This document shows, piece by piece, positions 1 to 64,000 of a stretch of DNA of 64,000 nucleotides. Source of the stretch: Peptococcaceae bacterium (GTDB lineage: Bacteria; Bacillota; Peptococcia; Peptococcales; BICA1-8). The notes beneath the pieces were generated by a model. The model was not told the DNA's origin. It searched no databases and saw only the letters and a list, made by a program, of their open reading frames with translations. The position numbers and the translations under genes were made by a program. The stretch lies in the NCBI GenBank assembly GCA_049366715.1, contig JBMNCQ010000004.1, forward strand, positions 244,374 to 308,373. Reading direction: 5' to 3'. How positions within the stretch are numbered: position 1 is the stretch's first letter; each line of letters begins with the position of its first letter.

Positions 1-230
1 ACATCCTGAGGATATCCTACAATCGTGATGATAACATCCGAATTTCCGGCTACCTCCGCAACCGTATCTTTGACCCCGGCCCCAAACTCGGCCAGCTCTT
101 CCGCTTTACTTTTGGTCCGATTATAAACATTTACTTGATATCCCGCTGCTAAGAGATTTTTAGCCATACTTTTTCCCATTACGCCGGTTCCGATAAAACC
201 TATTTGTACTTTCGCCTTGTTCAAAATCAT
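1..230 (-). CDS. NAD(P)-dependent oxidoreductase, 3-hydroxyisobutyrate dehydrogenase family (5' part; runs off window edge)
   Basis: Manual translation MILNKAKVQIGFIGTGVMGKSMAKNLLAAGYQVNVYNRTKSKAEEL; Rossmann GxGxMG and YNRT motifs; not in ORF track. Confidence 0.85.
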   Translation of the reverse strand, partial: MILNKAKVQIGFIGTGVMGKSMAKNLLAAGYQVNVYNRTKSKAEELAEFGAGVKDTVAEVAGNSDVIITIVGYPQD

Positions 231-403
231 CCATCCCCACTCCTAAAAATAATCTTATTTAAACTATTATATATATATTTATTATTCCCTTCTTTTTCAA
301 AAAATTAATAAAAATTAGCAGCAGCTAAAGGAAATTCACGGACAATTATGCCTGGAAGTTAACGGTCCTGCGCTACAATAAAAAAGCTCCCTTTTCAGGA
401 AGC

Positions 404-1780
404 TTAATATCTTTTTCTCTGAGCAGCCGCTAAAATACCCAGCTCTTCTCTATATTTACTTACCGTACGCCTGGCGATTTTCAGTCCCTTTTGCTGTAAA
501 ATATTACACAACATCTGGTCCGACAAAGGCTCTTTGGAATTTTCCTGAGCAATGATCTCCTCAATAACCCCTTTTATCACCTGAGATGAAACTTTTTTTC
601 CTGATTTATTATTAACGCCACTGGAGAAAAAATATTTTAAAGGATACATGCCCCGGGGTGTCTGCACATACTTATTTGCTATGGCCCTGCTTACGGTTGA
701 TTCGTGAACCTCGAGCTTTTCTGCCACATCCCTTAATGTAAGGGGAGCCAGATAATTGGTTCCTTTATCAAGAAATTCCCTCTGTAAATCAACCAGGGTA
801 TTCGCAATCCGATAAAGGGTGATTCTTCTTTGCTCAATACTCTTTATTAACCAGAGGGCACCGTGAAGTTTACGTTCAATAAACGTACGGGTAATTTCGT
901 CAGCACCCTTATTATTAATGATTTCTTTATAAACTTCACTTACGATCAGCCGGGGAGTAAAGCTATCATTAACTAAGATAATGTATTCTGAGTCAATTTT
1001 TTCAATTAACAGGTCAGGAACAATAAACCGGGTATCCTGATTAGAACCAAATCCTGCTCCCGGTTTAGGATTGAGATTTTTTAAAACATCTACATGTCTT
1101 TGCAGTTCTTCAATGGGCAGTTCAAGATTGTTCGCTATTTTTACTAATTTACCCTGTCCGATCTCTTTCAAATACCGCTTAATTAGTTCCTCTAATAACG
1201 GAGTGAGTTTTTGCTGCTTGCGCAACTGAATCAATAAGCACTCCTCAAGATTTCGCGCACCTATCCCATCAGGTTCTAAGGTTTGAATCAAACTGAGGAC
1301 TTCCAGAAATTTTTCCAGGTCCATCTCCAAATCTTCGGCAGTCTCAATTACCGGTAAGGTAAAATAGCCCTTTTGGTCAAGATTTCCAATTATAAATTGA
1401 GCTAACGCAAGGTCTGCGTCAGAAAGTTTTAAAAAACGGATCTGGTCTTCTAAAAAATCCTGCAGGCTTGGTGAGGTTTGATTAATAAACTGTTCGAAAG
1501 GTAACGGTTCCTTTTTCTCACCCTGATAACCAAGGTCACTGCCATCCTGGAAATATTCCTGCCATTCAATATCAAACTTCTCCAAATCTTCTGTATTTTC
1601 ATTATTATTCTGACCTTCTTCGTCTAGAACTTCTAATAGCGGATTCTCTAGTAACTGCTCTTGTAAATAGTTGTTTAATTCCAAAGTGGAAAACTGCAGT
1701 AAATTGATGGCCTGCCTCAGTTCGGGAGTCATTATTAATTTTTGGGACTGGGCTAAATTCAACTGATAACTTAATTTCAT
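404..1780 (-). CDS. rpoN: RNA polymerase sigma-54 factor
   Basis: N-terminal QKLIMTPELRQAINLLQ, VHESTVSRA helix, RpoN box ARRTVSKYRE. Confidence 0.98.
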   Translation of the reverse strand: MKLSYQLNLAQSQKLIMTPELRQAINLLQFSTLELNNYLQEQLLENPLLEVLDEEGQNNNENTEDLEKFDIEWQEYFQDGSDLGYQGEKKEPLPFEQFINQTSPSLQDFLEDQIRFLKLSDADLALAQFIIGNLDQKGYFTLPVIETAEDLEMDLEKFLEVLSLIQTLEPDGIGARNLEECLLIQLRKQQKLTPLLEELIKRYLKEIGQGKLVKIANNLELPIEELQRHVDVLKNLNPKPGAGFGSNQDTRFIVPDLLIEKIDSEYIILVNDSFTPRLIVSEVYKEIINNKGADEITRTFIERKLHGALWLIKSIEQRRITLYRIANTLVDLQREFLDKGTNYLAPLTLRDVAEKLEVHESTVSRAIANKYVQTPRGMYPLKYFFSSGVNNKSGKKVSSQVIKGVIEEIIAQENSKEPLSDQMLCNILQQKGLKIARRTVSKYREELGILAAAQRKRY

Positions 1781-1822
1781 AACTCTTCCCCCCTAAACTC
1801 AATTACCACTTTAATTTTAAAA

Positions 1823-1847
1823 ATTCGTTATTTTTTCGTTAATTCCT
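1823..1847 (-). promoter_or_regulatory. SigH-like promoter of rpoN
   Basis: gcAGGA-N17-GAAT on minus strand. Confidence 0.6.
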
Positions 1848-2114
1848 GCTGTTATTTTATACTATTCACTTAATATTAGTCCTAAGTACCAAAGACAAGT
1901 CTGAATATTATGACAAATGTTGGATGAATTTTGTAAATTTAACTTAAGAAGGTATGAATAGACGGTGAATGGTGAAACGAGGGGGAACAAAAGATGGGAG
2001 GACTTTATGCACCAGCAATATTATCTTTGTCTGAGATGCTGAAATAAATTGAGGGCTTACGATCCCGTGATTTACGCTGCTGAAGGGAGTTTTCTGTTAA
2101 AAGGATCACCAAAT

Positions 2115-2152
2115 AAAAAAGCCGTGCTTCTCGTTAGAAACACGGCTCTTTT
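2115..2152 (-). terminator. Intrinsic terminator after ferredoxin gene
   Basis: AGCCGTG..CACGGCT stem with A-tract on the plus strand (U-tract on minus). Confidence 0.75.
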
Positions 2153-2155
2153 ACT

Positions 2156-2323
2156 TTATTCTTCCACAATTGCTCCTGTTGGACAAGCCTCTGCACAAGT
2201 ACCACAGTCTGTGCAGACATCTGCATCTATTACATAGATATCACCTTCACTTATAGCACCAACCGGACATTCATCCATACATGCACCACAAGCTAAACAT
2301 TCATTAGTAATTTTGTGAGCCAT
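2156..2323 (-). CDS. 2x[4Fe-4S] clostridial-type ferredoxin (55 aa)
   Basis: Manual translation MAHKITNECLACGACMDECPVGAISEGDIYVIDADVCTDCGTCAEACPTGAIVEE; two CxxCxxCxxxCP motifs; RBS GGAGG; below ORF-track cutoff. Confidence 0.95.
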   Translation of the reverse strand: MAHKITNECLACGACMDECPVGAISEGDIYVIDADVCTDCGTCAEACPTGAIVEE

Positions 2324-2360
2324 TTAATGACACCTCCTCTATAACTCAAATGTTAAATAT

Positions 2361-2385
2361 TTTCTACAATAAAAGAAAAAGTCCT
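2361..2385 (-). promoter_or_regulatory. SigH-like promoter of ferredoxin gene
   Basis: AGGA-N17-GAAA. Confidence 0.45.
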
Positions 2386-2407
2386 TTTGAAAAAAATTAA
2401 TTTTTTA

Positions 2408-3349
2408 TTACTTTTTATGCTTAATATTTTCCGCGATTTTCTCCAATTTCCGCATCCGGTGATTAATCCCTGATTTGCCTAATTTCGGCTCTATCATTTC
2501 TCCTAACTCCTTTAAGCTGATGTCAGGATGTTCTAAGCGCAATTCAGCCACCTGCCGCAGCCCGATCGGCAGTTTATCCAGGCCTACGGTACCGGCAATA
2601 AGCTCAATATTTTCTTTTTGCTTAAAGGCGGCATCTATCGTCTTATTTAAATTAGCCGTCTCGCAATTTACCAGTCTGTTAACTTTATTACGCATATCTT
2701 TTTGAATCCGTACACTTTCAAAATTAAGCAATGCCGTGTGGGCCTCAATAATATTTAAAAAAGTTACGATCTGTTCGCTTTCCTTTAAATAAACAATATA
2801 CCAATTTTTCCGGGTACTTATCTTGGGCTCTAAATCAAACTTTTTAATCAGGTTGACTAATGACCGGGAATATTCCAAAGAGGTCGCAATGATCTCTAAA
2901 TGATAAGTATTCTCCGGGTCGTTCACATAGCCTGCGCCCAGAAATACCCCTCTCAGATAACTGCGCCGGCAACACTTTTTCTTGGTCACTACGGTGCTTA
3001 CTTCCGGATTAATAAGAAATCCTTCCGATGTTATTCCTAATGTTGTTAATATCTCCTGTACTTTATTCTGAGGCGGAATTTTAACTAAATAGATATTATT
3101 TTTTTTAAGCCTGTTTTTCCTTTGCACCCTGATTTCTGTTTCCACACTAAAGACCAGCTTGGCTAATTTCAATACCTTTCTGGCAACTGCAGCGTTTTCC
3201 GTGGTCAATTCAAGACCGATCTGATTATTGGTACTGATCAAGATTGTACCGTCCATCCTGACCAGACCTGCTAGTTCTGCCATCTGGCAGCACCTGCTTT
3301 TAGGAATAACCCTGGCTAATTCGTTCTTGGTGATTTCCGAAAATGACAT
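2408..3349 (-). CDS. whiA: DNA-binding protein WhiA
   Basis: MSFSEITKNEL start, YLRGVFL, RNKVNRLVNCETANL, GKSGINHRMRKL; follows yvcK. Confidence 0.97.
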   Translation of the reverse strand: MSFSEITKNELARVIPKSRCCQMAELAGLVRMDGTILISTNNQIGLELTTENAAVARKVLKLAKLVFSVETEIRVQRKNRLKKNNIYLVKIPPQNKVQEILTTLGITSEGFLINPEVSTVVTKKKCCRRSYLRGVFLGAGYVNDPENTYHLEIIATSLEYSRSLVNLIKKFDLEPKISTRKNWYIVYLKESEQIVTFLNIIEAHTALLNFESVRIQKDMRNKVNRLVNCETANLNKTIDAAFKQKENIELIAGTVGLDKLPIGLRQVAELRLEHPDISLKELGEMIEPKLGKSGINHRMRKLEKIAENIKHKK

Positions 3350-3361
3350 TTTGTCACCTGC

Positions 3362-4699
3362 CTAGCTTTTGGTTTTTTCCAACAGGATCAATTTATCAAT
3401 TAAATTAATCCCGGACCGATATTTTTTCCTGGTTAAAATTACTTCGATTACGGCTGCGCCTAAAGCCCGGGAATTATGTCTGACCAGCTTTGTTTCGTCC
3501 AATAAAGGTTTTGCTAATACTTTTACCCCTAATTTATTAAGCTTATCGCTATCTATTACTACCTGTTCGGCACCATCTGAAATGTATTTTTCCAATAAGT
3601 CATGATCTGAAATCCGTTGGTCGTTTACTAAAATGTAATCGATAGCCAGCTCCTGAATGTGCCTGTAAATTGCCTCCAAATGATCTCCAGCGGTATATGT
3701 TAAAGTTTCCCCGGGTTGGGTCATCACATTACAGACATAAATTTTAACAGCTTTGCTGCCGGTAACGGCTTCAGGTATTCCTGATATTAAAAGATTAGGA
3801 ATTACACTGGTGAATAAACTGCCCGGTCCTAAGATAACCGCATCTGCCTCATTAATTGCTTCCAGAGCCTCATCAAGGGGTTCAATGAATTCAGGCCGGA
3901 TAAAGATCTCTTTTATCGGCTGGGCTGCTGCCGAAATATTACTTTCCCCGTTAATCACGGTACCGTCGGCCAGCCGGGCATTTAAAACAACATTCTGGAG
4001 GGTTGAAGGAATTACTTTCCCCCGGATTGCCAGAACCCTGCTCATCTGCCTGACGGCTTCTTCAAAATTCCCGTACATATCAGACATTGCCGCAAGAAAA
4101 AGATTTCCTAAATTATGACCGGCCAGTTCATCCCCATGCTTAAACCGGTAATTCAATACTTTTTCCATTAAAGCTTCTTTATCTGCTAAAGCAATTAAAC
4201 AGTTTCTCACATCGCCGGGAGGAAGGATTCCCAATTGATCCCTCAATCTTCCGGAACTGCCGCCGTCATCCGCCACCGATACGATCGCTGTAATATTGCT
4301 GGTAAATTCCTTTAAGCCTCTCAGTAAAACAGAAAGTCCTGTTCCTCCGCCTATTACAACAATCCTGGGACCTCTTTTCAGTAACCTTTCTTGATGAATA
4401 GGCCGGACCTGACTCCTTGCATACTCTGGGAAAACCGCTTTAATAAAAGCCCGCACTACTTTTTTGAAACTGATGATCAATATTAAACTGCCGATGCTTA
4501 ATACAACTAAACCGCCAAATACGATACTGCCGCCCAGCATGTCTATTACCAGACCTTTGGTATATAATTCAATAAGCCCTAAAATAGGTGTATCACTGAT
4601 AATTGCCATCCCAACACTCACTAAAGTAAAACCGATTATACCTAACGCCAGCCATCTCTTTATTCCCAGCCCCGGATAAAGCCATTTTAAAAATTCCAT
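3362..4699 (-). CDS. yvcK: YvcK/GlmR (UPF0052) family protein with N-terminal membrane segments
   Basis: VVIGGGTGLS, VADDGGSSGRLR, PPGDVRNCL, GPGSLFTS. Confidence 0.95.
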   Translation of the reverse strand: MEFLKWLYPGLGIKRWLALGIIGFTLVSVGMAIISDTPILGLIELYTKGLVIDMLGGSIVFGGLVVLSIGSLILIISFKKVVRAFIKAVFPEYARSQVRPIHQERLLKRGPRIVVIGGGTGLSVLLRGLKEFTSNITAIVSVADDGGSSGRLRDQLGILPPGDVRNCLIALADKEALMEKVLNYRFKHGDELAGHNLGNLFLAAMSDMYGNFEEAVRQMSRVLAIRGKVIPSTLQNVVLNARLADGTVINGESNISAAAQPIKEIFIRPEFIEPLDEALEAINEADAVILGPGSLFTSVIPNLLISGIPEAVTGSKAVKIYVCNVMTQPGETLTYTAGDHLEAIYRHIQELAIDYILVNDQRISDHDLLEKYISDGAEQVVIDSDKLNKLGVKVLAKPLLDETKLVRHNSRALGAAVIEVILTRKKYRSGINLIDKLILLEKTKS

Positions 4700-5577
4700 C
4701 AGGTATGTACTCCTTGCCTGTCTATATCACGGTGTTTAACCGTTACCTGGTATTCGTCCTTCTGGAGGAGCTGCGCCAAAAAATCAGCCAGGGCAACAGA
4801 CCTGTGCCTTCCGCCCGTACAGCCTATTGCAATTGCCAAGTGGGTTTTACCCTCGGAAATATAGTTGGGAATGAGAAAACTGAGTAAATCATAGTACTTG
4901 TTGATGAATGTGTTACTTATCGGGGATTTAAAAACATAATCCCGGACTTCTTGATCACTACCCGTCAATTCTTTAAGCTCGGGAATATAATAGGGGTTAG
5001 GCAGAAATCTTACGTCTATCAGAAGATCTGTATCAAGAGGTATCCCATATTTATACCCAAAGGACATCACGGTAATGGATAAAAGTTGATTTTTTCCGCT
5101 GTTTCCCCATAAGCTTTGAATTTCTTCCTTTAATTGGCCGGGTTTTAACTCTGTGGTATCGATTATTTTATTCGCCCTTCCCCGTAGTTCCTGAAGCCTT
5201 TCCCGCTCCAGATTGATCCCTTCGATAATCCCGCCGTCGGGATTTAAGGGATGTCTCCTGCGGGTTTCTTTAAACCTGTTTATTAAGATTTCATTGGATG
5301 CTTCTAAAAATAAAATCTCATAATTTATACCCATCGTTTTTAAATCTTCCAGGGCAGCAAAAAGATCATCAAAAAATTGTCCTCCCCTGATATCAATTAC
5401 CAGGGCAACCTTGTTCACCTTACCTTTGGACTGGGTACAGAGCTCAGCAAATTTAGGGATCAATAAAGGCGGCAGATTATCTACACAAAAATAACCCAAA
5501 TCCTCTAAACTGCGGACTGCCTGGGTTTTACCCGCACCGGACAAACCGGTAATAATCAAAACACTTACTTCACTCAT
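4699..5577 (-). CDS. rapZ: RapZ/YvcJ P-loop NTPase
   Basis: [26 protein letters not shown]; start placed at ATG 5577 behind GGAGG. Confidence 0.95.
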
Positions 5578-5639
5578 ATCTCTTCCTCCGTTTACTGCCG
5601 GAACAGCTTTTTTATGATAACATATTCGCTCACGGGTCT

Positions 5640-5755
5640 GGCTTCGGCGTCTGACTATCCTCACAAGTCTAGCCTGGGCATCAGACGCAATACGTTCACC
5701 CTACAGCAGATCTGACGCAATACATTCGCCCGGAAGTACATCCGACCCGGAATCT
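5640..5755. repeat. Degenerate ~30-bp-period repeat array (CTGAC-type cores)
   Basis: Cores CTGAC 5651, CAGAC 5682, CTGAC 5712, CCGAC 5742; two units share GACGCAATACRTTCRCCC. Confidence 0.7.
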
Positions 5756-6487
5756 TCAGGTTGCATTCAAGACTTGATCTACAGGTATACCGGCCTTCTT
5801 TAACACATATGCTCCATACTCAAACTCTCCTACCGTTTCAGGATAATGGGCATCGCTATTGACAATAAAATTCACTCCGGAATTAGCTACTGCCAATACC
5901 TCCTTAATACCGGGAAATGTATGACCGGTATTTATCTCCAGGGCCGTATTCCTTTTCGCACAGGATTTAGCCAGCTCTGAAAAATCAATTTCCATCTTGA
6001 GCCCCGGATGAGTTATCGCAAGGACATCATATCTTCCCAGGGCATCCAGCAAAGTTTTAGTATTTATATTCTTTACTTTTTCCTTTAGTCCTTTATTGAT
6101 TTTAACAAGCTGATTCCCGATTACATAATTCCAGGCCGTACTTAAATCAGCGGGATAAACATAAGGATGCAGACCCACCAGCAAATAATCCAGTTCTTTA
6201 ATGATCTCCTTTCCGACATCTATTTTACCGTCTAAACTTACAATATCAGCTTCCGCACCAACCTTTTTTTTGATGTCGGGATATTCTTCATGGAGTCTCT
6301 TTAAATCTTCTTTAATCTGCAGATAAGTATTGCTGTCTTTAACGCCCGTGCCGATGTTACCAGGTCCATGGTCAGCTATACCGACCTCGAGAAGTCCCTT
6401 CAAATGAGCTGCCTCAACCATATCCTCAACCGTAGCTCTGCCATCACTATAGTTAGTATGCAGATGATAATCACCGAAAAAATGCAT
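5756..6487 (-). CDS. PHP-domain hydrolase
   Basis: DYHLHTNYSDG, IADHGP, NSDAHYP. Confidence 0.9.
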   Translation of the reverse strand: MHFFGDYHLHTNYSDGRATVEDMVEAAHLKGLLEVGIADHGPGNIGTGVKDSNTYLQIKEDLKRLHEEYPDIKKKVGAEADIVSLDGKIDVGKEIIKELDYLLVGLHPYVYPADLSTAWNYVIGNQLVKINKGLKEKVKNINTKTLLDALGRYDVLAITHPGLKMEIDFSELAKSCAKRNTALEINTGHTFPGIKEVLAVANSGVNFIVNSDAHYPETVGEFEYGAYVLKKAGIPVDQVLNAT

Positions 6488-6510
6488 CCGTAACTCTCCT
6501 TAAAAATTTG

Positions 6511-6790
6511 ATTATCGTTCTCGGTTCTCAGTTATTTTTTGTGCCCTGTGCCCTGTAATCTGTGCCCTGTGCCCTGTAATCTGTACTCTGTGCCCTGTAA
6601 TCTGTGCCCTGTGCCCCTGTAATCTGTACTCTGTGCCCTGTAATCTGTGCCCTGTGCCCCTGTAATCTGTACTCTGTGCCCTGTACTCTGTGCCCTGTGC
6701 CCTGTGCCCTGTAATCTGTATCTGTGCCCTGTGCCCTGTAATCTGTATCTGTGCCCTGTACTCTGTGCCCTGTACTCTGTAATCTGTTGT
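6511..6790. repeat. Heptamer tandem array: about 35 units of CTGTGCC/CTGTAAT/CTGTACT preceded by 3 oppositely oriented units
   Basis: Units counted directly; two 8-nt and two 6-nt variant units. Confidence 0.97.
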
Positions 6791-6838
6791 TCAGTCATGC
6801 TTATCGTACCTCTTTTTATATTTTCTGCAAATATGCAC

Positions 6839-6866
6839 AAAAAAAACTGACCAAGTCAGTTTTTTT
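6839..6866. terminator. Bidirectional terminator-like hairpin
   Basis: A-tract CTGAC-caa-GTCAG T-tract downstream of the YcdX-like gene. Confidence 0.65.
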
Positions 6867-6905
6867 AAGTCCGTACCGATCGTATTAATCAATTAAACTC
6901 AACAA

Positions 6906-7652
6906 CTAGATTTTAGGAGATTGGATTTGGATGGGTGACGGCCTTTTTTTCCGGCGTAAATATTCTTTAACCCGTTCCGGGTCGCAATTTAAGATCTGCT
7001 CTTTTTTTAATCCCGCTTCTGTAATCAGCTTTACTGCCTTGGAAAACTCGCCGACTAATGGTGCCCAGTGGGCATCACTACCTAAAGAAATTATGGAACC
7101 TGCCTCTGCAGCAAGTCCGGCTATTGTCCGGCAGTTTTCCAGACTGCCTTTTCTGCTCGTGGTAAGGGAACTATTATTTATTTCTAAGGCTACACCTAAT
7201 TTCTTTGACGCAGCAACCAGTTGCTCAGGATTAATCATGTATTCAGGATTGCCGGGGTGCACAATAACATCTACATAGGGATGCTGCATGGCATTGATAA
7301 GAGCCTGGGTATTTTGTTCGACATTTCCGCCGGAATAACACCCCGCGTGGAAACCTGCCAGAACAATATCCAATCTTTTTAAGATTTTATCAGGTACGTC
7401 CAGATTTCCGTCAAAATTAATAATATTAGCCTCCACACCCCTTAATACCTCTATTCCTAAATATTCTTTCGGCAATACCCTTAAATTGCCGAAATGAAAT
7501 AGATGAGGTCCACCCGGCATTTGCGGTCCGTGGTCGGTTATGGCCAGCATTTTTAATCCCTTTTCTTTAGCCTGGACAAAGTTCTCATGAATCGTGCTGT
7601 AAGCATGGCCGCTGGCTATAGTATGAGTATGAAGATCAACATAAAATTCCAT
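6906..7652 (-). CDS. ycdX: PHP-family phosphatase, YcdX-like
   Basis: VDLHTHTIASGHAYSTI, TDHGP, HPGNP, LEINNSS, GSDAH. Confidence 0.9.
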   Translation of the reverse strand: MEFYVDLHTHTIASGHAYSTIHENFVQAKEKGLKMLAITDHGPQMPGGPHLFHFGNLRVLPKEYLGIEVLRGVEANIINFDGNLDVPDKILKRLDIVLAGFHAGCYSGGNVEQNTQALINAMQHPYVDVIVHPGNPEYMINPEQLVAASKKLGVALEINNSSLTTSRKGSLENCRTIAGLAAEAGSIISLGSDAHWAPLVGEFSKAVKLITEAGLKKEQILNCDPERVKEYLRRKKRPSPIQIQSPKI

Positions 7653-7765
7653 ATTATTCCCCCAGATTTTCCAGATGCTATTACTCCTAAAATGTGCATA
7701 ATTATGCTTTTATATGCCTTATGGAGAGAGACAAATCGCAAAATCCAAACCCAACTAAGCTGGGT

Positions 7766-7945
7766 TTAGATTGTCCTATTCCGTTCTTTTTTCATTAATC
7801 GCACGATTAATTCGTCTAATTGTACACTCAATCTATAAGTTTCTTTATCCAATAACAAGTTTACATCATCTTTTACATAACCATAAAGCCTTCCTCTTAT
7901 CCGTTCCATTTCCTTCTTCATTTCTGAAATAGAGGTATCTGTCAT
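7766..7945 (-). CDS. Spo0E-like aspartyl-phosphate phosphatase (59 aa)
   Basis: Manual translation MTDTSISEMKKEMERIRGRLYGYVKDDVNLLLDKETYRLSVQLDELIVRLMKKERNRTI; LSVQLDELI resembles the SQELD motif; RBS GGAGG. Confidence 0.75.
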   Translation of the reverse strand: MTDTSISEMKKEMERIRGRLYGYVKDDVNLLLDKETYRLSVQLDELIVRLMKKERNRTI

Positions 7946-7983
7946 TTACAAAACCTCCAATAAAAGTATAATTTTATACCAAG

Positions 7984-8008
7984 TTTCGACTATTTTTTTA
8001 GATTTCCT
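7984..8008 (-). promoter_or_regulatory. SigH-like promoter of the Spo0E-like gene
   Basis: gcAGGA-N17-GAAA (…gtcGAAA). Confidence 0.55.
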
Positions 8009-8082
8009 GCTTTTATCTGGAAGTTTCAATATTATTTGCAAAAAAATTACATAAAGGCTCCTTAAATATAACAATATCTTAA

Positions 8083-8880
8083 TTATTCCCCATACAGGAC
8101 GAGCTTTTCGATAATTTCTGCAACACCGTCATCATCATTTGTCCTGGTGACAATATCGGCCGCTTGTTTTAAAGGCTCCACCGCATTGCCCATAGCTACA
8201 CCACAACCGGCAAATTTTATCATATCTAAATCATTCATATTATCACCGATAGCAATTACCTGCTCCCGCGGAATATCTAATGATAAGGCTAACTCCTTTA
8301 AAGCATTACCCTTAGTTGCCACGGGATGGGATATCTCTAAAAAATGATCCTTTGATTTCGTAATATTGATGGTCTCCCCAAAATGCTCCTGCAAACTTGG
8401 GGAGAGCTGGTCCAAACGATTACTTTCCCCGATAATCAGGATCTTGGTAGGATCGCTATGTAAACCGGCAGGCAAGTGGATATAATTTACGGGAACCTTG
8501 ACAATAGCCGAATAATTAGTACCCCATTCCGTAGCCTTTTCCATATACAGTTCATCATTCAGATAGGCATTAATATGCAAACCTGCCGGTTTAGCAAAAT
8601 TTATTACTTCCCGGGCAGTTTCCAAGGGTAACGGCCGATGATAGACGGTCCGCCCGTCGGCATATCTCACCAGCGCCCCTTGATAAGTGATCAGGGGCAG
8701 GTCTAATTTTAGGTCCAGAGCATAGGGCAAGGCCGACCGGTACATTCTTCCCGTGGCAAAAGTCACCAGCGTCCCTTGGGCAATACTCTCCCGGATGGCA
8801 TTTTTCGCCCTCGTGGAGATAATCAGATCATTTCTTAATAAAGTATCATCTAAATCTATTGCAATAAGCTTGTATTCCAT
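8083..8880 (-). CDS. Cof-type HAD-IIB hydrolase
   Basis: IAIDLDDTLL, ATGR, KG, IGDNMNDLDMI, AMGNA. Confidence 0.93.
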   Translation of the reverse strand: MEYKLIAIDLDDTLLRNDLIISTRAKNAIRESIAQGTLVTFATGRMYRSALPYALDLKLDLPLITYQGALVRYADGRTVYHRPLPLETAREVINFAKPAGLHINAYLNDELYMEKATEWGTNYSAIVKVPVNYIHLPAGLHSDPTKILIIGESNRLDQLSPSLQEHFGETINITKSKDHFLEISHPVATKGNALKELALSLDIPREQVIAIGDNMNDLDMIKFAGCGVAMGNAVEPLKQAADIVTRTNDDDGVAEIIEKLVLYGE

Positions 8881-8920
8881 AAAATCCTCCTCTGAGCTTG
8901 TCCGTAAACCAGCTGCGCTG

Positions 8921-9265
8921 GTTTGGTTAGTGATTAGTGATTAGTGACTGGTGACTAGTGACTAGTGACTAGTGACTAGTCACTAGTAGTATGGTAAAGT
9001 TTATAGAGCATCGTTTATCGTTCATAGATAGAGTTCTCAGTTCTCAGATACCGGTTCTCAGTTAGTTAGTTAGTGAGTAGTAAAGTTTATAGAGCATCGT
9101 TTATCGTTCATAGATAGAGTTCTCAGTTCTTAGATACCGGTTCTCAGTTGGTTGGTTGGTTAGTTAGTGAGTAGTAAAGTTTATAGAGCATCGTTTATAG
9201 TGGATAGAACTAAGAACAGTTTTACACTGTAGCTACCTTACCTTTACCTCTACCTTCTGCTAAAG
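8921..9265. repeat. Composite heptamer array with an 86/94-bp higher-order tandem repeat
   Basis: (TGACTAG)n at 8924-8986, then super-unit GTAAAGTTTATAGAGCATCGTTTATCGTTCATAG…TTCTCAG starting at 8994, 9080 and 9174 (third partial). Confidence 0.95.
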
Positions 9266-9274
9266 TCGGTCTTT

Positions 9275-9616
9275 TTAGTCCGTTACCAGTGCATTTAATA
9301 TCGAGCTTATTAAAGAGAGAATTATTGCTCCGATTGTAGCGGCCCAAAAACCGTGGACATCAAAGCCGTTTACGACAGTACCGGTTATCTTGAGCATAAA
9401 TCCATTAATAATTAGGGTAAATAATCCTAAAGTAAGCAGGTTAATTGGTAGGGTCAGGAATATAATGACCGGTCTAATAATAGCGTTAACGATACCTAGG
9501 ACCAGCGCAGCAAATAAAGCCGCCAGTATCCCATGTACTGCTATTCCTCCGATGATAAAAGAAGTGAAAATTAATGCCGCACCATTCAAAATCCAGCGAA
9601 CAACCCAGCCCTTCAT
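9275..9616 (-). CDS. YvlD-like 4-TM membrane protein (phage holin family 4)
   Basis: NAIIRPVIIFLTLPINLLTLGLFTLIING signature; position next to uvr genes. Confidence 0.88.
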   Translation of the reverse strand: MKGWVVRWILNGAALIFTSFIIGGIAVHGILAALFAALVLGIVNAIIRPVIIFLTLPINLLTLGLFTLIINGFMLKITGTVVNGFDVHGFWAATIGAIILSLISSILNALVTD

Positions 9617-9731
9617 TACATACCCCTCCTTATTCATTCGTTACTGATGACTAAAGTTACAGTTTTCAGCTCTCAATTACTTTTATTATTCATTCTCAAT
9701 TCTCCATTGCTCTTGCTATATATTATGCCGG

Positions 9732-11597
9732 TTACTCCTTATTGTGTCTCGTCCGCAGCAGCAAATCCTGGTGAGAGTGCAGATAATCATGAACCGCCTC
9801 GGCAACTTTTCTATTTACGCCCTCTACTTGCAGCAACTCGTCGACGCTCGCCTCCTGGATCTTTTTAAAAGACCCGAAATGTTTCAGTAAATTAATCTTC
9901 CGCTTCTCCCCGATTCCCGGAATGTCATCAAGAATAGAAGCCAGATTTCTTTTACCCCGGAGACTACGATGATAAGTAATTGCAAACCTGTGGGCTTCAT
10001 CCCTGATCCGCTGTAATAGATATAAAGAAAGTGATGAACGGGGTAAAATAATGGGTTCCGGCTGATTTTCCGTAAAAAGCCACTCTTCCTTTTTCGCCAA
10101 ACCATAAGTAGGAATATAAGAGAAGCCTTGTTCCTGCATGGCCTGCCGGGCAGCTTGCAGCTGGCCTTTTCCTCCGTCAATTATGACCAGGTCCGGTAAA
10201 ACGGAGAATTTACTTGTCTTCCCGGGTTCAATTTTCTCTTCCCGGGCATTTCTAAATCTCCTGGTAATTACCTCATACATACTGGCAAAATCATTAGGAC
10301 CCTCGACTGTTTTTATTTTGAAACGGCGGTATTGATCCTTTTTTGAACGGCCTCCTTCAAAAACAACCATAGAAGCCACACTTTCCGTCCCTTGGGTATT
10401 GGAAATATCATAGCATTCAATTCTCAAAGGAGGTTTTAAAAGTTTAAGTTCAGCTTGCAGTTCCATGACAGCCCCTTCCGTCATGGCTTTTTTCTGCTGT
10501 TTTTCCAGTTCAACTTTTTCAACGGCCTCTAAAGCATTTTTCCCGACCAGTTCGATTAGTTCTTTCCTTTCGCCCCGCTTAGGGACCTTAAGGTATACCC
10601 TCCCCCCCCTTTTTACAGACAACCATTCTTCAATAACCTTTCCTTCAGAAAGATCGGCCTCAACAAGAATTTCACGGGGTATGAAATCCTGCTCCAGGTA
10701 GTATTGCTTGATAAAGGCCTCCAGGACCTCACTTCTTTCCAAATCATCTGTTCCTTTGAGAAAGAAGTTTTCCCTGCCTATTAATTTCCCTTTACGAATA
10801 AAAAATATCTGAACACAGGCTTCATCAAAACCTCGGGCCATTGCTATCACATCCTGATCCGCTGCTTCATTGGAAACGATCTTTTGTTTTTCAATGACCT
10901 GCCTGATTCCTTGAATCTGATCCCTAATTTGAGCTGCCCATTCAAACTCCAGGTTTAAAGCCGCCTTTTCCATCTCTTTTTCTAACGTAACCAGCAAATC
11001 TTCCTGTTTGCCTTCTAAAAATAAAATCACCTGTTTAATTATGTCATGATACTGTTCTTTCGTTATCTTACCTACACAGGGCGCGGCACATCTGTTAATA
11101 TGGTTATTTAAACAAGGTCTGTCATTGGTAAATACCGTCTGTTTACAGCTTCGGAAAGGAAAAATCCTTTTTAACAATTCCAAGGTTTCCCGCAGAATAG
11201 TCGCACTCGTATATGGTCCATAATATTTTGAACCGTCCTTATTGATTTTCCGCGTGACATAGACCCGGGGAAAATCTTCATTGGTTATTTTTATATAAGG
11301 ATACGTTTTATCATCCTTTAAGTTAATATTATATTTCGGACGGTATTCTTTAATTAGGTTGCATTCTAAAATCAGCGCCTCTAGTTCATTATCGGTAAGG
11401 ATATAATCAAGATCAGCAATATTTTTCACCAAAGCCCTGGTTTTGGCTGAATCATACTTTTTGCTTTGAAAATACGATTTCACCCTGTTTTTTAGAGATA
11501 TCGCTTTCCCTACATAAATAATTTCCTCCCCGGCATCTTTCATCAAATATACACCCGGTTTATTAGGCAAAGCCTGCAGTTTATCCTGAAGGGACAT
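9732..11597 (-). CDS. uvrC: Excinuclease ABC subunit C
   Basis: PGVYLM…IYVGKA…RVKSYF (GIY-YIG), RIECYDISN, IDGGKGQL, RDEAHRFAI, HhH. Confidence 0.98.
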   Translation of the reverse strand: MSLQDKLQALPNKPGVYLMKDAGEEIIYVGKAISLKNRVKSYFQSKKYDSAKTRALVKNIADLDYILTDNELEALILECNLIKEYRPKYNINLKDDKTYPYIKITNEDFPRVYVTRKINKDGSKYYGPYTSATILRETLELLKRIFPFRSCKQTVFTNDRPCLNNHINRCAAPCVGKITKEQYHDIIKQVILFLEGKQEDLLVTLEKEMEKAALNLEFEWAAQIRDQIQGIRQVIEKQKIVSNEAADQDVIAMARGFDEACVQIFFIRKGKLIGRENFFLKGTDDLERSEVLEAFIKQYYLEQDFIPREILVEADLSEGKVIEEWLSVKRGGRVYLKVPKRGERKELIELVGKNALEAVEKVELEKQQKKAMTEGAVMELQAELKLLKPPLRIECYDISNTQGTESVASMVVFEGGRSKKDQYRRFKIKTVEGPNDFASMYEVITRRFRNAREEKIEPGKTSKFSVLPDLVIIDGGKGQLQAARQAMQEQGFSYIPTYGLAKKEEWLFTENQPEPIILPRSSLSLYLLQRIRDEAHRFAITYHRSLRGKRNLASILDDIPGIGEKRKINLLKHFGSFKKIQEASVDELLQVEGVNRKVAEAVHDYLHSHQDLLLRTRHNKE

Positions 11598-11672
11598 TTT
11601 TTCACCACCTTTGGCTTAAGGGTTAGGCTACGCAAACTGTCCGCCCGGAAGCCATGGCCCCATACTTCTGCT

Positions 11673-14495
11673 TCAAAGCAGGACTTTCCGCAGAAACTGC
11701 CCGGTATATGATGCTTCTACTGCAACGATTTCCTCAGGAGTTCCCGTGGCAATCACCCGACCGCCTTTGTTACCCCCTTCGGGCCCCAGATCGATCACAT
11801 AGTCGGCAGACTTAATCACGTCTAGATTATGTTCGATTACCAGTACTGAATCACCGGCATCTACCAGTCTGCCTAAAACACCGAGCAGTTTATGAATATC
11901 GGCAATATGCAGTCCTGTCGTCGGCTCATCGAGAATATAGAGGGTCTTGCCGTTGCTGCGCCGGGAGAGTTCAGCAGCCAGTTTTATCCTTTGGGCCTCC
12001 CCTCCGGAAAGTGTTGTGGCCGGCTGTCCCAGTCTAATATACCCCAGTCCCACATCTTGCAGGGTTTTAAGCTTCCGGTAGATCTTGGGGATATTTTGAA
12101 AAAAATCAGCCCCTTGGTTAACGGTCATATCCAGCACCTGGGAGATGTTTTTTCCTTTATATCTGATATCTAAAGTTTCCCGGTTATAACGCTTACCTTT
12201 ACAGACCTCACAAGGCACATAGACGTCCGGCAGGAAATGCATCTCGATTTTTATAATACCGTCACCCCGGCATGCTTCACATCTCCCGCCCTTAACATTA
12301 AAGCTGAAGCGGCCCGGCTTATACCCCCGCATCCTGGAATCGGGTGTTTGCGAAAAGACCTGCCTGATATCATCAAAAACCGAAGTATACGTAGCAGGAT
12401 TTGAGCGCGGTGTGCGGCCGATAGGGGATTGATCGATATCTATGATCTTATCCAGATGCTCGATGCCTTCGATTCCCTTATGCTGCCCCGGTCTAGCCTT
12501 AGAATTGCTGTAAAGCCTTGACACCAATGCCTTATAAATTATCTCATTTACCAGCGTACTTTTCCCTGAACCGGATACTCCGGTAACACAGGTAAATACA
12601 CCTAAGGGAACGTCTGCATCAATATTTTTTAAATTATTTTCAGTGGCATTCCTGACCCTGATCCATTTGCCATTAGGCTGACGTCTTACCTTCGGTACAG
12701 GGATTTTCTTAATACCGGCTAAATACTGTCCGGTTATAGAATCCTCAACCTGCTTTATTTCTTCGGCCGTACCCTGGGCAACGACATACCCTCCCTGAAC
12801 TCCGGCCCCGGGACCAATATCAATGATATGATCCGCCGTCAGCATCGTATCTTCATCATGCTCAACTACGATTAAGGTATTTCCCAGATCCCGCAAATGT
12901 TCTAAGGTCTTGATTAACCGGGCATTGTCACGCTGGTGCAGGCCGATACTGGGTTCATCTAAAATATACAGCACACCGACCAGTCCGGAACCTATTTGCG
13001 TAGCCAGCCTGATCCGTTGTGCTTCCCCCCCGGATAAGGTACCGGCTGCCCGGGATAAAGTAAGGTAATCCAACCCCACATTTACTAAGAAATTTAATCT
13101 TTCTTTTATTTCCTTCAAGACCTGACGGGCAATAAGCATTTCCCTTTCCGAGAGCTCTAAATGGTCAAAAAACCCTTTCATTTCCAGGATAGACACATTT
13201 GTAACTTCATTAATATTCTTACCGGCAATTTTTATCGCCAGCACTTCCGGCTTCAAACGGGCTCCCCTGCACACCGGACAAGGTTTATTCGTCATATATT
13301 GCTCAATATCCGATCTGGAATAATCAGATTGGGTTTCCAAATACCTTCTTTGGAGATTGGGAATTACGCCTTCAAAAACAGTATCATAAACCCGGGCCTC
13401 ATTATACATATTCGTATATTTAAACCGGATTTTTTCCTGGCCTGAGCCATAGAGTATCCTGTCAAGATGTTCCGCTTTCAGTTTGGCAACAGGCGTGTTG
13501 ATGCTGAATCCATAATGTTTAGCCAATGATTCCAAAAGCTGTCCGTAATAACTCTGGGTACTTTTACTCCAGGGAAGGATCGCCCCCGCAGCAAGGGAAA
13601 GGCTGGAATCAGGAATTACCAGATCCGCATCGATCTCCATTTTTGAACCTAAACCGTCACATTCCGGGCAGGCCCCGAACGGACTGTTAAAGGAAAACAT
13701 CCTGGGGGTAATCTCTGCAAAGCTGATTCCGCAATCTACACAGGCAAAATTCTGGCTGAAGACAAGCTTTTCTCCGTCAATTACATCGATAAACACGACT
13801 CCGGCAGCCAAATTTAAAGCTGCTTCCAATGAATCGGCAAGCCTGTTTTCAATACCTTCCTTAATGATAATTCTATCGATCACAACTTCGATATTATGTT
13901 TCTTATTTTTATCCAGTTTAATTTCTTCCGCTACTTCCCGGAGCTCACCGTTTACCATTACTCTTACATAACCACTTTTTTTAAGCTCCTCTAAAACTTT
14001 CTGATGTTCCCCTTTTCTCCCCCTGACCACAGGCGCAAGAATTTGCAGCTTTGTTCTTTCCGCCAGCCCCATTAATTGGTCAACAATTTGCTGCACGGTT
14101 TGCTGGGCAATTTTTTTCCCGCATTTAGGACAATGAGGCACGCCGATTCGGGCAAAAAGCAACCGCAGATAATCATAAATTTCCGTTACCGTTCCTACTG
14201 TTGAACGGGGATTCCTGCTGGTGGTCTTCTGGTCAATGGAAATCGCCGGAGAAAGGCCTCCGATATAATCCACATCAGGTTTATCCATCTGGCCTAAAAA
14301 CTGACGGGCATAGGCCGATAAGGATTCCACATATCTACGCTGCCCTTCAGCATAAATCGTATCAAAAGCCAGGGAGGACTTGCCGGAACCACTTAACCCG
14401 GTAATGACCACAAATTTATCCCTGGGTATTTCAATATCTATATTTTTCAAATTGTGCACCCTGGCACCTTTAACCACAATTTTATCTTTCGCCAT
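11673..14495 (-). CDS. uvrA: Excinuclease ABC subunit A
   Basis: Two ABC modules ([28 protein letters not shown]) with zinc fingers; start at ATG 14495 behind GGAGG. Confidence 0.99.
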
Positions 14496-14519
14496 CTCTT
14501 TTCCTCCAATTTTTCTAGT

Positions 14520-14948
14520 GGGTAACATTCCAGGTCAGTTTCAGACTCACAGGCCTAAAAGCTTATTTGTCAGTGATACGCATAGGTAACTTGCGGGGTC
14601 AGCTTTTTTATTTGAAAGTAAATTTGTTTGTCAGTATATATGCTTAGAAGCAATCTTGTTGGTTGGTGTATCTCTTAAGTAAATATTTTGTATCGGTATT
14701 AATTTAGGATAGTTCAATTTGTTAGTATATGCTTCAAAGTGATCTTATCGGTCAAAATATATTTAAGCATATATTCTTGGCAAGAACAAAATTATGTGTA
14801 AATTATTATGTTTGTAAGATTTAAACTAACACAATAGAATAGCCCATAAAAACTGCTGACCAATAAAATTACCCTCTAGTAACTTCTGACATAAAGGATT
14901 ACTTAGACGCTCACCCGACTAATCATGCTGCCTAAGCAGCTCACCCAT
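14520..14948. repeat. Bipolar degenerate ~30-bp-period array filling the uvrB-uvrA spacer
   Basis: Ten GTCAG-like cores at 14534-14810, then four CTGAC-like cores at 14826-14915. Confidence 0.8.
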
Positions 14949-14952
14949 GAGC

Positions 14953-16935
14953 CTACAGTTTCCCTTTCAACTCTATAATCAAGTCCCTGATCATGGCTGC
15001 TTTTTCAAACTCTAAAGCCTTGGCAGCCTCCTGCATATCTTTTTCCAGATCTTTGATTAACTTCTTCAATTCGTTTTTCGGCATCCGCTCAACTTTATCC
15101 TGAGTAAGCTGATATTCCGGACCCTTTTCCGCCACCGCCGTTGCTTCTATGACAGACCGCACGGATTTCTTGATCGTCTGAGGTGTAATATGATGTTCTT
15201 CATTAAATTCCATCTGCCTTTGACGACGCCGGTTTGTTTCGTCAATAGCCCGCTGCATGGATCCTGTCACTACATCTCCATACATGATTACTTTACCGTT
15301 AACATTTCTGGCTGCCCGGCCGATGGTCTGGATTAATGAACGGTCCGATCGCAAAAACCCTTCCTTATCGGCATCAAGGATGGCAACTAAGGATACTTCC
15401 GGGAGGTCCAGACCTTCCCTTAAGAGATTTATCCCGACAAGGATATCAAATACCCCCAGCCGTAAATCCCGGAGAATTTCCATTCGTTCAATGGTTTTAA
15501 TTTCCGAGTGCAGATAACGTACCCTCAGCCCGGTTTCTTTAAAGAAATCAGTCAGATCTTCCGCCATCTTTTTCGTCAGGGTGGTAATCAATACCCGTTC
15601 ATCTCTCTCTACTCTAATCCGGATTTCATTTAACAGGTCGTCAATCTGACCCTTAACCGGCCTGACCTCAATCTCCGGATCGACAAGACCCGTAGGCCTG
15701 ATGATCTGTTCCACAGTCCGTTTGCTGTGTTGTATTTCATAGGATCCCGGAGTGGCAGAGACGAAAATGACCTGCCCCACCTTTTCTTCAAACTCATGGA
15801 ACTGCAGAGGCCGGTTATCCAAGGCCGACGGCAGTCTAAAACCGTGCTCCACTAAACTGGTTTTCCGCGATTTGTCCCCTTCGTACATTCCCCCGATTTG
15901 CGGGATTGTTACGTGGGATTCGTCAATCATAATCAAAAAATCCTCCGGGAAAAAATCCAGCAGGGTATAGGGAGCATCGCCGGGCTTCCTCCCCGTCAAA
16001 TGCCGGGAATAATTCTCTATCCCCGTACAAAAACCCACTTCCCGTATCATTTCTAAATCATATTTTGTTCTTTGTTCCAGGCGCTGAGCCTCTAAAAGCT
16101 TGTCCTTACTTCTTAGCTCACTGAGCCTTTGCTCCAGTTCCTCTTCGATTTTCCTTAAAGCGGTATCCAGATGTTCAGGATCTGTAATATAGTGCGTAGC
16201 GGGAAATATGCTGATATGCTTTCTCTGCCCTAATATTTCACCCGTTAAGATGTCTATCTCCATGATCCGCTCGATTTCATCACCAAACATTTCGATCCGA
16301 ATGGCCTTTTCCGATAAAGACGCAGGAAGTACCTCTACGACATCACCTCTGACTCGGAAAGTCCCCCGCACAAAATTTACATCATTTCTTTCGTATTGAA
16401 TATCAACAAGCTTACGGAGGATTTTATCCCGGTCATAGACCTGTCCCACCCTTAAAGAAAGTGTTTGATTTTTATAGTCTTCAGGAGAACCTAAGCCATA
16501 GATACAGGATACACTGGCAACAATAATTACGTCTCTTCTCTCAAAAAGGGCAGAGGTGGCCGAGTGTCTTAACTTTTCTATCTCTTCATTAATTTGGGCA
16601 TCTTTTTCTATATATGTATCTGTATGGGCGATATATGCCTCCGGTTGGTAGTAATCATAATAACTCACAAAATATTCTACGGCATTTTCAGGAAAAAATT
16701 CTTTAAACTCACTGCAGAGCTGTGCTGCCAATGTCTTATTATGGGCGATCACCAGGGTAGGTCGGTTAACCTCCGCAATCACATTAGCCATGGTGAAAGT
16801 TTTTCCGGAACCTGTTACCCCTAATAAAGTTTGTTTGGGTATTCCGCAATATAATCCGTCAGCAAGTTCAGCAATTGCCTGAGGCTGACCGCCTTTAGGC
16901 TGATAGTCTGAAACCAGTTTAAACTTATCCGACAT
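14953..16935 (-). CDS. uvrB: Excinuclease ABC subunit B
   Basis: [33 protein letters not shown]-terminal UVR domain. Confidence 0.99.
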
Positions 16936-16955
16936 GATTTTAACACCACCTGATT

Positions 16956-17095
16956 CGTTACTAGTGACTAGCTATTCGTTAGCCGGTAGCAATTTATAAC
17001 GATAACCTCCGGTTACCGGCCGGTGCTCAATGCCCGGAACTTCAACATTGGGAACAGGATTTTACACACCACTCTTTTTACAGAGCACCGGTACC
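16956..17095. repeat. Decayed heptamer array upstream of uvrB
   Basis: TCGTTAC TAGTGAC TAGCTAT TCGTTAG followed by a weakly 7-periodic opposite arm. Confidence 0.5.
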
Positions 17096-17255
17096 AAAAG
17101 TATCTGATTCCTTTTACTCCGATAAATCTATCTAACATGAGATTATATCATACTTATTACAAACTTTCTTTTTCCTAATGTAATATTCAAATAAATATTC
17201 CATGTAATTATTGGATACTATACTAACTAGAACAAAATCCTGCGGAGGAACGATT

Positions 17256-17741
17256 ATGGCTGCTCAACGTATTCTTACCCTTGGCGGACTGGTACTAATT
17301 ATTTTCGGTGTAATCTTTGGCTTTATCGATCTGCTCTTTTTGGAAAGATCCTATTTTAATGCCAGACTAGCCGGCCTCCAGCAAGCCTTGGAGTATCTTA
17401 ACAAGGGCCAGGAAAGCCAAGCACTCAGTTATATCTATCAGTTCGAAAAAATAAATCATACTCTGTATAAGCTCACAGCGGCTAATTTCCATTTTTTTAT
17501 TTATGGTATGCTGGCGATTCTCCTTGCTTATCTCTTACCCCAAATTCCCTTTAACCAAAAATTAACCCTTTTTCTGGCAATAATCATGCCGGCAGGGGGG
17601 CTGCTCTTTACCCTGGGGACAATTCTACAGGCTTACGGATCCGGCATAGGTTTTTATTTTACTTTATTGGGCGGAAGCTGGGTTTTTATTGCGCTAAGCA
17701 GCTTTTTCAGCGGATATTATTTACGAAAATATTCTCTTTAA
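17256..17741 (+). CDS. Uncharacterised multi-pass membrane protein, first gene of hydrogenase operon
   Basis: About 4 hydrophobic helices; ATG 17256 behind GGAGG; ends 17 bp before the small subunit gene. Confidence 0.75.
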   Translation: MAAQRILTLGGLVLIIFGVIFGFIDLLFLERSYFNARLAGLQQALEYLNKGQESQALSYIYQFEKINHTLYKLTAANFHFFIYGMLAILLAYLLPQIPFNQKLTLFLAIIMPAGGLLFTLGTILQAYGSGIGFYFTLLGGSWVFIALSSFFSGYYLRKYSL

Positions 17742-17758
17742 AACAGGAGGGATAAGCG

Positions 17759-19036
17759 GTGCTCAGCAGGAGAAAATTTTTAAAATTATGCATGCAGTCT
17801 ACGGCCGGAATAGGTCTGGCAAGCTTGCTCCGTCCCAATATTTTAACGGCATTGGCCCAGGGAGAAATCCCCCGTCCTCCTGTAATCTGGCTGGAATTAG
17901 GCTCATGTACGGGGGAATCAATCTCCTTGGATAATACTCTTGACCCTAATTTAAAAAGACTTTTCCTGGAAATGATCGAGCTCCGTTATCACTGGTTATT
18001 CATGCAGAGTCAGGGAGCCATGGCAGTAGAAGTAATTGACAGAACGGTGCGGGAAAACGAGGGGCAATTCATTCTGGTAGTGGAAGGTTCCGTGCTAACC
18101 AAAGATGACGGCAGGTATAACCATGTTTTAGACAGGAAAGGTAAATTAATCACCGGTATCTCCCTTTTAAAAGAAATTGCCCCTAAAGCCAAATATGTAG
18201 TAGCCGTAGGGGCATGTGCCGCTTTCGGCGGTCCGGGAGCAGCCTATCCTAATCCTGCCGGCGCCGTAGGGGTAAAAGATGTCTTAACCAGAAAAGTAAT
18301 TAATGTTCCCGGCTGCCCCGCCCATGATGAGTGGATGGTGGGAACCCTTGCCCACCTGATTATGTATGGTGAGCCGGAACTCAATAATTATAACTGTCCG
18401 ACTATGTTCTTTGGTAAAACAATTCATGACCTTTGCAGCCGCCGTTCTGATTATAACAACGGTAAATTTGCCGATTATCCCGGCGAAGAAGGCTGCTTCT
18501 ATAAAATCGGCTGTAAGGGGCCTGTTACCTATGCAGACTGTCCCACCAGGCAATGGAATAACCATGTGAACTGGCCGGTCAAAGCAGGCATCCCCTGTAT
18601 AGGATGTGCCAGCCCGCACTTTCCTGATGGAATGATGCCCTATTTTCAGCATCTGCCTGACATCTATCTGCCCGGGGGGAAAGTCAGAATTGAAAAAGTC
18701 GGGGCAGCATTGGGAGGAGCGGCATTACTGGGCATTTCCACCCACGCCCTGGGATCGGTTATCACCGGAAGAACGGGTAAACATCTGCTAAAAGGTACTA
18801 AGCTGCCGGAACCCAATCCCGGTGAGCAAGTCTCTGCTCAGGAAATACTGGTTAACAGTATCGAAGAAGGCTTACATGAGCAGCATGCAGAGTTTTCTCA
18901 AGAAGTATTCTTAGATAAGCTGGATAAAGTAATAAGCTCCCAGCAAGAAATAGCTAAAGATATAATTAAGCTCAAACGTCCCCGGACGCCTTTAATGAAA
19001 AAGTTTAAATTTTGGGGAAAAAGGAATGACAAATAA
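17759..19036 (+). CDS. [NiFe] uptake hydrogenase small subunit (Tat signal, C-terminal anchor)
   Basis: SRRKFLK twin-arginine motif, CTGE/GACA/PGCP, HDLC…GCKGP, PCIGC. Confidence 0.95.
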   Translation: MLSRRKFLKLCMQSTAGIGLASLLRPNILTALAQGEIPRPPVIWLELGSCTGESISLDNTLDPNLKRLFLEMIELRYHWLFMQSQGAMAVEVIDRTVRENEGQFILVVEGSVLTKDDGRYNHVLDRKGKLITGISLLKEIAPKAKYVVAVGACAAFGGPGAAYPNPAGAVGVKDVLTRKVINVPGCPAHDEWMVGTLAHLIMYGEPELNNYNCPTMFFGKTIHDLCSRRSDYNNGKFADYPGEEGCFYKIGCKGPVTYADCPTRQWNNHVNWPVKAGIPCIGCASPHFPDGMMPYFQHLPDIYLPGGKVRIEKVGAALGGAALLGISTHALGSVITGRTGKHLLKGTKLPEPNPGEQVSAQEILVNSIEEGLHEQHAEFSQEVFLDKLDKVISSQQEIAKDIIKLKRPRTPLMKKFKFWGKRNDK

Positions 19037-20449
19037 ATGGTGAAAAAAAGGATTTTCCCTTTAACAAGAATCCATGAACCAATGCAAGTTGATGTAGAGG
19101 TTAATAACGGCCGGGTCACCGATGCCTGGATTAGCGGGACTTTGTTCCGTGGTTTTGAATTAATGCTGCAAAATCGCGATCCCAGAGATACACCGATTTA
19201 TTCCCAAAGGATCTGCGGAATTTGCTCCACAGCCCATGCTTATGCCAGTACATTAGCCTTAGAAGATGCTTACGGTATCAAGCCGTCTCCCAACGGGGCC
19301 ATAATCCGCAATCTGATTTTCAGCTCTGACTTTATCCAGAATCATTTGCGCCAGTTTTATGTTCTTGCTATGCCTGATTATGCCAGGGGCCCTGATACTC
19401 CGCCTTTCCGCCCCTTATTAAAGGGGGATTACCGCATCCCCCCCGCCAAAGAAAAAAAAATTTATGAGAATTTCTGGAAAGCAACGGAATTAAGTGCTAA
19501 GGCCCATCAAATGGTAGCGATCTGGGGAGCTAAAGCACCTCACCAGCAAACCATAATTCCCGGCGGCGTAACAGAAAAACCTACGACAGATAAAATCACT
19601 ATGTTTATGTCCCTTCTTCAAGAAATGGAAAATTTTATTAACGATCACTATATACCTGATGTTTACACGATCATTGAACACTATCCCGAATATTTTGAAA
19701 TAGGGAAAGGCTACGGCAACTTGATATCTTTCGGCGCCTTTACCAGAGAGGATAGCGCAGGCAGTTATTTTAAAGGAGGGATTATTAAGAACTTTAGTAA
19801 AGAAATTGCTGCGATCAATGACTCCCGCATTACCGAAGAAGTTATATCTTCCTGGTATAGCCAGGCCGAATTAGCAAAACATCCTTTTGAGGAAACAACA
19901 ATTCCTGACAGGAATAAACCCCAGGCTTATTCCTGGATTAAAACACCTCTTTATCATAGCGAACCTGTTGAAGGCGGACCTATTGCCCGTTTATGGCTGA
20001 ATGGGAAGTACCAGAGGGGCGTCTCGGTAAACGACAGAAACATTGCCCGGGCTCTGGAACTCAAAGAATTAACGGAACTGATGCATACCTGGATAGAAAA
20101 ACTAAACCTGCAGCAGCCGACATTTATTAAATATGAACCGCAGTTTACCGCCCGGGGAGCAGGCTTAACTGATTCCATGAGAGGCCCGCTGGGGCACTGG
20201 ATCAAAATTAAAGACGGCCGGACCTCTCATTATCAGGTAATAACTCCTAGTTCCTGGAATTTTGCCGCGCGGGATAGTAAAAACAGGAGAGGTCCGGTAG
20301 AAGAGGCTCTGATTGACACTCCTGTGGAGGATACGGAAAGCTTAATCGAAGTAGGCAGGGTTATCCGCTCTTTCGACCCTTGTTTTTCTTGTGCAGTTCA
20401 TGCCGTCCAAGGAGATAAAACCTGGCAAAAGTATAAGCTCCAAGACTAA
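19037..20449 (+). CDS. [NiFe] hydrogenase large subunit
   Basis: L1 QRICGICSTAH, L2 SFDPCFSCAVH plus 15-aa cleavable tail. Confidence 0.96.
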   Translation: MVKKRIFPLTRIHEPMQVDVEVNNGRVTDAWISGTLFRGFELMLQNRDPRDTPIYSQRICGICSTAHAYASTLALEDAYGIKPSPNGAIIRNLIFSSDFIQNHLRQFYVLAMPDYARGPDTPPFRPLLKGDYRIPPAKEKKIYENFWKATELSAKAHQMVAIWGAKAPHQQTIIPGGVTEKPTTDKITMFMSLLQEMENFINDHYIPDVYTIIEHYPEYFEIGKGYGNLISFGAFTREDSAGSYFKGGIIKNFSKEIAAINDSRITEEVISSWYSQAELAKHPFEETTIPDRNKPQAYSWIKTPLYHSEPVEGGPIARLWLNGKYQRGVSVNDRNIARALELKELTELMHTWIEKLNLQQPTFIKYEPQFTARGAGLTDSMRGPLGHWIKIKDGRTSHYQVITPSSWNFAARDSKNRRGPVEEALIDTPVEDTESLIEVGRVIRSFDPCFSCAVHAVQGDKTWQKYKLQD

Positions 20450-20518
20450 ATCCGGCAAAACCGGCTTTATGGTTTGACAAACCGTCCCTTGACACACTTA
20501 CAGATTGGAGGTAATTTC

Positions 20519-21136
20519 GTGTGTGATAAACCTTCTTCCCCCTCGACCCGGCCCCCTAGCCACTACAAGCTGGTTGAACTTCATCCGCTGGCTGTCCGGC
20601 TGCTTCATTGGAATCAGGTATTCATCCTGCTGACCCTGATATCCTGCGGCTTATATATTCATCATCCGGGATTATTTCCTATCCCCTTGGGAACTGTAAA
20701 AAATATCAAGAGTATCGGAAATTTTCTCTTAATCGCTAATACGATGGTTTATATTTATTATAGTATCATCACCGGCCATTACCATGATCTCATCTTCGCC
20801 CCCAAAGATATTAAATTTCTCAGAGGCTTCTTTAAATATATTCTTTTTCTGAAAGAAAGTCCCGGCTATTATGGAAAGTATACTCCCGGCCAGAAGATAA
20901 CCTATACATTATGGTTACTATTAATTCTCAATCAGATCGGAACAGGTCTTATGATGTTTTTTCCCGAAACATTCGGCTATTTTATTAAATTAGCAGGAGG
21001 TTTAAACAAAATAAGACTGATCCATTACTTCCCATCCTGGCTTTTTATTTCTACCATTCCTATCCATGTATATCTGGCTATTACGGAAAACCCGGCCAAG
21101 CTGCAAAGCATCTTCACCGGCTACGCCAGACGGTAA
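20519..21136 (+). CDS. Ni/Fe-hydrogenase b-type cytochrome subunit
   Basis: VRLLHW, GKYTPGQK, RLIHY, IHVYL; GTG start at 20519 behind GGAGG. Confidence 0.9.
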   Translation: MCDKPSSPSTRPPSHYKLVELHPLAVRLLHWNQVFILLTLISCGLYIHHPGLFPIPLGTVKNIKSIGNFLLIANTMVYIYYSIITGHYHDLIFAPKDIKFLRGFFKYILFLKESPGYYGKYTPGQKITYTLWLLLILNQIGTGLMMFFPETFGYFIKLAGGLNKIRLIHYFPSWLFISTIPIHVYLAITENPAKLQSIFTGYARR

Positions 21137-21258
21137 AGGCAGATTTCCGCATTCCTTTTGCCCCAACCCTGAAACTCACCTTGAGGCCGGCACAGGGATA
21201 TCTTTACCTCCAGCCTTTATCGATAATCTTAAACTATTAATTTAAAGTCAGGTGATTC

Positions 21259-21714
21259 TTGATGTCTACTTTAGTCATGGGAACAGGAAATGACCTTCTG
21301 GGAGATGACTCCCTGGGATTTCATGTTTTGAATAAATTAAGAAGCTATCCCTTGCCTCCCGGGATAGACACTCTCTATATAGGTGTTGACAGTACACGAA
21401 TTAACCGCGGCTTTATCAAGTATGACCGGATAATCGTTATCGATGCAGTGGAGAGCATAGGTAAGATCGGGGACATATATTTACTTCCTGCCGGTAAGAT
21501 TCCCCGGCAGCCCCGTCCTTATTCCCTTCATGATATAACCTGGCGGGAAATGCTGGATATGCTGAAGCTGGCAGATCGTTCTTACTTATTTGGGATCGAA
21601 AGTACTGCTTTAACCAACAGGGAGGTCTTAAATCCTATCATTCAAGGAAAATTTGACTACTATGCAGCAGTACTTTATAAATTACTGACGACTAATCCGG
21701 CTGTTTCAGGGTAA
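21259..21714 (+). CDS. Hydrogenase maturation protease
   Basis: GTGNDLLGDDSLG, IIVIDAV, SLHD. Confidence 0.9.
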   Translation: MMSTLVMGTGNDLLGDDSLGFHVLNKLRSYPLPPGIDTLYIGVDSTRINRGFIKYDRIIVIDAVESIGKIGDIYLLPAGKIPRQPRPYSLHDITWREMLDMLKLADRSYLFGIESTALTNREVLNPIIQGKFDYYAAVLYKLLTTNPAVSG

Positions 21715-21867
21715 TTCTTCCTATTACACTTTCGTAACGGTTCCGCAAAACAGAGCATTTATAATCTTAAACCAACTGCATATTAAAATAGCTGCTGACC
21801 GCTGGGACCAGTCGGTATAACAGCTCGAGAATATTTAACTCAAATAACAAAAAGTTAGTGCGCTTTA

Positions 21868-22878
21868 CTAATCTTTTAGTATTTCGGCAAGTATTTGCTT
21901 TTCCAGCATTTTAATTCCTTCATAATCTATCGTTTCCTGACATAATAGACAGAGCTGATTATTTAAGTTATCTGCTTCTTTAAAATACCAGGCTGCTCTC
22001 TCTGTAGCCAGCTCTTCGATAAATAAATATTTCTTTTCTTCCTGTTTATGGGGATAACTAATCAATTTCTTAAAATCACCGGTAATATTTTTACTGCCGA
22101 TAGCCATCGCCATCTCCGGTAAAATTAACAGCTCAATTACCTCCGGATCTAAACAGTTAAAATAAATAGCAACCTTAAGGCCTTTTATTACCGCTTCCCG
22201 GGCAATTATCTTTAAAATCCCCGTAGCGTTACTGGGACTGATCTCGTTTAAGTAAACTTTGTTGGAGATATTTCCAAGCAAATCAGAATAGTAATTAATA
22301 ACTCCGAATTTCGTGATACATTGGGCAATTCTATGATATATTACGCCCTTTTCTTTGGAAAATAAGGTTTTAAGGATCTTTTCCGTGATATACAATACCT
22401 GTCTGTCCTCTAATGCAGTTTCCTTTCCAAAAGAAACAAAGTATATTTCTTTAAGTTTTGCTAACTCTTCCCGGGCTAGTTCAGTATTTACATTTATCTG
22501 TTCTTCCAGGTCCTTTACCTTTGATTTATAAATCAGATATTTATTTTCATCTCTATATCCATCTAAATTCACAATCTCATAATCCTTTATATTAGAAAGG
22601 TTTTCACCACAGGCTACGGACAAACTCAATTGGGGTATGATCACTCCTTCTAAATTGTTAGGGTTAACAGTACCGTGAATAAACTCTATGTCATAACCCC
22701 TTTCTAATAAGTTAAGTCCAGTATTTCTGATAATTCTGGACCTTAGCTGATTCGTCCCCCCTCTTAGTATTACATTTTTCTTTAATATCCGCAAAGTATC
22801 ATCTAAGAATGAATGATACCCTTTACCGGAATGGATAGAAAGAAAATATTCTGTTACTGTCCCCATGTTTACAGCCAA
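21868..22878 (-). CDS. PRK06851-like protein with degenerate P-loops
   Basis: YFLSIHSGKGYHSF…ILRGG…, NPNNLEGVIIP, NCLDPEVIELLILPE two-module pattern; start codon uncertain. Confidence 0.6.
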   Translation of the reverse strand: MAVNMGTVTEYFLSIHSGKGYHSFLDDTLRILKKNVILRGGTNQLRSRIIRNTGLNLLERGYDIEFIHGTVNPNNLEGVIIPQLSLSVACGENLSNIKDYEIVNLDGYRDENKYLIYKSKVKDLEEQINVNTELAREELAKLKEIYFVSFGKETALEDRQVLYITEKILKTLFSKEKGVIYHRIAQCITKFGVINYYSDLLGNISNKVYLNEISPSNATGILKIIAREAVIKGLKVAIYFNCLDPEVIELLILPEMAMAIGSKNITGDFKKLISYPHKQEEKKYLFIEELATERAAWYFKEADNLNNQLCLLCQETIDYEGIKMLEKQILAEILKD

Positions 22879-23121
22879 AATATTCACCCCTTTAGTTTGC
22901 TGTGCCTTATATCCTATTATGATTTTCACTAAAAAGTGCATATGAATTAGTCAGGAAATGGAAATTCCTAAAATAAATCCCCAAGTCCCTGGTGTATAAA
23001 TCACGACCACGGTCTTGAGGATTGCAGCTGTCCATACCGGAACTTTCTTAATTAAAATACAGCATATATAAAGGGATATCATTTTAAGAAATGCTCTTTT
23101 TATTATGGATATTTTTAATTG

Positions 23122-24360
23122 CTACTTAAATATTTTGCCGAAAATCTTTTTAAAAATGCTTTCTCCCCTTTGCTCAAAATCTAAATAGGAATAACCATAT
23201 CCATCAGGGACAAGTATTAACCCCAGAGGTTTTCCGACAGTGGGTCTTTTAATTAACCTTCTCTTTAAAACTTTTTTCCTGCCTGCTAAAAACTCAATTT
23301 CAAAGGCATCACCTGCATGCTGCAGGGCGTAATCCAGGTCATAACTGCTATCGGCTCTGACACCGTTAACAGCCAGAATAATGTCACCTGTCCGCAGGCC
23401 GCCGGATTTTAAAGGGGACGATTCTAATAAGTCAAGAACCATCACGCCCCTGGGCGGGTTGGTAAACAAAGGTTCCCCTGAAAATTCATGCCTTCTCCCT
23501 AAAAAAATCACAAATTCATGTCCGCAAGGGGCAAAAAGCGCTGCGAAAATTCCCATAGCGGGATAGTTTGCCGCAATGATCGCCAATCCCAGTAATATTA
23601 AGCTGTAAACTGCTAAATACGATGCAGAGCGGCTTGTTTTCTCTTTCGGCAGGGCTGTTAGGGCGATGTCCCCATAACCCAGACCGGCAATTACAGGTAT
23701 CATCTGATAAATAATATTATTATTTTCATTTAAAAATTCCGCCTTAATAAGAGGCCACCAATCCGGCATTTTTAAAACTCCGCCGACAATCTCCACATCG
23801 GGAACAATAGCTACCATGGCTACAATGGGAAGCGGCCAGAATTTCTGCAGATTGAACCCGCCGATTAATTTATCATGCTTCCCTTTAACATAAACAGGAA
23901 CCGCACCCAAATGGCCGCTTAAAAGAATTAAGACCGCTTCAACCAAGTGCAGGATGGCCACTAAACCCATAACCTGGGGAATACTTACTTCCGGATATCC
24001 TAAAAAATATTTGGAAAGGGAAACGACCCCTCCTGCATAGGCAAAACACATAAATCTTTGATTGACCAGCATCATGGCAATAGCCAGGATCCATAAATAC
24101 TGAATGCCCACTTCTAATATGGAAATTCCAACCAGAACTAAAATAAAGCTTCCCACTAAACCGCCTATAATACCATAAATGGTAGCAATGATCGTAGGAC
24201 GTACTACACTTTCTTCAGGCACATTAAAAAACTCACTCTTCATTTTAGCCATTCGTCTGAACTGAAACCAGATGATTAACATCACCAGCCAAAATATCGG
24301 CTGACTGAAAAGGCTTATTAAATTATAGATAATTAAAGGAATGAGCTTAATAAAAACCAA
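23122..24360 (-). CDS. Multi-pass membrane protein with C-terminal PDZ domain (MinJ-like)
   Basis: RFMCFAYAGG, LHLVEA, GLRTGDIILAVNG (PDZ); lies after ctpA as minJ does in Bacillus. Confidence 0.8.
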   Translation of the reverse strand: MVFIKLIPLIIYNLISLFSQPIFWLVMLIIWFQFRRMAKMKSEFFNVPEESVVRPTIIATIYGIIGGLVGSFILVLVGISILEVGIQYLWILAIAMMLVNQRFMCFAYAGGVVSLSKYFLGYPEVSIPQVMGLVAILHLVEAVLILLSGHLGAVPVYVKGKHDKLIGGFNLQKFWPLPIVAMVAIVPDVEIVGGVLKMPDWWPLIKAEFLNENNNIIYQMIPVIAGLGYGDIALTALPKEKTSRSASYLAVYSLILLGLAIIAANYPAMGIFAALFAPCGHEFVIFLGRRHEFSGEPLFTNPPRGVMVLDLLESSPLKSGGLRTGDIILAVNGVRADSSYDLDYALQHAGDAFEIEFLAGRKKVLKRRLIKRPTVGKPLGLILVPDGYGYSYLDFEQRGESIFKKIFGKIFK

Positions 24361-24380
24361 TCGTGAAATACTCCTCTCGA

Positions 24381-24577
24381 ATTTAGTGACCGGTGGTTAG
24401 TGATTAGTGACTAGTGACTAGTGGTTAGTGACTAGTATAGTTGAGATCATGGAGCATAGAGCATAGATTATGGTTCATAGTTTATGGTTCATAGTTTATA
24501 GTTCATGGGTTATGGGTTTGAGAACTGAGAACCGAGAACTGAGAACTGAGAACTGAATACAGACAACTGAGAACAGC
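24381..24577. repeat. Bipolar heptamer array filling the ctpA-minJ spacer
   Basis: About 17 NNNNYRG units (TGACTAG, AGCATAG, TTCATAG, TTTATGG), then 8 CTGAGAA-type units. Confidence 0.95.
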
Positions 24578-25753
24578 TTACCGGATCTTCCCTTCCAGGA
24601 CATCTATGGCCTTTAACAGCTGGGTATCCGGCGGTATCTCCCGCTGGCCCGGGACATATTCCGGTAATTCAACCTCAATATCAGGTTCAATGCCTTTATG
24701 GTGAATATCATTTTTATTGGGAGTGAGATATTTGGCCGTGGTAAGCTTTAACCCCGCTCCTTCATCTAAGAAAAATATAGACTGGACAATTCCTTTACCG
24801 AAAGTCTTCGTCCCAATAAGGGTGCCTGCTCCGGTATCCTTAATCGCCCCGGCCAGAATTTCCGATGCACTTGCACTACCGCCATTGATTAAAGCCGCGA
24901 TGGGTACTTTAATATTATCGCCGGAAGCCTCTAAAGATTCAGTCTGGTCTTTATTATTTACAATGTGGACAATCGGTCCTTTCGGAATGAAATGCCGGGC
25001 GATATCTACAACAGTATGTAAATCCCCACCGGGATTATCCCTTAAATCAATAATTATTGCTTTAAAGCCCTGATCCTGAAGCTTCTTTAATTCTTCCGTA
25101 AGGGCTTCATCGGTATTACTGGCAAACATTAAAATTCTCAGATAAGCAATATCCGGGTTATCCTTTAATATTTCCCCCTCAACAGTGGGAACATTGATTA
25201 TTTCTCTGACAATCGTAAATTCTAAAAGCTTATCTTCTTCAGCCCTTTGGATACTGACATTTACTTCCGTCCCGGGCTCGCCCTTCATAATACCGACAGC
25301 CTCATCAATATCCATATCTTCAGTGGATCTGCCGTTTATTCCGGCAATTATATCACCGGATTTTATCCCGGCCTTAGCCCCTGGTGTCCCTTTTATCGGA
25401 GCAATAACTGTTATGTCCCCATCCCGCACGCCAACATAAATGCCGATTCCTCCAAAAGCCCCCTGAATATGGGACTGCAGCTCTTGAAATTTCTCAGCAT
25501 TCATATAAACGGAATACTCATCACCCAAGGAATTTACCATTCCTCCAATAGCGCCTTCGATAAGCTTGCTGTCATCAACGGGCCAGAGAAACTGTGATTT
25601 TACCAAGGTAGCAACGCGTACGAATTGCCCGATATTATCCCTATTTGTAATTAAAAAAATCCCAACTGCTGCCGTTACCGTAAAACTGATTAAAATTAGC
25701 AGAATCAAAAAACCTTTAAAAATCCTTTTTCCGTTATTCAAGCAGGCCACCAC
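24578..25753 (-). CDS. ctpA: C-terminal processing protease, S41 family
   Basis: PDZ GIGIYV, IIDLRDNPGG, SASASEI, GTKTFGKG. Confidence 0.95.
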   Translation of the reverse strand: MVACLNNGKRIFKGFLILLILISFTVTAAVGIFLITNRDNIGQFVRVATLVKSQFLWPVDDSKLIEGAIGGMVNSLGDEYSVYMNAEKFQELQSHIQGAFGGIGIYVGVRDGDITVIAPIKGTPGAKAGIKSGDIIAGINGRSTEDMDIDEAVGIMKGEPGTEVNVSIQRAEEDKLLEFTIVREIINVPTVEGEILKDNPDIAYLRILMFASNTDEALTEELKKLQDQGFKAIIIDLRDNPGGDLHTVVDIARHFIPKGPIVHIVNNKDQTESLEASGDNIKVPIAALINGGSASASEILAGAIKDTGAGTLIGTKTFGKGIVQSIFFLDEGAGLKLTTAKYLTPNKNDIHHKGIEPDIEVELPEYVPGQREIPPDTQLLKAIDVLEGKIR

Positions 25754-25759
25754 CTATAA

Positions 25760-25800
25760 ATTAGTGACTAGTGACTATCCAACTTTGCCACTAGTAATTA
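25760..25800. repeat. Short bipolar heptamer element upstream of ctpA
   Basis: TAGTGAC TAGTGAC … CACTAGTAA. Confidence 0.55.
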
Positions 25801-26004
25801 TTATGTACATAACGATAAAAACCTATATATTTATATTATTTTAGGAGAGATGAAATATACTTAAGATTTAGGGAAATTTATTCACTCATCACACAAAATT
25901 TCCCCTTCTGAAACACTTAGTAAATTATACCATAAATAAGCAAAAGAAAACCTGCTCGATTGCAGGCTTTTACAACGCAAAAGATAACCCAGTTTGCTGT
26001 CTTT

Positions 26005-26901
26005 TTATACCTTCAGATATTTCCGCACTGCTATAACACTGCCCAGAGCACCTATAACAGTCCCGCCGCCGATTAGCAGCAGCAAAATATGAAGCAATAT
26101 CTGGTGGTCCGATACCACCGGCAAAAAAGGCACCGACATTATGATATAGTTAACTACGGCATCATAGCCAAAATATATGACCAGTCCGGCACATGTTGCT
26201 CCCAATAAACCAATCAGCATACCCTCCAGAAAAAAAGGAAAGCGGATAAACCAATTGGTAGCACCGACATATTTCATAATTGTTATTTCTTTTTTCCGGG
26301 CAAAGACGGTTAATCTAATTGTCGTTGTTATCAGGAAGAGGCCTGCGATCAGCATCCCGGCAATTACTGCAAAGCCAACATTTCTAATCCATGTTGTAAA
26401 AGACATTAGTTTATCCACAATTTCTTTACCATAACGGACGCTTTCCACTTCGGGGAACTGTTTGATTTCTTCCGCTAAAGCTTGCACCTTAGCAGAACTC
26501 ACGGCTTTGATTCGATAAGAATCGGGCAAAGGATTATTGCCACCTAAAGCACCTGTAAGATCGCTGTCTTTTCCAAACCGATCCTGCATCATAGTCAAAG
26601 CTTCCTCTTTTGTAACAAATTCTGCCGAAGAAAATCCGGGAATCTTGGCAAACTTATTTTGCAGAGCCTGGGCATTTTGACGTTCTGTATCCAAGTGCAT
26701 AAAAACATTTATCTCAACTTGGGATTCCATGGCGGCCGCTAAATTCTGAGTGTTTAATACCAGCAATAGCGTACCGCCTAAAATAAAAAGGGAAATAGCT
26801 ATGGTTATAACAGATGCAAAAGCCATCCCTTTGTGGCGCCCGATGGACCGCAAAGCGTCCCGGGAAGTATAGCGGATATAACTACCGAACGGCATAATCA
26901 T
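26005..26901 (-). CDS. ftsX: Cell division permease FtsX
   Basis: NPLPDSY, TIRLTVFARKKEITIMKYVGATNWFIRFPF. Confidence 0.95.
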   Translation of the reverse strand: MIMPFGSYIRYTSRDALRSIGRHKGMAFASVITIAISLFILGGTLLLVLNTQNLAAAMESQVEINVFMHLDTERQNAQALQNKFAKIPGFSSAEFVTKEEALTMMQDRFGKDSDLTGALGGNNPLPDSYRIKAVSSAKVQALAEEIKQFPEVESVRYGKEIVDKLMSFTTWIRNVGFAVIAGMLIAGLFLITTTIRLTVFARKKEITIMKYVGATNWFIRFPFFLEGMLIGLLGATCAGLVIYFGYDAVVNYIIMSVPFLPVVSDHQILLHILLLLIGGGTVIGALGSVIAVRKYLKV

Positions 26902-27571
26902 ACCCCCCTCTGGCTTCATCCCTGACTATGGCCCCTTTTCTTAAAACGACCACTCTTTTCCTCATTCTATCGACAATATCACTATCATGGGTAGCCATAA
27001 TAACCGTTGTCCCCCGTTTATTAATGTTGTTAATAATTTTCATGATTTCCAAAGATGTATCAGGGTCCAGATTACCTGTCGGTTCATCCGCAATCAAAAT
27101 ACTGGGGTTATTGATAATAGCCCGGGCAATAGCTACCCGCTGCTGTTCTCCGCCGGATAATTCCTCTGTAAAACAATTATACTTATCACTGATCCCTACC
27201 ATCTCCAGGACAAGAGGAACCTTTCTCCGCACCTCACTTACCGGTGTTCCCATAGATTCTAAAGCAAAAGCAACATTTTCAAAAACCGTGCGGTCCTGTA
27301 ATAATCTGAAATCTTGAAAAATAAATCCTATTCTCCTTCTTAACTGAGGAATTTCTTTCGCCCTCATTCTTACGATACTTCTGCCATCTATCATAATCTG
27401 CCCGTTAGTAGGCAGGCTTTCTCTGATTAATAAACGGGTAAATGTAGACTTGCCGGCACCACTTGGCCCAACTAAAAAAACAAATTCGCCTTTATCAATA
27501 CCAATACTTATGCTGTCCAGAGCTAATGTACCGTTATCATATTTCTTGGTCACGTTAAAAAACTGTATCAA
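26882..27571 (-). CDS. ftsE: Cell division ATP-binding protein FtsE
   Basis: GPSGAGKST, IFQDFRLL, LSGGEQQR, ADEPTGNLDP; overlaps ftsX. Confidence 0.96.
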   Translation of the reverse strand: MIQFFNVTKKYDNGTLALDSISIGIDKGEFVFLVGPSGAGKSTFTRLLIRESLPTNGQIMIDGRSIVRMRAKEIPQLRRRIGFIFQDFRLLQDRTVFENVAFALESMGTPVSEVRRKVPLVLEMVGISDKYNCFTEELSGGEQQRVAIARAIINNPSILIADEPTGNLDPDTSLEIMKIINNINKRGTTVIMATHDSDIVDRMRKRVVVLRKGAIVRDEARGGYDYAVR

Positions 27572-27690
27572 TGTTTGTCCACCTCTATTGAATTACTAGT
27601 TCCCCTAGTAGTATATTTGAGAGTTATTCTTAATTAGTGACGGAAAAAAACTTTAAAAGTTCCATCCTCAGCTTTATCTCTCTTAACAGT

Positions 27691-27715
27691 TTTCGACAAC
27701 AACCCTTATTTTCCT
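27691..27715 (-). promoter_or_regulatory. SigH-like promoter of ftsEX
   Basis: gcAGGA-N17-GAAA (…gtcGAAA). Confidence 0.55.
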
Positions 27716-27798
27716 GCCCTTGGCCTATCAATTCGCTATTGCCAATTAATTCATGCCGGCAGAAAATAAGTCATCTCCGGACCGTCTAGCTCTATAAC

Positions 27799-27842
27799 AA
27801 AACCCGAAACCGGAGAAGCATGATCTTCCGGTTTCGGGTTTA
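27799..27842 (-). terminator. Intrinsic terminator after transketolase genes
   Basis: AAAACCCGAAACCGGA…TCCGGTTTCGGGTTTT inverted repeat. Confidence 0.8.
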
Positions 27843-27870
27843 TTGCAACACCGACTGAAGTTTGCAATGA

Positions 27871-28806
27871 TTACTTTCTGTCCATAACCTTGCGTACGGC
27901 TTTAATTATTTCCGGGGCAGTAAGCCCGTACTTTTCCAAAAGTTCCTGGGGCTTACCTGATTCGCCGAAAGTATCTTTGACTGCGATCCTCTCCATGGGC
28001 ACCGGACAGTTTTCCACCAGCACCTCTGCCACAGCACTGCCCAGACCCCCGAACATGTTATGCTCTTCGCAGGTCACAACTGCTCCCGTTTTCCGGGCTT
28101 CTTTCGTAATGGCGGCCTCATCAATGGGCTTAATGGTGCTGATATTCACAACACTTGCGCTGATTCCTTGCGCTTGGAGCTCCTGAGCAGCTTTTAAGGC
28201 TTCACCTACCATGATTCCCGCTGCCATTAAAGCTACATCGCCGCCCTCCCTGACAACTACAGCTTTCCCGATTTCAAATTGATAGTTTTCAGCAAAGATA
28301 CCCGGTACTTTAGGTCTGCCTAATCTTATATAAACAGGACCGTTATATTGGGCGGCTTTAAAAACAGCTTGTTTTGTTTCTTCTCCATCGGCAGGAACGA
28401 GAACAGTCATTCCGGGAACAGCTCTCATTAAGGCAATATCTTCCAGCATCTGGTGAGAACCCCCGTCTTCTCCCACGGTAAGCCCTGCATGGGAAGCAGC
28501 AATTTTTACATTTAAGTGCGTATAACCAATCGAATTTCTGATTTGGTCATATGCTCTTCCCGTTGCAAAAACCGCAAAGGAACTGGCAAAGGGTATTTTT
28601 CCCGAGGCAGCAAACCCTGCTGCACAGCCTATTAGATTTTGCTCCGCTATCCCAATATTAAAAAACCGCTCCGGGAATTCCTTAGCGAAATTCTCGGTTT
28701 TCGTCGACTTGGATAAATCGGCGTCAAGTACTACTACGTCCTTATTGATCTTTCCTAATTCAACTAAAGCTTTACCATAAGCATCTCTAGTTGCAATACT
28801 TTCCAT
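27871..28806 (-). CDS. Transketolase, C-terminal subunit
   Basis: ATRDAYG, DADLSKST, GIAEQN, GEDGGSHQ, GPVYIRLGR. Confidence 0.95.
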   Translation of the reverse strand: MESIATRDAYGKALVELGKINKDVVVLDADLSKSTKTENFAKEFPERFFNIGIAEQNLIGCAAGFAASGKIPFASSFAVFATGRAYDQIRNSIGYTHLNVKIAASHAGLTVGEDGGSHQMLEDIALMRAVPGMTVLVPADGEETKQAVFKAAQYNGPVYIRLGRPKVPGIFAENYQFEIGKAVVVREGGDVALMAAGIMVGEALKAAQELQAQGISASVVNISTIKPIDEAAITKEARKTGAVVTCEEHNMFGGLGSAVAEVLVENCPVPMERIAVKDTFGESGKPQELLEKYGLTAPEIIKAVRKVMDRK

Positions 28807-28824
28807 ATGTAAAACCACCTTTCT

Positions 28825-29042
28825 TTTGCATGCGGTATTGGTCAGTTTACACGAATAAGTTTAGATTATTGGTCAGACATGGGATCTCGTAATAATTATG
28901 TGTCAGTTATTCTATATCACTAAGTTTATTTGTCAGTAAAACTAACCACTAATGTTCACAAATATTAAAATCCCGGCAAAAAAATTACTCAAGAAAATTA
29001 CCGGCCGAAAACAATATCCATAAAAAGAACTTTAACAAACAC
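28825..29042. repeat. Bipolar degenerate ~30-bp-period array between the two transketolase genes
   Basis: GTCAG at 28841, 28872, 28902, 28932; inverse cores at 28942, 28973, 29001, 29032. Confidence 0.8.
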
Positions 29043-29044
29043 GC

Positions 29045-29863
29045 TTATCCCAATTCTTTTAGTGCTTGCTCAACCTGTTGGGCATTTGGGGCGGAACCGT
29101 GCCAGCCCGCTTGATTTTCCATAAAAGAAACGCCTTTGCCTTTTATTGTTTTGGCGATGATCATAGTGGGTCTGCCTTTAATCGTCTTAGCCGTATTTAG
29201 GGCCTCCTCTATTTGGGCAAAGCTGTGTCCGTCGATCTCCAGTACTTCCCAGCCAAATGCCCGCCATTTATCGGCCAGGGGCTCAGGAGACATAACCTGA
29301 GAAATAGGCCCGTCTATCTGCAGTCCATTATAATCCAGTATGCCCGTAAGGTTATCTAACTTATAATGAGCAGCCGACATGGCTGCCTCCCAGATTTGAC
29401 CTTCCTGGATTTCCCCGTCACCCAGCATTACATAAATCCGGTTGGCAGTTTGATCTAATTTAGCTGCCAAAGCCATACCTATGGAAGTAGAAAAGCCCGT
29501 CCCCAGGGAGCCCGTGGACATTTCCACTCCTTTCACCTTTTTCATATCAGGGTGACCTTGTAAAGAAGAATTAATTTTTCTTAAGGACAATAAATCTGTC
29601 CGGGGGAAAAAACCCTTTTCAGCCAAGGCAGCGTATAAAACCGGCGCTGCATGGCCCTTTGATAATACAAAGCGGTCTCTTTCCGGCCAGTGAGGATTCC
29701 GGGGATCTACCTTTAACTCTTTAAAATACAGATATGTAATAATATCTGCAGCAGACAGTGACCCTCCCGGATGGCCCGACCCTGCTGCTCCTGTCATTTT
29801 TACAATATGCTGCCTGATCACTTTAGCTTTCTCTTTAAGTAATGCCAAGCTTTTCTCATCCAT
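29045..29863 (-). CDS. Transketolase, N-terminal (TPP-binding) subunit
   Basis: SGHPGGSLS, RDRFVLSKGHA, LQGHP, GDGEIQEG. Confidence 0.96.
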   Translation of the reverse strand: MDEKSLALLKEKAKVIRQHIVKMTGAAGSGHPGGSLSAADIITYLYFKELKVDPRNPHWPERDRFVLSKGHAAPVLYAALAEKGFFPRTDLLSLRKINSSLQGHPDMKKVKGVEMSTGSLGTGFSTSIGMALAAKLDQTANRIYVMLGDGEIQEGQIWEAAMSAAHYKLDNLTGILDYNGLQIDGPISQVMSPEPLADKWRAFGWEVLEIDGHSFAQIEEALNTAKTIKGRPTMIIAKTIKGKGVSFMENQAGWHGSAPNAQQVEQALKELG

Positions 29864-29884
29864 AAAATCAGACCTCCAAATTTA

Positions 29885-29995
29885 ATTAGTGACTGGTGAC
29901 TTGTTGCTCGTTGAAAGTTCTTAGTTACTGGTTCATAGATTATCGTTTTTAGTTATTCATTATACCCTGCGCCTTATACTCCGTAATCGTGCCCA
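29885..29995. repeat. Bipolar heptamer array upstream of transketolase
   Basis: TAGTGAC TGGTGAC … TAGTTAC TGGTTCA TAGATTA TCGTTTT TAGTTAT, then CTGCGCC TTATACT CCGTAAT. Confidence 0.75.
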
Positions 29996-30152
29996 TTTGG
30001 GGTATCTATTAATTCGTTTAGCTAAATTCGGTAACACGATGTCAGCATTTATTGCCGTTATTCACACGAATATTTTCCATAGTCCTTGAGCTTCTCCACA
30101 GGACATTAAAGACTACTATATTTCACTTTTCACTCTCCGGCTATTCTATAGT

Positions 30153-30860
30153 TTACACTTTACCTTCGATTAATATTTTATTCTGCATTATCTTAACAGT
30201 TGTCACCTGAAAAGTGAAGGGTATTTTTTCCAATTGGAACTGTAAATTAAAATTTTTTAATATTTTTTCCTGCATTCCCTCCGCAGGTTTTAAGCCGCCC
30301 AGGATAAGTCCGCCGGGTTTAAAGATAATACCGGGGCCCTGGCCGGGAACCAGCGTCCCCCAGATTGTCGTCGCCAAGTCTCTGCCCCAAAAGGTTATTT
30401 TGTGCGCAATAGTAATTTTATTATCCTGCAAATTGATTTCAATTCCTGCGTACTTTTTCGCTGCCATTTTATTTAAGTTTTGCTGATCCATTTCCAGCCA
30501 TACATTACCCTTTGCAATCTTCTCTACGACAATAGTTTTTTTTCTTAATAAATGGGGCAGATTTATTTTGGTATTGATAAATTCTCCCCGAAAACGATTA
30601 ATCTCCAAATCATTATAGGCCCAATTGGTAATACTCAGCCGTAATTCCTTAATATTACCCCGGAACCCGTCCTTCAACCACGCAATGTCTATTTCCGCCT
30701 CGACCTTTTCCGTCCCCGGATAACCGCTATAAAGAGCGCGCTCAATCTCTTTTTCAAGATAGTTATTCCCTTGTAAAAATATGATTCCTGCCATAACCAA
30801 GGTGCTTAAGATAGAAACTAAAAGAATTTTCCGCATTATTTTCACCTCATTACACCTCAT
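30153..30860 (-). CDS. DUF2993/LmeA-like membrane-anchored protein
   Basis: N-terminal TM helix, GNIKELRL, C-terminal IPFTFQVTTVKIMQNKILIEG pattern. Confidence 0.6.
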   Translation of the reverse strand: MRCNEVKIMRKILLVSILSTLVMAGIIFLQGNNYLEKEIERALYSGYPGTEKVEAEIDIAWLKDGFRGNIKELRLSITNWAYNDLEINRFRGEFINTKINLPHLLRKKTIVVEKIAKGNVWLEMDQQNLNKMAAKKYAGIEINLQDNKITIAHKITFWGRDLATTIWGTLVPGQGPGIIFKPGGLILGGLKPAEGMQEKILKNFNLQFQLEKIPFTFQVTTVKIMQNKILIEGKV

Positions 30861-31017
30861 CCTTTTTTATTCCCCTATTTAGACTTATTAAACATTTGTC
30901 AAAAATATTTCTACGGGATATTATTGAGTGCATATTTTTGGTGGAATATGGTTATTACTATACTGAATAGTAATAATGTGTGGAACATTAAAACAAGTTT
31001 GAAATTAGGAGGTATTT

Positions 31018-31677
31018 ATGAGAATGGGTAAACGAGGGCGCAAGGCGTTGGCTTTAGGGGTTTCACTCCTTTTAGCGGCAACATCTATCGGCTGCTCCTC
31101 CACAGACATTGCTGACGACAGCCGGCATCTACCCAAAGACGAACCAACACCAAAAATGCAACCACCAAAACTATTATCTGACGAAGATTTTCTGGCATTA
31201 GTAAACAAATTGAACCCTGATTTAGAAATAGAAAAGGTTAATCTGATTGCAGCGACCATTGAAAAATATAGTATGAAATATGATGTCCCCAAAAATTTAA
31301 TCATTTCGGTAATAGCCGCCGAAAGTGAATTCCACCCCTTTTGTAAAGGTACGCTGGATGATACCGGCTTAATGCAGATCAGACAAAAATATGCCCCTTA
31401 CTGGACAAAGTTAATGGGCATAGATCCGCCGCAGAATCGAGATCAATTATTTGATATTGAGACAAATATACATATCGGCACTTTTATTTTACAAAGGCTT
31501 TTAAATCGCTATCAAGGTAATATGGAACGGGTTTTGGTTGCTTATAATGCAGGAGAGACATACGTGGACCGTAAATTACGGGAAGCATTGTCCCTGCCTA
31601 AGGGTTACGTTAAAAGGGTGAGCAGATTCCATATGGAACTGTGTAATGCGCCGGTTACGGCAACAATAGAATATTAA
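31018..31677 (+). CDS. Lytic transglycosylase (SLT domain) lipoprotein
   Basis: Lipobox SIGC, VIAAESEF, GLMQI, AYNAG. Confidence 0.9.
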   Translation: MRMGKRGRKALALGVSLLLAATSIGCSSTDIADDSRHLPKDEPTPKMQPPKLLSDEDFLALVNKLNPDLEIEKVNLIAATIEKYSMKYDVPKNLIISVIAAESEFHPFCKGTLDDTGLMQIRQKYAPYWTKLMGIDPPQNRDQLFDIETNIHIGTFILQRLLNRYQGNMERVLVAYNAGETYVDRKLREALSLPKGYVKRVSRFHMELCNAPVTATIEY

Positions 31678-31703
31678 CAGTTTTAGAGACAACAACAAGC
31701 AAC

Positions 31704-32802
31704 TCAATTTTGAGTTGCTTGTTGTTTTAAGTACCCTTGAATAAAGTCGTTAATATCACCGTCCATGACGGCATGAACATTGCCCTTTTCAACTCCTGTC
31801 CGATGATCCTTGACCATACTATAGGGATGAAATACATATGACCTGATTTGGCTGCCCCAGCCAATCTCCTGCTGTTCCCCTTTAATCTGAGCCAGTTGTT
31901 TTTCTTTTTCCTTGATCTGCAGTTCCAACAGCTTGGATTGGAGAATTTTCATAGCCGTAGCTCTATTGCTGATTTGCGACCTTTCATTTTGACATTGCAC
32001 TACCACACCGGTAGGAAGATGGGTAATCCTCACTGCCGAATCGGTTTTATTAACATGCTGTCCTCCTGCCCCTCCGGACCGGTAAGTATCAATTTTCAAA
32101 TCCTTGGGATCGATTTCCAATGTTGTCTCATCATTTACCTCCGGCATAACTTCAGCCGCAGCAAAGGAAGTATGTCTCCGCCCGGAAGCATCAAAGGGAG
32201 AAATCCTTACTAAGCGGTGGACACCTTTCTCGGCCTTAAGATAGCCAAAGGCATTCTCCCCCTCAATGGCTACGGTAACACTCTTCAGACCTGCTTCTTC
32301 CCCGGTAAGCATATCAAGGATCTCTACATGATACCCTTGACTTTCCGCCCAGCGGGTATACATACGGAATAACATTTCCGTCCAATCCTGAGATTCGGTC
32401 CCCCCGGCGCCCGGATGCAGGGTAAGAATAGCGCTGTTTTTATCATATTTTCCGCTAAGCAGGGTCTCTAGTTCCAGCTTCTCCAAATGCTTTGCTAAAA
32501 TTTTCAGCTCTGCAACGGTTTCAGTGGTTAAAGATTCATCTTCCCTGCTCAGCTCGTATAGAACCTCGATATCTTCCAGCTTAGCTTCCAGACTCGCAAA
32601 TTCTTCAACTTTATCTTTTAACTTATTCATTTTCTGCATCATTTGCTGGGCTTCTTCCGGATGATCCCAGAAGCCGGCAGCACCTGTTTCTTCTTCTAAT
32701 TCTGCTAATTTGTCCTTGCGGCCGGCAATGTCAAAGAGAATCCCTCAAATCCGCAATTTTCTTGGCCGCCATTTCAATATCCCGTTTCATTTCAAAATCC
32801 AC
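31704..32802 (-). CDS. prfB: Peptide chain release factor 2 (programmed +1 frameshift)
   Basis: SPF and GGQ motifs; upstream frame [23 protein letters not shown] ends at CTT TGA C. Confidence 0.97.
32730..32745 (-). other. prfB +1 frameshift signal
   Basis: AGGGAT TCT CTT TGA C: internal Shine-Dalgarno plus slippery site. Confidence 0.95.
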
Positions 32803-33009
32803 TGTTTTCAACTCCTATTCGGTTCGCAGTATTTTTGTACTCCGTACGTTAAAATCTGTACTCTGTTATTCGCTTTCTTCATTAACGGTTCCTTTATATT
32901 TCTCTCCCACTCTCTTTTTACTATTCCCGTAATCTTAATCTACCCGACCAACTAAGCTTTACCCGCAAATCTACCTTTACCTGACATTTTTTTGCTACCC
33001 CAAAATGTA

Positions 33010-35511
33010 TCAGGCATCCTGGCCGCAGCATTTTTTGTATTTTTTGCCGCTGCCGCAGGGACAAGGTTCGTTACGGCCAATTTTGTTCGATTTAACCGGG
33101 GTTTTCGTCTGCTCTTCGGAATATTTATTTTCAACTACATCAGTTCTTTCTTCCGGCCTTTCAACCATTCTGACCCGGTAGATATAACGTACGGTTTCCT
33201 GTTGTATTTCTTCAATCATCTGCGTAAACATATCATATGCTTCAAATTTATATTCTGTCAAAGGATCCCTTTGACCATAAGCCCGTAAATAGATACCTTG
33301 GCGTAATTGATCCATGGCATCTAAATGATCCATCCATTTGGCGTCTACCGCTTTTAACAAAACCAATCTTTCAATTTCCCGCTGGTTTTCCGCACCAACC
33401 TCAATTTCCCTTTGTTCATAAGCTTTAAAGGCTTCTTCCTTTAGGAATTCCCGGACCTCTTCGCCTTCCATAGCGGCCAGCTTTCCGGTTTGCAGATCAT
33501 GGTTGGGCAGAAAGGTTTGTTCGGCAGCATTCAACAAGCCCTGGAGATCCCATTCTTCCGGATAAGGAATTTCACCGGCAAAGCTGTTGATCGTTCTTTC
33601 TACAACCTTCTCTATCATATCAAGGATATTTTCCTTAATATTTTCCCCCATTAACACTTTACGACGCTGGACATATATTACTTCCCGCTGCTGGTTCATG
33701 ATATCATCATATTCCAGTACATTTTTACGGATATCGAAATTACGGGCCTCTACCCGTTTCTGGGCATTTTCAATACCTCTGGAAATAATTTTGTTTTCAA
33801 TGGGGATACTATCATCCATCCCCAGCTTATCCATGATACCCATAATATTTTCGGCACCGAATAAACGCATGAGATCATCTTCAAGGGAAATATAAAACTG
33901 GGTAACACCCGGATCACCCTGCCGGCCGCTTCTGCCCCTTAACTGGTTGTCAATACGCCGGGCTTCATGACGTTCTGTTCCAATGATACATAAACCACCC
34001 AGCTCTTGCACTCCGGCTCCCAACACAATATCCGTACCCCGGCCTGCCATATTGGTAGCAATCGTCACCATTTCCTTTTGTCCGGCTTGGGCAACTATTT
34101 CTGCTTCCTGCTCATGATATTTCGCATTGAGGACCTGATGAGAAATACCTTTTTTCTTTAAAAGCTCACTTAAAAGCTCTGATTTTTCTATAGAAACCGT
34201 TCCTACCAGGACAGGCTGACCCATTTGGTGCCTGGCAACAATCTCTTCCACAACAGCATTAAATTTACCTGGTTCCGTACGGTAGACAACATCCGGTTTG
34301 TCCTCCCTGACCATAGGCTTATTGGTGGGAATAACCACTACATCCATCCCGTAGATTTTCATAAACTCTTCTTCTTCAGTTTTAGCGGTACCTGTCATCC
34401 CGCTTAACTTATCATACATCCGGAAATAATTTTGGAAGGTAATGGTCGCTAAAGTCTGGGATTCCCTGGCAATTTTCACACCTTCCTTGGCTTCAATAGC
34501 CTGGTGCAGACCTTCACTGTAACGACGTCCGAACATTAAACGCCCGGTGAATTCATCAACGATGATGACTTCCCCGTCTTTAACGACATAATCCCGGTCT
34601 CTTTTCATTAAAGTATGGGCTTTTAAAGCTTGATTGACATGATGGCTGATTTCCAGGTTCTTTTCATCGGCTAAGTTATCAATTGCCAGCATTTTCTCAA
34701 TCCGGGTTATCCCTTCTTCGGTCGGAGTTACCAGGTTTTGTTTCTCATCAATCGTATAATCATCATCTTTTTTTAAACGGGGAATCACTTTAGCTACCGT
34801 CTTATAAAGCTCGGTAGGTTTATCGGCAGACCCGGAAATGATCAGCGGAGTCCGCGCCTCATCAATTAAAATACTATCCACTTCATCAATGATCGTATAA
34901 TGCAGATTCCTTTGTACCATGTTTTCTTTATACATGACCATATTATCCCTTAAGTAATCAAAACCGAACTCATTATTGGTACCATAGGTGATATCTGCCT
35001 CATAAGCTTTTTTCCTCTCGTCATAATCAAGGCCGTGAACAATCAGTCCTACTTCGAGCCCTAGAAATCTATAGAGCTGTCCCATCCATTCGCTGTCCCT
35101 TTTGGCCAGATAATCGTTAACGGTAATCACATGAACACCTTTACCTGCCAGTGCGTTCAAATAAGCAGGAAGGGTAGCGACCAGCGTCTTCCCTTCACCG
35201 GTTTTCATTTCGGCTATCCGGCCCTGATGAAGGACGATCCCACCCATCAGCTGGACGTCAAAATGGCGCATTTTCAGAACTCTTTGCGAAGCTTCCCTCA
35301 CCACCGCAAAGGCTTCGGGCAGGAGTTCATCCAAACTTGTACCATTTTGATGCCTGTCTTTAAAATCCTCGGTCTTCCCACGCAGCTGTTCATCTGTGAG
35401 ATCCGCCATTTTTTCTTCCAGACCATTTATCATATCCAGTGTTTTTTGTAAACGCTTAACCTCTTTTGCATTATCATCAAGCAAGTTCTTTAAAAACTCC
35501 AAAACCATCAA
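33010..35511 (-). CDS. secA: Preprotein translocase ATPase SecA
   Basis: [52 protein letters not shown]. Confidence 0.99.
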
Positions 35512-35925
35512 AAATCACTCCAATACCTAATCATCTTAAAAAAATTTTTCTTCTCCCGATTGAGTAATAACAAGGGCTAAACTAACATCTACTTAAAAAT
35601 ATCCTAAATGATATTTTATCACAATTTGCTATCTAAAAGCGAATAATTTGGCCAATCTTTATCAGGGAGGGAAAAATGTTAATTTACCGGGATGTGAAAC
35701 AATCCTCTTGTTACCCGGCCCTCCTTAAACATTATGGCCGGTTCCTGCCTGCATCTATGAACGATAAATTTATGATATTAATTAGAAAATACTTTTCTAA
35801 TTTTCTTGTTTACTCTTTATTAATTTTGGGTAAAAATATAGTAATAAACATTTAAAATGTTCCCTGTATAAATCATTTTATCTTCGTTAAGACAAGCTGT
35901 AAATTATGGAAATTATTCGTTTAGA

Positions 35926-35950
35926 AGGATAAAATAAACTTCTATGGAAT
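35926..35950 (+). promoter_or_regulatory. SigH-like promoter of hpf
   Basis: AGGA-N17-GAAT; hpf/yvyD has a SigH promoter in B. subtilis. Confidence 0.65.
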
Positions 35951-35985
35951 AATTATAACAAAGTACCTAGAAGGGAGCTGGTTAG

Positions 35986-36522
35986 ATGAAAATAATCGTT
36001 AAAGGAAAAAATATGGAGGTAACACCAGCGCTAAAAGAGTACGTCGAGAAGAAGGTTGGTAAAATTCAAAAATATTTCGAGGGGGAATTAAGAGAAGCCT
36101 CAGTGAGCCTGATCTTAGAAAAGGAATTACATAGAGTTGAAGTTACGATCCCTTTAGATGGTTATATATTACGGGGAGAAGAAGAAACAACAGATATGTA
36201 TGCGTCTATTGATAATGTTGTCGAGAAATTAGAACGGCAGGTTCGTAAATATAAAACCAAAATCAATCGTAAAATCAAAAACCTTTCCGTACTGGATCTG
36301 GTTCCTAACGGAAACAGCCTTGCTGAAGAAGATTTTGAGCCTGCTATCGTACGGACCAAGCGCTTTGCGGTCAAACCCATGCCTGAAGAAGAAGCTATAT
36401 TGCAAATGGATTTGTTAGGACACAATTTCTTCGTCTTTCTTAATGCCGATACCGAAGAAGTGAATGTTGTGTATAGACGTAAAGACGGTAATTACGGTCT
36501 GATAGAACCTGAATTAGGTTGA
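35986..36522 (+). CDS. hpf: Ribosome hibernation promoting factor (long HPF)
   Basis: GKNMEVTPALKEY, DMYASID, KPMPEEEAILQMDLLGHNFFVF, VYRRKDGNYGLIE. Confidence 0.97.
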   Translation: MKIIVKGKNMEVTPALKEYVEKKVGKIQKYFEGELREASVSLILEKELHRVEVTIPLDGYILRGEEETTDMYASIDNVVEKLERQVRKYKTKINRKIKNLSVLDLVPNGNSLAEEDFEPAIVRTKRFAVKPMPEEEAILQMDLLGHNFFVFLNADTEEVNVVYRRKDGNYGLIEPELG

Positions 36523-36613
36523 AATCTGGGCTTTGCGGCCCGGATTTTACCTGGCAACAGGGCTAAAGGTGTTTTAATTATTTTCTTTATTTTCACTTAA
36601 ATTCACATAAAAG

Positions 36614-36642
36614 TTGCGAAAAACAGTAAAAAAGTATATAAT
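36614..36642 (+). promoter_or_regulatory. SigA promoter of cold-shock gene
   Basis: TTGCGA-N17-TATAAT. Confidence 0.7.
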
Positions 36643-36703
36643 AACTGCAGTAAGCAAAATAAATTATGCTTGCAGTTTACTTATGAAAGGAAGGATTTTT
36701 TAC

Positions 36704-36901
36704 ATGCAAGGAAAAGTAAAATGGTTTAATGCGGAGAAGGGTTATGGTTTTATTGAAGGAGAAGACGGAAAAGATGTATTTGTACATTTCTCCGCTATCC
36801 AAACTGAAGGCTTCAAAACTTTAGATGAAGGTCAAGCAGTTAGTTTTGAAGTTGTTGAAGGTGCAAGAGGACCTCAGGCTGCCAACGTTGAAAAGCTTTA
36901 A
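36704..36901 (+). CDS. Cold-shock protein (65 aa)
   Basis: [24 protein letters not shown]; start placed at ATG 36704. Confidence 0.97.
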
Positions 36902-36936
36902 TATATAGCATTTGAGCTTTAAGCAAGGCAAATCCA

Positions 36937-36961
36937 CCCCAGAGCAAAGCTCTGGGGTTTT
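36937..36961. terminator. Terminator between convergent csp and EAL genes
   Basis: ACCCCAGAGC-aaa-GCTCTGGGGT followed by T-tract. Confidence 0.8.
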
Positions 36962-38183
36962 AATTATTCCCCGGGTTGATATCTATGCATAAAATCGCGC
37001 TATTGAGATTTTTATCCTTAAACCAGGAGACCACCGTAATGCATTTATTACCGGTAGCGAAAGAGATATACGGTTCTGATATGTAAATTTTGGCATCACT
37101 GTTTCTGAACATGTAATAATATTTTTTTAAAGATAAATCATCGCCTTTCTTGGCCGGATTAAAAATAGGCTTATACTTAGTGTAATTGCAGATTGTATCG
37201 GTTAATTGCATACCTTCCCGATTTAAAATATACAAACACTCGATAAAATTAAATCTTTCCTGGACAGATTCCAAAACTTTTTGGTATTCACTACTGGTAA
37301 CTTTTTTCAGGAGCCGTACCGCTATTTTGATTATTTCCCAATATTGTTTTCTTGCCGCAGCTGCCTGGTGATATTTCTGGGTCATGTAATTTTTATATTT
37401 TTCCGTAAATATTTTTAACTTGCCGCCATATATTACAGCATCTACCGCAGTTAAGGATTTTAAAGGCCTGGCAAAGAAAAAACCCTGCAGCATATCTGCA
37501 CCTAAGTCCAAACAAACGACGGCCTCTTCTTCTGTTTCAATTCCTTCGGCCACCACTAAAGAGCCGATCTGCCTTGATAAATTTACTACCGCCCGGAAAA
37601 CTTCCCTTTTGACAAATTCCTCATCAATATTCGTGATTAACCACCTGTCAATTTTTATAATATCGGGCTCGACTAAAGGTATCCGGTCCAAATTGGAAAA
37701 ACCTGCCCCTACATCATCTAAAGCGATGGAAAATCCATAATCTTTATAAGTTCTAATAAATTGTTTTAACGCACATGTGTTATTTACCTTGGCTTCATTA
37801 ATCTCTATCACGATCTTTCCCGGGTCAAGCTGCAAATCCAGGACACTTTTGAAGAGAACATTTGAGCCAACGACTCCGTAGTCTATGATAGAAGTATCTA
37901 TATTTAAAAATAACAAAAGTTGGCTATGGCTCACCTGTATTTCTCGATATTTTTCCAGACATTTGCGGCGGCAGAGGCGGTCCAATTCGATGGTCAAGCC
38001 ATTTTGAGCGGCATCCTGAAATAGAATATTGGGCATGATTATTTCCCCTGTTGCTAGATCGACTCCCCTGCATAATCCCTCCACACCAATCACGGACTGG
38101 GTTATTCCTGTGACCACCGGCTGAAAATATATCTCAATACTTTCCCGGCTGATCATTCTTTCCACATAACATTTGTCCCGCAT
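36960..38183 (-). CDS. EAL-domain c-di-GMP phosphodiesterase with C-terminal sensor-like domain (YkuI-like layout)
   Basis: YFQPVV, EGL, FLNID, IEINE, LDDVGAGFSNL, IKIDR, AEGIET, QGFFF. Confidence 0.9.
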   Translation of the reverse strand: MRDKCYVERMISRESIEIYFQPVVTGITQSVIGVEGLCRGVDLATGEIIMPNILFQDAAQNGLTIELDRLCRRKCLEKYREIQVSHSQLLLFLNIDTSIIDYGVVGSNVLFKSVLDLQLDPGKIVIEINEAKVNNTCALKQFIRTYKDYGFSIALDDVGAGFSNLDRIPLVEPDIIKIDRWLITNIDEEFVKREVFRAVVNLSRQIGSLVVAEGIETEEEAVVCLDLGADMLQGFFFARPLKSLTAVDAVIYGGKLKIFTEKYKNYMTQKYHQAAAARKQYWEIIKIAVRLLKKVTSSEYQKVLESVQERFNFIECLYILNREGMQLTDTICNYTKYKPIFNPAKKGDDLSLKKYYYMFRNSDAKIYISEPYISFATGNKCITVVSWFKDKNLNSAILCIDINPGNN

Positions 38184-38213
38184 CTTTTCAGCACCCACTT
38201 TAGTTATTGGGAT

Positions 38214-38266
38214 AAAAAAGCCGACTAAAAGAATGCCCTGCCATTCTTTTAGTCGGCTCCGTTGCC
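38214..38266 (-). promoter_or_regulatory. Leader terminator overlapped by an ANTAR-type hairpin
   Basis: 17-bp stem (38219-38258) plus U6 upstream of the EAL start; GGC-AACGGA-GCC hairpin (38255-38266) overlaps its 5' arm. Confidence 0.7.
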
Positions 38267-38285
38267 TGCTGGTTCTAATATATTT

Positions 38286-38314
38286 AATATACGATATATT
38301 AAAGTAAGAGTCTA
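38286..38314 (-). promoter_or_regulatory. SigA-like promoter of EAL gene
   Basis: TAGACT-N17-TATATT. Confidence 0.5.
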
Positions 38315-38323
38315 CTACTATTT

Positions 38324-39046
38324 TTAGAGAATTTTACTGAGAAAGGCTTTGGTCCGCTCATTTTGCGCATTGGTAAAGATCTCCGCCGGCGTACCTTGTT
38401 CCACAATTATTCCTTCATCTATAAACAGCACCCGGTCCCCCACTTCCCGGGCAAAGCCCATTTCATGGGTCACGACAACCATGGTCATTCCTTCCCGGGC
38501 AAGATCCTTCATAACGGCCAGAACCTCCCCCACCATCTCCGGATCTAAGGCCGAAGTAGGCTCATCGAAAAGCATCACCTTGGGGCGCATGGCTAAAGCT
38601 CGGGCAATGGCGACCCTTTGCTGCTGCCCCCCTGATAAGGCATCCGGATAAACTTCCGCTTTATCCGTTAAGCCGACTTTAGCCAACAAGCTATGGGCTC
38701 TTTCTTCCGCCTCCCGGGGATCTAATCCCCGTACCTTGATTGGTGCTAAAGAAATATTCTGCAGGACAGTCATATGGGGAAATAAATTAAAGCGTTGAAA
38801 GACCATCCCTACATCTTCCCGTATTTTATTAATGTCATTCCCGGGGTCAGTTATATTGTCCCCATCTATCGTAATTTCACCGGAAGTCGGTTCTTCCAGT
38901 AAATTTATACAGCGTAAAAAGGTGCTCTTACCTGACCCGGAGGGGCCGATAACACATACAACCTCCTGCGGCTTGACCCGCTCAGAGATACCTTTTAGTA
39001 CCTGTAAGCTGCCGAAATTTTTAATTAGTTTATCCACGACGATCAC
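38324..39046 (-). CDS. Polar amino acid ABC transporter ATPase (GlnQ-like)
   Basis: [38 protein letters not shown]. Confidence 0.95.
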
Positions 39047-39725
39047 TTACACCCAACCTCCATTCTGTCCAGGTTACCAGTCTGGAAATAGTTAAAGTCA
39101 TCACTAAATAGACTAAAGCTACGCCTATATACGTAGGAAACGAAGCAAAAGTTACGGCGACATACAACTGACCCTTGCGGGTTAACTCCTCGACACCAAT
39201 TACAGCTAAAAGGGAAGTATCCTTTAAGAGCACGATGAACTCATTCCCTAACGGTGGTATTATCCTTCTAAAGGCCTGGGGCAGAATAATATATCTCATC
39301 GCTTGAAAATGGGTCATGCCTAAAGAACGGGCCGCTTCCATCTGACCTCTTTCTATGGACTGGATTCCGGCCCGGAAAATTTCCGCCACGTAGGCACCGC
39401 TGTTAATGCTGCAAACCACTACTGCAGCAACCATGGGCTCAATACGAAAAGATGTCTGGGTAATCCCTGATATCAAATATGGTATTCCATAATAAAATAA
39501 GAGAATCTGTACAAATAACGGCGTACCCCTGATAAAATCCACATAAACAGCGCTGGGAACTCTAAATATGATATTCTTCGATAATTTCCCTAATCCCATA
39601 AATAATCCGATAATTATTCCAAAAAATACAGAAAGGGAAGTAATTTCAATTGTTAAAACAGCGCCATTTAATAATTGAGGCAATACTCTTATGATATGAT
39701 TCAGATATGATTGCAAAATTTCCAC
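39030..39725 (-). CDS. Polar amino acid ABC transporter permease
   Basis: [29 protein letters not shown]; GTG start behind GGAGG. Confidence 0.93.
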
Positions 39726-39744
39726 AACATCACCTCCACATAAG

Positions 39745-39851
39745 AAAAAAGACCATCCGTTTGCCACAGGCAGCGGATCCTCTAAAGTAAGACACAGGCA
39801 TTTTGGCAAGGGAATAAAGTAAATGCGTAACACACAGTGTGTTACGCATTT
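39745..39851 (-). terminator. Two hairpins between binding-protein and permease genes
   Basis: Perfect 14-bp stem at 39821-39851; second imperfect stem plus U6 at 39745-39783. Confidence 0.65.
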
Positions 39852-39866
39852 TGTGCTGACATTTGA

Positions 39867-40661
39867 CTAGAAATATTTTTTCTGTAACTCTTGATATTTG
39901 CCGTTGTCTTTAACATTTTGCAAGCCTTTATTAATTTTCTCTAACAATTCCTGGTTACCTTCTTTAACGGCAAATCCGTAAGAGTCACTTTCCAACACTT
40001 CGCCGACAATCTTAATTTTCCCGGACTGTTTTGCCATGTAAGCTTCGGTAACAGGCTTATCGTTTATTACCGCCTCTACCCCGCCACTCATAAGCTCCAT
40101 CATTACAATATCAACTGTATTAAAGGTCTTGATCTCTTTAATGATCCCTTCGTTCTTTAACTCTTCTGCTTTAGCGGCACCCGTTGTTCCGATTTGAACT
40201 GCCACCGTTTTCCCCTGCAAATCATCTTGGCCGTTAATATCCTCATTATCGCCGGCTACGGCAATAGCCAGTCCCGCATCAATATAGGGCTCACTAAAGT
40301 CCACTTCTTCTTCCCGGTCAGGCCTGATGGACATGCCGGAAGCAATAATATCAATGTTGCCTGTTTGAACGGCAGGTATCAAGCCGTCGAAACCAAGATT
40401 CATAATTTCCAGTTTAATCCCCTGGTCTTCGGCAATCGCTTTAATTAAATCTATATCGAAGCCGATAATATCTCCTGTTTTCTCATCTGTCATCTCAAAA
40501 GGCGGAAAAGTTGGCTCAGTTCCAACTCTATATACAGCTTCCTCCTGCGGCGCTTCCTTAGGCGTCTCTGCATTGGGCTCTTCCTGCTTAGCACATCCTG
40601 CCACAGCCAGCAAGCTTAATACCAGTAGAACTACCAGTGCTGTTTTTAAATATTTTTTCAT
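39867..40661 (-). CDS. Polar amino acid ABC transporter substrate-binding lipoprotein
   Basis: Lipobox VAGC, GTEPTFPPFE, GFDIDL, VQIGTTG. Confidence 0.93.
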   Translation of the reverse strand: MKKYLKTALVVLLVLSLLAVAGCAKQEEPNAETPKEAPQEEAVYRVGTEPTFPPFEMTDEKTGDIIGFDIDLIKAIAEDQGIKLEIMNLGFDGLIPAVQTGNIDIIASGMSIRPDREEEVDFSEPYIDAGLAIAVAGDNEDINGQDDLQGKTVAVQIGTTGAAKAEELKNEGIIKEIKTFNTVDIVMMELMSGGVEAVINDKPVTEAYMAKQSGKIKIVGEVLESDSYGFAVKEGNQELLEKINKGLQNVKDNGKYQELQKKYF

Positions 40662-40706
40662 CAATTGGTCCTCCCCCTCTAATTCCAATTAATCTAACTG
40701 TCAATA

Positions 40707-40735
40707 ATTATACATACTTAAGAATATTTAATCAA
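40707..40735 (-). promoter_or_regulatory. SigA promoter with extended -10
   Basis: TTGATT-N17-TATAAT, with TG at the end of the spacer. Confidence 0.65.
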
Positions 40736-40954
40736 TACCCTGCTAAAATATTTTTAATGATCAGGAAAACGCTTATGAAAAACTCTCCAACCTGGTATCA
40801 TCTGATAAAATATCCCTGTTTACATCCTTAGTAATTCACAATAATTTTGCATATTATTCCCTCCTGAGGCCCTCAAAAAACTTTGCTAATATCCATTGTT
40901 GTAATGAAAAGCTATTTTATAAATGAAGTTTCTCTAAATTTCGCTATAAATATT

Positions 40955-41121
40955 TGTCGAAATATTTCTTACACATATTTCCATTGTGGAAAGAAATCTT
41001 GTGGATAATGTGGATAAGTCTGAGGATAACTTTAAAAACAGGGCTTTATCCCTGTGGATTGATTGGTGATTTGTTAAATTAATGTTAATATCTTTAAATT
41101 AGCGTTATTATTCTTGTCGAA
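40955..41121. promoter_or_regulatory. DnaA-box cluster flanked by Spo0A boxes
   Basis: TGTGGATAA at 41000 and 41009; near matches at 40985, 41021, 41046 (reverse), 41053; TGTCGAA at 40955 and 41115. Confidence 0.75.
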
Positions 41122-41199
41122 ATAACTACATAAATATCTAACGATCCGTGCAAAACCTCAAGGGAAAAACAAAATTCGACGTCTTGCAACGCCGAACAG

Positions 41200-41700
41200 C
41201 TATTTGCTTTTATCAAATTTATTTTCAGGCTTTCCGCTAATCTTTTTTTTATAAGCTTTTTTCGCCATATTTTTATCTTGAATCGTCTTGATATCTTTAT
41301 TTACATTAGTAAGCTTGGCCTTCAACAAGTTTTCGTTAAGGATGTCCATTTCTTTAATGGCATACAAGATCTCCCCTAATTCCCCCAGGACCTCCGTTAA
41401 GTTTTCCGCAGCTTTTACCGGAAGGACCTCGAGAAGAGCAGAACTGGAAAATACCTCTATGCCGAGGGTTTTCATAATATCCTCCCGCAAAGGTCTCAGC
41501 TGACCGTTCATCTCTTCCAGCTCACTAATCAGCTTCTGCCGGGCAGAGATTACTTCTTCCAGCCGTTCCAGATTTTCAGCTTCAGTACATTTCTTCTGCA
41601 TTTCGGCTAATTTTAACATGGCCCGGTATTTACTCAGCTGTTTCCGGTAACCTTCGGCCATTGATTGCAGTACAGGAGTTAATAATTTACCTTTATTCAC
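41200..41700 (-). CDS. FlgN/FliT-like flagellar chaperone
   Basis: Helical LEEVISARQKLISEL…MDILNENLL pattern; directly after fliS. Confidence 0.65.
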   Translation of the reverse strand: MNKGKLLTPVLQSMAEGYRKQLSKYRAMLKLAEMQKKCTEAENLERLEEVISARQKLISELEEMNGQLRPLREDIMKTLGIEVFSSSALLEVLPVKAAENLTEVLGELGEILYAIKEMDILNENLLKAKLTNVNKDIKTIQDKNMAKKAYKKKISGKPENKFDKSK

Positions 41701-41704
41701 CCTT

Positions 41705-42109
41705 TCAATCACCACCGGCGGTGCCCGGAGAAGGAGTCTTAACAAGCCTGGCGGCCTGGACCCAGGTTTCCCTGAATTCCCGTAAATACTGCTCCGGTTC
41801 GGCCAGGAATTTAACGTCCTTTTGCATATTAGCCTGTTGTAAATTATAATTTATATACTCATACATTTGAAACAATGACTGGGATATTTCATATTCCATA
41901 TTCAATGAACCCATTAATTCATATACAATATTCTGGCATCTGATTAAATAGTAATTTGTTTTCTCAATATCTTTCGCTTCCAGGGCACTTTTCGCCTGCC
42001 CCAGGAAACGGATGGCCCCGTCAAACAGCATAATAAGCAGTTTTTCCGGACCGGCAGTAGCGATTGACTGCTGTTTATATTGTGCATAAGGATTTTGGGC
42101 TAAAGCCAC
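41705..42109 (-). CDS. fliS: Flagellin chaperone FliS
   Basis: YKQQSIATAGPEKLLIMLFDGA, LFQMYEY, EFRETW. Confidence 0.95.
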   Translation of the reverse strand: MALAQNPYAQYKQQSIATAGPEKLLIMLFDGAIRFLGQAKSALEAKDIEKTNYYLIRCQNIVYELMGSLNMEYEISQSLFQMYEYINYNLQQANMQKDVKFLAEPEQYLREFRETWVQAARLVKTPSPGTAGGD

Positions 42110-42229
42110 AGAAATCACTCCTTTAGATTAGTTGCCGGCGGTTGCTACCTTACTTAATCCGCCCCTTAAGACTACCTTAACAGATTACCTTTCCCCGGAC
42201 AAGTTGTTTCCAAGTGATCATGCGGATTA

Positions 42230-42619
42230 TTAGCGCGCTTTATTGATAAAAGCCGCTTGAGCCGGATAGGGATTATAAGCTTTGTAAGCTCTCTTGCCCC
42301 GGCGCACTTTACCCAGCTTCTCCTTTAGAGCCAGCAAAACCTGATCGGCCTTCTGCCTGTTTTCCCGGTCCAGGTCCATGATTAACTTTAGAATCCTGCG
42401 GTATTCTTCGTTATTGTCCTCTTTAACCGAATTTAGCTCTGAATTTATGGAATTTATTTTATGAATAACCATTTCCTTTTCATGAATAACCTTTTGTAAT
42501 TTATCCGTATCATGATCCTCTAAAGACTTTTTTTGCGCTAAGGTTAGTTCATAGATATTTTGTAAATATTCCTTTTTCCTGTTTTGCAATTCCCTTACCC
42601 TGTTTTCCATATCCATCAC
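42230..42619 (-). CDS. FlgN/FliT-like flagellar chaperone
   Basis: KKEYLQNIYELTLAQ…IMDLDRENR…AYNP; lies between fliD and fliS. Confidence 0.65.
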   Translation of the reverse strand: MMDMENRVRELQNRKKEYLQNIYELTLAQKKSLEDHDTDKLQKVIHEKEMVIHKINSINSELNSVKEDNNEEYRRILKLIMDLDRENRQKADQVLLALKEKLGKVRRGKRAYKAYNPYPAQAAFINKAR

Positions 42620-42676
42620 ACAACCTTTATTCGTATATTAAATATCATTATAACGGTAAAACCGGTCAGACCGGTT

Positions 42677-44353
42677 CTACTGCCCGCTGCTAAACATCTG
42701 GGTCAGCCACGTACTTTGGGAGTTCATGTCCTGGATAGCCTTTTCCATAGCCGTGAACTGCTGCCAATAGCGGTTTTCTACAGTAGTCAGGTAATCATTC
42801 ATATCATCAATCCGGTCCTCATAGTCCGAGATGCTTTTATCCAGCATACTTATGCTGCCATGCTCCGTTACAAAATCGATCAAAATGCTGGAATTTACAT
42901 TTCTGTATAGTTCCGGATTATCACCGGTACCGGCTTTGTTAATGATCTCCTTCATCCCTACTGTGATATTATCATAAAGCCTGCGGATCAAACCACTTTC
43001 GCTTCTTTTTTGCTGAATTTCGTTGTTGCTTAACTTATCGTCGGCAACATCCAGCCCGGCGCCGGGCTCTTTAAATAACAACTCTAAAACACCGTCAACA
43101 TCTTCTTGTATCGCCTTTTTAAGATTAGTTTCATCTATTTCCAGCTGGCCCCCCTTGGACCCGCTGAAATAATTTTGGGTAGAAATGCCTATTTGTGTTA
43201 ATTGATCGAAAGCACCGCTTACTCCTGCTACATTATCGTACATACCGCTGCGCATACTGTGATAAGTGCTTTGTAAAACACCGTCTCCTTTGATCAGACC
43301 ACTTTTCGCTTTTTCTTCCCACAGTTCTATTTCTTTCTCACTCATGGACTCTTTTTGTTCTTCCGTCAGGGGAGTATAATCCCGGTAGCGTTTTTCATTC
43401 AGGGTATCATTCAGCTTACTGACGATTTCATTATATTTTTCCACAAAGGCCGAAATCTTTTCATAAACTGCATCAACATCAGTGGAAACAGTAACGGTAA
43501 AGTCCCCTTCAGCTTTCAGATCCAGATTGATATTGTTGATCGTACATTGGTTAGAAGCCATTCTAATATTATCGGCACCGTTAAAACTTAAGATCGCATC
43601 CTGCCCTTGATTTACCGCTCCGCTGGTCAGATTAAGCTGCAGTTTGTCATTCGTTCCCGTAAAAAATTCCACGGTTGCCTCCGCTTCCTGGGTTATGGTA
43701 AAGCCGTTCGCTTCCCCGGTCTCGGTGGTCTGGAAGAACAACCTGTTTATACTGGTATCATAGACGGCTTTTACACCTAAATCATTGCCGTCGCTGTCCC
43801 GGTAAGAATTTATATCATTGGCCATATCCAGAATCGTTTTATTATTTAAATCATCACCACTGTATTCAAAAGTCTGACTGACGCCATCCTTGCTCTCAAT
43901 GGTAAATTTAATCACGTCGGTATCATTTAAACCGAACTGCTCTTTTAAAGTGTCCAAATTCCCCAGGTCACCTTGACTGGCGGCGGAGAAATTCTTGGCG
44001 ATCTGACTTACACTGACACTATAACTGCCGGTCACGGCATCGGCCCTGGTAGAAATGATATCGGCTATGCCGGTATCGGAGGAAGCAGCCTTTTTCACCC
44101 ATTCCAGGCTGCTGACAGACTTGTTGAGCAGGGAACCGCTGGAGCTCGTCGATGTTAAACCAAACTCCTTTTTCGTATCCAAAATAAAGTTAGCCAGATC
44201 TTTATTAAGAGCATTGTATATTTCCTGTCTCCATTCAACAATGATTTTATCCTGTTTCAGTTTATCTACCTTAGTACGCTGGGCCTTCATTAAATCACTG
44301 ATAATCTGGTCGGTATCGATCCCTGAAGCCAGACCGCCTATTCTTATACTCAT
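42677..44353 (-). CDS. fliD: Flagellar filament cap protein
   Basis: RIGGLASGIDT, YTPLTEEQK, RYWQQFTAMEKA. Confidence 0.96.
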   Translation of the reverse strand: MSIRIGGLASGIDTDQIISDLMKAQRTKVDKLKQDKIIVEWRQEIYNALNKDLANFILDTKKEFGLTSTSSSGSLLNKSVSSLEWVKKAASSDTGIADIISTRADAVTGSYSVSVSQIAKNFSAASQGDLGNLDTLKEQFGLNDTDVIKFTIESKDGVSQTFEYSGDDLNNKTILDMANDINSYRDSDGNDLGVKAVYDTSINRLFFQTTETGEANGFTITQEAEATVEFFTGTNDKLQLNLTSGAVNQGQDAILSFNGADNIRMASNQCTINNINLDLKAEGDFTVTVSTDVDAVYEKISAFVEKYNEIVSKLNDTLNEKRYRDYTPLTEEQKESMSEKEIELWEEKAKSGLIKGDGVLQSTYHSMRSGMYDNVAGVSGAFDQLTQIGISTQNYFSGSKGGQLEIDETNLKKAIQEDVDGVLELLFKEPGAGLDVADDKLSNNEIQQKRSESGLIRRLYDNITVGMKEIINKAGTGDNPELYRNVNSSILIDFVTEHGSISMLDKSISDYEDRIDDMNDYLTTVENRYWQQFTAMEKAIQDMNSQSTWLTQMFSSGQ

Positions 44354-44366
44354 CTTATTTCACCCC

Positions 44367-44729
44367 TTATGCCCTTTCATCCACGAGAAGACCGGCTAAT
44401 TCCATTAGCCCCGCCACGATGTCCAGTATCTTCTCCGGTGGAATTTCTTTGATTACTTCTTTCGTTTCTTGATCAATGATCTTCACCATAATTTCTTTGG
44501 TTTTTTCATGAATAGAAAACTCTAAGCGTTTATTGTGTATTTCGATTTTATCGTTGGCCTCTTCAATTGCTTCGATCATTTCCCCGGCAGTAAATTTCGG
44601 CTCCCAGCTTGAGGTCTGATAATCACTATCCGGTACTTTTTCCGGATTTTCCCAAACCGGCCTGTCATTATTATTAATGGGACGGATGTTCTTTACTGCA
44701 GCAGTCTCATTAATCCTTTCTACACGCAT
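44367..44729 (-). CDS. flaG: Flagellar protein FlaG
   Basis: LEFSIHEKT…VKIID…EVIKEIPPEKILD. Confidence 0.93.
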   Translation of the reverse strand: MRVERINETAAVKNIRPINNNDRPVWENPEKVPDSDYQTSSWEPKFTAGEMIEAIEEANDKIEIHNKRLEFSIHEKTKEIMVKIIDQETKEVIKEIPPEKILDIVAGLMELAGLLVDERA

Positions 44730-44764
44730 AAAAATCCCCCGCTCTGTTTATTTTATTTATAATT

Positions 44765-44793
44765 TATATCGGTAAAAACGCCGGGAAATTTAG
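44765..44793 (-). promoter_or_regulatory. SigD (sigma-28) promoter of flaG-fliD-fliS
   Basis: CTAAA-N16-CCGATATA. Confidence 0.85.
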
Positions 44794-44822
44794 CATTAAG
44801 AAAAAAACTGTAGAATTAATTT

Positions 44823-45020
44823 CTACAGTTTAACATCAATCAGCGTACCAAGCTGGGGATTAACGCTCCTCTCCATGATCTGCGTATTTGCTTCCAGCAT
44901 CCTGGTTAAATCCCCGGCTTGCCCTTTAGCCGTATCCATAGCCATTTTCATAACGGAAATACCGGCTTCCTGGGCTATTTTCATTTGGTTCAAACCCATT
45001 GACAAAGCAGCTATATCCAA
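44823..45020 (-). CDS. YjfB-family putative motility protein
   Basis: MDIAALSMGLNQ…SVMKMAMD…SVNPQLGTLIDVKL; TTG start behind AGGAG. Confidence 0.85.
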   Translation of the reverse strand: MDIAALSMGLNQMKIAQEAGISVMKMAMDTAKGQAGDLTRMLEANTQIMERSVNPQLGTLIDVKL

Positions 45021-45055
45021 CTATATCAGCTCCTTTCTGTTGAAAAGATATGCCC

Positions 45056-46366
45056 TCAGGCTTTTATTACATTACTGTTTTCCTGTGTATATACCCCGCG
45101 GGTATCGATAATCAACTTACTGTGTTTTAAAATATAATCGTAATCAAAATCATCGTGGTTAGTACTGATCAGGATACAGTCCATTTCTTCCAGATTTTCT
45201 TCGGTAATTTCCATAGATTCAAGTTCAAAATAGTGTTCCCGCATTTTGGGGAATTTGGGCACAAAGGGATCGGAATAGTAAATAATTGCGCCCTTTTCCC
45301 GCAAGAGCTCCATTAATTTTACAGAAGGTGATTCCCGGGTATCGTCTATGTTCTTTTTATAGGCCAGTCCTAAGACCAGCACTTTAGCATTTTTTAAAGA
45401 TTTTTCCCTTTCATTTAACCCTTCCATCACTTTATGAATTACCCACTGGGGCATCAGGATATTGACTTCTCCCGCCAGTTCTATAAACCTGGTATTGATT
45501 CCATACTCCCGGGCCTTCCAGGTAAGATAAAAAGGGTCAATGGGTATACAATGCCCCCCCCAGCCCGGACCGGGATAAAAAGGAGTAAATCCGAAAGGTT
45601 TGGTTGCGGCGGCATTGATTACTTCCCAGATATCAATCCCCATCCTATCCGCAACCATCTTCATCTCATTTACCAAGCCGATATTTACCGCCCGGTAAAT
45701 ATTCTCCAGTAATTTGGTCAGCTCTGCGGCTTTGGTGGAACTAACAGAAATTACTTTGCCGATTATCTCCTGATATAAAGCTGTCCCGACTTGCAGGCAG
45801 TTAGCTGTGGCCCCCCCGACAACTTTAGGAATAGTACGGGTGGTAAAATCAGGATTGCCCGGATCCTCCCTTTCCGGTGAATAGAGCAGGAAAAAATCTT
45901 CTCCCAGGGTAAATCCCTTACGTTCCAGCCGGGTTTCGATCTCTTCTTCCGTAGTCCCCGGGTAAGTGGTGCTCTCCAAACTTAAAACCTGGCCTTTTTT
46001 TAAGTAGGGAAGAATTTGATCCATCGTGCCGGTAACAAAAGATAAGTCCGGTTCCCGATACCGGTTAAGGGGAGTGGGCAGGCAAAGTATCATAACATCT
46101 ACCTCCCTGACTCTCGCCAAATCAGTTGTAGCCTCTAATTTTCCTTCTTCCACACCCTTTTTAATTTTCTCACTGTCAATATGCCTGATGTAGCTCTCTT
46201 TGTTCTTTAAAATTTTCTCAACCTTAGTCCTGTCCCGGTCAAATCCCAGTACCTGATAACCTGCTTCGGCAAAAGCCAGCAAAAGAGGCAGTCCTACGTA
46301 ACCCATTCCGATGATTCCTATTATTGCTTCTTTTCTTTGAATTTTCTCAATTAGATTATGCATCAT
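45056..46366 (-). CDS. UDP-N-acetylhexosamine 6-dehydrogenase (WbpA/WecC-like)
   Basis: [42 protein letters not shown]. Confidence 0.9.
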
Positions 46367-46413
46367 ACTTATAAAGCCTCTCTTTACCGAATTAATTTTG
46401 CAAGAAAAAATAA

Positions 46414-47271
46414 CTATATTCCCATTAAATATTGCCCATAATCTGTTTTCAGTAACGACCTTGCTAATACGTGTAGCTGTTCTTTTGTAATATATCCGTT
46501 ACGATAAGCGATTTCCTCTATGCAGGCTATATAGAGTCCTTGTCTCTTTTGTACCGCCTGAACAAAATTACCAGCTTCTAACAGGGATTCATGTGTCCCT
46601 GTGTCTAGCCAAGCGAATCCCCTGCCCAGAATTTGTACTTTTAATTCTCCCTCGTCTAGATACACTTTGTTCACATCTGTAATTTCCAATTCTCCCCTTA
46701 AGGAAGGCTTTAAATTTTTGGCAATTCTAACTACTTTATTGTCATAAAAATACAATCCTGGTACAGCAAAATTGGACTTTGGATTTTGAGGTTTTTCCTC
46801 CAAGGATTTTACCACTTTGTCTTCTCCTATTTCCACAATTCCATATTCTCTGGGATTATTTACATAGTAGGCAAAAATACAAGCACCTTCTTTTATAGAT
46901 TTATTTTTCTGTAGAATCGGAGAAAAGCCCTGCCCATAAAATACATTATCCCCTAGAATTAAACAAACGCTATCTTCTTCAATAAAATCCTCCGCAATAA
47001 CAAATGCCTGGGCAATTCCTTTTGGCTCCTTTTGAACAAAATATCGAAAAGAAAGTCCTATTTGAGATCCATCTCCTAATAATTCCTCATATATAGGCAG
47101 GTCTTTACTGGTAGAAATAATCAAAATATCCCGTATACCGGCCAGCATCAACACAGATAAAGGGTAGTAAATCATCGGTTTATCATATACAGGAAGCAAT
47201 TGCTTGCTAAGGGATTTTGTACAGGGATAAAGTCTGGTCCCACTCCCTCCTGCCAATATAATACCCTTCAT
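46414..47271 (-). CDS. rfbA: Glucose-1-phosphate thymidylyltransferase
   Basis: [43 protein letters not shown]. Confidence 0.97.
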
Positions 47272-47289
47272 TACACAACCCCCTATCTA

Positions 47290-48363
47290 CTATGTACCAT
47301 ACATTTCTTTATAATATTTTATGTATTCACCATTTAAAATTTTTTCGAGCCAAATTTCATTCTCTAAATACCACTGAATGGTTTTTTCCATACCCTTTTC
47401 ATAAGTTATCCCAGGATACCAGCCCAATTCTTCCTTAATTTTACTTCCATCTATAGCATATCTTCTATCATGACCCTTTCGATCTTTCACATAGGTAATC
47501 AGGTCCTCATTCAGCCTGCTTTTTCGTTGGTCTTCTGGGACAAGTAATTTTTGCAGGCATTGTATGATAAACTTTATTACCTCAATATTTTGCCGTTCAT
47601 GATTTCCACCTATATTATAGACTTGTCCTTCTCTCCCTTTTTGCAAGACAATATCTAATGCAGTACAATGATCTTCTACGTACAGCCAATCTCTTATATT
47701 TTTCCCATCTCCATATAACGGTATGGGTTTTCCGGCTAAACAACTATTAATTACAAGAGGAATTAATTTTTCTGGAAACTGATAGGGACCATAATTGTTA
47801 GAACATCTGGTAATCACAACGGGCAACTTATAGGTATCATAATAGGCCTTTACCAGCAAATCCCCCCCTGATTTACTAGCAGAATAGGGGCTATGAGGAT
47901 CTAATGGAGTACTCTCTATAAAATATCCTGCATCCTCTAAAGAACCATATACTTCATCAGTCGAAACCTGTAAAAACTTTTTACCTGCTTTAAAATCCCC
48001 CCCCCGAATCCAATATTTTTTTGATATATCCAACAACACTTGGACTCCTAGCACATTAGTTTTAACAAATACAGATGGATCTTCAATGCTTCTATCCACA
48101 TGGGATTCTGCTGCAAAATTAATCACATAATCTATATCATATTCTTGGAAAATCTTTTCTACCACGTCACCATCACAAATGTCACCTTTAATAAATCGAT
48201 AGTTGTTACGCTCCGCTACACCTTTTAAATTTTCTAGATTTCCTGCATAAGTTAATGCATCTAAATTGATTATAGAAATAGTATTATTATATTTTTTAAA
48301 TAGATACTGTATAAAATTAGAGCCGATAAAACCAGCCCCGCCTGTGATAAGATATATTTTCAT
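47290..48363 (-). CDS. rfbB: dTDP-glucose 4,6-dehydratase
   Basis: TGGAGFIGS, AAESHVDRS, STDEVYG, YSASK, GHDRRY. Confidence 0.97.
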   Translation of the reverse strand: MKIYLITGGAGFIGSNFIQYLFKKYNNTISIINLDALTYAGNLENLKGVAERNNYRFIKGDICDGDVVEKIFQEYDIDYVINFAAESHVDRSIEDPSVFVKTNVLGVQVLLDISKKYWIRGGDFKAGKKFLQVSTDEVYGSLEDAGYFIESTPLDPHSPYSASKSGGDLLVKAYYDTYKLPVVITRCSNNYGPYQFPEKLIPLVINSCLAGKPIPLYGDGKNIRDWLYVEDHCTALDIVLQKGREGQVYNIGGNHERQNIEVIKFIIQCLQKLLVPEDQRKSRLNEDLITYVKDRKGHDRRYAIDGSKIKEELGWYPGITYEKGMEKTIQWYLENEIWLEKILNGEYIKYYKEMYGT

Positions 48364-48449
48364 ACTGCCATCCCCAACATCTAATTGTATTTGTACTTTT
48401 GTTTAAATATATATTTTCATACTCTTCCCCTTATAATTAAGTCAAAAAG

Positions 48450-49022
48450 CTACTGGTTGTTTTCTTGCAACGCTTTTTCTAATTCTAAAATATTTCTTTT
48501 TCTATTCTTTATTTTTTTACATGGTATTCCCGCGCTTATTGACCAGGCCTCTATATCTTTATTCACTAAACTCATTGCACCTATCGCTGCCCCCTCATTA
48601 ACTACAACATTAGGTAATACTATACAGCCCGCTCCAATAATTACATGTTTTTTAAACAAAACTTTTCCTCCAATTACATTTCTATATAAACTAGGTATAG
48701 TAGGATTTGTCATAAATTCACCACTATAATCATCAGTTGTGCTATATACTAGCGTCCGTCCAGATATGCTTGTATAATCTGACATCTCTATTATTAATCT
48801 TCCATATAAAGCTACATGTGAAGCAATATGTATATATGAACCTAATTTTATACTTCCTGATAAAATACAAAAATCGTCAATCCTAATATTACTTCCCATT
48901 TCAATACTTTCAGGTGAATAAATACTAGTCTTTCTACTTATTTTTATGTTATCACCTATTTTTTTAAATCCAATTTGTTTTAATTCTTCTTCAGAATAAT
49001 ATGAATTACTCAAAATATTCAC
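48450..49022 (-). CDS. Hexapeptide-repeat acyltransferase (VioB-like sugar N-acetyltransferase)
   Basis: Left-handed beta-helix repeats; YSEEELKQIGF, RIDDFCILSG; overlaps aminotransferase gene. Confidence 0.8.
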   Translation of the reverse strand: MNILSNSYYSEEELKQIGFKKIGDNIKISRKTSIYSPESIEMGSNIRIDDFCILSGSIKLGSYIHIASHVALYGRLIIEMSDYTSISGRTLVYSTTDDYSGEFMTNPTIPSLYRNVIGGKVLFKKHVIIGAGCIVLPNVVVNEGAAIGAMSLVNKDIEAWSISAGIPCKKIKNRKRNILELEKALQENNQ

Positions 49023-50104
49023 CTGCCATCTAAATTATTCATAATTATTTTGGTGATCTTAGATAAGGTTTCATGTTTTAACTCATCACTAATCGGTAAA
49101 CATAAAATTTTCTTGGAAATATCATTAGAAATCTGCATAAAATTACTTTCTACATAATTCAAAGTATCTAATGAAGGATAAAAATATCTTCTGGGATATA
49201 TCTCATTTTCCTCAAGCTTACTTTTAACCCTTTTTAGCACTTGTTCATTTTCGAAAATAATAGGAAAATAACTATAGTTATAGTTACAATTCTTATTATA
49301 CTCTTGCAATTTAATTAATTTATTATTCTTAAATGACTCTACATAAAACTCAAAAATCTTTTTTCTTTTCTCTATGATATAATTCAAATCATCCAGTACA
49401 CACAAACCCATTGCCGCTTGAAATTCATTCATTTTAGCATTTATCCCTAATTCCTCAAGAGTTTCAGGACCTGTAATTCCGAAATTAATCATCCGTTTCG
49501 CTTTATCGTATAATTTTTTGTCATTAAAAATTAATGCTCCACCCTCTATTGTATGGAATAATTTTGTTGCATGAAAACTTAACACTGAAATATCTCCATA
49601 GTTTAAAATGCTTTGCTCTCGGTAATTTATTCCAAATGCATGGGCTGCATCATAAATAACTTTCAAGTTATATTCTTTAGCTATCCTGTCAATTTCTTCA
49701 ACTTCACATCCATTTCCAAAGACATGTACAGGCACTATAGCAGAAGTTTTATCTGAAATTTTTTCTTCTATTTTACTGTAATTAATACACAATGTTTTTG
49801 GATCAATATCCACAAAAACAGGCTTCAGCCCTTCCCATACCATACTGCTCGTAGTAGCTACAAAACTAAAAGGTGTAGTAATAACTTCTCCCTTAATTTC
49901 CAATAGTTTATAAGCTATTTGCAAAGCCATTGTTCCATTATTTACCAAAACTATATATTTCACCTTTAACCACCCTGCGAGGCTTTTTTCTAACATTTTA
50001 GTATATTGACCGTTATTAGTAATCCAGCCCGCTGCATAAATCTTATCTATATATTCTTTATATTTTTCTATAGGGGGTAAATAAGTTTTCGTTACATTAA
50101 TCAT
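49019..50104 (-). CDS. DegT-family sugar aminotransferase (VioA-like)
   Basis: INVTKTYLP…WITNNG, IYDAAHAFG, SFHATKLFHTIEGG, RRYFYP. Confidence 0.88.
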   Translation of the reverse strand: MINVTKTYLPPIEKYKEYIDKIYAAGWITNNGQYTKMLEKSLAGWLKVKYIVLVNNGTMALQIAYKLLEIKGEVITTPFSFVATTSSMVWEGLKPVFVDIDPKTLCINYSKIEEKISDKTSAIVPVHVFGNGCEVEEIDRIAKEYNLKVIYDAAHAFGINYREQSILNYGDISVLSFHATKLFHTIEGGALIFNDKKLYDKAKRMINFGITGPETLEELGINAKMNEFQAAMGLCVLDDLNYIIEKRKKIFEFYVESFKNNKLIKLQEYNKNCNYNYSYFPIIFENEQVLKRVKSKLEENEIYPRRYFYPSLDTLNYVESNFMQISNDISKKILCLPISDELKHETLSKITKIIMNNLDGR

Positions 50105-50119
50105 GCTTTTCTCCCCTTT

Positions 50120-51685
50120 TTAATTATCAAAAATATCATGCAGATATTTCTTTATTATCTCAATATCCATTAATTTCGCTAGCCTTTTTTTATTACTACT
50201 TAGTAAATCATCACTTATCCTTGTAATTTCCTCGATATTTTCCTTATTAATATCATTAATGCTATAAACTTTAATTCCATTTTTTTTAAAAAAAGTGTAT
50301 TTTTTGTTATCAAGATACACTTTTTTCCTCAACATGATAGCAGTCCAAATATTGCCTAATCCCTGCTGACGATTATGAGCGAATAAGCATACGCTAACAT
50401 TATCTAGGATGTAACTATACTCTTCTGCAGAATAATATTTCGTTAATGGTATGAACCTTTCCCCAAATATCTTAGTTCCTTCATTAATTAGTACTTTTAT
50501 ATACCATTCAGGTCCGCCATATGATAATGGTGCAATTATGCAGAAATTTTTTGAATTTACTTTTTTCAGTTTATACAATATATCAAAATGATTATTAGTT
50601 GGATTAGCAGAATTACCCAATAAAATGATGTGCTCATATTTACTTTTAAGTTTTTTAATGAAATTAACTTCGATCATTTTGCTATTATAAAAAGTAGGTG
50701 CAAAATATATTAAATCCAAGCGCTCTGCTTTAGTTATAAAATTATCTCTTACTTTTTCATAATCGCCGTCATCAATCCTTAAGATTTTTTTTATTTTTCT
50801 AATAGTAACCTTTCTATAGATGTAATTAATATCATTTTTATTAATTCTTTTCCTTACATCTAGACCAATTTGTTGCATGATATCTTTAGTTATAGGTTTA
50901 AATAGTTCAAAATCAATATAATTATAAACGTCTCCTCCCCAGAGAGGCCAATAAATAGGTTTCTTGATATCAAATCTGCACATCAAACTACAAAAATAAT
51001 CAAATAAGTAATGAATGAAAATCCTTGAACAATTATCTATATAATGCATTAATTTCTTAAAATCATACTGTAGATTCAAAACCTTCACATTTTCTACATT
51101 GGTAATATTCATTAATTTCAACTTCTGTTTTCCATTGACAATAATTATAAATAAATGCTGATCATTAGGAAAATATTTATTAACAAAATATATGAACCTA
51201 TCGCAATATTGACTATCATACATTAGATGAAGATTTCTTTTTTTACCATTAAAGGTTATTTCTTTAATATTATCCTCTCTTTTCTCCCATTGTCTTTGTA
51301 TTTCGTCTCTATGTTTATCTTCTAATTCATTTAATACTTTAATCATTTCTATTCTTTCAGTGGTATCTTCCATATGAAAAACCATGTTCTCATAAGTTTC
51401 TAATGCTTTTAAATATTCACCTCTTATTTCATAAATGTATGCTAAATTATATAATAAATCTATGTCATTTTTTTCTTTAACGAGTCCAGTATGAATAGTA
51501 GATTCTGCCTCATCTACATTTCCCTCTATCAGCAAAATGACACCCATAATAGAATAAATTTCGATATCTTTTGGTACCATTCTTTGATATTCTACCAGCA
51601 ATGCTTTAGCTGACTTTAGCTGTCCTTTTTTCACTAACTGCTTAATATTTTCCTTAAACTGTTTAGTAATAGCTTCTGTCTGCAT
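50120..51685 (-). CDS. TPR plus WecF-like glycosyltransferase
   Basis: N-terminal TPR; WPLWGGDVY, ILLGNSANPTNNH, PLSYG, HNRQQGLGNI resemble the TDP-Fuc4NAc transferase family. Confidence 0.75.
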   Translation of the reverse strand: MQTEAITKQFKENIKQLVKKGQLKSAKALLVEYQRMVPKDIEIYSIMGVILLIEGNVDEAESTIHTGLVKEKNDIDLLYNLAYIYEIRGEYLKALETYENMVFHMEDTTERIEMIKVLNELEDKHRDEIQRQWEKREDNIKEITFNGKKRNLHLMYDSQYCDRFIYFVNKYFPNDQHLFIIIVNGKQKLKLMNITNVENVKVLNLQYDFKKLMHYIDNCSRIFIHYLFDYFCSLMCRFDIKKPIYWPLWGGDVYNYIDFELFKPITKDIMQQIGLDVRKRINKNDINYIYRKVTIRKIKKILRIDDGDYEKVRDNFITKAERLDLIYFAPTFYNSKMIEVNFIKKLKSKYEHIILLGNSANPTNNHFDILYKLKKVNSKNFCIIAPLSYGGPEWYIKVLINEGTKIFGERFIPLTKYYSAEEYSYILDNVSVCLFAHNRQQGLGNIWTAIMLRKKVYLDNKKYTFFKKNGIKVYSINDINKENIEEITRISDDLLSSNKKRLAKLMDIEIIKKYLHDIFDN

Positions 51686-51742
51686 TTCATATCACATCCA
51701 AAGATAAATTCTGCCCATAATATTTAAGCCTCGTTCTTTTTT

Positions 51743-53866
51743 CTAATTTAATAGCTCGTTATTTCCCATTTCTACCTTTAATAAACTGATCTGAGATTTA
51801 AACAGTAGTATCTCCACGTCCTCGGCAATGATTTGTTCATACTGCCCGATCAAGATTTCTGCTTCTGAGAAATCCCCGTTTTCAATAAGCACTTTAATAT
51901 TATTTTTAAACTGTTTTTGTAATTGGTCCATTTCATTATTTTCTGTCCTTACCTTGCTTTTGATTCCTGCTAAAAGTTCTTCTATGCCCTTTTTCATGGG
52001 GTATGTATCCAGTGCCTTGCGCAAATACCGGATATATAGCTTAGGATCATTGTCCTTTACTTCCCCGGCTCTGGCTAAATACAAGAAAAACCGCTGCTCA
52101 TCATTTTTCAGATCATAAATCATCTCTTCGGCTAAAGTATCGGCATGATAGATACTTCGTAGATAACAGGCACCATTATCTATGTATCGTGCAAATAAAT
52201 CCAGATATTCAGCGGTAGTTAATTTTTCCGCCAGCAAAACATGCCGGGCTAAAACAATCCAGTATCTGAGTTTTGCAACCTGCCCTTCCGGTTGGTGCAA
52301 ATTTAAATATGCCAGTATTATTTCATCAAAATCCACATATTTTCCCCGGGCATACTTAAGAAAACGGTTGAGGTTTTCCACCGCACCTGTCCTGGTAAAT
52401 TGACTTAAAGCCACCTTTTCTTTGAGAAAATAAAAAATAATATCACCATAAAAATCGGGCAGGTCAGTATACGGTAAACTCAGCAATTTGTCCAGGAAAG
52501 ATTCCGGCGGAGGGATCTCCCCTGTCAGATTCAGCCGTACTTTATTTAATAAATAATAGGGTTCGGCATCCCCGGCCAAGGCATCATAAAATGCAACGAT
52601 TTTTTGATGTAAGGCTGTCTTATTTGTGTCCCGCAGATTATATTTTTCCATAGCTTTCAGGAAAACAGCTTTAATTTTCTCATTGTCGTATATTTCGGCC
52701 AGATAATTCCTGAGAAGATCATAATCACCATTATCCATACTGATTTTCAGGATTAGCTGTGATTTAAGATCGGAAGGCTCCATATCCTCGATATACGCCA
52801 TAGCTTCCTCGTATTGCTGCCGCCGGCACTTAATCAAAGCAATCTGATAATAGGCTGTATTTTCCGAATGGGCATCTAAATGATAAAAGGTTAGGCTGGG
52901 ATCTTTAGATATTCTGGTCGTGTGAAAATACTTCTTTACTTTTAGAAACCCCTGCAGATACTCCAAAGCGTTTTCGGAATCATTAACAGCCGCCAAGGAT
53001 ACCCCCGCTAAGTACCATAAATCAATAAAATCCTTAGAATACTCCAAACCTTCTTTGCAGATCTCAATAGTTTCCAAATACTTCTTATTCTGATGGGCTA
53101 TTCTAGCGTAGATACAGTGGACATAGAGAAATTCGACTCTTTTCTTAGCAGAAAGCTTTCTGATTAATTCATAAGCTTTTCTCATTTCCACCAAAGCCTT
53201 ATACTTATCCACGTTTGACCAGGAAACACCTAATTGAAATTGATAATAAATGTTTTCCGGATCCTTCTTTAATTCCTTTTCTAAGATACCTTTCGTCCGC
53301 TCAAACTTCTTGAGGGCGAACTCCCGGTTCTCCCACATATAGCCATAATGACCCAGGATGACATTACTTACTAAAGATGGCTCCTGGGCCAGGGGTTGGT
53401 TATGGACCGCCCCTCTGAATTGAAAATCCGGGGTATTGCGGAAACCTCTTTTTAAAATGCTGATGTTATGGGGAGTCTCCTGCCCGGGCACCGGTGTTTT
53501 CATATAATTTTTCATCGTAATAATCAGGGTATTGTATGGGGATAAATCCCTTTGAAACAAAGCCACCAGCTCCGCGGGGTTTTCTATTTCTTCGTCGCCG
53601 TCAATGATCCAGATCCATTCCCCCCGGGCATAAGAAATGGAGATGTTGCGCATTTCGGAAAAATTATTGGTCCAGGGATGTTCATAAACTTGGGGGGTAT
53701 ACTGCCGGGCAATTTCCCCGGTAGCATCCTCCGACCCCGTATCGATGATAATCAATTCCCCCAGCCCTGTAGCAAGGAGGGGCTTTAAGCTTTCTAAACA
53801 ACGGGCTAAATTTTTTTCTTCATTTTTCACCATCATACAAATACTGACCTTTTTTTCATAGTTCAT
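51743..53866 (-). CDS. GT2 plus TPR glycosyltransferase (putative flagellin O-glycosyltransferase)
   Basis: SICMMVKNEE, IDTGSED, WTNNFSEMRN, IDGDE, HYGY; immediately downstream of flagellin. Confidence 0.88.
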   Translation of the reverse strand: MNYEKKVSICMMVKNEEKNLARCLESLKPLLATGLGELIIIDTGSEDATGEIARQYTPQVYEHPWTNNFSEMRNISISYARGEWIWIIDGDEEIENPAELVALFQRDLSPYNTLIITMKNYMKTPVPGQETPHNISILKRGFRNTPDFQFRGAVHNQPLAQEPSLVSNVILGHYGYMWENREFALKKFERTKGILEKELKKDPENIYYQFQLGVSWSNVDKYKALVEMRKAYELIRKLSAKKRVEFLYVHCIYARIAHQNKKYLETIEICKEGLEYSKDFIDLWYLAGVSLAAVNDSENALEYLQGFLKVKKYFHTTRISKDPSLTFYHLDAHSENTAYYQIALIKCRRQQYEEAMAYIEDMEPSDLKSQLILKISMDNGDYDLLRNYLAEIYDNEKIKAVFLKAMEKYNLRDTNKTALHQKIVAFYDALAGDAEPYYLLNKVRLNLTGEIPPPESFLDKLLSLPYTDLPDFYGDIIFYFLKEKVALSQFTRTGAVENLNRFLKYARGKYVDFDEIILAYLNLHQPEGQVAKLRYWIVLARHVLLAEKLTTAEYLDLFARYIDNGACYLRSIYHADTLAEEMIYDLKNDEQRFFLYLARAGEVKDNDPKLYIRYLRKALDTYPMKKGIEELLAGIKSKVRTENNEMDQLQKQFKNNIKVLIENGDFSEAEILIGQYEQIIAEDVEILLFKSQISLLKVEMGNNELLN

Positions 53867-53930
53867 GCCATATCCTCCCCAGGTGTTAAATTGGTACTAT
53901 ATAAATCACCCGTAATTTATACACTACCAA

Positions 53931-53983
53931 TTCAACACTGAAAAAGGCCAGGGGGAAAAATCCCCTGACCCCCTAGTGTTGAA
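53931..53983 (-). terminator. Hairpin after flagellin gene
   Basis: TTCAACACT…CAGGGG/CCCCTG…AGTGTTGAA nested inverted repeat; no strong U-tract. Confidence 0.55.
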
Positions 53984-54013
53984 ACAAATGCTGTTTTCAG
54001 CCGGTCTGCTATT

Positions 54014-55240
54014 TTATTGTAATAATTGAAGTACTCCCTGGGGAGTCTGGTTGGCTTGAGCCAGCATGGCCTGAGAAGCCTGCGTTAAGATGTTGTTTTT
54101 GGTGTATTCCATCATTTCCTTGGCCATATCTACATCTCTGACTCTGGATTCAGCTGCCTGCAGGTTCTCGGAAGCCGTATCCAGGTTATTGATGGTGTGC
54201 TCCAGCCTGTTCTGTACGGAACCCAGTTTGGATCTTTCCGCAGAAACCTTGACCGTTGCGGCATCAATGGCATTGATCGCCACGCTGGCCTGCAGCTGGG
54301 TACCGACCTTCAAGCCCTTGACGCCCAGAGCAGCTGCGGACATATTTTCAATGGATAAATCAATACTCTGTCCTTCATTAGCTCCGATCTGCAGCTTAGC
54401 TGTTCCATCTAAACGCGAATCTTGAGCAGCTGTAGTTTCTTCAAAAGCGGAAAGAGCGTTAGTGGCTGCTGTTTTAACTTCCCCATCAGAACTTTCAACG
54501 GTTATAGTAAGACCATTAATAGCCCCGGCATATCCCGATGTAGCTGCTGTAAATATTAACGAGTTGTCAGCACCAGAAACAGTTGTAGTAATGTTACCAT
54601 CAGTTAAAGCAGATAAAGCAGTACCGGCAGTTACAGCTACGGTAACTGTCTCCGTACTTCCATTCTTGACATAAGAAATCGAAACAGTATCTCCATCTTC
54701 AATGCCTAAACTAGCACCTGCATTATCTTTTAAATTTGTTAATAATACTGCATCACTTGCTATAGTTCCTAACGAACTATTTGTTTGAACATTTGCCACG
54801 TCACCTGTTACTGCCCCACCTTTAGAGCCGTCTAAAAGCTTCATGGTGTTGAATTCGGTAGTGTTAGCAATTCTGGTAAGTTCTTCCGTTAACTGGTCCA
54901 TCTCATCCTGGATATTAACCCTGTCTCCTGCAGTGTTGGTATCTGTGGAAGCCTGTACAGCCAGTTCCCGCATTCTTTGCAGGATAGAATGGGTTTCATT
55001 TAAAGCACCTTCTGCAGTCTGGATCATGGAAATACCGTCTTGGGAGTTCCGGGAAGCCTGATCCAAACCTCTGATCTGACCCCGCATCTTTTCGGAAATA
55101 GCCAAACCGGCAGCGTCATCACCGGCACGGTTGATCCGCAGACCGGAAGACAATTTCTCCATGGATTTTGAAGCGGCACTTGTTCCCATTGTTAACTGAC
55201 GATGAGTGTTTAAAGCAGCAATGTTGTGATTAATACGCAT
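54014..55240 (-). CDS. fliC: Flagellin
   Basis: MRINHNIAALN, LSSGLRINRAGDDAAGLAISEKMR, QAMLAQANQ. Confidence 0.99.
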   Translation of the reverse strand: MRINHNIAALNTHRQLTMGTSAASKSMEKLSSGLRINRAGDDAAGLAISEKMRGQIRGLDQASRNSQDGISMIQTAEGALNETHSILQRMRELAVQASTDTNTAGDRVNIQDEMDQLTEELTRIANTTEFNTMKLLDGSKGGAVTGDVANVQTNSSLGTIASDAVLLTNLKDNAGASLGIEDGDTVSISYVKNGSTETVTVAVTAGTALSALTDGNITTTVSGADNSLIFTAATSGYAGAINGLTITVESSDGEVKTAATNALSAFEETTAAQDSRLDGTAKLQIGANEGQSIDLSIENMSAAALGVKGLKVGTQLQASVAINAIDAATVKVSAERSKLGSVQNRLEHTINNLDTASENLQAAESRVRDVDMAKEMMEYTKNNILTQASQAMLAQANQTPQGVLQLLQ

Positions 55241-55247
55241 TAAAAAT

Positions 55248-55280
55248 CTCCTCCTTGAAATTTATTGCCCGTCCCTGGGC
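55248..55280 (-). promoter_or_regulatory. CsrA binding sites in flagellin leader
   Basis: GCCC-AGGGAC-GGGC hairpin plus AAGGAG overlapping the SD, the same layout as B. subtilis hag. Confidence 0.75.
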
Positions 55281-55366
55281 GTATTTCTTAAAACTCACCA
55301 TTTACTAATTCTTAGATCCGGCCGCTATCTAAAAATTAGTAAAGCGATGAAAGTTTACTTAATAAT

Positions 55367-55395
55367 ATAATCGGGCGAAACAAAAAAAAATTTAG
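55367..55395 (-). promoter_or_regulatory. SigD promoter of flagellin
   Basis: CTAAA-N16-CCGATTAT. Confidence 0.8.
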
Positions 55396-55444
55396 CTTTT
55401 TTTGCTAAATTTTTTCCTATTTCGTCTTTTTCAGTATTTCTTAT

Positions 55445-55810
55445 CTATTTGGCAGCGACTTTTTTCAAAATAGCAAGATCAGTGGTGTTTTGCCGTACCC
55501 TGCGTTCCAAGTCCGCAACTTTTTCCGCATTATCCGTTCTATATTCAGCCAAAAAGGCCGTCTGTTCAATAATGGTATTTTGTTTCCCTTCTATCCGGAT
55601 TACTTTTTCCTCTCCTGCAGATAACCTCTCCTCTACCGCAGACAACCTTTCTTCCACGCCGGTCACCTTTTGTTCTACACTGAATAGTCTTTGTTCTACT
55701 TGGGACATTTTTTGTTCAATATCAGACAGCTTAGCAACCATGCCGTTTTGGTTTGCTTCGATATTAGATATTTTCGCAACCAATAGCTCCAACAGTTCTC
55801 TATCCGTCAT
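55445..55810 (-). CDS. Hypothetical heptad-repeat coiled-coil protein
   Basis: IEQKMSQ VEQRLFS VEQKVTG VEERLSA VEERLSA GEEKVIR; RBS; own CTGACA-N17-TAAAAT promoter. Confidence 0.75.
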   Translation of the reverse strand: MTDRELLELLVAKISNIEANQNGMVAKLSDIEQKMSQVEQRLFSVEQKVTGVEERLSAVEERLSAGEEKVIRIEGKQNTIIEQTAFLAEYRTDNAEKVADLERRVRQNTTDLAILKKVAAK

Positions 55811-55945
55811 ATCTGCCAGCCCCTTCCCTCTATTTCCAATTTTAGCAAAAGAGAAGAAACTTGTCAGTAAAATCTGCTCCCGGAAATAATTTATTTTGTA
55901 GAAAAATAATTAGTTCCATCGTTTTATCTGTTCTGCAGTTTAATG

Positions 55946-56185
55946 TTATTCCTGCCCGTTATTTTTAAATACATCAGCCAGGATATGCAGATCTTTAAAG
56001 GCCAGGGCGGCCAGTTTATTTTCCTCCTGAATCGCTTTATATACTTCTTCCCGGTGTATTTCAATATCCGCCGGGGCATCAATACCCAGTTTTACCGTAC
56101 CGTCGGGGCGGACCTCTACCACCGTTATTTTTATATGATCGGCTATGATTATGCTTTCATTTTTTCCTCTACTTAGCACAAGCAT
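55946..56185 (-). CDS. csrA: Carbon storage regulator CsrA
   Basis: MLVLSRG..ESIII…VKLGIDAP…IHREEVY. Confidence 0.95.
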
Positions 56186-56639
56186 CTTTAACTGCCCCTT
56201 TAGATTGTTTTAATTCCTCAAGGAGGTAGTGTTTGGTGGTATATCTTTTATCATTCAGTATGATCTGCTTACCCAGGAGATTCTTCGTATTAATTACGAG
56301 GGGAGCCAGTAAATTGGCGGTAGTTTTTTTTAAATCTTCCGGTACTACGACGATAGCAAATATGGCAACATCTTCAGTTTCCGCTATTTTTAATTCCTCT
56401 ACGACAGCCTCCGGAATGTCCAATTCATAATCCGGTCTGAATAAAAAAGGGTTAATAATCACAAAAGCCAGTTCCCCGTCTTCTACCGACTGGAGCCAGG
56501 CAAAAGGCACATCCTTGTTTTCATTTTCTATAATAAAGAATTTTTTCATCTCCTCAAAGGCCATAATGCCCTGCGGAAAATGAATTATCCTGCTTTCATC
56601 AATTTCTACTTCACCAAAGTGCTTCGTTTTAAACAGCAC
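56169..56639 (-). CDS. fliW: Flagellar assembly factor FliW
   Basis: [31 protein letters not shown]. Confidence 0.95.
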
Positions 56640-56754
56640 GAATATTCTCCCCCAATATAAGATAGTATGTATCTTCACCGCTACCTATAGCTGCTGCGGC
56701 ACCTGCAGAATACCTCTATCACTTGCCCACTTGCTTTTTTTACTTTTTCAGGCT

Positions 56755-57297
56755 TTATCCCTGCTCATTAATATAATTAAAATCGATATCAGGCCACTGA
56801 CGCAGGAATATCTCAACCCTGCCGGGCAGGTAGTCAATCACCGGCTTGCGTACTTCATAGCTTATTTGCGGTTTATTCAGCTGCCACTCTATTTCAAGAT
56901 GTCCGGTAACCTCAAACTCAGGCCGGCTTTGGGGAATAAAGCCTATGTTAAAATCACGGGCCGGGAAAGCACGCTTAGCTCCGAGCACAGCGATGGGGTT
57001 CCCCCCCTTTTCTATCTGGGCCAGCATATCCCCTTCCTGATTCATCTCGGCAATATTCCGTAAAAACTTATTGTAATTTCGCTGGCGTATTTCCTTCATT
57101 AGATCCAGCGGACGTTTGAGCCCTGCCTCAGCAAAACACCGGTATTGATCAATCAACACTTTAGGCAGTTCCCGGTCAATCTTCAGCTCTGCCCTAGGCT
57201 GCTCAATATGTAATTCCCCTCTGGGTTGTTCAATGCGCTGTCTGCCCCAGATCGTATTTATCCCGAGCAAAGCCGGTGTGGTCCTAATTTGGAGCAT
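56755..57297 (-). CDS. YviE/DUF6470-like protein
   Basis: LQIRTTPALLG…IEQP…IDQYRCFAEAG; lies between flgL and fliW. Confidence 0.8.
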   Translation of the reverse strand: MLQIRTTPALLGINTIWGRQRIEQPRGELHIEQPRAELKIDRELPKVLIDQYRCFAEAGLKRPLDLMKEIRQRNYNKFLRNIAEMNQEGDMLAQIEKGGNPIAVLGAKRAFPARDFNIGFIPQSRPEFEVTGHLEIEWQLNKPQISYEVRKPVIDYLPGRVEIFLRQWPDIDFNYINEQG

Positions 57298-57339
57298 AAG
57301 CTCACTCCTTTATATTTATACCCGCCGCAAACGTACCCG

Positions 57340-58245
57340 TTAACTTAGAAAATCGGCTAAAGAGGGTTGAATGATCTTGGCGCCTGCGGCCAGAGAAGCC
57401 CGGTAAACATTTTCCTGATTTGTCAATTCAATAATTAATTGGGCCATATCAACATCTTCATTCGTACTTAACACTTTTTGATAACTGGTTTCCATGTCGG
57501 CCAGCCTGTTGTTAATCAATTCCAGACGATTATATTTAGCACCCACTTCCGAGCGGTAACTTAAGACATTATTCATATGGTCATCCAGTAAGGCCAGATC
57601 CGTACTCCCCAATTCATCATAGTTACCGTTTTCTAAATCAGTAACAATTTTATCTATTGTCGCAAAGATGCTGTTAGAAGTATCAGGGGTATCCCCGCTA
57701 AAATCAATGCCAAAAACACTGCCGTCTAAGTTGACCTGCATTAAAATATTTTCTCCGGTTTCATAATTAATCGGCTCGGTATTCCCCTCCCATTCCCCGC
57801 TGGCGGCATTATATACCTGCTGCATAGTGTGGGTCCCACCGAATATATAACGGTCATCTAAAGAGGTATTGGCTACATCGGCTATTTCTTCCTTGAGCTG
57901 TTTGATCTCATCAGAAATGGCTTTTAACGAAGATTCGTCATTGCTGCCGTTGGAAGCTTTGACAACCAGTTCCCGGACTCTGTGGATTACCTCATCATAC
58001 GTATTCAAAGCACTATCGGCTCTTTCTACCCAGGATATGGCGTCCCCGACATTTTTTTGAAACTGTTCATTTTGGCGCAGCTTGGTGCGCAAACGCAATG
58101 ATGTCACGATTCCGGCAGGGTCATCGGAAGGTTTGTTAATCTTAGAACCTGTGGCCAGCTGTATGTTTAACTCATCCATTCTGCCCAGATTGTTATTATA
58201 ATTGCGCAGAAAGTTGCTGATTAAAACACTTTGCGTAATTCTCAT
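57340..58245 (-). CDS. flgL: Hook-associated protein FlgL
   Basis: MRITQ, KPSDDP, YIFGG, IIQPSLADFL. Confidence 0.96.
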   Translation of the reverse strand: MRITQSVLISNFLRNYNNNLGRMDELNIQLATGSKINKPSDDPAGIVTSLRLRTKLRQNEQFQKNVGDAISWVERADSALNTYDEVIHRVRELVVKASNGSNDESSLKAISDEIKQLKEEIADVANTSLDDRYIFGGTHTMQQVYNAASGEWEGNTEPINYETGENILMQVNLDGSVFGIDFSGDTPDTSNSIFATIDKIVTDLENGNYDELGSTDLALLDDHMNNVLSYRSEVGAKYNRLELINNRLADMETSYQKVLSTNEDVDMAQLIIELTNQENVYRASLAAGAKIIQPSLADFLS

Positions 58246-58332
58246 GCTTTTGCAGTCCTCCTCCATCTGTTTAATAAGAACATAACACCCTACTTTTATT
58301 CCTGCTGTCAGCTTAGCAGGTATTCTTTATTA

Positions 58333-60147
58333 TTATCTTCCCACTAATCCCAGCCTGTTAATCAGGGTATCCAGCATTTCATCTACAGCCGTTACATATC
58401 TGGCGGCTGAATTATAGGCATGCTGAAAACGGATCATATTCGTCATTTCTTCATCTAAGGAAACGCCCATGACCATCTGTCTCTTACTCTCCAACTGACT
58501 GACGACCAGCCCCTGATTTTCAACCATCCGGTCTGCTTCCCGGGCTGTAACCCCCAGCTTTGCGGTTTCTGAGCGGTAATAATCATCCAGAGTAGTCCCT
58601 TCAATCATAGTGTTATCATATTTTAACTGGGCAATATTCAAAGAATTACCGCCATCCCCGACGATATCCTCGATACCTCCATAAGGAGCACTTGTCGCAG
58701 CGGCAATTAAGTTTACCGTCTCCAAAACATCAAAATTAATTGCGATATTCCCCGCTGAAAAACCGGAGGTCTCGTCTGTCACCATAAAAAAAGAAGCAGC
58801 CTTTCCCTGGAACTCAGGCTGGGGTTCCACTCCGTCATCCGCAAAGAATCCGAGAATATTAGCAGCTGCCTCCTCTAAAGACCCGGCCGCACCATAGTTT
58901 ATTGCGACACTGCTTACCTCCAGCTTGGTTTCGTCCGCTACCGTATTACTGATCAGCCTGATTGCGCCGTCAACATTATAAGCAGTGACATTATGATTAC
59001 CGGCCGCCAGCTGGGTATTGATTTCTTGAACGAGCTCATCATTATTATTATACGAACCGTTTGTTAAAGTGATAGAAGCAGCCGGACCGCCGTCTACGCT
59101 GAAATTCAGCGTATTATTGCTGCCGTCGATAACGACCGGACCGGTAAAATCCAGCCTTTGACCATGGGAATAACCCTGATAGTTTTGTAACGTAGGCATC
59201 AGACTATCTTCCACTATATGAAAACCCTGACTGTGCTGCTGGTTTATTTTTTCTGCAAAACTACAGGCCATCTTGTCCAGCTTATCTATAAACTGGACAA
59301 CTACTTCATCCCGGGAATCAAGCATCCCTCTTAACTCGCCGTTGCGCAGCTTTACCTGAGTGCCATCGGACCAGACGACATCCGTAAAGCCTTCGGCATT
59401 AGACCTGCCCTCTATTGTATAAGTTTTATTTCCGGAGACAATAGCCCGTCCACCGATAGATACGGAGATCGACCCGAATTGGTTTTCGACCACCTCAAGA
59501 TCTACAAGCTGTGACATCTCGTCTAACAGCAGATCTCTTTTATCCCGCAAATCATTAGCCTTGGGGCCTTCTGCTTCTCCTTTAACAATTTGATAGTTCA
59601 AATCCCTGATCTGCGTAGCCAGGGAATTTAATTCACGGATATTTACATTGACAGATTCGTCAATATCCACACGAAGTTCTTCCAACTGCCTGTTCATATG
59701 ATTAAAGGTTTCTACCACCGCTTGTCCTGTCTCAATTACGGTAGTTCTAACGGCGGAACTCTCCGGTTTACGGCTTAAGTCCTCCCAGGCACTCCAGAAT
59801 AAATCCATCGTTGAACTTAATCCTGATTCGGAAGGTTCGTTGATCACGACTTCTACTTTTTCCAGCACATTACTCTTAAACTCCCAGTAACCCAGGGAAC
59901 GGTTTTCTGTCCGAAACTGCAGGTCCAGGTAGTTATCCCTCATCCGGCGCACATCATTAATTTCTACCCCAGTACCAATAAAACCGTTTACGGTTTTCAA
60001 AGGATAGGAAGAGGTCATTACTACCTCTTGACGGCTAAAGCCTTCCGTATTGGCATTGGCAATATTATGGCCTGTTGTCTCCAAAGCTTGCTGCTGGGCA
60101 GCCAGCCCTTTAGCCCCTATATTCAAACCAAAAAATGTAGTTCGCAT
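58333..60147 (-). CDS. flgK: Hook-associated protein FlgK
   Basis: TGHNIANANTEGFSRQ, NDLRDKRD, GVSLDEEM. Confidence 0.97.
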   Translation of the reverse strand: MRTTFFGLNIGAKGLAAQQQALETTGHNIANANTEGFSRQEVVMTSSYPLKTVNGFIGTGVEINDVRRMRDNYLDLQFRTENRSLGYWEFKSNVLEKVEVVINEPSESGLSSTMDLFWSAWEDLSRKPESSAVRTTVIETGQAVVETFNHMNRQLEELRVDIDESVNVNIRELNSLATQIRDLNYQIVKGEAEGPKANDLRDKRDLLLDEMSQLVDLEVVENQFGSISVSIGGRAIVSGNKTYTIEGRSNAEGFTDVVWSDGTQVKLRNGELRGMLDSRDEVVVQFIDKLDKMACSFAEKINQQHSQGFHIVEDSLMPTLQNYQGYSHGQRLDFTGPVVIDGSNNTLNFSVDGGPAASITLTNGSYNNNDELVQEINTQLAAGNHNVTAYNVDGAIRLISNTVADETKLEVSSVAINYGAAGSLEEAAANILGFFADDGVEPQPEFQGKAASFFMVTDETSGFSAGNIAINFDVLETVNLIAAATSAPYGGIEDIVGDGGNSLNIAQLKYDNTMIEGTTLDDYYRSETAKLGVTAREADRMVENQGLVVSQLESKRQMVMGVSLDEEMTNMIRFQHAYNSAARYVTAVDEMLDTLINRLGLVGR

Positions 60148-60184
60148 TTTCCTCGCCTCACTCTCAGGTTGACGTTTTCATTTT

Positions 60185-60667
60185 TTAAGCTTTTGAATCA
60201 AAAATCCTGCTGCTCTGCTGCAAATTTTTACCCTCTTTCTGGGGGTATACCACTTCCCGTTCCGCTCTGGTAAGCGTATCTATGGTAAAATGTACGATCT
60301 GCAAAGCCTGTTCTATCAGGCTGGAGTTTTCGTGATTAATTTTATTAAGCCGCTCAACGATCTCATTAAGTTCGGTAAAAATAATATTCAGTTCACTTTT
60401 ATAGGGTTCCTGAGCTTTGCCGGCAATTTCTTTCAGCGCGATAAACTCAGTCTCAACTCCCCAGACCTCAGACAATCTATTCACAATCTCCAGTCTTTGA
60501 TTTTCCAGTTTAGTGATGTGAATAATGATTGTATGTTCTTCTTTATTTAAGCGGTCCAGTTCTTTAATATCATTTCCGATTAAAACCTGCTGCTTCTTTT
60601 CCGCTATGTCCAGCAAAGTTTTATATTCAATCAGTTGTTCCTTTAAAATATTAACTAATGCTTTCAT
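60185..60667 (-). CDS. flgN: Flagellar chaperone FlgN
   Basis: Helical protein with NHENSSLI; lies between flgM and flgK. Confidence 0.88.
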   Translation of the reverse strand: MKALVNILKEQLIEYKTLLDIAEKKQQVLIGNDIKELDRLNKEEHTIIIHITKLENQRLEIVNRLSEVWGVETEFIALKEIAGKAQEPYKSELNIIFTELNEIVERLNKINHENSSLIEQALQIVHFTIDTLTRAEREVVYPQKEGKNLQQSSRIFDSKA

Positions 60668-60765
60668 AGCACACCATCCTAAATATTTTATTACGGGGCC
60701 GGCAAATGTCTACTCCTTCACTCACCCGCCGAAAAACAAAGCATATTTCCAATCCATAACTTTTC

Positions 60766-61050
60766 TCAGCCTTTTTTATCAAAAAGCATACCATTTACCA
60801 TTTTTTCGGCTACATCCCCCGCTGAAACATGATAGTTTCCCTGTTTAATGGCATTTTTTAGCTCGTTAACTTTCTCTGCACGGATTTCAGGAGCATTTTT
60901 AGCAGTATTAAAGATTTTACTTAAAACCTGCGCTTCATTGGAGACCTGCATTTCATCCTTTTTGGCCTCGACGCTGTTTACCTTGTTTTTTCCCGCTACC
61001 TTTTTCTGGTCATAGGCTTTTAACACTCCGTGCATATGATTAATTTTCAC
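60766..61050 (-). CDS. flgM: Anti-sigma-28 factor FlgM
   Basis: DEMQVS, PEIRAEKVNELKNAIKQGNYHV…VAEKM; GTG start at 61050. Confidence 0.92.
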   Translation of the reverse strand: MKINHMHGVLKAYDQKKVAGKNKVNSVEAKKDEMQVSNEAQVLSKIFNTAKNAPEIRAEKVNELKNAIKQGNYHVSAGDVAEKMVNGMLFDKKG

Positions 61051-61094
61051 TGCCGACCACCCTTTCAAAACTAAACAAAATAACACCTACCATA

Positions 61095-61123
61095 TATATC
61101 GGTAGGTGTTAAAAAATCTTTAG
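61095..61123 (-). promoter_or_regulatory. SigD promoter of flgM operon
   Basis: CTAAA-N16-CCGATATA. Confidence 0.85.
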
Positions 61124-61129
61124 GGTCTT

Positions 61130-61525
61130 TCACTCTTTTATGTGAAATTTTACTTTCGGTTTATTGACCAGTTCTTCCTTTCTCTCCTTACTGCTGAGGG
61201 GACCGGAAAATCCTTTGGCTAATTCATTAGAGCATTGCTGACAGTATCTGCCCTTTGGCATCATTTTCCCGCATCTTTCACAAGAAACAGTAAGTCCCGT
61301 GTGATTTTCACCTTCAAGCCTGCCCTCACGGACCCACTTAACAATTTTACTTTCATCAACTTCTGTAGCTTCAGACAATTCAAAGATACTGATATGAGGA
61401 TTCTTCTTTAAATGATTCTTTACTTTAACAAATTCTTCTTCCTCATTTTTCTTACAGGCCGGACAAAGATTGCTATGTAAATATACAAATACCCTGCCGC
61501 ACTGGGGGCAGTTTCTTAAATCCAT
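61130..61525 (-). CDS. YvyF-like flagellar operon protein
   Basis: RNCPQCGRVF…CPAC, WVREGRL, CERCG…CQQC. Confidence 0.88.
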   Translation of the reverse strand: MDLRNCPQCGRVFVYLHSNLCPACKKNEEEEFVKVKNHLKKNPHISIFELSEATEVDESKIVKWVREGRLEGENHTGLTVSCERCGKMMPKGRYCQQCSNELAKGFSGPLSSKERKEELVNKPKVKFHIKE

Positions 61526-61551
61526 ATTAATCTCCCTCCTATTTTCACTAT

Positions 61552-61576
61552 CTTCGACCAATTCTTATTATTTCCT
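61552..61576 (-). promoter_or_regulatory. SigH-like promoter of yvyF
   Basis: gcAGGA-N17-GAAG (…gtcGAAG). Confidence 0.5.
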
Positions 61577-61982
61577 GCAAAAAAATATTTTAATGTAAAA
61601 GATTATCTTTATTTCCCTCATAAACATTACACAACCAGGGAGATTCCTTAGACTGGGAGAGCCTGTCATTATTACCCTGCGCAACAACCTGCCTGACCAT
61701 TTTATACAGCATTAATCTTTCATGGATCTCTTTTAAAGTCATATGACCCATAATAATACCTCCCCAAAACTCTAATCTCTATAAATAAATTAACCAATTT
61801 GACACCTTCCTAAACATGAATCATTAAAGCCGTCCGGTACCGGCAAAAATAATTCCACTCCTGCCGGTTATCTGGTAAAGTATAATTATCATCGCAAAGC
61901 ATATTTACTGCGCTTTCACGCCGTCACTTTTTTTATTATTCTACTTTTCACGCTTTTACTCTGTTAAAGAGGTGGCCTGGAT

Positions 61983-62684
61983 ATGAGTATTTTATCCTTT
62001 ATTTGGGAATTCATATTCCCTACTCCTAGAATCTGTCCCTTCTGTTCTGCCAAGCAGGAGAAACTTATGATTTGTTCAAGTTGCAGAACCATTTTGCAGG
62101 ATTATAAAGAAAGATTGACACAATGCACCAGATGCGGGACCTTTGGCAAACCCGGCAGAGTTTGCGATAACTGTAGAGAGTGGCCCGGATATCTCAAAAA
62201 AAATTTTACGGCCGTCCCCTACGAAAAGCAGTATCGGCACGCACTCCACCTGTTGAAGTTCAAAAAGCAAGGCTGGTTAACACCTGTTTTCGTAGAATTA
62301 ATGACCGAGGAACTGCCAGTAAGTGCCATAGATTTAATTATCCCGGTGCCCCTCCACCATAACCGTTTAAAAGAAAGAGGCTTTAATCAAGCCGCCCTAA
62401 TGGCTAAAGAAGCGGCCCGTAAATTAGAGCTTGCCTACGACGATAAAGTTTTGTATAGAATAATGGACACTCCCCACCAAACCGGCCTAACCAAAAGCCA
62501 GCGGCAAAGAAACCTCACCAATGCCTTCAGTGTTCCTGATGTCGCAAAGGTCCGGAGCCGTACGGTCCTGCTGGTAGACGATGTAATCACCAGCGGTACA
62601 ACGATTCGGGAATGTGCCAAAACCCTCCGTAAAGCAGGGGCCAAAGCTGTTTACAGCGCCACTTTTGCTGCCGGGATCAGATAG
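61983..62684 (+). CDS. comF: ComF(C) family phosphoribosyltransferase-like protein
   Basis: Zinc ribbon CxxC motifs, PVPLH, RGFNQA, LLVDDVITSGTT. Confidence 0.93.
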   Translation: MSILSFIWEFIFPTPRICPFCSAKQEKLMICSSCRTILQDYKERLTQCTRCGTFGKPGRVCDNCREWPGYLKKNFTAVPYEKQYRHALHLLKFKKQGWLTPVFVELMTEELPVSAIDLIIPVPLHHNRLKERGFNQAALMAKEAARKLELAYDDKVLYRIMDTPHQTGLTKSQRQRNLTNAFSVPDVAKVRSRTVLLVDDVITSGTTIRECAKTLRKAGAKAVYSATFAAGIR

Positions 62685-62738
62685 CGGTAAACTTGCAGCT
62701 TGCGTTAGCCCTTTGTCCGGGCAAGTAAATGCTAAACG

Positions 62739-62800
62739 CCCCAAAGGGTCAAAACTTGAGACGTATCGGTTAATACGCTGAGAATTTTGACCCTTTGGGG
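62739..62800. terminator. Long hairpin between convergent comF and codY-like genes
   Basis: 16-bp perfect inverted repeat CCCCAAAGGGTCAAAA/TTTTGACCCTTTGGGG with imperfect inner stem. Confidence 0.7.
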
Positions 62801-62833
62801 AAATAACGTCAGATGAAGCTTTACTGCTCCGTT

Positions 62834-63565
62834 TTAGATCTGAGCCAGTTCTTCGTACAGATAGTCATTTAGTACTTTAATATACGTGCCTTTCATCCCT
62901 AGTGAACGGGCATCAATAACACCGGCGCTTTCTAGTTTCCGTAGCGCATTAACGATCACTGAACGGGTTAATTTATACTGTTCAGCCAGTTTACTTGCTA
63001 CCAGAAAACCTTCACTGCCTTCTATTTCATTGAAAATGTATTTTACAGCCTCTAATTCAGAGTAGGATAAAACTTCTAAAGCCAGCTGCACTACGGTTTT
63101 CTTACGGGCTTCATTCTCGATTTTCTGATTAACAATACGCATAATCTGCATACCGGCTACTGAAGACCCGTACTCTGTAAGAATAACTTCCGCCGGACTA
63201 AAAGGCTGTCCTTTTCTGGTATAAACCAATGTCCCTAATCTCTCGCCGCTGCTTAAGACAGGAGCCAGAATTACATTGTAGTCATCCCTTTTGAGATTAA
63301 TTTCTGTCTGCGTATAACCGAAAATCCATTGCGTACATTCTTCGGAAAACTGCTTTCCTTCCAAATCTTCGGGACCAAATAAACTCTCTACTTCAATTTC
63401 AGATTGACCCAATAATCTACCTTTTCTTCCTATTATGTAGACATTGCACCCAATTATATCCCTGAGTTCATTGGCAATACTTTCAAAATCCAAAGCATTA
63501 CTTGCTGCCTTCTGCAATAATTGGTGCATTACTCTGGTCTTTTCTAATAAGGTTTGAATTTCCAT
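62834..63565 (-). CDS. codY: CodY-family transcriptional regulator (divergent)
   Basis: LLEKTR..QLLQ N-terminus, [15 protein letters not shown]…[18 protein letters not shown]…SLGMKGT. Confidence 0.88.
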   Translation of the reverse strand: [243 protein letters not shown]

Positions 63566-63777
63566 ACGAATAAAAATACCTCCTATATTTTGGATTTGTT
63601 AGTATTATTGCCAACAATATGTAATTTATACATTTAAAGTAAATTTCATTTGTGAAAAATTAATTTTTTCATATTTTTGTTTAATATTTTTAATTTTTCC
63701 ATATCTATGTTCAAAATTGAGCAGACAATACGATATTTTAAGGCGCAAACCCAGGCAGATACTCATTAAACATCCAT

Positions 63778-63836
63778 AATGGGACATAAGCTAAGGGACA
63801 TGCCTTCAGAGCATGTCCCTTAGCTTATGTCCCATT
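63778..63836. repeat. 26-bp perfect inverted repeat
   Basis: AATGGGACATAAGCTAAGGGACATGC-cttcaga-reverse complement. Confidence 0.9.
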
Positions 63837-63845
63837 TTCCTATCT

Positions 63846-64000
63846 TTATATTTCACTTCTCTCCAGGTAGCCATACAACATCTCTTTCACTTCTTCCAGG
63901 GTAGAGAGCTTATTTACATGATCCCTCATCCGCGCTGCATGGGGCAGGCCTTTAAAGTACCAGGCCATATGTTTACGCAGCTCTTTTACAGCTACTGCCT
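63846..64000 (-). CDS. dusB: tRNA-dihydrouridine synthase, 3' end (partial)
   Basis: Manual translation AVAVKELRKHMAWYFKGLPHAARMRDHVNKLSTLEEV. Confidence 0.8.
   Translation of the reverse strand, partial: AVAVKELRKHMAWYFKGLPHAARMRDHVNKLSTLEEVKEMLYGYLERSEI

Follow-up and report, generated by a model that had tools for sequence, protein, structure and literature searches.

Lineage-specific intergenic repeats are common, and most of the known families form hairpins, such as REP, the arms of BOX and the Correia elements. Pneumococcal BOX and BrickBuilt of Porphyromonas are modular dispersed intergenic elements with an internal variable tandem array, which in elements of this type is flanked by fixed end modules or terminal inverted repeats and goes along with target duplication. 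The MIRU-type minisatellites of mycobacteria are tandem repeats of variable copy number in the gaps of housekeeping operons; the length of their unit preserves a reading frame, and small ORFs overlap the stop and the start of the adjacent genes. Phased arrays bound by proteins are represented by iterons, partition sites and Lrp-type sites (about three helical turns apart). CRISPR arrays consist of near-identical repeats with unique spacers of similar length between them, and TIGR-Tas guide arrays go along with a gene for a Nop-domain Tas protein in the genome. According to Ton-Hoang et al. (2011; PMC3333891), REP and BIME sequences of Escherichia coli and other Proteobacteria are short non-coding intergenic repeats that often lie in operons and form mosaic arrays, the REP unit being an imperfect palindrome of 30-40 nt that can form a hairpin.

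Here, we analysed a 64,000-nucleotide stretch of DNA (the window) from the genome of a Peptococcaceae bacterium (the source genome, G000), in which the gap between uvrB and uvrA is filled by a two-armed array of short units. The repeat family behind this array shares habitat and behaviour with REP/BIME, the modular elements and MIRU but lacks defining features of REP/BIME and MIRU.

Organization of the uvrB-uvrA spacer

The array separates two genes of the uvrBA operon, and a second member of the same family is present in the window:

4699-5664, minus strand: RapZ-like gene flanking the second array
5649-5747: second family member, canonical, with one forward and two reverse units, in the PHP|rapZ gap
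5756-6487, minus strand: PHP-domain gene flanking the second array
11673-14495, minus strand: uvrA (NCBIfam equivalog UvrA, 1615.7 bits), downstream of the uvr array
14496-14952: uvrB-uvrA spacer, 457 bp, occupied over its whole length by the two-armed array
14520-14825, plus strand: left arm, ten units of the RGTAA-N8-GTCAG type
14756-14783, minus strand: sigma-70-like pair TTGCCA-16-TATATT in the decayed centre, facing uvrA; a consensus match only
14810-14830: polarity switch between the arms, GTTTG then CTAAC, far more degenerate than the pivots of canonical arrays
14826-14948, minus strand: right arm, four units, of which those at 14856 and 14886 are recognised by an independent profile
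14953-16935, minus strand: uvrB (NCBIfam equivalog UvrB, 1111 bits), upstream of the uvr array

The start codon of uvrA (ATG at 14495) is preceded by GGAGG at 14503-14507 on the minus strand. The initial annotation had described the spacer by 14 pentamer cores, and all of them are present at the coordinates and in the orientation it gave, ten GTCAG-like cores on the plus strand and four as the complement; an RGTAA box stands 13 bp before each core. The spacings it had reported were likewise borne out, with 35, 29, 32, 32, 30, 29, 30, 28 and 31 bp in the left arm and 30, 30 and 29 bp in the right. In the left arm, the outer three units are recognisable members of the family and the inner ones are AT-rich and decayed. 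The sigma-70-like pair in the centre matches the consensus at 10 of 12 positions, in a region that holds seven such sites vs 2.5 expected. Neither a terminator-like site nor an open reading frame of at least 40 aa lies wholly within the spacer, and the SOS-box motif GAAC-N4-GTTC has no match between positions 11000 and 18000 of the window.

The periodicity of the spacer is significant, as only 0.2-0.4% of 1000 dinucleotide shuffles reach its maximum. Base autocorrelation peaks at lags of 29, 30, 32, 64 and 89 (z 3-4.3 against these shuffles), and the array carries higher-order periods of two units (61-64 bp) and three units (89-91 bp). These are also the distances between pairs of inner units that resemble one another, among them three 30-nt copies at 67-70% identity. 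Family membership was assessed with a profile built from other loci and containing no uvr unit, which matches the spacer three times on the plus strand (14520-14605) and twice on the minus strand (14856-14900). The summed score is 6.6 bits vs 0.17 in 500 shuffles, 0.4% of which reach 6.6. Since the uvr-free profile still matches them, these five outer units belong to the family irrespective of their neighbours. The profile thus recognises 5 of the 14 units, all of them outer, and the assignment of the nine inner AT-rich units rests on their mutual similarity and the periodicity. Tandem Repeats Finder (TRF) reported no repeat between 14000 and 15500, the divergence of the copies being greater than standard detection tolerates. 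A matrix scan gave 12 matches in the spacer vs 5 at the next-best place of the genome, a circular comparison insofar as the matrix was trained on the same uvr units that it then found; at this next-best place, a contig ends in an exact tandem array of 31-bp units. Taken as sequence, the spacer is best explained as an old, decayed and AT-rich member of a dispersed, non-coding repeat family.

A dispersed repeat family in the source genome

Whole-genome analysis with TRF revealed 30-31-bp arrays with the same two boxes on contigs C52, C54, C55, C72, C74, C94, C104 and C105, the young ones with 93-96% identity over the full 30-31-bp period. Alignment of the arrays yields a unit of 30-31 bp composed of nGTCnGAc, 9-10 bp, (C)CGGGTRAA and 7-8 bp. 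Its core GTCnGAC is quasi-palindromic and often extended to GCGTCnGAC, and the 9-10-bp stretch that follows contains TACT before the GGGTRAA box. The profile search returned 21 strong rows, which we interpret as about 19 intergenic loci besides uvr, with the array ends on C94 and C104 counted as the two ends of one array. Unit number per array ranges from 1 to more than 20, and some arrays include runs of 7-12 near-identical units; because runs of N interrupt several arrays (C55, C105 and L055), unit counts are lower bounds. The assembly of the source genome is 85% complete in 108 contigs, and four arrays stop at contig ends. By synteny with the relative G002, C94:1-338 and C104:1-287 are apparently the forward and the reverse arm of a single femAB|alr array with at least 20 units. 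The assembly seems to break inside this repeat, and C72 and C74 also terminate in arrays.

The genes that flank the arrays are housekeeping genes and encode MraY, MurD, FemAB, Alr, an amino-acid kinase, a ComEA-like protein, HydF, NFACT, PHP and RapZ-like proteins. Complete arrays lie mostly between co-directional genes (14 of 16), with one in a convergent and one in a divergent gap. When units are tallied by gene orientation, 40 are forward and 37 reverse, and unit orientation is therefore unbiased with respect to transcription. The arrays directly adjoin the genes: the stop codon of mraY lies within the GGGTRA box of the first unit in G000, G001 and G002. In the mraY|murD gap of G007 (L087), the first unit begins right after the mraY stop. 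Furthermore, the FemAB-like protein of the source genome is three residues longer than that of G002, apparently by reading into the first unit.

The initial annotation had implied that the array is a device of the uvr operon. This part does not stand, as the same unit and the same two-armed plan recur in about 19 other gaps between unrelated housekeeping genes. Therefore, any role must be genome-wide, or there is none.

A subfamily with a 35-bp unit (GGTCAGGTAGAGGTAAA ... GGGGTAnTnTTACA) is found at no fewer than eight loci of the source genome, for example at C72:245-304 and C72:3298-3340 and on C29, C33, C59 and C74. One of its frames resembles Gly/Arg/Lys codons, but this frame lacks a start codon and is non-coding.

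Polarity, pivot and spacing of the arrays

All 12 mixed-polarity arrays of the source genome run from a forward arm over a pivot to a reverse arm, with a single switch. The same plus-then-minus order is seen in 12 of 12 non-redundant mixed arrays of relatives (two of them with a longer centre), a count that leaves out loci from named records since some of these duplicate the same places. Clusters at noise level in the source genome (8-9.5 bits) comprise two of the '+-' and two of the '-+' order. At one locus of G007 (L048, 538-1550), a reverse-only array is followed 777 bp further on by a forward-only array; as two minus-strand ORFs of 67 and 118 aa lie between them, we treat these runs as two separate gaps.

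At the pivot, the core turns into a full palindrome, either GCGTCnGACGC or CTTGTGTCnGAC with a matching half, and the polarity flips. A pivot motif, YTTGTGTCNGAC followed by GCAAAA, occurs 14 times in the source genome vs about one occurrence expected at equal base frequencies, adjoins unit matches in 12 of these 14 cases and is found nine times among 19 scanned loci of relatives. The pivot is asymmetric, and both of its orientations occur with respect to the genes on either side. Isolated palindromic pivot sites, sought with a regular expression, were no more frequent than a divergent control (seven matches vs nine), which makes this search uninformative.

The spacing of about 30 bp claimed for the uvr array reappears in the family as a whole: distances between neighbouring GTCNGAC cores peak at 30-32 bp, and a reversed control motif is flat. 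Among core pairs separated by 29-36 bp, 18 of 20 in the source genome and 37 of 39 in relatives fall into the 30-32-bp range. Periods of 35 bp in a subfamily and of about 33-36 bp in some uvr arrays of relatives are also present. The 35-bp periods weaken a strict three-helical-turn rule, and helical phase is therefore not universal. TRF also detected two-unit periods of about 61 bp on C94 and C105. Together with the 89-91-bp periods, these higher-order repeats suggest that the arrays grow in blocks of one to three units.

Occupancy of the same gaps in relatives

In 8 of 8 relatives, uvrB adjoins uvrA, with gaps of 60 and 69 bp in two and of 287, 309, 346, 430, 443 and 707 bp in the other six. 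Forward-then-reverse arrays are present within this gap in G001, G003 and G008, and the 69-bp gap of G005 has one reverse unit only. Comparison of the spacer across relatives, which the initial annotation had proposed, showed that the outermost units hold their position and that the interior is replaced. Of eight readable spacers, six have a GGGT-type first unit right behind the uvrB stop codon and five a CTGACC-type last unit ahead of the uvrA ribosome site (both counts including the source genome), with a weaker sixth case of the latter in G004. How fast the interior changes can be seen from G001 and G002, two species of one genus, in which the first 120 residues of UvrA are about 95% identical vs gap interiors that are unalignable.

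Other gaps give a comparable picture. Between femAB and alr, G000 and G002 each have an array. Of nine genomes, six have a long and three a tight mraY|murD gap, and among eight genomes with a match, the profile detected units in the PHP|rapZ gap only in G000 and G002. Unit numbers at one locus vary among genera. Nevertheless, positions left free in the search pattern keep a consensus across genera, namely CATATTGC / CATTGCTA and AATACTTCT, as drawn from G002, G005 and G007 with 3-7 units per genome. The family thus stays at given gaps over the long term while their interiors turn over quickly. Comparing filled with tight mraY|murD gaps, we found no clean junction between an empty and a filled state, and saw neither separate end modules nor target duplications, nor any terminal repeats other than the units themselves. 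Repeated insertion into a preferred site could likewise explain why a locus is occupied in several genomes.

The gaps of relatives are mosaics that also contain heptamer arrays and repeats of the GATGCATC type. The repeat around the palindrome GATGCATC fills parts of the uvr gap of G002 (L058) and of the mraY|murD gaps of G003 (L088) and G001 (L090), and in mraY-murD gaps of relatives, the heptamers at one end repeat those at the other in inverted form. Arrays of 7-bp units are present in the window as well, at 6540-6787, 8928-8987, 9033-9198 and 24383-24574, with units such as TGTGCCC (33 copies), TAGTGAC, ATAGTTT and TGAGAAC; the TRF output for the source genome contains 154 rows of period 7 with about 7.2 kb in total. 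These heptamers recall the intergenic TAACTGA repeats of Beggiatoaceae, described in a paper that makes no mention of Firmicutes or Clostridia (PMC4679880). A composite mosaic whose modules always follow one order, GGTAGAGGTAAAG and then short repeats of the CTACAGT, ATAAACG and TAGTCAC type, was observed at 8994-9260 of the window and on three contigs of the source genome (C33:13932-14080, C29 near 27086 on the minus strand and C2:32162-32310). The window also contains an 86-bp unit in 2.3 copies.

Distribution across genomes

Of nine genomes in the taxonomic family f1, six contain the exact two-box pattern, which has one doubtful match among 79 other genomes of the class; the reversed pattern as a control gave no match in the same genomes. 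A search of one genome per species (185,579 species) returned 23 stretches. Twelve of them belong to six uncultured Bacillota MAG records, labelled as Peptococcaceae, Clostridiaceae, Clostridia, Bacillota or Eubacteriales bacterium, and the profile shows arrays in four of these six. The remaining 11 stretches are single matches in unrelated taxa, where about 13 are expected by chance. Among metagenome contigs there were 15 stretches, five on two long contigs of one metagenome and the others single. A canonical array had no blastn match in plasmids and phages, and the family did not occur in the viral contigs searched. The repeat family is thus essentially restricted to one lineage, an uncultured Peptococcaceae-like group.

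RNA folding, arm pairing and coding potential

The proposal that spacing, core and head-to-head polarity are maintained rather than base pairing agrees with all folding analyses. The RNA fold of the uvr spacer is not better than that of shuffles (z -1.18), and cognate arms pair no better than swapped ones in 20 arrays (mean residual +1.3 kcal/mol, permutation P 0.78). A hairpin unit was rejected, as DNA folds of six arm segments lie within the range of shuffles (z +0.87, +0.37, -1.45, -0.28, -1.27 and -0.36) and GTCnGAC alone is palindromic. A coding repeat was rejected for the array as well: with periods of 30, 31 and 32 bp intermixed, the units do not maintain a reading frame, and the spacer encloses no ORF of the size given above. 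Rfam searches of the uvr spacer (E up to 10) and of 15 array loci (E up to 0.1) returned only chance-level snoRNA-like matches and tRNAs elsewhere. The element had been called unnamed, and it still is: there is no match in Rfam, and we found no description in the literature.

Comparison with described repeat systems

The family resembles REP/BIME repeats in being non-coding, confined to gaps, often situated inside operons and lineage-specific, and in forming mosaic clusters with a locus-dependent copy number and similar copies within a locus. In contrast to REP hairpins, the 31-bp unit folds like shuffles and only its 7-bp core is palindromic. Where REP and iREP alternate in pairs, with linkers between them and the pairs repeated in tandem, units of the family are direct within an arm and flip once per array, in 24 of 24 mixed arrays. 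Furthermore, copies number in the tens and not in the hundreds as for REP, and no Y1 transposase is associated with the family. In a REPtron, a Y1 (HUH) transposase gene is flanked by the repeats; the source genome has four Y1_Tnp matches, the best unit match within about 1.5 kb of them reaches 6.9 bits (E 0.21), and no chain of GTCNGAC cores lies beside these genes.

With BOX and BrickBuilt, the family has in common a variable number of short tandem units in the middle and edges that stay put, but both halves are arrays of one unit in opposite polarity around a conserved pivot, and separate end modules were not seen. MIRU elements are similar in that tandem repeats of variable copy number lie in housekeeping-operon gaps, but the arrays described here are two-armed and, with 30, 31 and 32 bp mixed, keep no reading frame. 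The fixed spacing near integral helical turns and a polar, non-palindromic site that is inverted once are reminiscent of phased binding arrays. Unlike iteron or partition arrays, however, these arrays are chromosomal, occupy about 20 loci next to unrelated genes, have no rep, par or regulator gene alongside and do not match plasmids or phages.

Three further candidates were rejected. In a CRISPR array, spacers would be unique, but here the whole 30-31-bp period is one unit with boxes conserved throughout. TIGR-Tas arrays do not fit, as Pfam Nop (PF01798) has no match in the source genome at its 85% completeness and the arrays lie beside housekeeping genes. An inverted-repeat element derived from Tn3 was discarded with no match of PF01526 in the nine genomes of the family.

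What sets the repeats apart is the combination of a polar non-palindromic unit, a strict period of 31 +/- 1 bp, arrays that always face each other across a conserved pivot, and a plan that outlasts complete replacement of the interior between species. Together, these four traits point to recognition of double-stranded DNA by some putative protein.

Discussion

We favour the reading that the array is a lineage-specific genomic repeat of the REP/BIME or BOX kind, carried as a passenger in uvrBA, and assign it a probability of roughly 0.55. Under this reading, arrays would change by gain or loss of blocks of one, two or three units via replication slippage or unequal exchange, and such turnover would leave young arrays with runs of near-identical units and older ones, like the uvr copy, with drifted units. 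All arrays may descend from one palindromic seed whose halves amplify separately, and the fixed forward-then-reverse order would then be due to this descent. Since consensus and 31 +/- 1 spacing are kept without pairing of the arms, a protein probably recognises the units as duplex DNA; this putative sequence-specific reader may be a host factor or an enzyme by which the repeats are generated or maintained. For uvrBA, the array would be a long untranslated gap that is either read through, no terminator having been found, or served by the promoter-like site in the decayed centre. It is probably incidental to the operon.

The idea of the initial annotation that the units are phased sites for an oligomeric DNA-binding protein can be generalised to adaptive, genome-wide platforms with phase and polarity for a lineage-specific oligomerising protein. 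This protein might organise the nucleoid or act as a two-sided polar roadblock between genes, and the uvr array would be one working site. Retention of the core, the second box and the spacing of 31 +/- 1 bp in arms that do not pair would be expected of such platforms, as would the stable cross-genus consensus in spite of interior replacement, the fixed place of the outermost uvr units, the strict polarity of all 24 mixed arrays and the restriction of arrays to gaps between core genes. We nevertheless consider this reading, the most probable of the alternatives, rather unlikely: no candidate protein that binds or mobilises the units was found, occupancy is patchy (tight mraY|murD gaps in 3 of 9 genomes, uvr gaps of 60-69 bp in 2 of 9), arrays comprise anything between 1 and more than 20 units, decay has made the inner uvr units unrecognisable and 35-bp variants break the phase.

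A more specific proposal, which we put forward as speculation and rate as rather improbable, is that a protein restricted to this family of bacteria docks on the units in a defined orientation. The facing arms would load it in opposite polarities and turn the gap into a symmetric, direction-sensitive barrier or organiser. If so, transcription, supercoiling or loop extrusion could be affected in the gaps between housekeeping operons. Replication-terminator sites are opposed and the origin-recognition boxes of archaeal origins are inverted, and the arrays would be a small-scale analogue of either arrangement.

It is improbable that the arrays are non-autonomous, MITE-like transposons whose arms hold multiple transposase-binding sites, as at the ends of elements of the Tn7, Mu or IS21 type. 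Sites that are direct within an arm, inverted between arms and pointing inward would suit such ends, copies at unrelated loci would be expected, and a pivot that is asymmetric and lies in either orientation to the flanking genes resembles a discrete insertion. However, no pair of forward and reverse arms was seen to enclose a transposase or another large element in the source genome. PF01526, the Tn3-family transposase, is without a match in the nine family genomes although control genomes were positive, and none of the four Y1-transposase genes of the source genome has adjoining units. The mraY|murD comparison disclosed neither terminal repeats distinct from the units nor target duplications, and the family is absent from the plasmids, phages and viral contigs searched. 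In addition, the arrays contain runs of 7-12 near-identical units, which to our knowledge are not a feature of Tn7-, Mu- or IS21-type ends.

A role at the RNA level, in which the arms pair as a long hairpin that loops out the spacer of the uvrBA transcript or the units are cut to small RNAs, is very unlikely. The minimum-energy fold of the spacer does pair the 5' with the 3' arm, two outer units have a complementarity of 74% over 27 nt, and 14 of 16 arrays lie between co-directional genes. But the fold energy is no better than that of shuffles, cognate arms have no advantage over non-cognate ones, the two arms of the mraY|murD array are of different sub-types, and arrays of this plan are present in one convergent and one divergent gap; no Rfam family matched, and no Nop-domain (Tas-like) gene was found in the source genome.

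Least probable of all is a private uvr operator, that is, phased sites for a repair-related regulator of uvrA, for which the position directly upstream of uvrA and the promoter-like site in the centre could be taken, but which is refuted in its strict form because the family is dispersed over about 19 other loci with unrelated genes, and which also has to contend with the missing SOS-box motif and with two relatives whose gaps of 60-69 bp contain at most one unit.

For the group of organisms concerned, the arrays would account for the breaking of subsurface Peptococcaceae-like assemblies at housekeeping operons. Beyond this, the family provides a clean system for asking how such repeats arise and persist.

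Follow-up and report, generated by a model that had tools for sequence, protein, structure and literature searches.

What kind of element is a tract of 7-nt repeats that occupies the space between two genes, changes its repeat unit on the way and reverses its polarity at one point? The question is raised by a locus in the stretch of 64,000 nucleotides analyzed here (the window), taken from a Peptococcaceae-like member of the Bacillota whose genome comprises 4.15 Mb in 108 contigs, has a G+C content of 41.7%, and is represented by an assembly that is 85% complete. The locus is the spacer between a ctpA-like gene and its downstream neighbor (Table 1), and it measures 217 bp from the ctpA-like stop to the ribosome-binding site side of the next gene. 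The heptamers fill it entirely, since the last D-type unit ends 4 nt from the TAA stop and the array at the other end stops 8 nt short of the Shine-Dalgarno sequence of the downstream gene (GAGAGGAG, at 24371-24378), which is kept in relatives. The closest relatives of the ctpA product come from metagenome-assembled Bacillota titled Peptococcaceae, Clostridia or Clostridiaceae, with 69-77% identity, and scans of genomes and metagenomes with this protein returned only relatives at 38-77% identity.

Table 1. Features of the focal tract, its flanking genes, and the other heptamer loci of the window (positions are those of the window).
Feature	Coordinates	Strand	Description and basis
B array	24387..24435	+	7 units TGAYYRG; sequence reading and TRF
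Linker TATAGTTGAG	24436..24445	none	10 nt, non-periodic; 7-nt frame broken between B and C
C array	24446..24515	+	10 units NNYATRG (ATCATGG, AGCATAG twice, ATTATGG, TTCATAG, TTTATGG, ...); sequence reading and TRF
D-type array	24518..24573	-	8 units; sequence reading and TRF
Upstream gene	24578..25753	-	S41 peptidase with PDZ and CtpB_N-like domains (CtpA/CtpB-like); TAA stop at 24578-24580
Downstream gene	23122..24360	-	412-aa protein with weak, sub-threshold PDZ matches; domain search
Second two-arm locus	6516..6787	none	TTCTCGG TTCTCAG, then about 35 units CTGTGCC/CTGTAAT/CTGTACT (A type, inverted)
One-polarity composite	8921..9230	+	B array at 8928-8987, then an 86-bp higher-order unit repeated 2.3 times (8994-9198)
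Short B array	25762..25777	+	2.3 units, directly 5' of the ctpA-like start
Decayed B, then C/D-like units	29885..29960	+	single polarity; sequence reading
Short two-arm trace	32812..32870	none	TTCGG TTCGCAG, then CTGTACT-type units; directly 5' of the prfB start region

An earlier sequence-only reading of the tract had described it as 7 + 10 + 8 heptamers, all of which were found again in the sequence and by TRF, and the head-to-tail period of 7 nt was confirmed by TRF together with lag-identity scans. The B units follow in the order TGACCGG, TGGTTAG, TGATTAG, TGACTAG (twice), TGGTTAG and TGACTAG, and read CYARTCA on the gene-sense (minus) strand. Polarity inverts at the dinucleotide GT (24516-24517), the sole 2-nt gap, beyond which the D-type units read, on the plus strand, TTGAGAA, CTGAGAA, CCGAGAA, CTGAGAA (twice), CTGAATA, CAGACAA and CTGAGAA; here CTGAGAA corresponds to TTCTCAG, that is N4YRG, on the gene-sense strand. 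All 17 units to the left end in YRG, and 6 of the 8 to the right start with CYR. The two arms are built from different unit families and are complementary at about 5 of 7 positions; the predicted fold of the sense strand has a free energy of -39.6 kcal/mol with a z-score of about -2 (-1.95), and the antisense strand scores from -3.06 to -4.3. No ORF of the PF05635 family (small four-helix-bundle proteins, named "23S rRNA intervening-sequence protein" in Pfam) lies between the arms, which leave only those 2 nt, so that the suggestion of a cargo gene inserted at the inversion point fails at this locus.

The window contains no Rfam match at gathering scores, and a known RNA family was accordingly rejected as the identity of the tract. 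On the sense strand, neither promoter-like nor terminator-like sites occur in 24300-24650 or in 8850-9300, and the four promoter-like matches in the first interval are all antisense. A promoter or terminator role of the arrays was rejected on this basis, for the two spacers scanned, and the same lack of sites on the gene-sense strand suggests that the ctpA spacer is probably co-transcribed with both flanking genes.

The focal tract is one of several in the window. The two-arm locus at 6516..6787 lies upstream of a PHP-domain gene (5756..6487, minus strand), the composite at 8921..9230 upstream of a HAD hydrolase gene (8083..8880, minus strand), and the decayed trace at 29885..29960 upstream of a gene for a transketolase N-terminal subunit (29045..29863, minus strand). 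The 86-bp higher-order unit of the composite consists of linker, C and D modules, and eight other places match it over at least 50 nt with 86-92% identity. The claim that all such tracts lie just upstream of a gene start is borne out, as each of the eight sites named lies within about 45 nt of a minus-strand start; the claim that five of them have the polarity of the focal tract is correct in part, both arms being present at 6511 and 32818 and only the N4YRG part at 8921, 25760 and 29885. The genes downstream of the arrays in the window (those for a ctpA-like peptidase, uvrB, a transketolase subunit, a HAD hydrolase, prfB and a PHP-domain protein) have no common functional theme. Two details of annotation may be added. 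A 102-aa ORF at 6532-6840 (minus strand) runs through the CTGTGCC/CTGTAAT array and is most likely spurious, because A-type units are free of stops on both strands. The prfB gene (RF-2; 31704-32642, minus strand, and upstream to about 32810) appears as a 312-aa ORF without its N-terminus, as expected from the programmed +1 frameshift, and a short repeat trace is found directly 5' of the first prfB start.

Arrays were counted over the whole genome with a lag-identity scan, against crude ORF calls that cover 84% of it. Period 7 stands out as the one non-coding tandem class, with 188 arrays at 103 loci, 92 of which are intergenic, and other periods (2-6, 8 and 10-13) for 1-26 arrays each, the 137 arrays of period 14 being a harmonic. 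Period 9 also yields 188 arrays, but 172 of them are coding and 166 lie on three contigs, and they were rejected as a related class; on contigs C37, C65 and C10 their units look like Gly-X-Y (collagen-like) coding repeats. The number and the length of the heptamer arrays are underestimated because arrays break the assembly: of 216 contig ends, 10 are no more than 60 nt away from one, and one array (C16:43864-44165) contains an N gap. Annotators should be aware that heptamer tracts break assemblies and can create false ORFs.

Four unit families recur, namely B (TGAYYRG), C (NNYATRG), D (TTCTCAG) and A (NNNACAG), with a common Y-R-G end. They usually follow one another as B, then C, then D or A, with non-periodic linkers in common, and B followed by C is the commonest junction (n = 36). 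The D-type unit of the focal tract and the in-phase A unit AGAACAG are one base apart: when inverted, D reads AGAACTG, and the two are mixed in phase within arrays. Of the 34 B arrays, 25 face a gene start, which lies at a median distance of 23 nt; for C arrays the count is 40 of 55.

From the focal tract a hidden grammar had been proposed, (N4YRG)n followed by (CYRN4)n, in which YRG would be nearly invariant while the other four bases vary, and from it the argument that slippage would not preserve such a triplet frame. Among 99 phased arrays (89 of the 188 were left out as short, N-containing or not phasing), the mismatch rates per unit position are 0.115, 0.123, 0.154 and 0.095 over N4 and 0.101, 0.121 and 0.103 over YRG. 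By identity the triplet is hence kept no better than its surroundings, and the claim is right only as regards transversions, whose rates of 0.017 at Y and 0.018 at G fall below the 0.038-0.072 measured over the four variable positions. The notation, in which two of the positions are given as transition classes, accounts for much of the apparent invariance, and the argument against slippage is weak because YRG varies within arrays as much as the other positions do. The register itself fared better as a trait common to different unit families: an unsupervised alignment of rotation and strand over 30 unit types recovered Y in 29, R in 25 and G in all 30, with a register information of 5.45 bits against 4.36 ± 0.20 in 200 shuffles, none of which reached that value, although this comparison overstates the evidence, since the unit types are mutational neighbors and not independent. 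The number of unit types that can be phased as N4YRG (26 of 37, against 17.4 ± 2.6 in shuffles and a maximum of 27 among 2000) says little, because with other degenerate triplets the count rises to as many as 35.

As to polarity, 127 of the 143 module junctions are co-directional, 13 are convergent and 3 divergent, from which it follows that most arrays are not arm pairs. Where runs of at least four N4YRG units, scored without reference to modules, flip within 120 nt, they do so convergently in 11 cases and divergently in 1. Co-directional spacers, read on the sense strand, have their N4YRG runs toward the upstream stop (n = 47, at a median position of 0.27) and their CYRN4 runs toward the downstream start (n = 73, at 0.62), a difference with p = 3.5e-6 in a Mann-Whitney test. 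Arm order across the genome is therefore non-random, and the grammar stands as a tendency, with the inverted arm confined to a minority of junctions. On their sense strands, the 13 gene-less convergent junctions are predicted to fold no better than shuffles (mean z -0.25), the focal one being the best of them, and a hairpin was rejected as a general property of such junctions.

Much of this would be expected if the tracts were ordinary heptanucleotide SSRs of the LSSR or STRR type, produced by polymerase slippage in tolerant intergenic DNA and without a causal tie to PF05635, whose cassettes (described below) would sit in or borrow existing arrays, the polarity reflecting an asymmetry of replication or transcription between strands. 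In many prokaryotes, long SSRs are most often heptamers (Mrazek 2007, via the available text of PMC4679880); all seven positions vary about equally within arrays, copy number differs among loci, contig ends fall in arrays, and most arrays are unpaired. Furthermore, the trinucleotide CTR lies on the G-rich strand in 25 of 30 B arrays and 38 of 52 C arrays, which equals the gene-strand bias (2781 of 3364), and a replication effect is inseparable from it. We nevertheless consider this explanation somewhat unlikely, as it does not account for the fixed order in which four unit families recur at many loci, joined by conserved non-periodic linkers, for the persistence of the B family and of its position next to ribosome-binding sites across genera at about 75% protein identity, or for flips that are 11:1 convergent.

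The opposite strand of YAG reads CTA or CTG, which are the DnaG initiation trinucleotides, and the CTR preference of the B and C arrays for the G-rich (leading-sequence) strand could accordingly mean that the tracts are runs of primase start sites and grow by primer realignment on the lagging-strand template. This is extremely improbable, given that A (13 of 32) and D (7 of 13) arrays do not follow the bias, that the bias equals that of the genes, and that convergent flips and cassette arms are left unexplained; a polarity linked to primase or replication was rejected for the first two of these reasons.

Periodic triplets next to gene starts also recall RNA sites that are read by multimeric proteins. 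TRAP sites are (G/U)AG triplets 2-3 nt apart, and the focal tract, with a spacing of 4 nt throughout, does not conform to them. HutP, on the other hand, reads XAG triplets 4 nt apart, i.e., in a 7-nt register (PMC2425495, from the part available), and B arrays in the sense RNA are repeats of UAG-N4 with exactly that site spacing. The arrays might thus be cis-acting RNA tracts, read by a ring-shaped or multimeric protein with a 7-nt register (HutP-like, XAG-N4, or other) that would set translation or anti-termination of the downstream gene; the median distance from the end of a B array to the start is 23 nt, a single HutP-family gene (119.5 bits) is present in the genome, and TAACTGA heptamers 5' of start codons have been proposed as such sites (PMC4679880, in its available text). 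We regard this as very unlikely. Matches to HutP are found in 35 of the 41 genomes of the order, array-free families among them (6 of 6 genomes in family f2), and are missing in the array-bearing G004; as reader of the arrays HutP was rejected for this distribution, which does not track them. The two scanned spacers lack a terminator-like stem, the genes that follow the arrays are housekeeping genes with no relation to one another, both copy number and unit are free to vary, and the orthologous spacers examined are array-free in three relatives. The spacing of the focal tract fits a HutP site, but no terminator-like site accompanies it and its flanks are the ctpA-like gene and the gene with weak PDZ matches. 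While HutP and TRAP sites share periodic NAG triplets with the arrays, they comprise 3+3 or 11 triplets in one operon with a terminator (HutP: PMC2425495, available part), whereas here there are hundreds of units in about 100 unrelated spacers. The HutP-family gene, single in the genome, lies at G000:C57:148271-148660 (L006 1453-1905); its neighbors, with translations read by eye, encode a membrane protein like the beta subunit of Na+-pump decarboxylases and a malonate decarboxylase alpha-like protein, and do not look like hut genes.

It had been suggested that an ORF might recur between the two arms, with small four-helix-bundle proteins as the candidate. In this genome the gaps at convergent junctions are 4-78 nt, and the single wider convergent pair with an ORF holds a ThiF/MoeB-like protein (by eye), so that cargo between arms was rejected here; the candidate proved apt in relatives, in which PF05635 genes do lie between such arms (in G005 and G007), and in this genome as a truncated relic, but not at the focal locus. 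The genome has five PF05635 matches at three loci (C5, C29 and C92 only), all broken. At the site between atpG and atpD (ATP synthase gamma and beta), a PF05635 gene lies within B-type arms in both G005 (L045) and G007 (L048), and the genome studied here has at the same site (C29:15846-16321) a truncated relic of 83 aa, flanked in its own sense by TTGCTAG TTACTGG TTACTGG TGACTAG upstream and (CTAGTCA)n downstream. The inverted-arm scores of the three loci (22, 18 and 18.5 for G005, G007 and C29) compare with shuffle maxima of 13, 11 and 10.5. The arm unit shifts on both sides together, from TGACTAG/CTAGTCA in G005 to TGGCTAG/CTAGCCA in G007, and in the predicted sense RNA of L045 the ORF is closed by paired arms in both MFE and centroid structures (z -4.1). 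A cassette polarity, with the N4YRG arm first and the CYRN4 arm second, next to the following ribosome-binding site, is found alike at the focal locus, L045, L048 and C29.

A further cassette of G007 has interrupted a gene for a structured RNA. Locus L058 (G007:C39:214949-218266) holds a full-length RNase P RNA of class A (RF00010, 274.7 bits) that is interrupted at model position 136/137 by an insert of about 410 nt (at about 1460-1870), located in a hairpin loop and made of heptamer arms (AGGTYAG/CTGAYTT) and an intact PF05635 ORF. Because this cassette interrupts a full-length RNase P RNA, the cassettes appear to behave as intervening sequences. Directly downstream of this rnpB lies a match to group II intron D1-D4 (RF02003, 87 bits).

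Of 16 PF05635 loci in the family, 7 are flanked by inverted arms whose ungapped score exceeds every shuffle, and 9 are not. In a sample from the phylum (20 top-scoring PF05635 loci, one per genome, with 60 shuffles each and the same ungapped arm score), 14 of 20 have inverted arms above all shuffles and 6 are without; the period is 7 in 13 of the 14. The upstream arm of these 13 cassettes, judged by eye, reads N4YRG in 8 and N4RAG in 2, is ambiguous in 3 and never shows the opposite polarity, and this single polarity in 8 of 8 readable cases speaks against slippage alone.

The gene-less arrays, too, are a trait of the lineage. All 8 other genomes of the family contain (YAG-N4)x5 arrays, which the other families of the order lack almost entirely; G005, G007 and G008 have 289, 164 and 265 matches, against 61, 15 and 143 for the reversed control. 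B-type arrays again adjoin ribosome-binding sites in the sampled relatives, and their units are shifted (e.g., TGGCTAG, TTGCTAG); sampling was centered on matches in G005 and G008 but not in G007. Two orthologous spacers (the ctpA and the holin-HAD spacer) hold arrays of other units and periods in one sister genus, and no arrays in G003 and G007 (both spacers) or in G004 (the holin-HAD spacer only, since a contig end truncates the other match), the latter absences being in favor of slippage. In the sister genus, these spacers (L002, L003; L037) contain (AAGGTT)n hexamers, CTGTAGCA octamers and the inverted motif TCGCTTCGCTAG / CTAGCGAAGCG, and the hexamers and octamers indicate that the period is not fixed at 7 across the family. 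The orthologous ctpA spacer carries there an ORF-less hairpin element (L002, L003; z -3.9), whose motifs are those that flank PF05635 genes elsewhere in the same genomes (L055, L057).

Across the phylum, (YAG-N4)x6 arrays were found in 81 of 401 genomes, 18 of them with at least 20 matches, and the units differ widely; the pattern sees YAG-phased arrays only, and other registers exist, since the reversed-pattern control is high in some genomes (e.g., 0 vs 110 in G101). A PF05635 match is present in 35 of 81 array-positive and 40 of 320 array-negative genomes, and in 16 of the 18 genomes with at least 20 array matches against 59 of the 383 others, all counted with kinship ignored. The presence of PF05635 in 16 of 18 array-heavy genomes is again not what slippage would predict; 46 of the 81 array-positive genomes, including 2 of the 18 array-heavy ones, have no PF05635 match.

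From these observations we infer that the gene-less arrays derive from PF05635 cassettes, or serve them; descent may also have run the other way, with cassettes settling in arrays. The focal tract would then be a gene-less member of a lineage-wide heptamer system that belongs with IVS-type PF05635 cassettes, a proposition to which we give even chances, and more specifically it is probably an ORF-less, slippage-expanded relative of these cassettes, in an empty or a leftover form. In its favor, the gene-less arrays of this genome keep the cassette polarity, and B arrays abut the next start (25/34, median 23 nt) as the downstream arm of a cassette does. Against it, the assembly, 85% complete, has 103 array loci but no more than three PF05635 loci, none of them intact; the PF05635 loci scored without significant inverted arms and the genomes that have arrays or PF05635 but not both also count against it; most arrays are unpaired, the focal arms belong to different families, and the 13 gene-less convergent junctions are predicted to fold no better than shuffled sequence.

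On a host transcript, an intact cassette would comprise a (N4YRG)n arm, its own ribosome-binding site, the PF05635 ORF, and a (CYRN4)n arm that abuts the ribosome-binding site of the next gene. The paired arms would form a stem of about 30 bp from which the insert is looped out, and RNase III would cut this stem, by analogy with the intervening sequences of rRNA. The arrays would grow, shrink and diversify through slipped-strand mispairing and would outlast the ORF. Accordingly placed on the sense strand of the focal tract, TTCTCAG after the ctpA stop, followed by CYATRAA and CTAGTCA up to the Shine-Dalgarno sequence, would represent the retained polarity, and the tract would now most likely be a co-transcribed spacer with a weak hairpin at most.

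Several known systems resemble the one described here. Heptameric STRR repeats of cyanobacteria were reportedly described by Mazel in 1990. As in STRR and LSSR heptamers (Mrazek 2007, via PMC4679880 and PMC4692102, each in its available text), the repeats are tandem, of 7 nt, intergenic, numerous and lineage-specific; unlike the cyanobacterial STRR they reside in Bacillota, and for STRR/LSSR the available text of the same two papers describes neither a modular order, nor a polarity relative to genes, nor a link to a gene family. In Xanthomonas campestris and X. axonopodis, GGGAATC heptamers form convergent array pairs, with 70 and 75 cases (Rehm et al. 2015, PMC4692102, available portion). Those arrays share with ours the intergenic location, the frequent convergent pairing, and a repeat type that is kept between species while its length varies, yet they have one G-rich, quadruplex-prone unit in both arms, instead of four AT-rich families in fixed order and mostly one polarity; neither S23p nor four-helix proteins are mentioned in the available text of that paper. 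The direct repeats TAACTGA of marine Beggiatoaceae and of some Cyanobacteria and Bacteroidetes (MacGregor 2015, PMC4679880, available text) are likewise heptamers of one orientation, located a few nucleotides 5' of unrelated start codons, housekeeping genes included, with a patchy phylogenetic spread. Unlike the arrays reported here, in which several families are chained and followed by a normal Shine-Dalgarno sequence, they consist of a single unit in 2-6 copies that overlaps the expected ribosome-binding site.

The closest precedent is the intervening sequence in the 23S rRNA gene of Coxiella burnetii, in which tandem GACAGAT heptamers, variable in number among strains, lie upstream of the S23p ORF. 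That element has a terminal stem of 28 bp, and RNase III excises it (Warrier et al. 2016, PMC4990558, in the part available). Both systems have a four-helix-bundle ORF within stem-forming terminal inverted repeats, both show the ORF decaying while the RNA element stays, and the Coxiella heptamer can be phased as ATGA-CAG. Unlike that element, as far as the available text describes it, those studied here occupy spacers of mRNA and, in one relative, RNase P RNA, but not 23S rRNA, their whole arms are heptamer arrays, and the focal locus is ORF-less with unmatched arms. In the literature outside subscription journals we found no general description that links PF05635 to heptamer arrays, Coxiella being a single-organism precedent.

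To our knowledge, the PF05635 "intervening-sequence proteins" have remained without a known function for some 30 years, and for the intergenic heptamer arrays of bacteria, noted since 1990, we know of no mechanism. A bolder and, in our judgment, unlikely idea would join the two: the YRG-phased heptamer may be the recognition unit of the PF05635 protein, with arms cognate to the protein of their own cassette, which would spread, maintain or process such arms both in cis and in trans, and the roughly 100 gene-less arrays would be its footprint. A member of the PF05635 family is reportedly a homopentameric ring (Lin 2006, as cited in the available text of PMC4990558). Were the idea correct, it would explain the dominance of 7-nt repeats among bacterial intergenic satellites and give a function to the PF05635 family. 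The Bacillota family studied here makes the link between PF05635 and heptamers testable, because three states coexist in it side by side: intact cassettes (one of them in RNase P RNA), a decaying cassette, and about 100 ORF-less arrays of one polarity.

One more site of this genome deserves a brief description. Two PF05635 fragments bracket an LCP-like gene, C92:9507-9626 upstream and C92:10832-10987 downstream; the first occupies the position of intact PF05635 genes in G005, G007 and G008 (L050, L053, L054), and hexamer-like inverted arms, AGGTAA / TTACCT, are found near 10640-10760 of the same contig.

Follow-up and report, generated by a model that had tools for sequence, protein, structure and literature searches.

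A degenerate copy of a lineage-specific 31-bp interspersed repeat as the likely origin of a long spacer in a split transketolase operon

The closest described counterparts of the repeat array reported here, which lies in the spacer of a split transketolase (tkt) operon and belongs to a family with a 31-bp unit, are found among REP/BIME, BOX and other MITE-like repeats, MIRU and CRISPR. The REP unit is a stable GC-rich hairpin with a GTAG head, which the 31-bp unit is not, and BOX has the layout boxA-boxB(n)-boxC. The MIRU, which are direct tandem repeats of ~40-100 bp, follow the orientation of transcription and contain short overlapping reading frames, whereas CRISPR consist of repeats of about 23-50 bp and unique spacers of similar length. 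Mu and Tn7, finally, have transposases of the multi-site-end type. The 31-bp family resembles REP/BIME of Enterobacteria and Pseudomonas (PMC2817692) in being a set of short and abundant extragenic repeats in regularly spaced mosaic clusters, in occupying transcribed spacers within or after operons and essentially not those between divergent genes, and in being mixed with small repeat modules, which in the 31-bp family are heptamer tandem arrays. With BOX of Streptococcus pneumoniae and with Correia, ERIC and RUP (review, PMC3184786), it shares a non-coding, intergenic and modular make-up with variable internal tandem units.

The layout of the 31-bp family is nevertheless its own. Single REPs alternate in orientation within a BIME, whereas here a direct block is followed by an inverted block in 15 of the 15 two-block arrays fetched from three sister genomes (G005, G008 and G006), and the reverse order was seen in 0/15; a RAYT gene flanked by the units, as in REP/BIME with RAYT, was not found. 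BOX and MITE-like repeats also share with it long inverted arms, which in well-kept copies of the 31-bp family fold into a hairpin, presence/absence polymorphism and the dispersal of multi-unit blocks, yet both arms of the 31-bp family are themselves made of 1-11 tandem 31-bp units, no defined termini or target-site duplication could be made out in it, and a related insertion sequence was not found. MIRU are similar as minisatellite-like tandem units that sit in intra-operon spacers and vary in copy number between genomes, but lack the two opposed blocks. The tkt copy itself recalls CRISPR, as a regular conserved short sequence (the 10-nt core) is parted by ~20 nt without similarity. However, a repeat plus spacer of CRISPR is far longer than the period of 31 bp and the core of 10-17 nt, better-kept copies have a consensus in the "spacer" part as well, and the blocks are opposed and lie inside operons; a CRISPR-like array was accordingly rejected on size and on the inter-core consensus.

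The window, that is, the whole 64-kb stretch analysed (G000:C4:244374-308373), belongs to a genome of 4.15 Mb in 108 contigs with 41.7% G+C and 85% completeness (G000). The closest named records are the uncultured MAGs "Clostridiaceae bacterium BRH_c20a", "Peptococcaceae bacterium UBA3933" and "Clostridia bacterium DJKA51". On the minus strand, the N-terminal half of transketolase (272 aa, 29045..29863; Pfam Transketolase_N, E 2.7e-64) precedes the C-terminal half (311 aa, 27871..28806; Pfam Transket_pyr and Transketolase_C), and the 238 bp from the tkt-N stop to the tkt-C start (28807..29044), as delimited by the ORFs, the Pfam matches and orthologous spacers, contain a degenerate repeat array. 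The ATG frames read in this spacer amount to one short frame of 7 codons. A Shine-Dalgarno-like GAAAGGTGG, read from the sequence at 28815..28823 of the minus strand, lies 8 nt ahead of the ATG of the C-half, and the four phased cores of one arm adjoin this ribosome-binding site.

These four cores are present exactly as the original prediction had placed them, with GTCAG at 28841, 28872, 28902 and 28932 in steps of 31, 30 and 30, each within a TAT[TG][TG]GTCAG that starts at 28836, 28867, 28897 and 28927, respectively. All lie on the plus strand. The first two read TATTGGTCAG (28836..28845 and 28867..28876), the second continuing with AC to give GTCAGAC and scoring highest against the unit profile of the family (8.3 bits); the third reads TATGTGTCAG (28897..28906; 3.6 bits with the profile of the relatives) and the fourth TATTTGTCAG (28927..28936), the first being called from pattern matches and the fourth from pattern matches and the profile. 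The central string GTCAGTAAAACTAAC was likewise located, at 28932-28946. In the 64-kb window the pattern TATKKGTCAG has 6 matches, four of them in the tkt spacer and two in the spacer between uvrB and uvrA, against 0.36 expected, and 6 were reached in 0/100 shuffles.

The array had further been described as 4+4 symmetric, and of this description one clear four-unit arm stands, while the opposite arm is at best a nearly erased remnant. The proposed inverse cores at 28942, 28973, 29001 and 29032 (CTAAC, CCGGCA, CCGGCC and TAACAAAC) are not GTCAG-type by profile score: with a 16-nt core profile built from ten GTCAG units of the tkt and uvr loci, the best minus-strand chain of 3 cores between 28940 and 29050 was reached in 308/2000 shuffles and that of 4 in 370/2000. 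A 31-nt unit profile made from relatives only gives marginal inverted units in the right half, with cores near 29006 and 28977, chains of 2 being reached in 56/2000 shuffles and chains of 3 in 25/2000, and the putative opposite arm (28940..29044, minus strand) is placed on these weak matches. Nor does the whole spacer have excess secondary structure in G000 (MFE -40.3 kcal/mol, z +0.95; 167/200 shuffles fold at least as well). With right-half core scores at the level of shuffles and a spacer that does not fold, the symmetric arrangement is thus unconfirmed. By profile score the plus strand of the four tkt units is the "direct" orientation and any right-hand remnant is inverted, which fits the order seen in the family.

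One and the same class of motif is present in the tkt spacer and in the uvr spacer. The second member occupies the 457-bp uvrB-uvrA spacer (14496..14952; found by pattern, profile and cross-scoring), with direct GTCAG units on the plus strand at 14534, 14569, 14598 and 14630 and inverted units (CTGAC) at 14856 and 14886. Cross-scoring had been named beforehand as the test on which the kinship of the two loci depends, and a profile trained on uvr units only scores the tkt chain of four at 49.7 bits, compared with -2.0 +/- 5.6 bits in random genome segments, 1/1500 of which reach 49.7. In the reverse direction, the tkt-trained profile scores uvr at 34.7 bits against -1.0 +/- 5.3 bits, and 0/1500 random segments reach this value. 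With the relatives-only profile, a chain of 3 on the plus strand of the tkt spacer scores 12.8 bits, a value attained by a fraction of 0.0013 of random genome segments, which average -33 +/- 8. The original prediction saw no extended identity between the tkt and uvr arrays, and the longest word that the two spacers share is indeed 12 nt.

These numbers also bear on whether the four cores could reflect a chance periodicity or, with the core CTGACA resembling a -35 hexamer, an internal promoter of the tkt operon, which together we regard as very improbable. Chance is excluded by the 6 TATKKGTCAG matches where 0.36 are expected and by cross-locus scores found in 0-1 of 1500 random segments. As for a promoter, a consensus search did find a single sigma-70-like match, CTGACA-16-TAGAAT on the coding strand (minus strand, 28936..28909), the first hexamer of which is a unit core. 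However, such sites show no excess over shuffles (1 observed, against an expected 1.3 +/- 1.2), a -10-like partner exists for just one of the four cores, and units of this kind also lie between convergent genes, a position that calls for no promoter.

A third member of the window (5578..5755; pattern and profile), situated between two co-directional minus-strand ORFs, is nearer to the family consensus and contains GCGTCTGAC at ~5649 followed by inverted TCAGACGC, TCTGACGC and TCCGACCC. Beyond the window, the unit profile of the relatives has 35 matches of at least 16 bits in G000, compared with 5 in a shuffled genome, and the matches group into 20 clusters; a single-unit HMM with nhmmer was weak (best E 0.39 in the window), and chains of position-weight matches were used in its place. 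The arrays of G000 include one of 3+2 units (C54:254905-255147), one of 5+1 units (C54:113848-114119) and those at C35:81932-82107 and C94:13422-13569. In addition there are four near-perfect 31-bp tandem arrays with a GGTCAGA-type core, at C55:94111-94574, C105:46749-47090, C74:71527-71651 (GGTCAGG) and C72:30820-31027 (GGTCGGA), some of which are broken by N runs or lie at contig ends. These four arrays show that recent expansion occurs. The recurrence of the motif had been taken to argue for a family and against chance, and this view is borne out by cross-scores far above background. The family in fact exceeds what had been supposed, extending to many loci in G000 and to hundreds of units in the sister genomes.

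The unit of the family is 31 bp long with the consensus GGGTnAA..TTTTGCGTCTGACAAT.CTT and combines a quasi-palindromic core, TTGCGTCTGACAAT (in G000 frequently GGTCAGA), with a second box, GGGTnAA. The core is nearly palindromic (TATTGTCWGACAATA), and the orientation of degenerate copies is therefore difficult to call. Both arms follow one consensus, gGGTnaA..TtTTGCGTCTGACAat.ctt.ggg, and in the relatives the information content peaks at the core GCGTCTGAC, although their profile was seeded on GTCTGA and the invariance of the core is there partly by construction. G005, G008 and G006 supplied 22 arrays, of which 15 have units in both orientations and seven in one orientation alone, the largest having 11+7 and 9+10 units; every two-orientation cluster of G000 is likewise direct, then inverted. 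Outside the core, unit identity is 0.42-0.49 within an arm and 0.40-0.41 between arrays, so that sharing an arm makes two units scarcely more similar than belonging to separate arrays, and on these grounds it was rejected that most arrays arose by recent tandem duplication.

The three-unit pattern GTCWGA-N23-27-GTCWGA-N23-27-GTCWGA occurs in seven of the eight sister genomes with 5-163 matches each, the counts being 163 in G008, 117 in G003, 70 in G007, 50 in G005, 42 in G006, 13 in G002 and 5 in G001, and it has 20 matches in G000 itself, all in fragmented MAGs with under-assembled repeats. G004 has 0 matches though it is 94% complete. The reversed pattern, used as a control, has 0 matches in every genome of the family except G007, which has 12. 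Outside the family, 9 of about 435 sampled genomes matched: one of 45 in the order, by an unrelated 30-bp tandem repeat, and 8 of 400 in a sample of the phylum, where the places listed for seven are unrelated tandem repeats. Among the genomes searched, the 31-bp family is thus specific to one uncultured Peptococcaceae-like family. In G000, as judged from crude ORF calls (longest ORFs of at least 110 aa), 16/20 clusters have no overlapping long ORF and are flanked by ORFs in co-directional or convergent arrangement; a single divergent cluster exists, which overlaps an ORF and scores weakly. The neighbours of the units include genes as unrelated as tkt, uvrA and minE.

Arrays are present in some orthologous spacers and absent from others. 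The original prediction stated that the halves of split transketolases are usually nearly adjacent and took the long spacer for an insertion or expansion, and the comparison of orthologous spacers supports this. The distance from the tkt-N stop to the tkt-C start is 8-36 bp in 21/21 genomes of the same order outside the family, and other taxa, with 71 loci examined, have a median of 26 bp, 3/71 exceeding 100 bp. Within the family, the spacer is short in G003 (43 bp), in G004 (44 bp) and in G001 (~30 bp by reading, the computed 103 bp including coding sequence and Ns), and long and filled with repeats in G000 (238 bp), G007 (265 bp), G008 (329 bp), G006 (306 bp) and G002 (476 bp), the comparison covering the genomes other than G005, whose ortholog was not recovered. 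In the gene direction, the spacers of G007, G008 and G006 begin with 3-4 direct units, ATTATGC-GTCTGAC-AATACTTnnGGGTGAA, at a period of 31 bp, continue with 2-4 inverse units (..AAGTATT-GTCAGAC-GCAAnA..) and end a few nt ahead of the Shine-Dalgarno sequence; the junction of the direct and inverted blocks is frequently TGCAATGCTTGTGTCAGACGCAAAA.

The uvrB-uvrA spacer behaves in a similar way: two genomes of the family, G007 and G003, have 60-69 bp there and the remaining seven 287-707 bp. The last ~45 nt upstream of uvrA are shared. A variant unit of the GTCGGCATGA type, GTCGGCATGAyGGCTCAyGGGTTAA, occupies the spacer in G005 and G006, its period and two-block layout being unchanged, and G008 and G004 have mainly other repeats, those of G008 with the palindromic cores GGATGCATCC and GTGTCAC. 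Turnover is most directly seen between G005 and G008, two genomes of one genus. At an orthologous intergenic site with flanks 90-97% identical, G008 has a 411-bp mosaic of heptamer tandem repeats, three units, the junction motif and other modules, and G005 an unrelated 72-bp GC-rich palindrome; a 185-bp multi-unit block of the G008 site recurs at 87% identity at two other loci of G005, beside heptamer arrays. Rapid gain, loss and replacement are thereby observed together with the dispersal of whole blocks, and presence or absence at orthologous sites, a hallmark of MITEs, is found both here and in the tkt spacers.

A second hallmark of MITEs, hairpin-forming inverted arms, is seen in copies of the relatives but not in the tkt copy of G000. 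With a direct and an inverted block, a transcribed or single-stranded copy of a complete element can fold as one long imperfect hairpin. Well-kept copies of the relatives have predicted hairpins of 250-440 nt with z from -4.0 to -9.5 (tkt spacer, -133.6 kcal/mol and z -9.5 in G008 and z -4.0 in G007; uvr spacer, z -5.1 in G006 and z -4.6 in G005), whereas little structure is predicted in G000, with z +0.95 for the tkt copy, -1.2 for the uvr copy and -0.8 for the third one. It is conceivable, if rather unlikely, that the family acts at the RNA level, with co-transcribed arms forming a long double-stranded hairpin which, cut by RNase III or acting as a stabiliser, would tune or uncouple expression of the flanking cistrons, as described for REP/BIME and Correia. 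The strong hairpins of well-kept copies are what such a role would predict, and the arrays do lie in transcribed spacers, within operons and between convergent genes, the inverted arm at tkt and uvr ending a few nt ahead of the downstream Shine-Dalgarno sequence. Against it stand the weak folding of all three G000 copies and the three genomes of the family that manage without an array at tkt. In addition, native arms pair no better than chimeric ones (-67.4 against -75.9 in G005, -69.0 against -73.2 in G008), and 4680 of 5000 permutations of arms pair at least as well as the native pairs, so that nothing beyond the consensus common to both arms suggests selected pairing. On this basis, two proposals were rejected, that a specific hairpin is under selection and that elements arose by inverted duplication of a whole arm. 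A hairpin role in RNA is thus possible for intact copies and inapplicable to the tkt copy of G000.

The four units of the tkt copy have a pairwise identity of 0.88 over the 10-nt core and of 0.33 over the other 20 nt, where 0.29 is expected at random, a contrast that is unlike the uniform neutral decay of a once-homogeneous array and hints at constraint on the core, for example by protein binding, although ascertainment accounts for part of it, the cores being what led to the array. The family genomes compared with G000 all come from outside its genus, and on these, decay and constraint at the tkt cores are inseparable. The units could, in the first place, be phased recognition sites of some protein, either a transposase with multi-site ends similar to those of Mu and Tn7, which would leave "ends-only" derivatives, or a host protein assembling on two opposed arrays, and to this general proposal we assign a low probability. 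Recognition by either kind of protein would account both for the survival of core and phase in the tkt relic and for units that stay near the consensus singly. Should the proposal hold, the family would represent a class of bacterial repeat not seen before, its arms modular and multi-site and its polarity strictly head-to-head, with an ongoing unit-by-unit upkeep of the consensus and a preference for transcribed spacers, ending just ahead of a ribosome-binding site.

In its host-protein form, which we likewise consider improbable but worth retaining, the sites would be bound by a dimeric regulator or a nucleoid-associated protein, the quasi-palindromic cores recurring at a spacing of three helical turns and the arrays being functional loading platforms. 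The period of 31 bp is indeed close to three turns of B-DNA, the tkt array keeps only the core and its 30-31-bp phase, and the information content in the relatives peaks on that core. Units match the consensus singly, with no arm-specific matching, and the strict order of direct and inverted blocks in 15/15 arrays is such as a defined nucleoprotein architecture would need; a function for the host could also be the reason why arrays recur in several genera at these two operon spacers, tkt and uvr. However, a genome contains hundreds of units beside unrelated genes, arrays grow to 11+7 and 9+10 units, and some arrays lie at contig ends. Presence and absence vary among genomes of one genus, core variants differ at the same site between genomes, G004 has no pattern match, and no candidate protein was identified.

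A mobilising partner was sought as well. Filled and empty spacers, when compared by eye, have no recognisable target-site duplication or defined termini, filled sites being mosaics of several repeat types. In G000 and the fetched loci no autonomous full-length element was found, and no arm pair is more than ~300 bp apart or encloses a gene-sized insert. In a transposase search that covered the Y1 type, units bracket a Y1 (RAYT/TIRYT) transposase gene at 0 of 16 homologue loci in seven genomes; each of these loci has 0-3 profile matches, on one side or strand only or overlapping at a single site. The number of Y1 homologues at E 1e-20 (16 in G008, 7 each in G005 and G007, 4 in G000, 1 each in G003, G004 and G001, and 0 in G006 and G002) does not track that of the arrays, G006 having 42 pattern matches and 0 homologues. 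REP-like hairpins beside the Y1 genes of G000, with cores such as GAACCGTCCCC and GGGACAAGGGGACAGG, were considered as relatives and rejected as unrelated sequence. On either side of one Y1 gene of G000 (C65:5803-6699) stand inverted repeats of 33 nt, and the 11-mer TTGGGGGTCAG is common to these and to some arrays of the same genome. This is treated as a coincidence or at most a remote link, because homologues in the relatives have no flanking units and their counts do not follow the arrays.

Rfam 15 has no match at E up to 1 in the tkt or uvr spacer of the window and none within the arrays of the loci L003, L004, L006, L148 and L149, where three weak hits fall outside the spacers, and neither the tkt nor the uvr spacer contains an internal terminator. 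A phage origin was rejected, as the two-core pattern matched nine viral contigs, all by unrelated repeats, mostly with a 15-bp period. Full-text literature searches found no published description of the 31-bp repeat, and in PMC7988955, mentions of repeats, palindromes or intergenic sequence concern CRISPR and methylation only. The element family seems to be undescribed.

The results demonstrate that the family exists, how its elements are built, where they occur and that orthologous sites can be empty, and the tkt spacer is best explained as an old and degenerate copy of a lineage-specific non-coding interspersed repeat, non-autonomous and similar to MITEs and BIMEs, that is selfish or near-neutral to its host, an explanation we favour with some, though not high, confidence. 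We infer that the element is mobile by transposition, that it is selfish and that it has no function for the host. It would colonise transcribed spacers, both within operons and between convergent genes, where it would be gained, lost and replaced quickly and would sometimes expand by slippage of units. The tkt copy of G000 retains one arm as four phased cores, with the other arm almost lost and all of its hairpin potential gone, and it is probably merely tolerated junk. The main consequence for transketolase is that the half-genes lie 238 nt apart instead of about 10-35 nt, and the C-half is therefore presumably translated from its own Shine-Dalgarno sequence.

As to the locus itself, the explanation as a degenerate repeat copy would account for the odd 238-bp gap of the split transketolase operon, the gap being a relic and no regulatory device. 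More broadly, one uncultured Peptococcaceae-like lineage carries hundreds of 31-bp units, inside operons and under a strict rule of direct, then inverted blocks. Several arrays lie at contig ends and beside N runs, which indicates that they break assemblies, and they can be taken for CRISPR-like or regulatory arrays. In such arrays nature itself would test the tolerance and upkeep of long near-palindromes in the operons of bacteria.

The 31-bp repeat family has a third member in the window, an intergenic copy at 5578-5755 that lies nearer to the family consensus. It contains GCGTCTGAC, which is followed by the inverted units TCAGACGC, TCTGACGC and TCCGACCC, and its flanking minus-strand ORFs (5756..6487 and 4699..about 5577) are co-directional; the fold z-score of the copy is -0.8.

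In the uvrB-uvrA spacer, the array continues past the two inverse cores that the original prediction had counted: the variant unit GGCAGCATGATTAGTCGGGTGA (14900-14952) carries it up to the uvrB stop codon. The corresponding spacers of the relatives G005 and G006 (L149 and L148, respectively) hold a sub-family of 31-33-bp units with a differing core, GTCGGCATGAyGGCTCAyGGGTTAA, and share the two-block layout with the main 31-bp family, while still other palindromic cores, GGATGCATCC and GTGTCAC, are present in the spacer of a third relative, G008.

Intergenic heptamer tandem arrays occur in the window at 6540-6787, 8928-9256, 24383-24574 and 25762-25777, with the words TGTGCCC/CTGTAAT, TAGTGAC, GTTCTCA/TGAGAAC and ATAGTTT; an 86-bp repeat of 2.3 copies is listed with them. 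Heptamer arrays are located directly beside 31-bp arrays in relatives and at C72:30790-30815 of the source genome, G000, and where the two adjoin they are modules of one mosaic. TAACTGA heptamer repeats in Beggiatoaceae are the subject of a published paper (PMC4679880). Elsewhere in G000, arrays with a period of 38-42 bp and the words TGACAC/GTGTCA (C29:12537-13109; C92:5553-6181, 12219-12769 and 7023-7327) may represent additional minisatellite families or coding repeats.

A 299-aa homologue of the Y1 (HUH) transposases is encoded within C65:5700-6760 of G000 (locus L154). Its gene lies between two oppositely oriented occurrences of the 33-nt repeat GGGGGTCAGGCTTGAATTATTCCCTTATT, and a short direct repeat of ~19 nt, GCCTGACCCCCAAAAAC, is situated 3′ of the gene; solo copies of the 33-nt repeat are found at C7:3724, C9:28588, C37:89689, C48:5946 and C65:1580.

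A distinct repeat of ~110 bp in G008:C1 (L116:1339-1451) has counterparts at ~40 places in G005, with identities of about 80-98%, and the short repeats at L134:115-221 and L134:358-419 likewise match many loci. The genomes of G008 and G005 are dense in small interspersed repeats.
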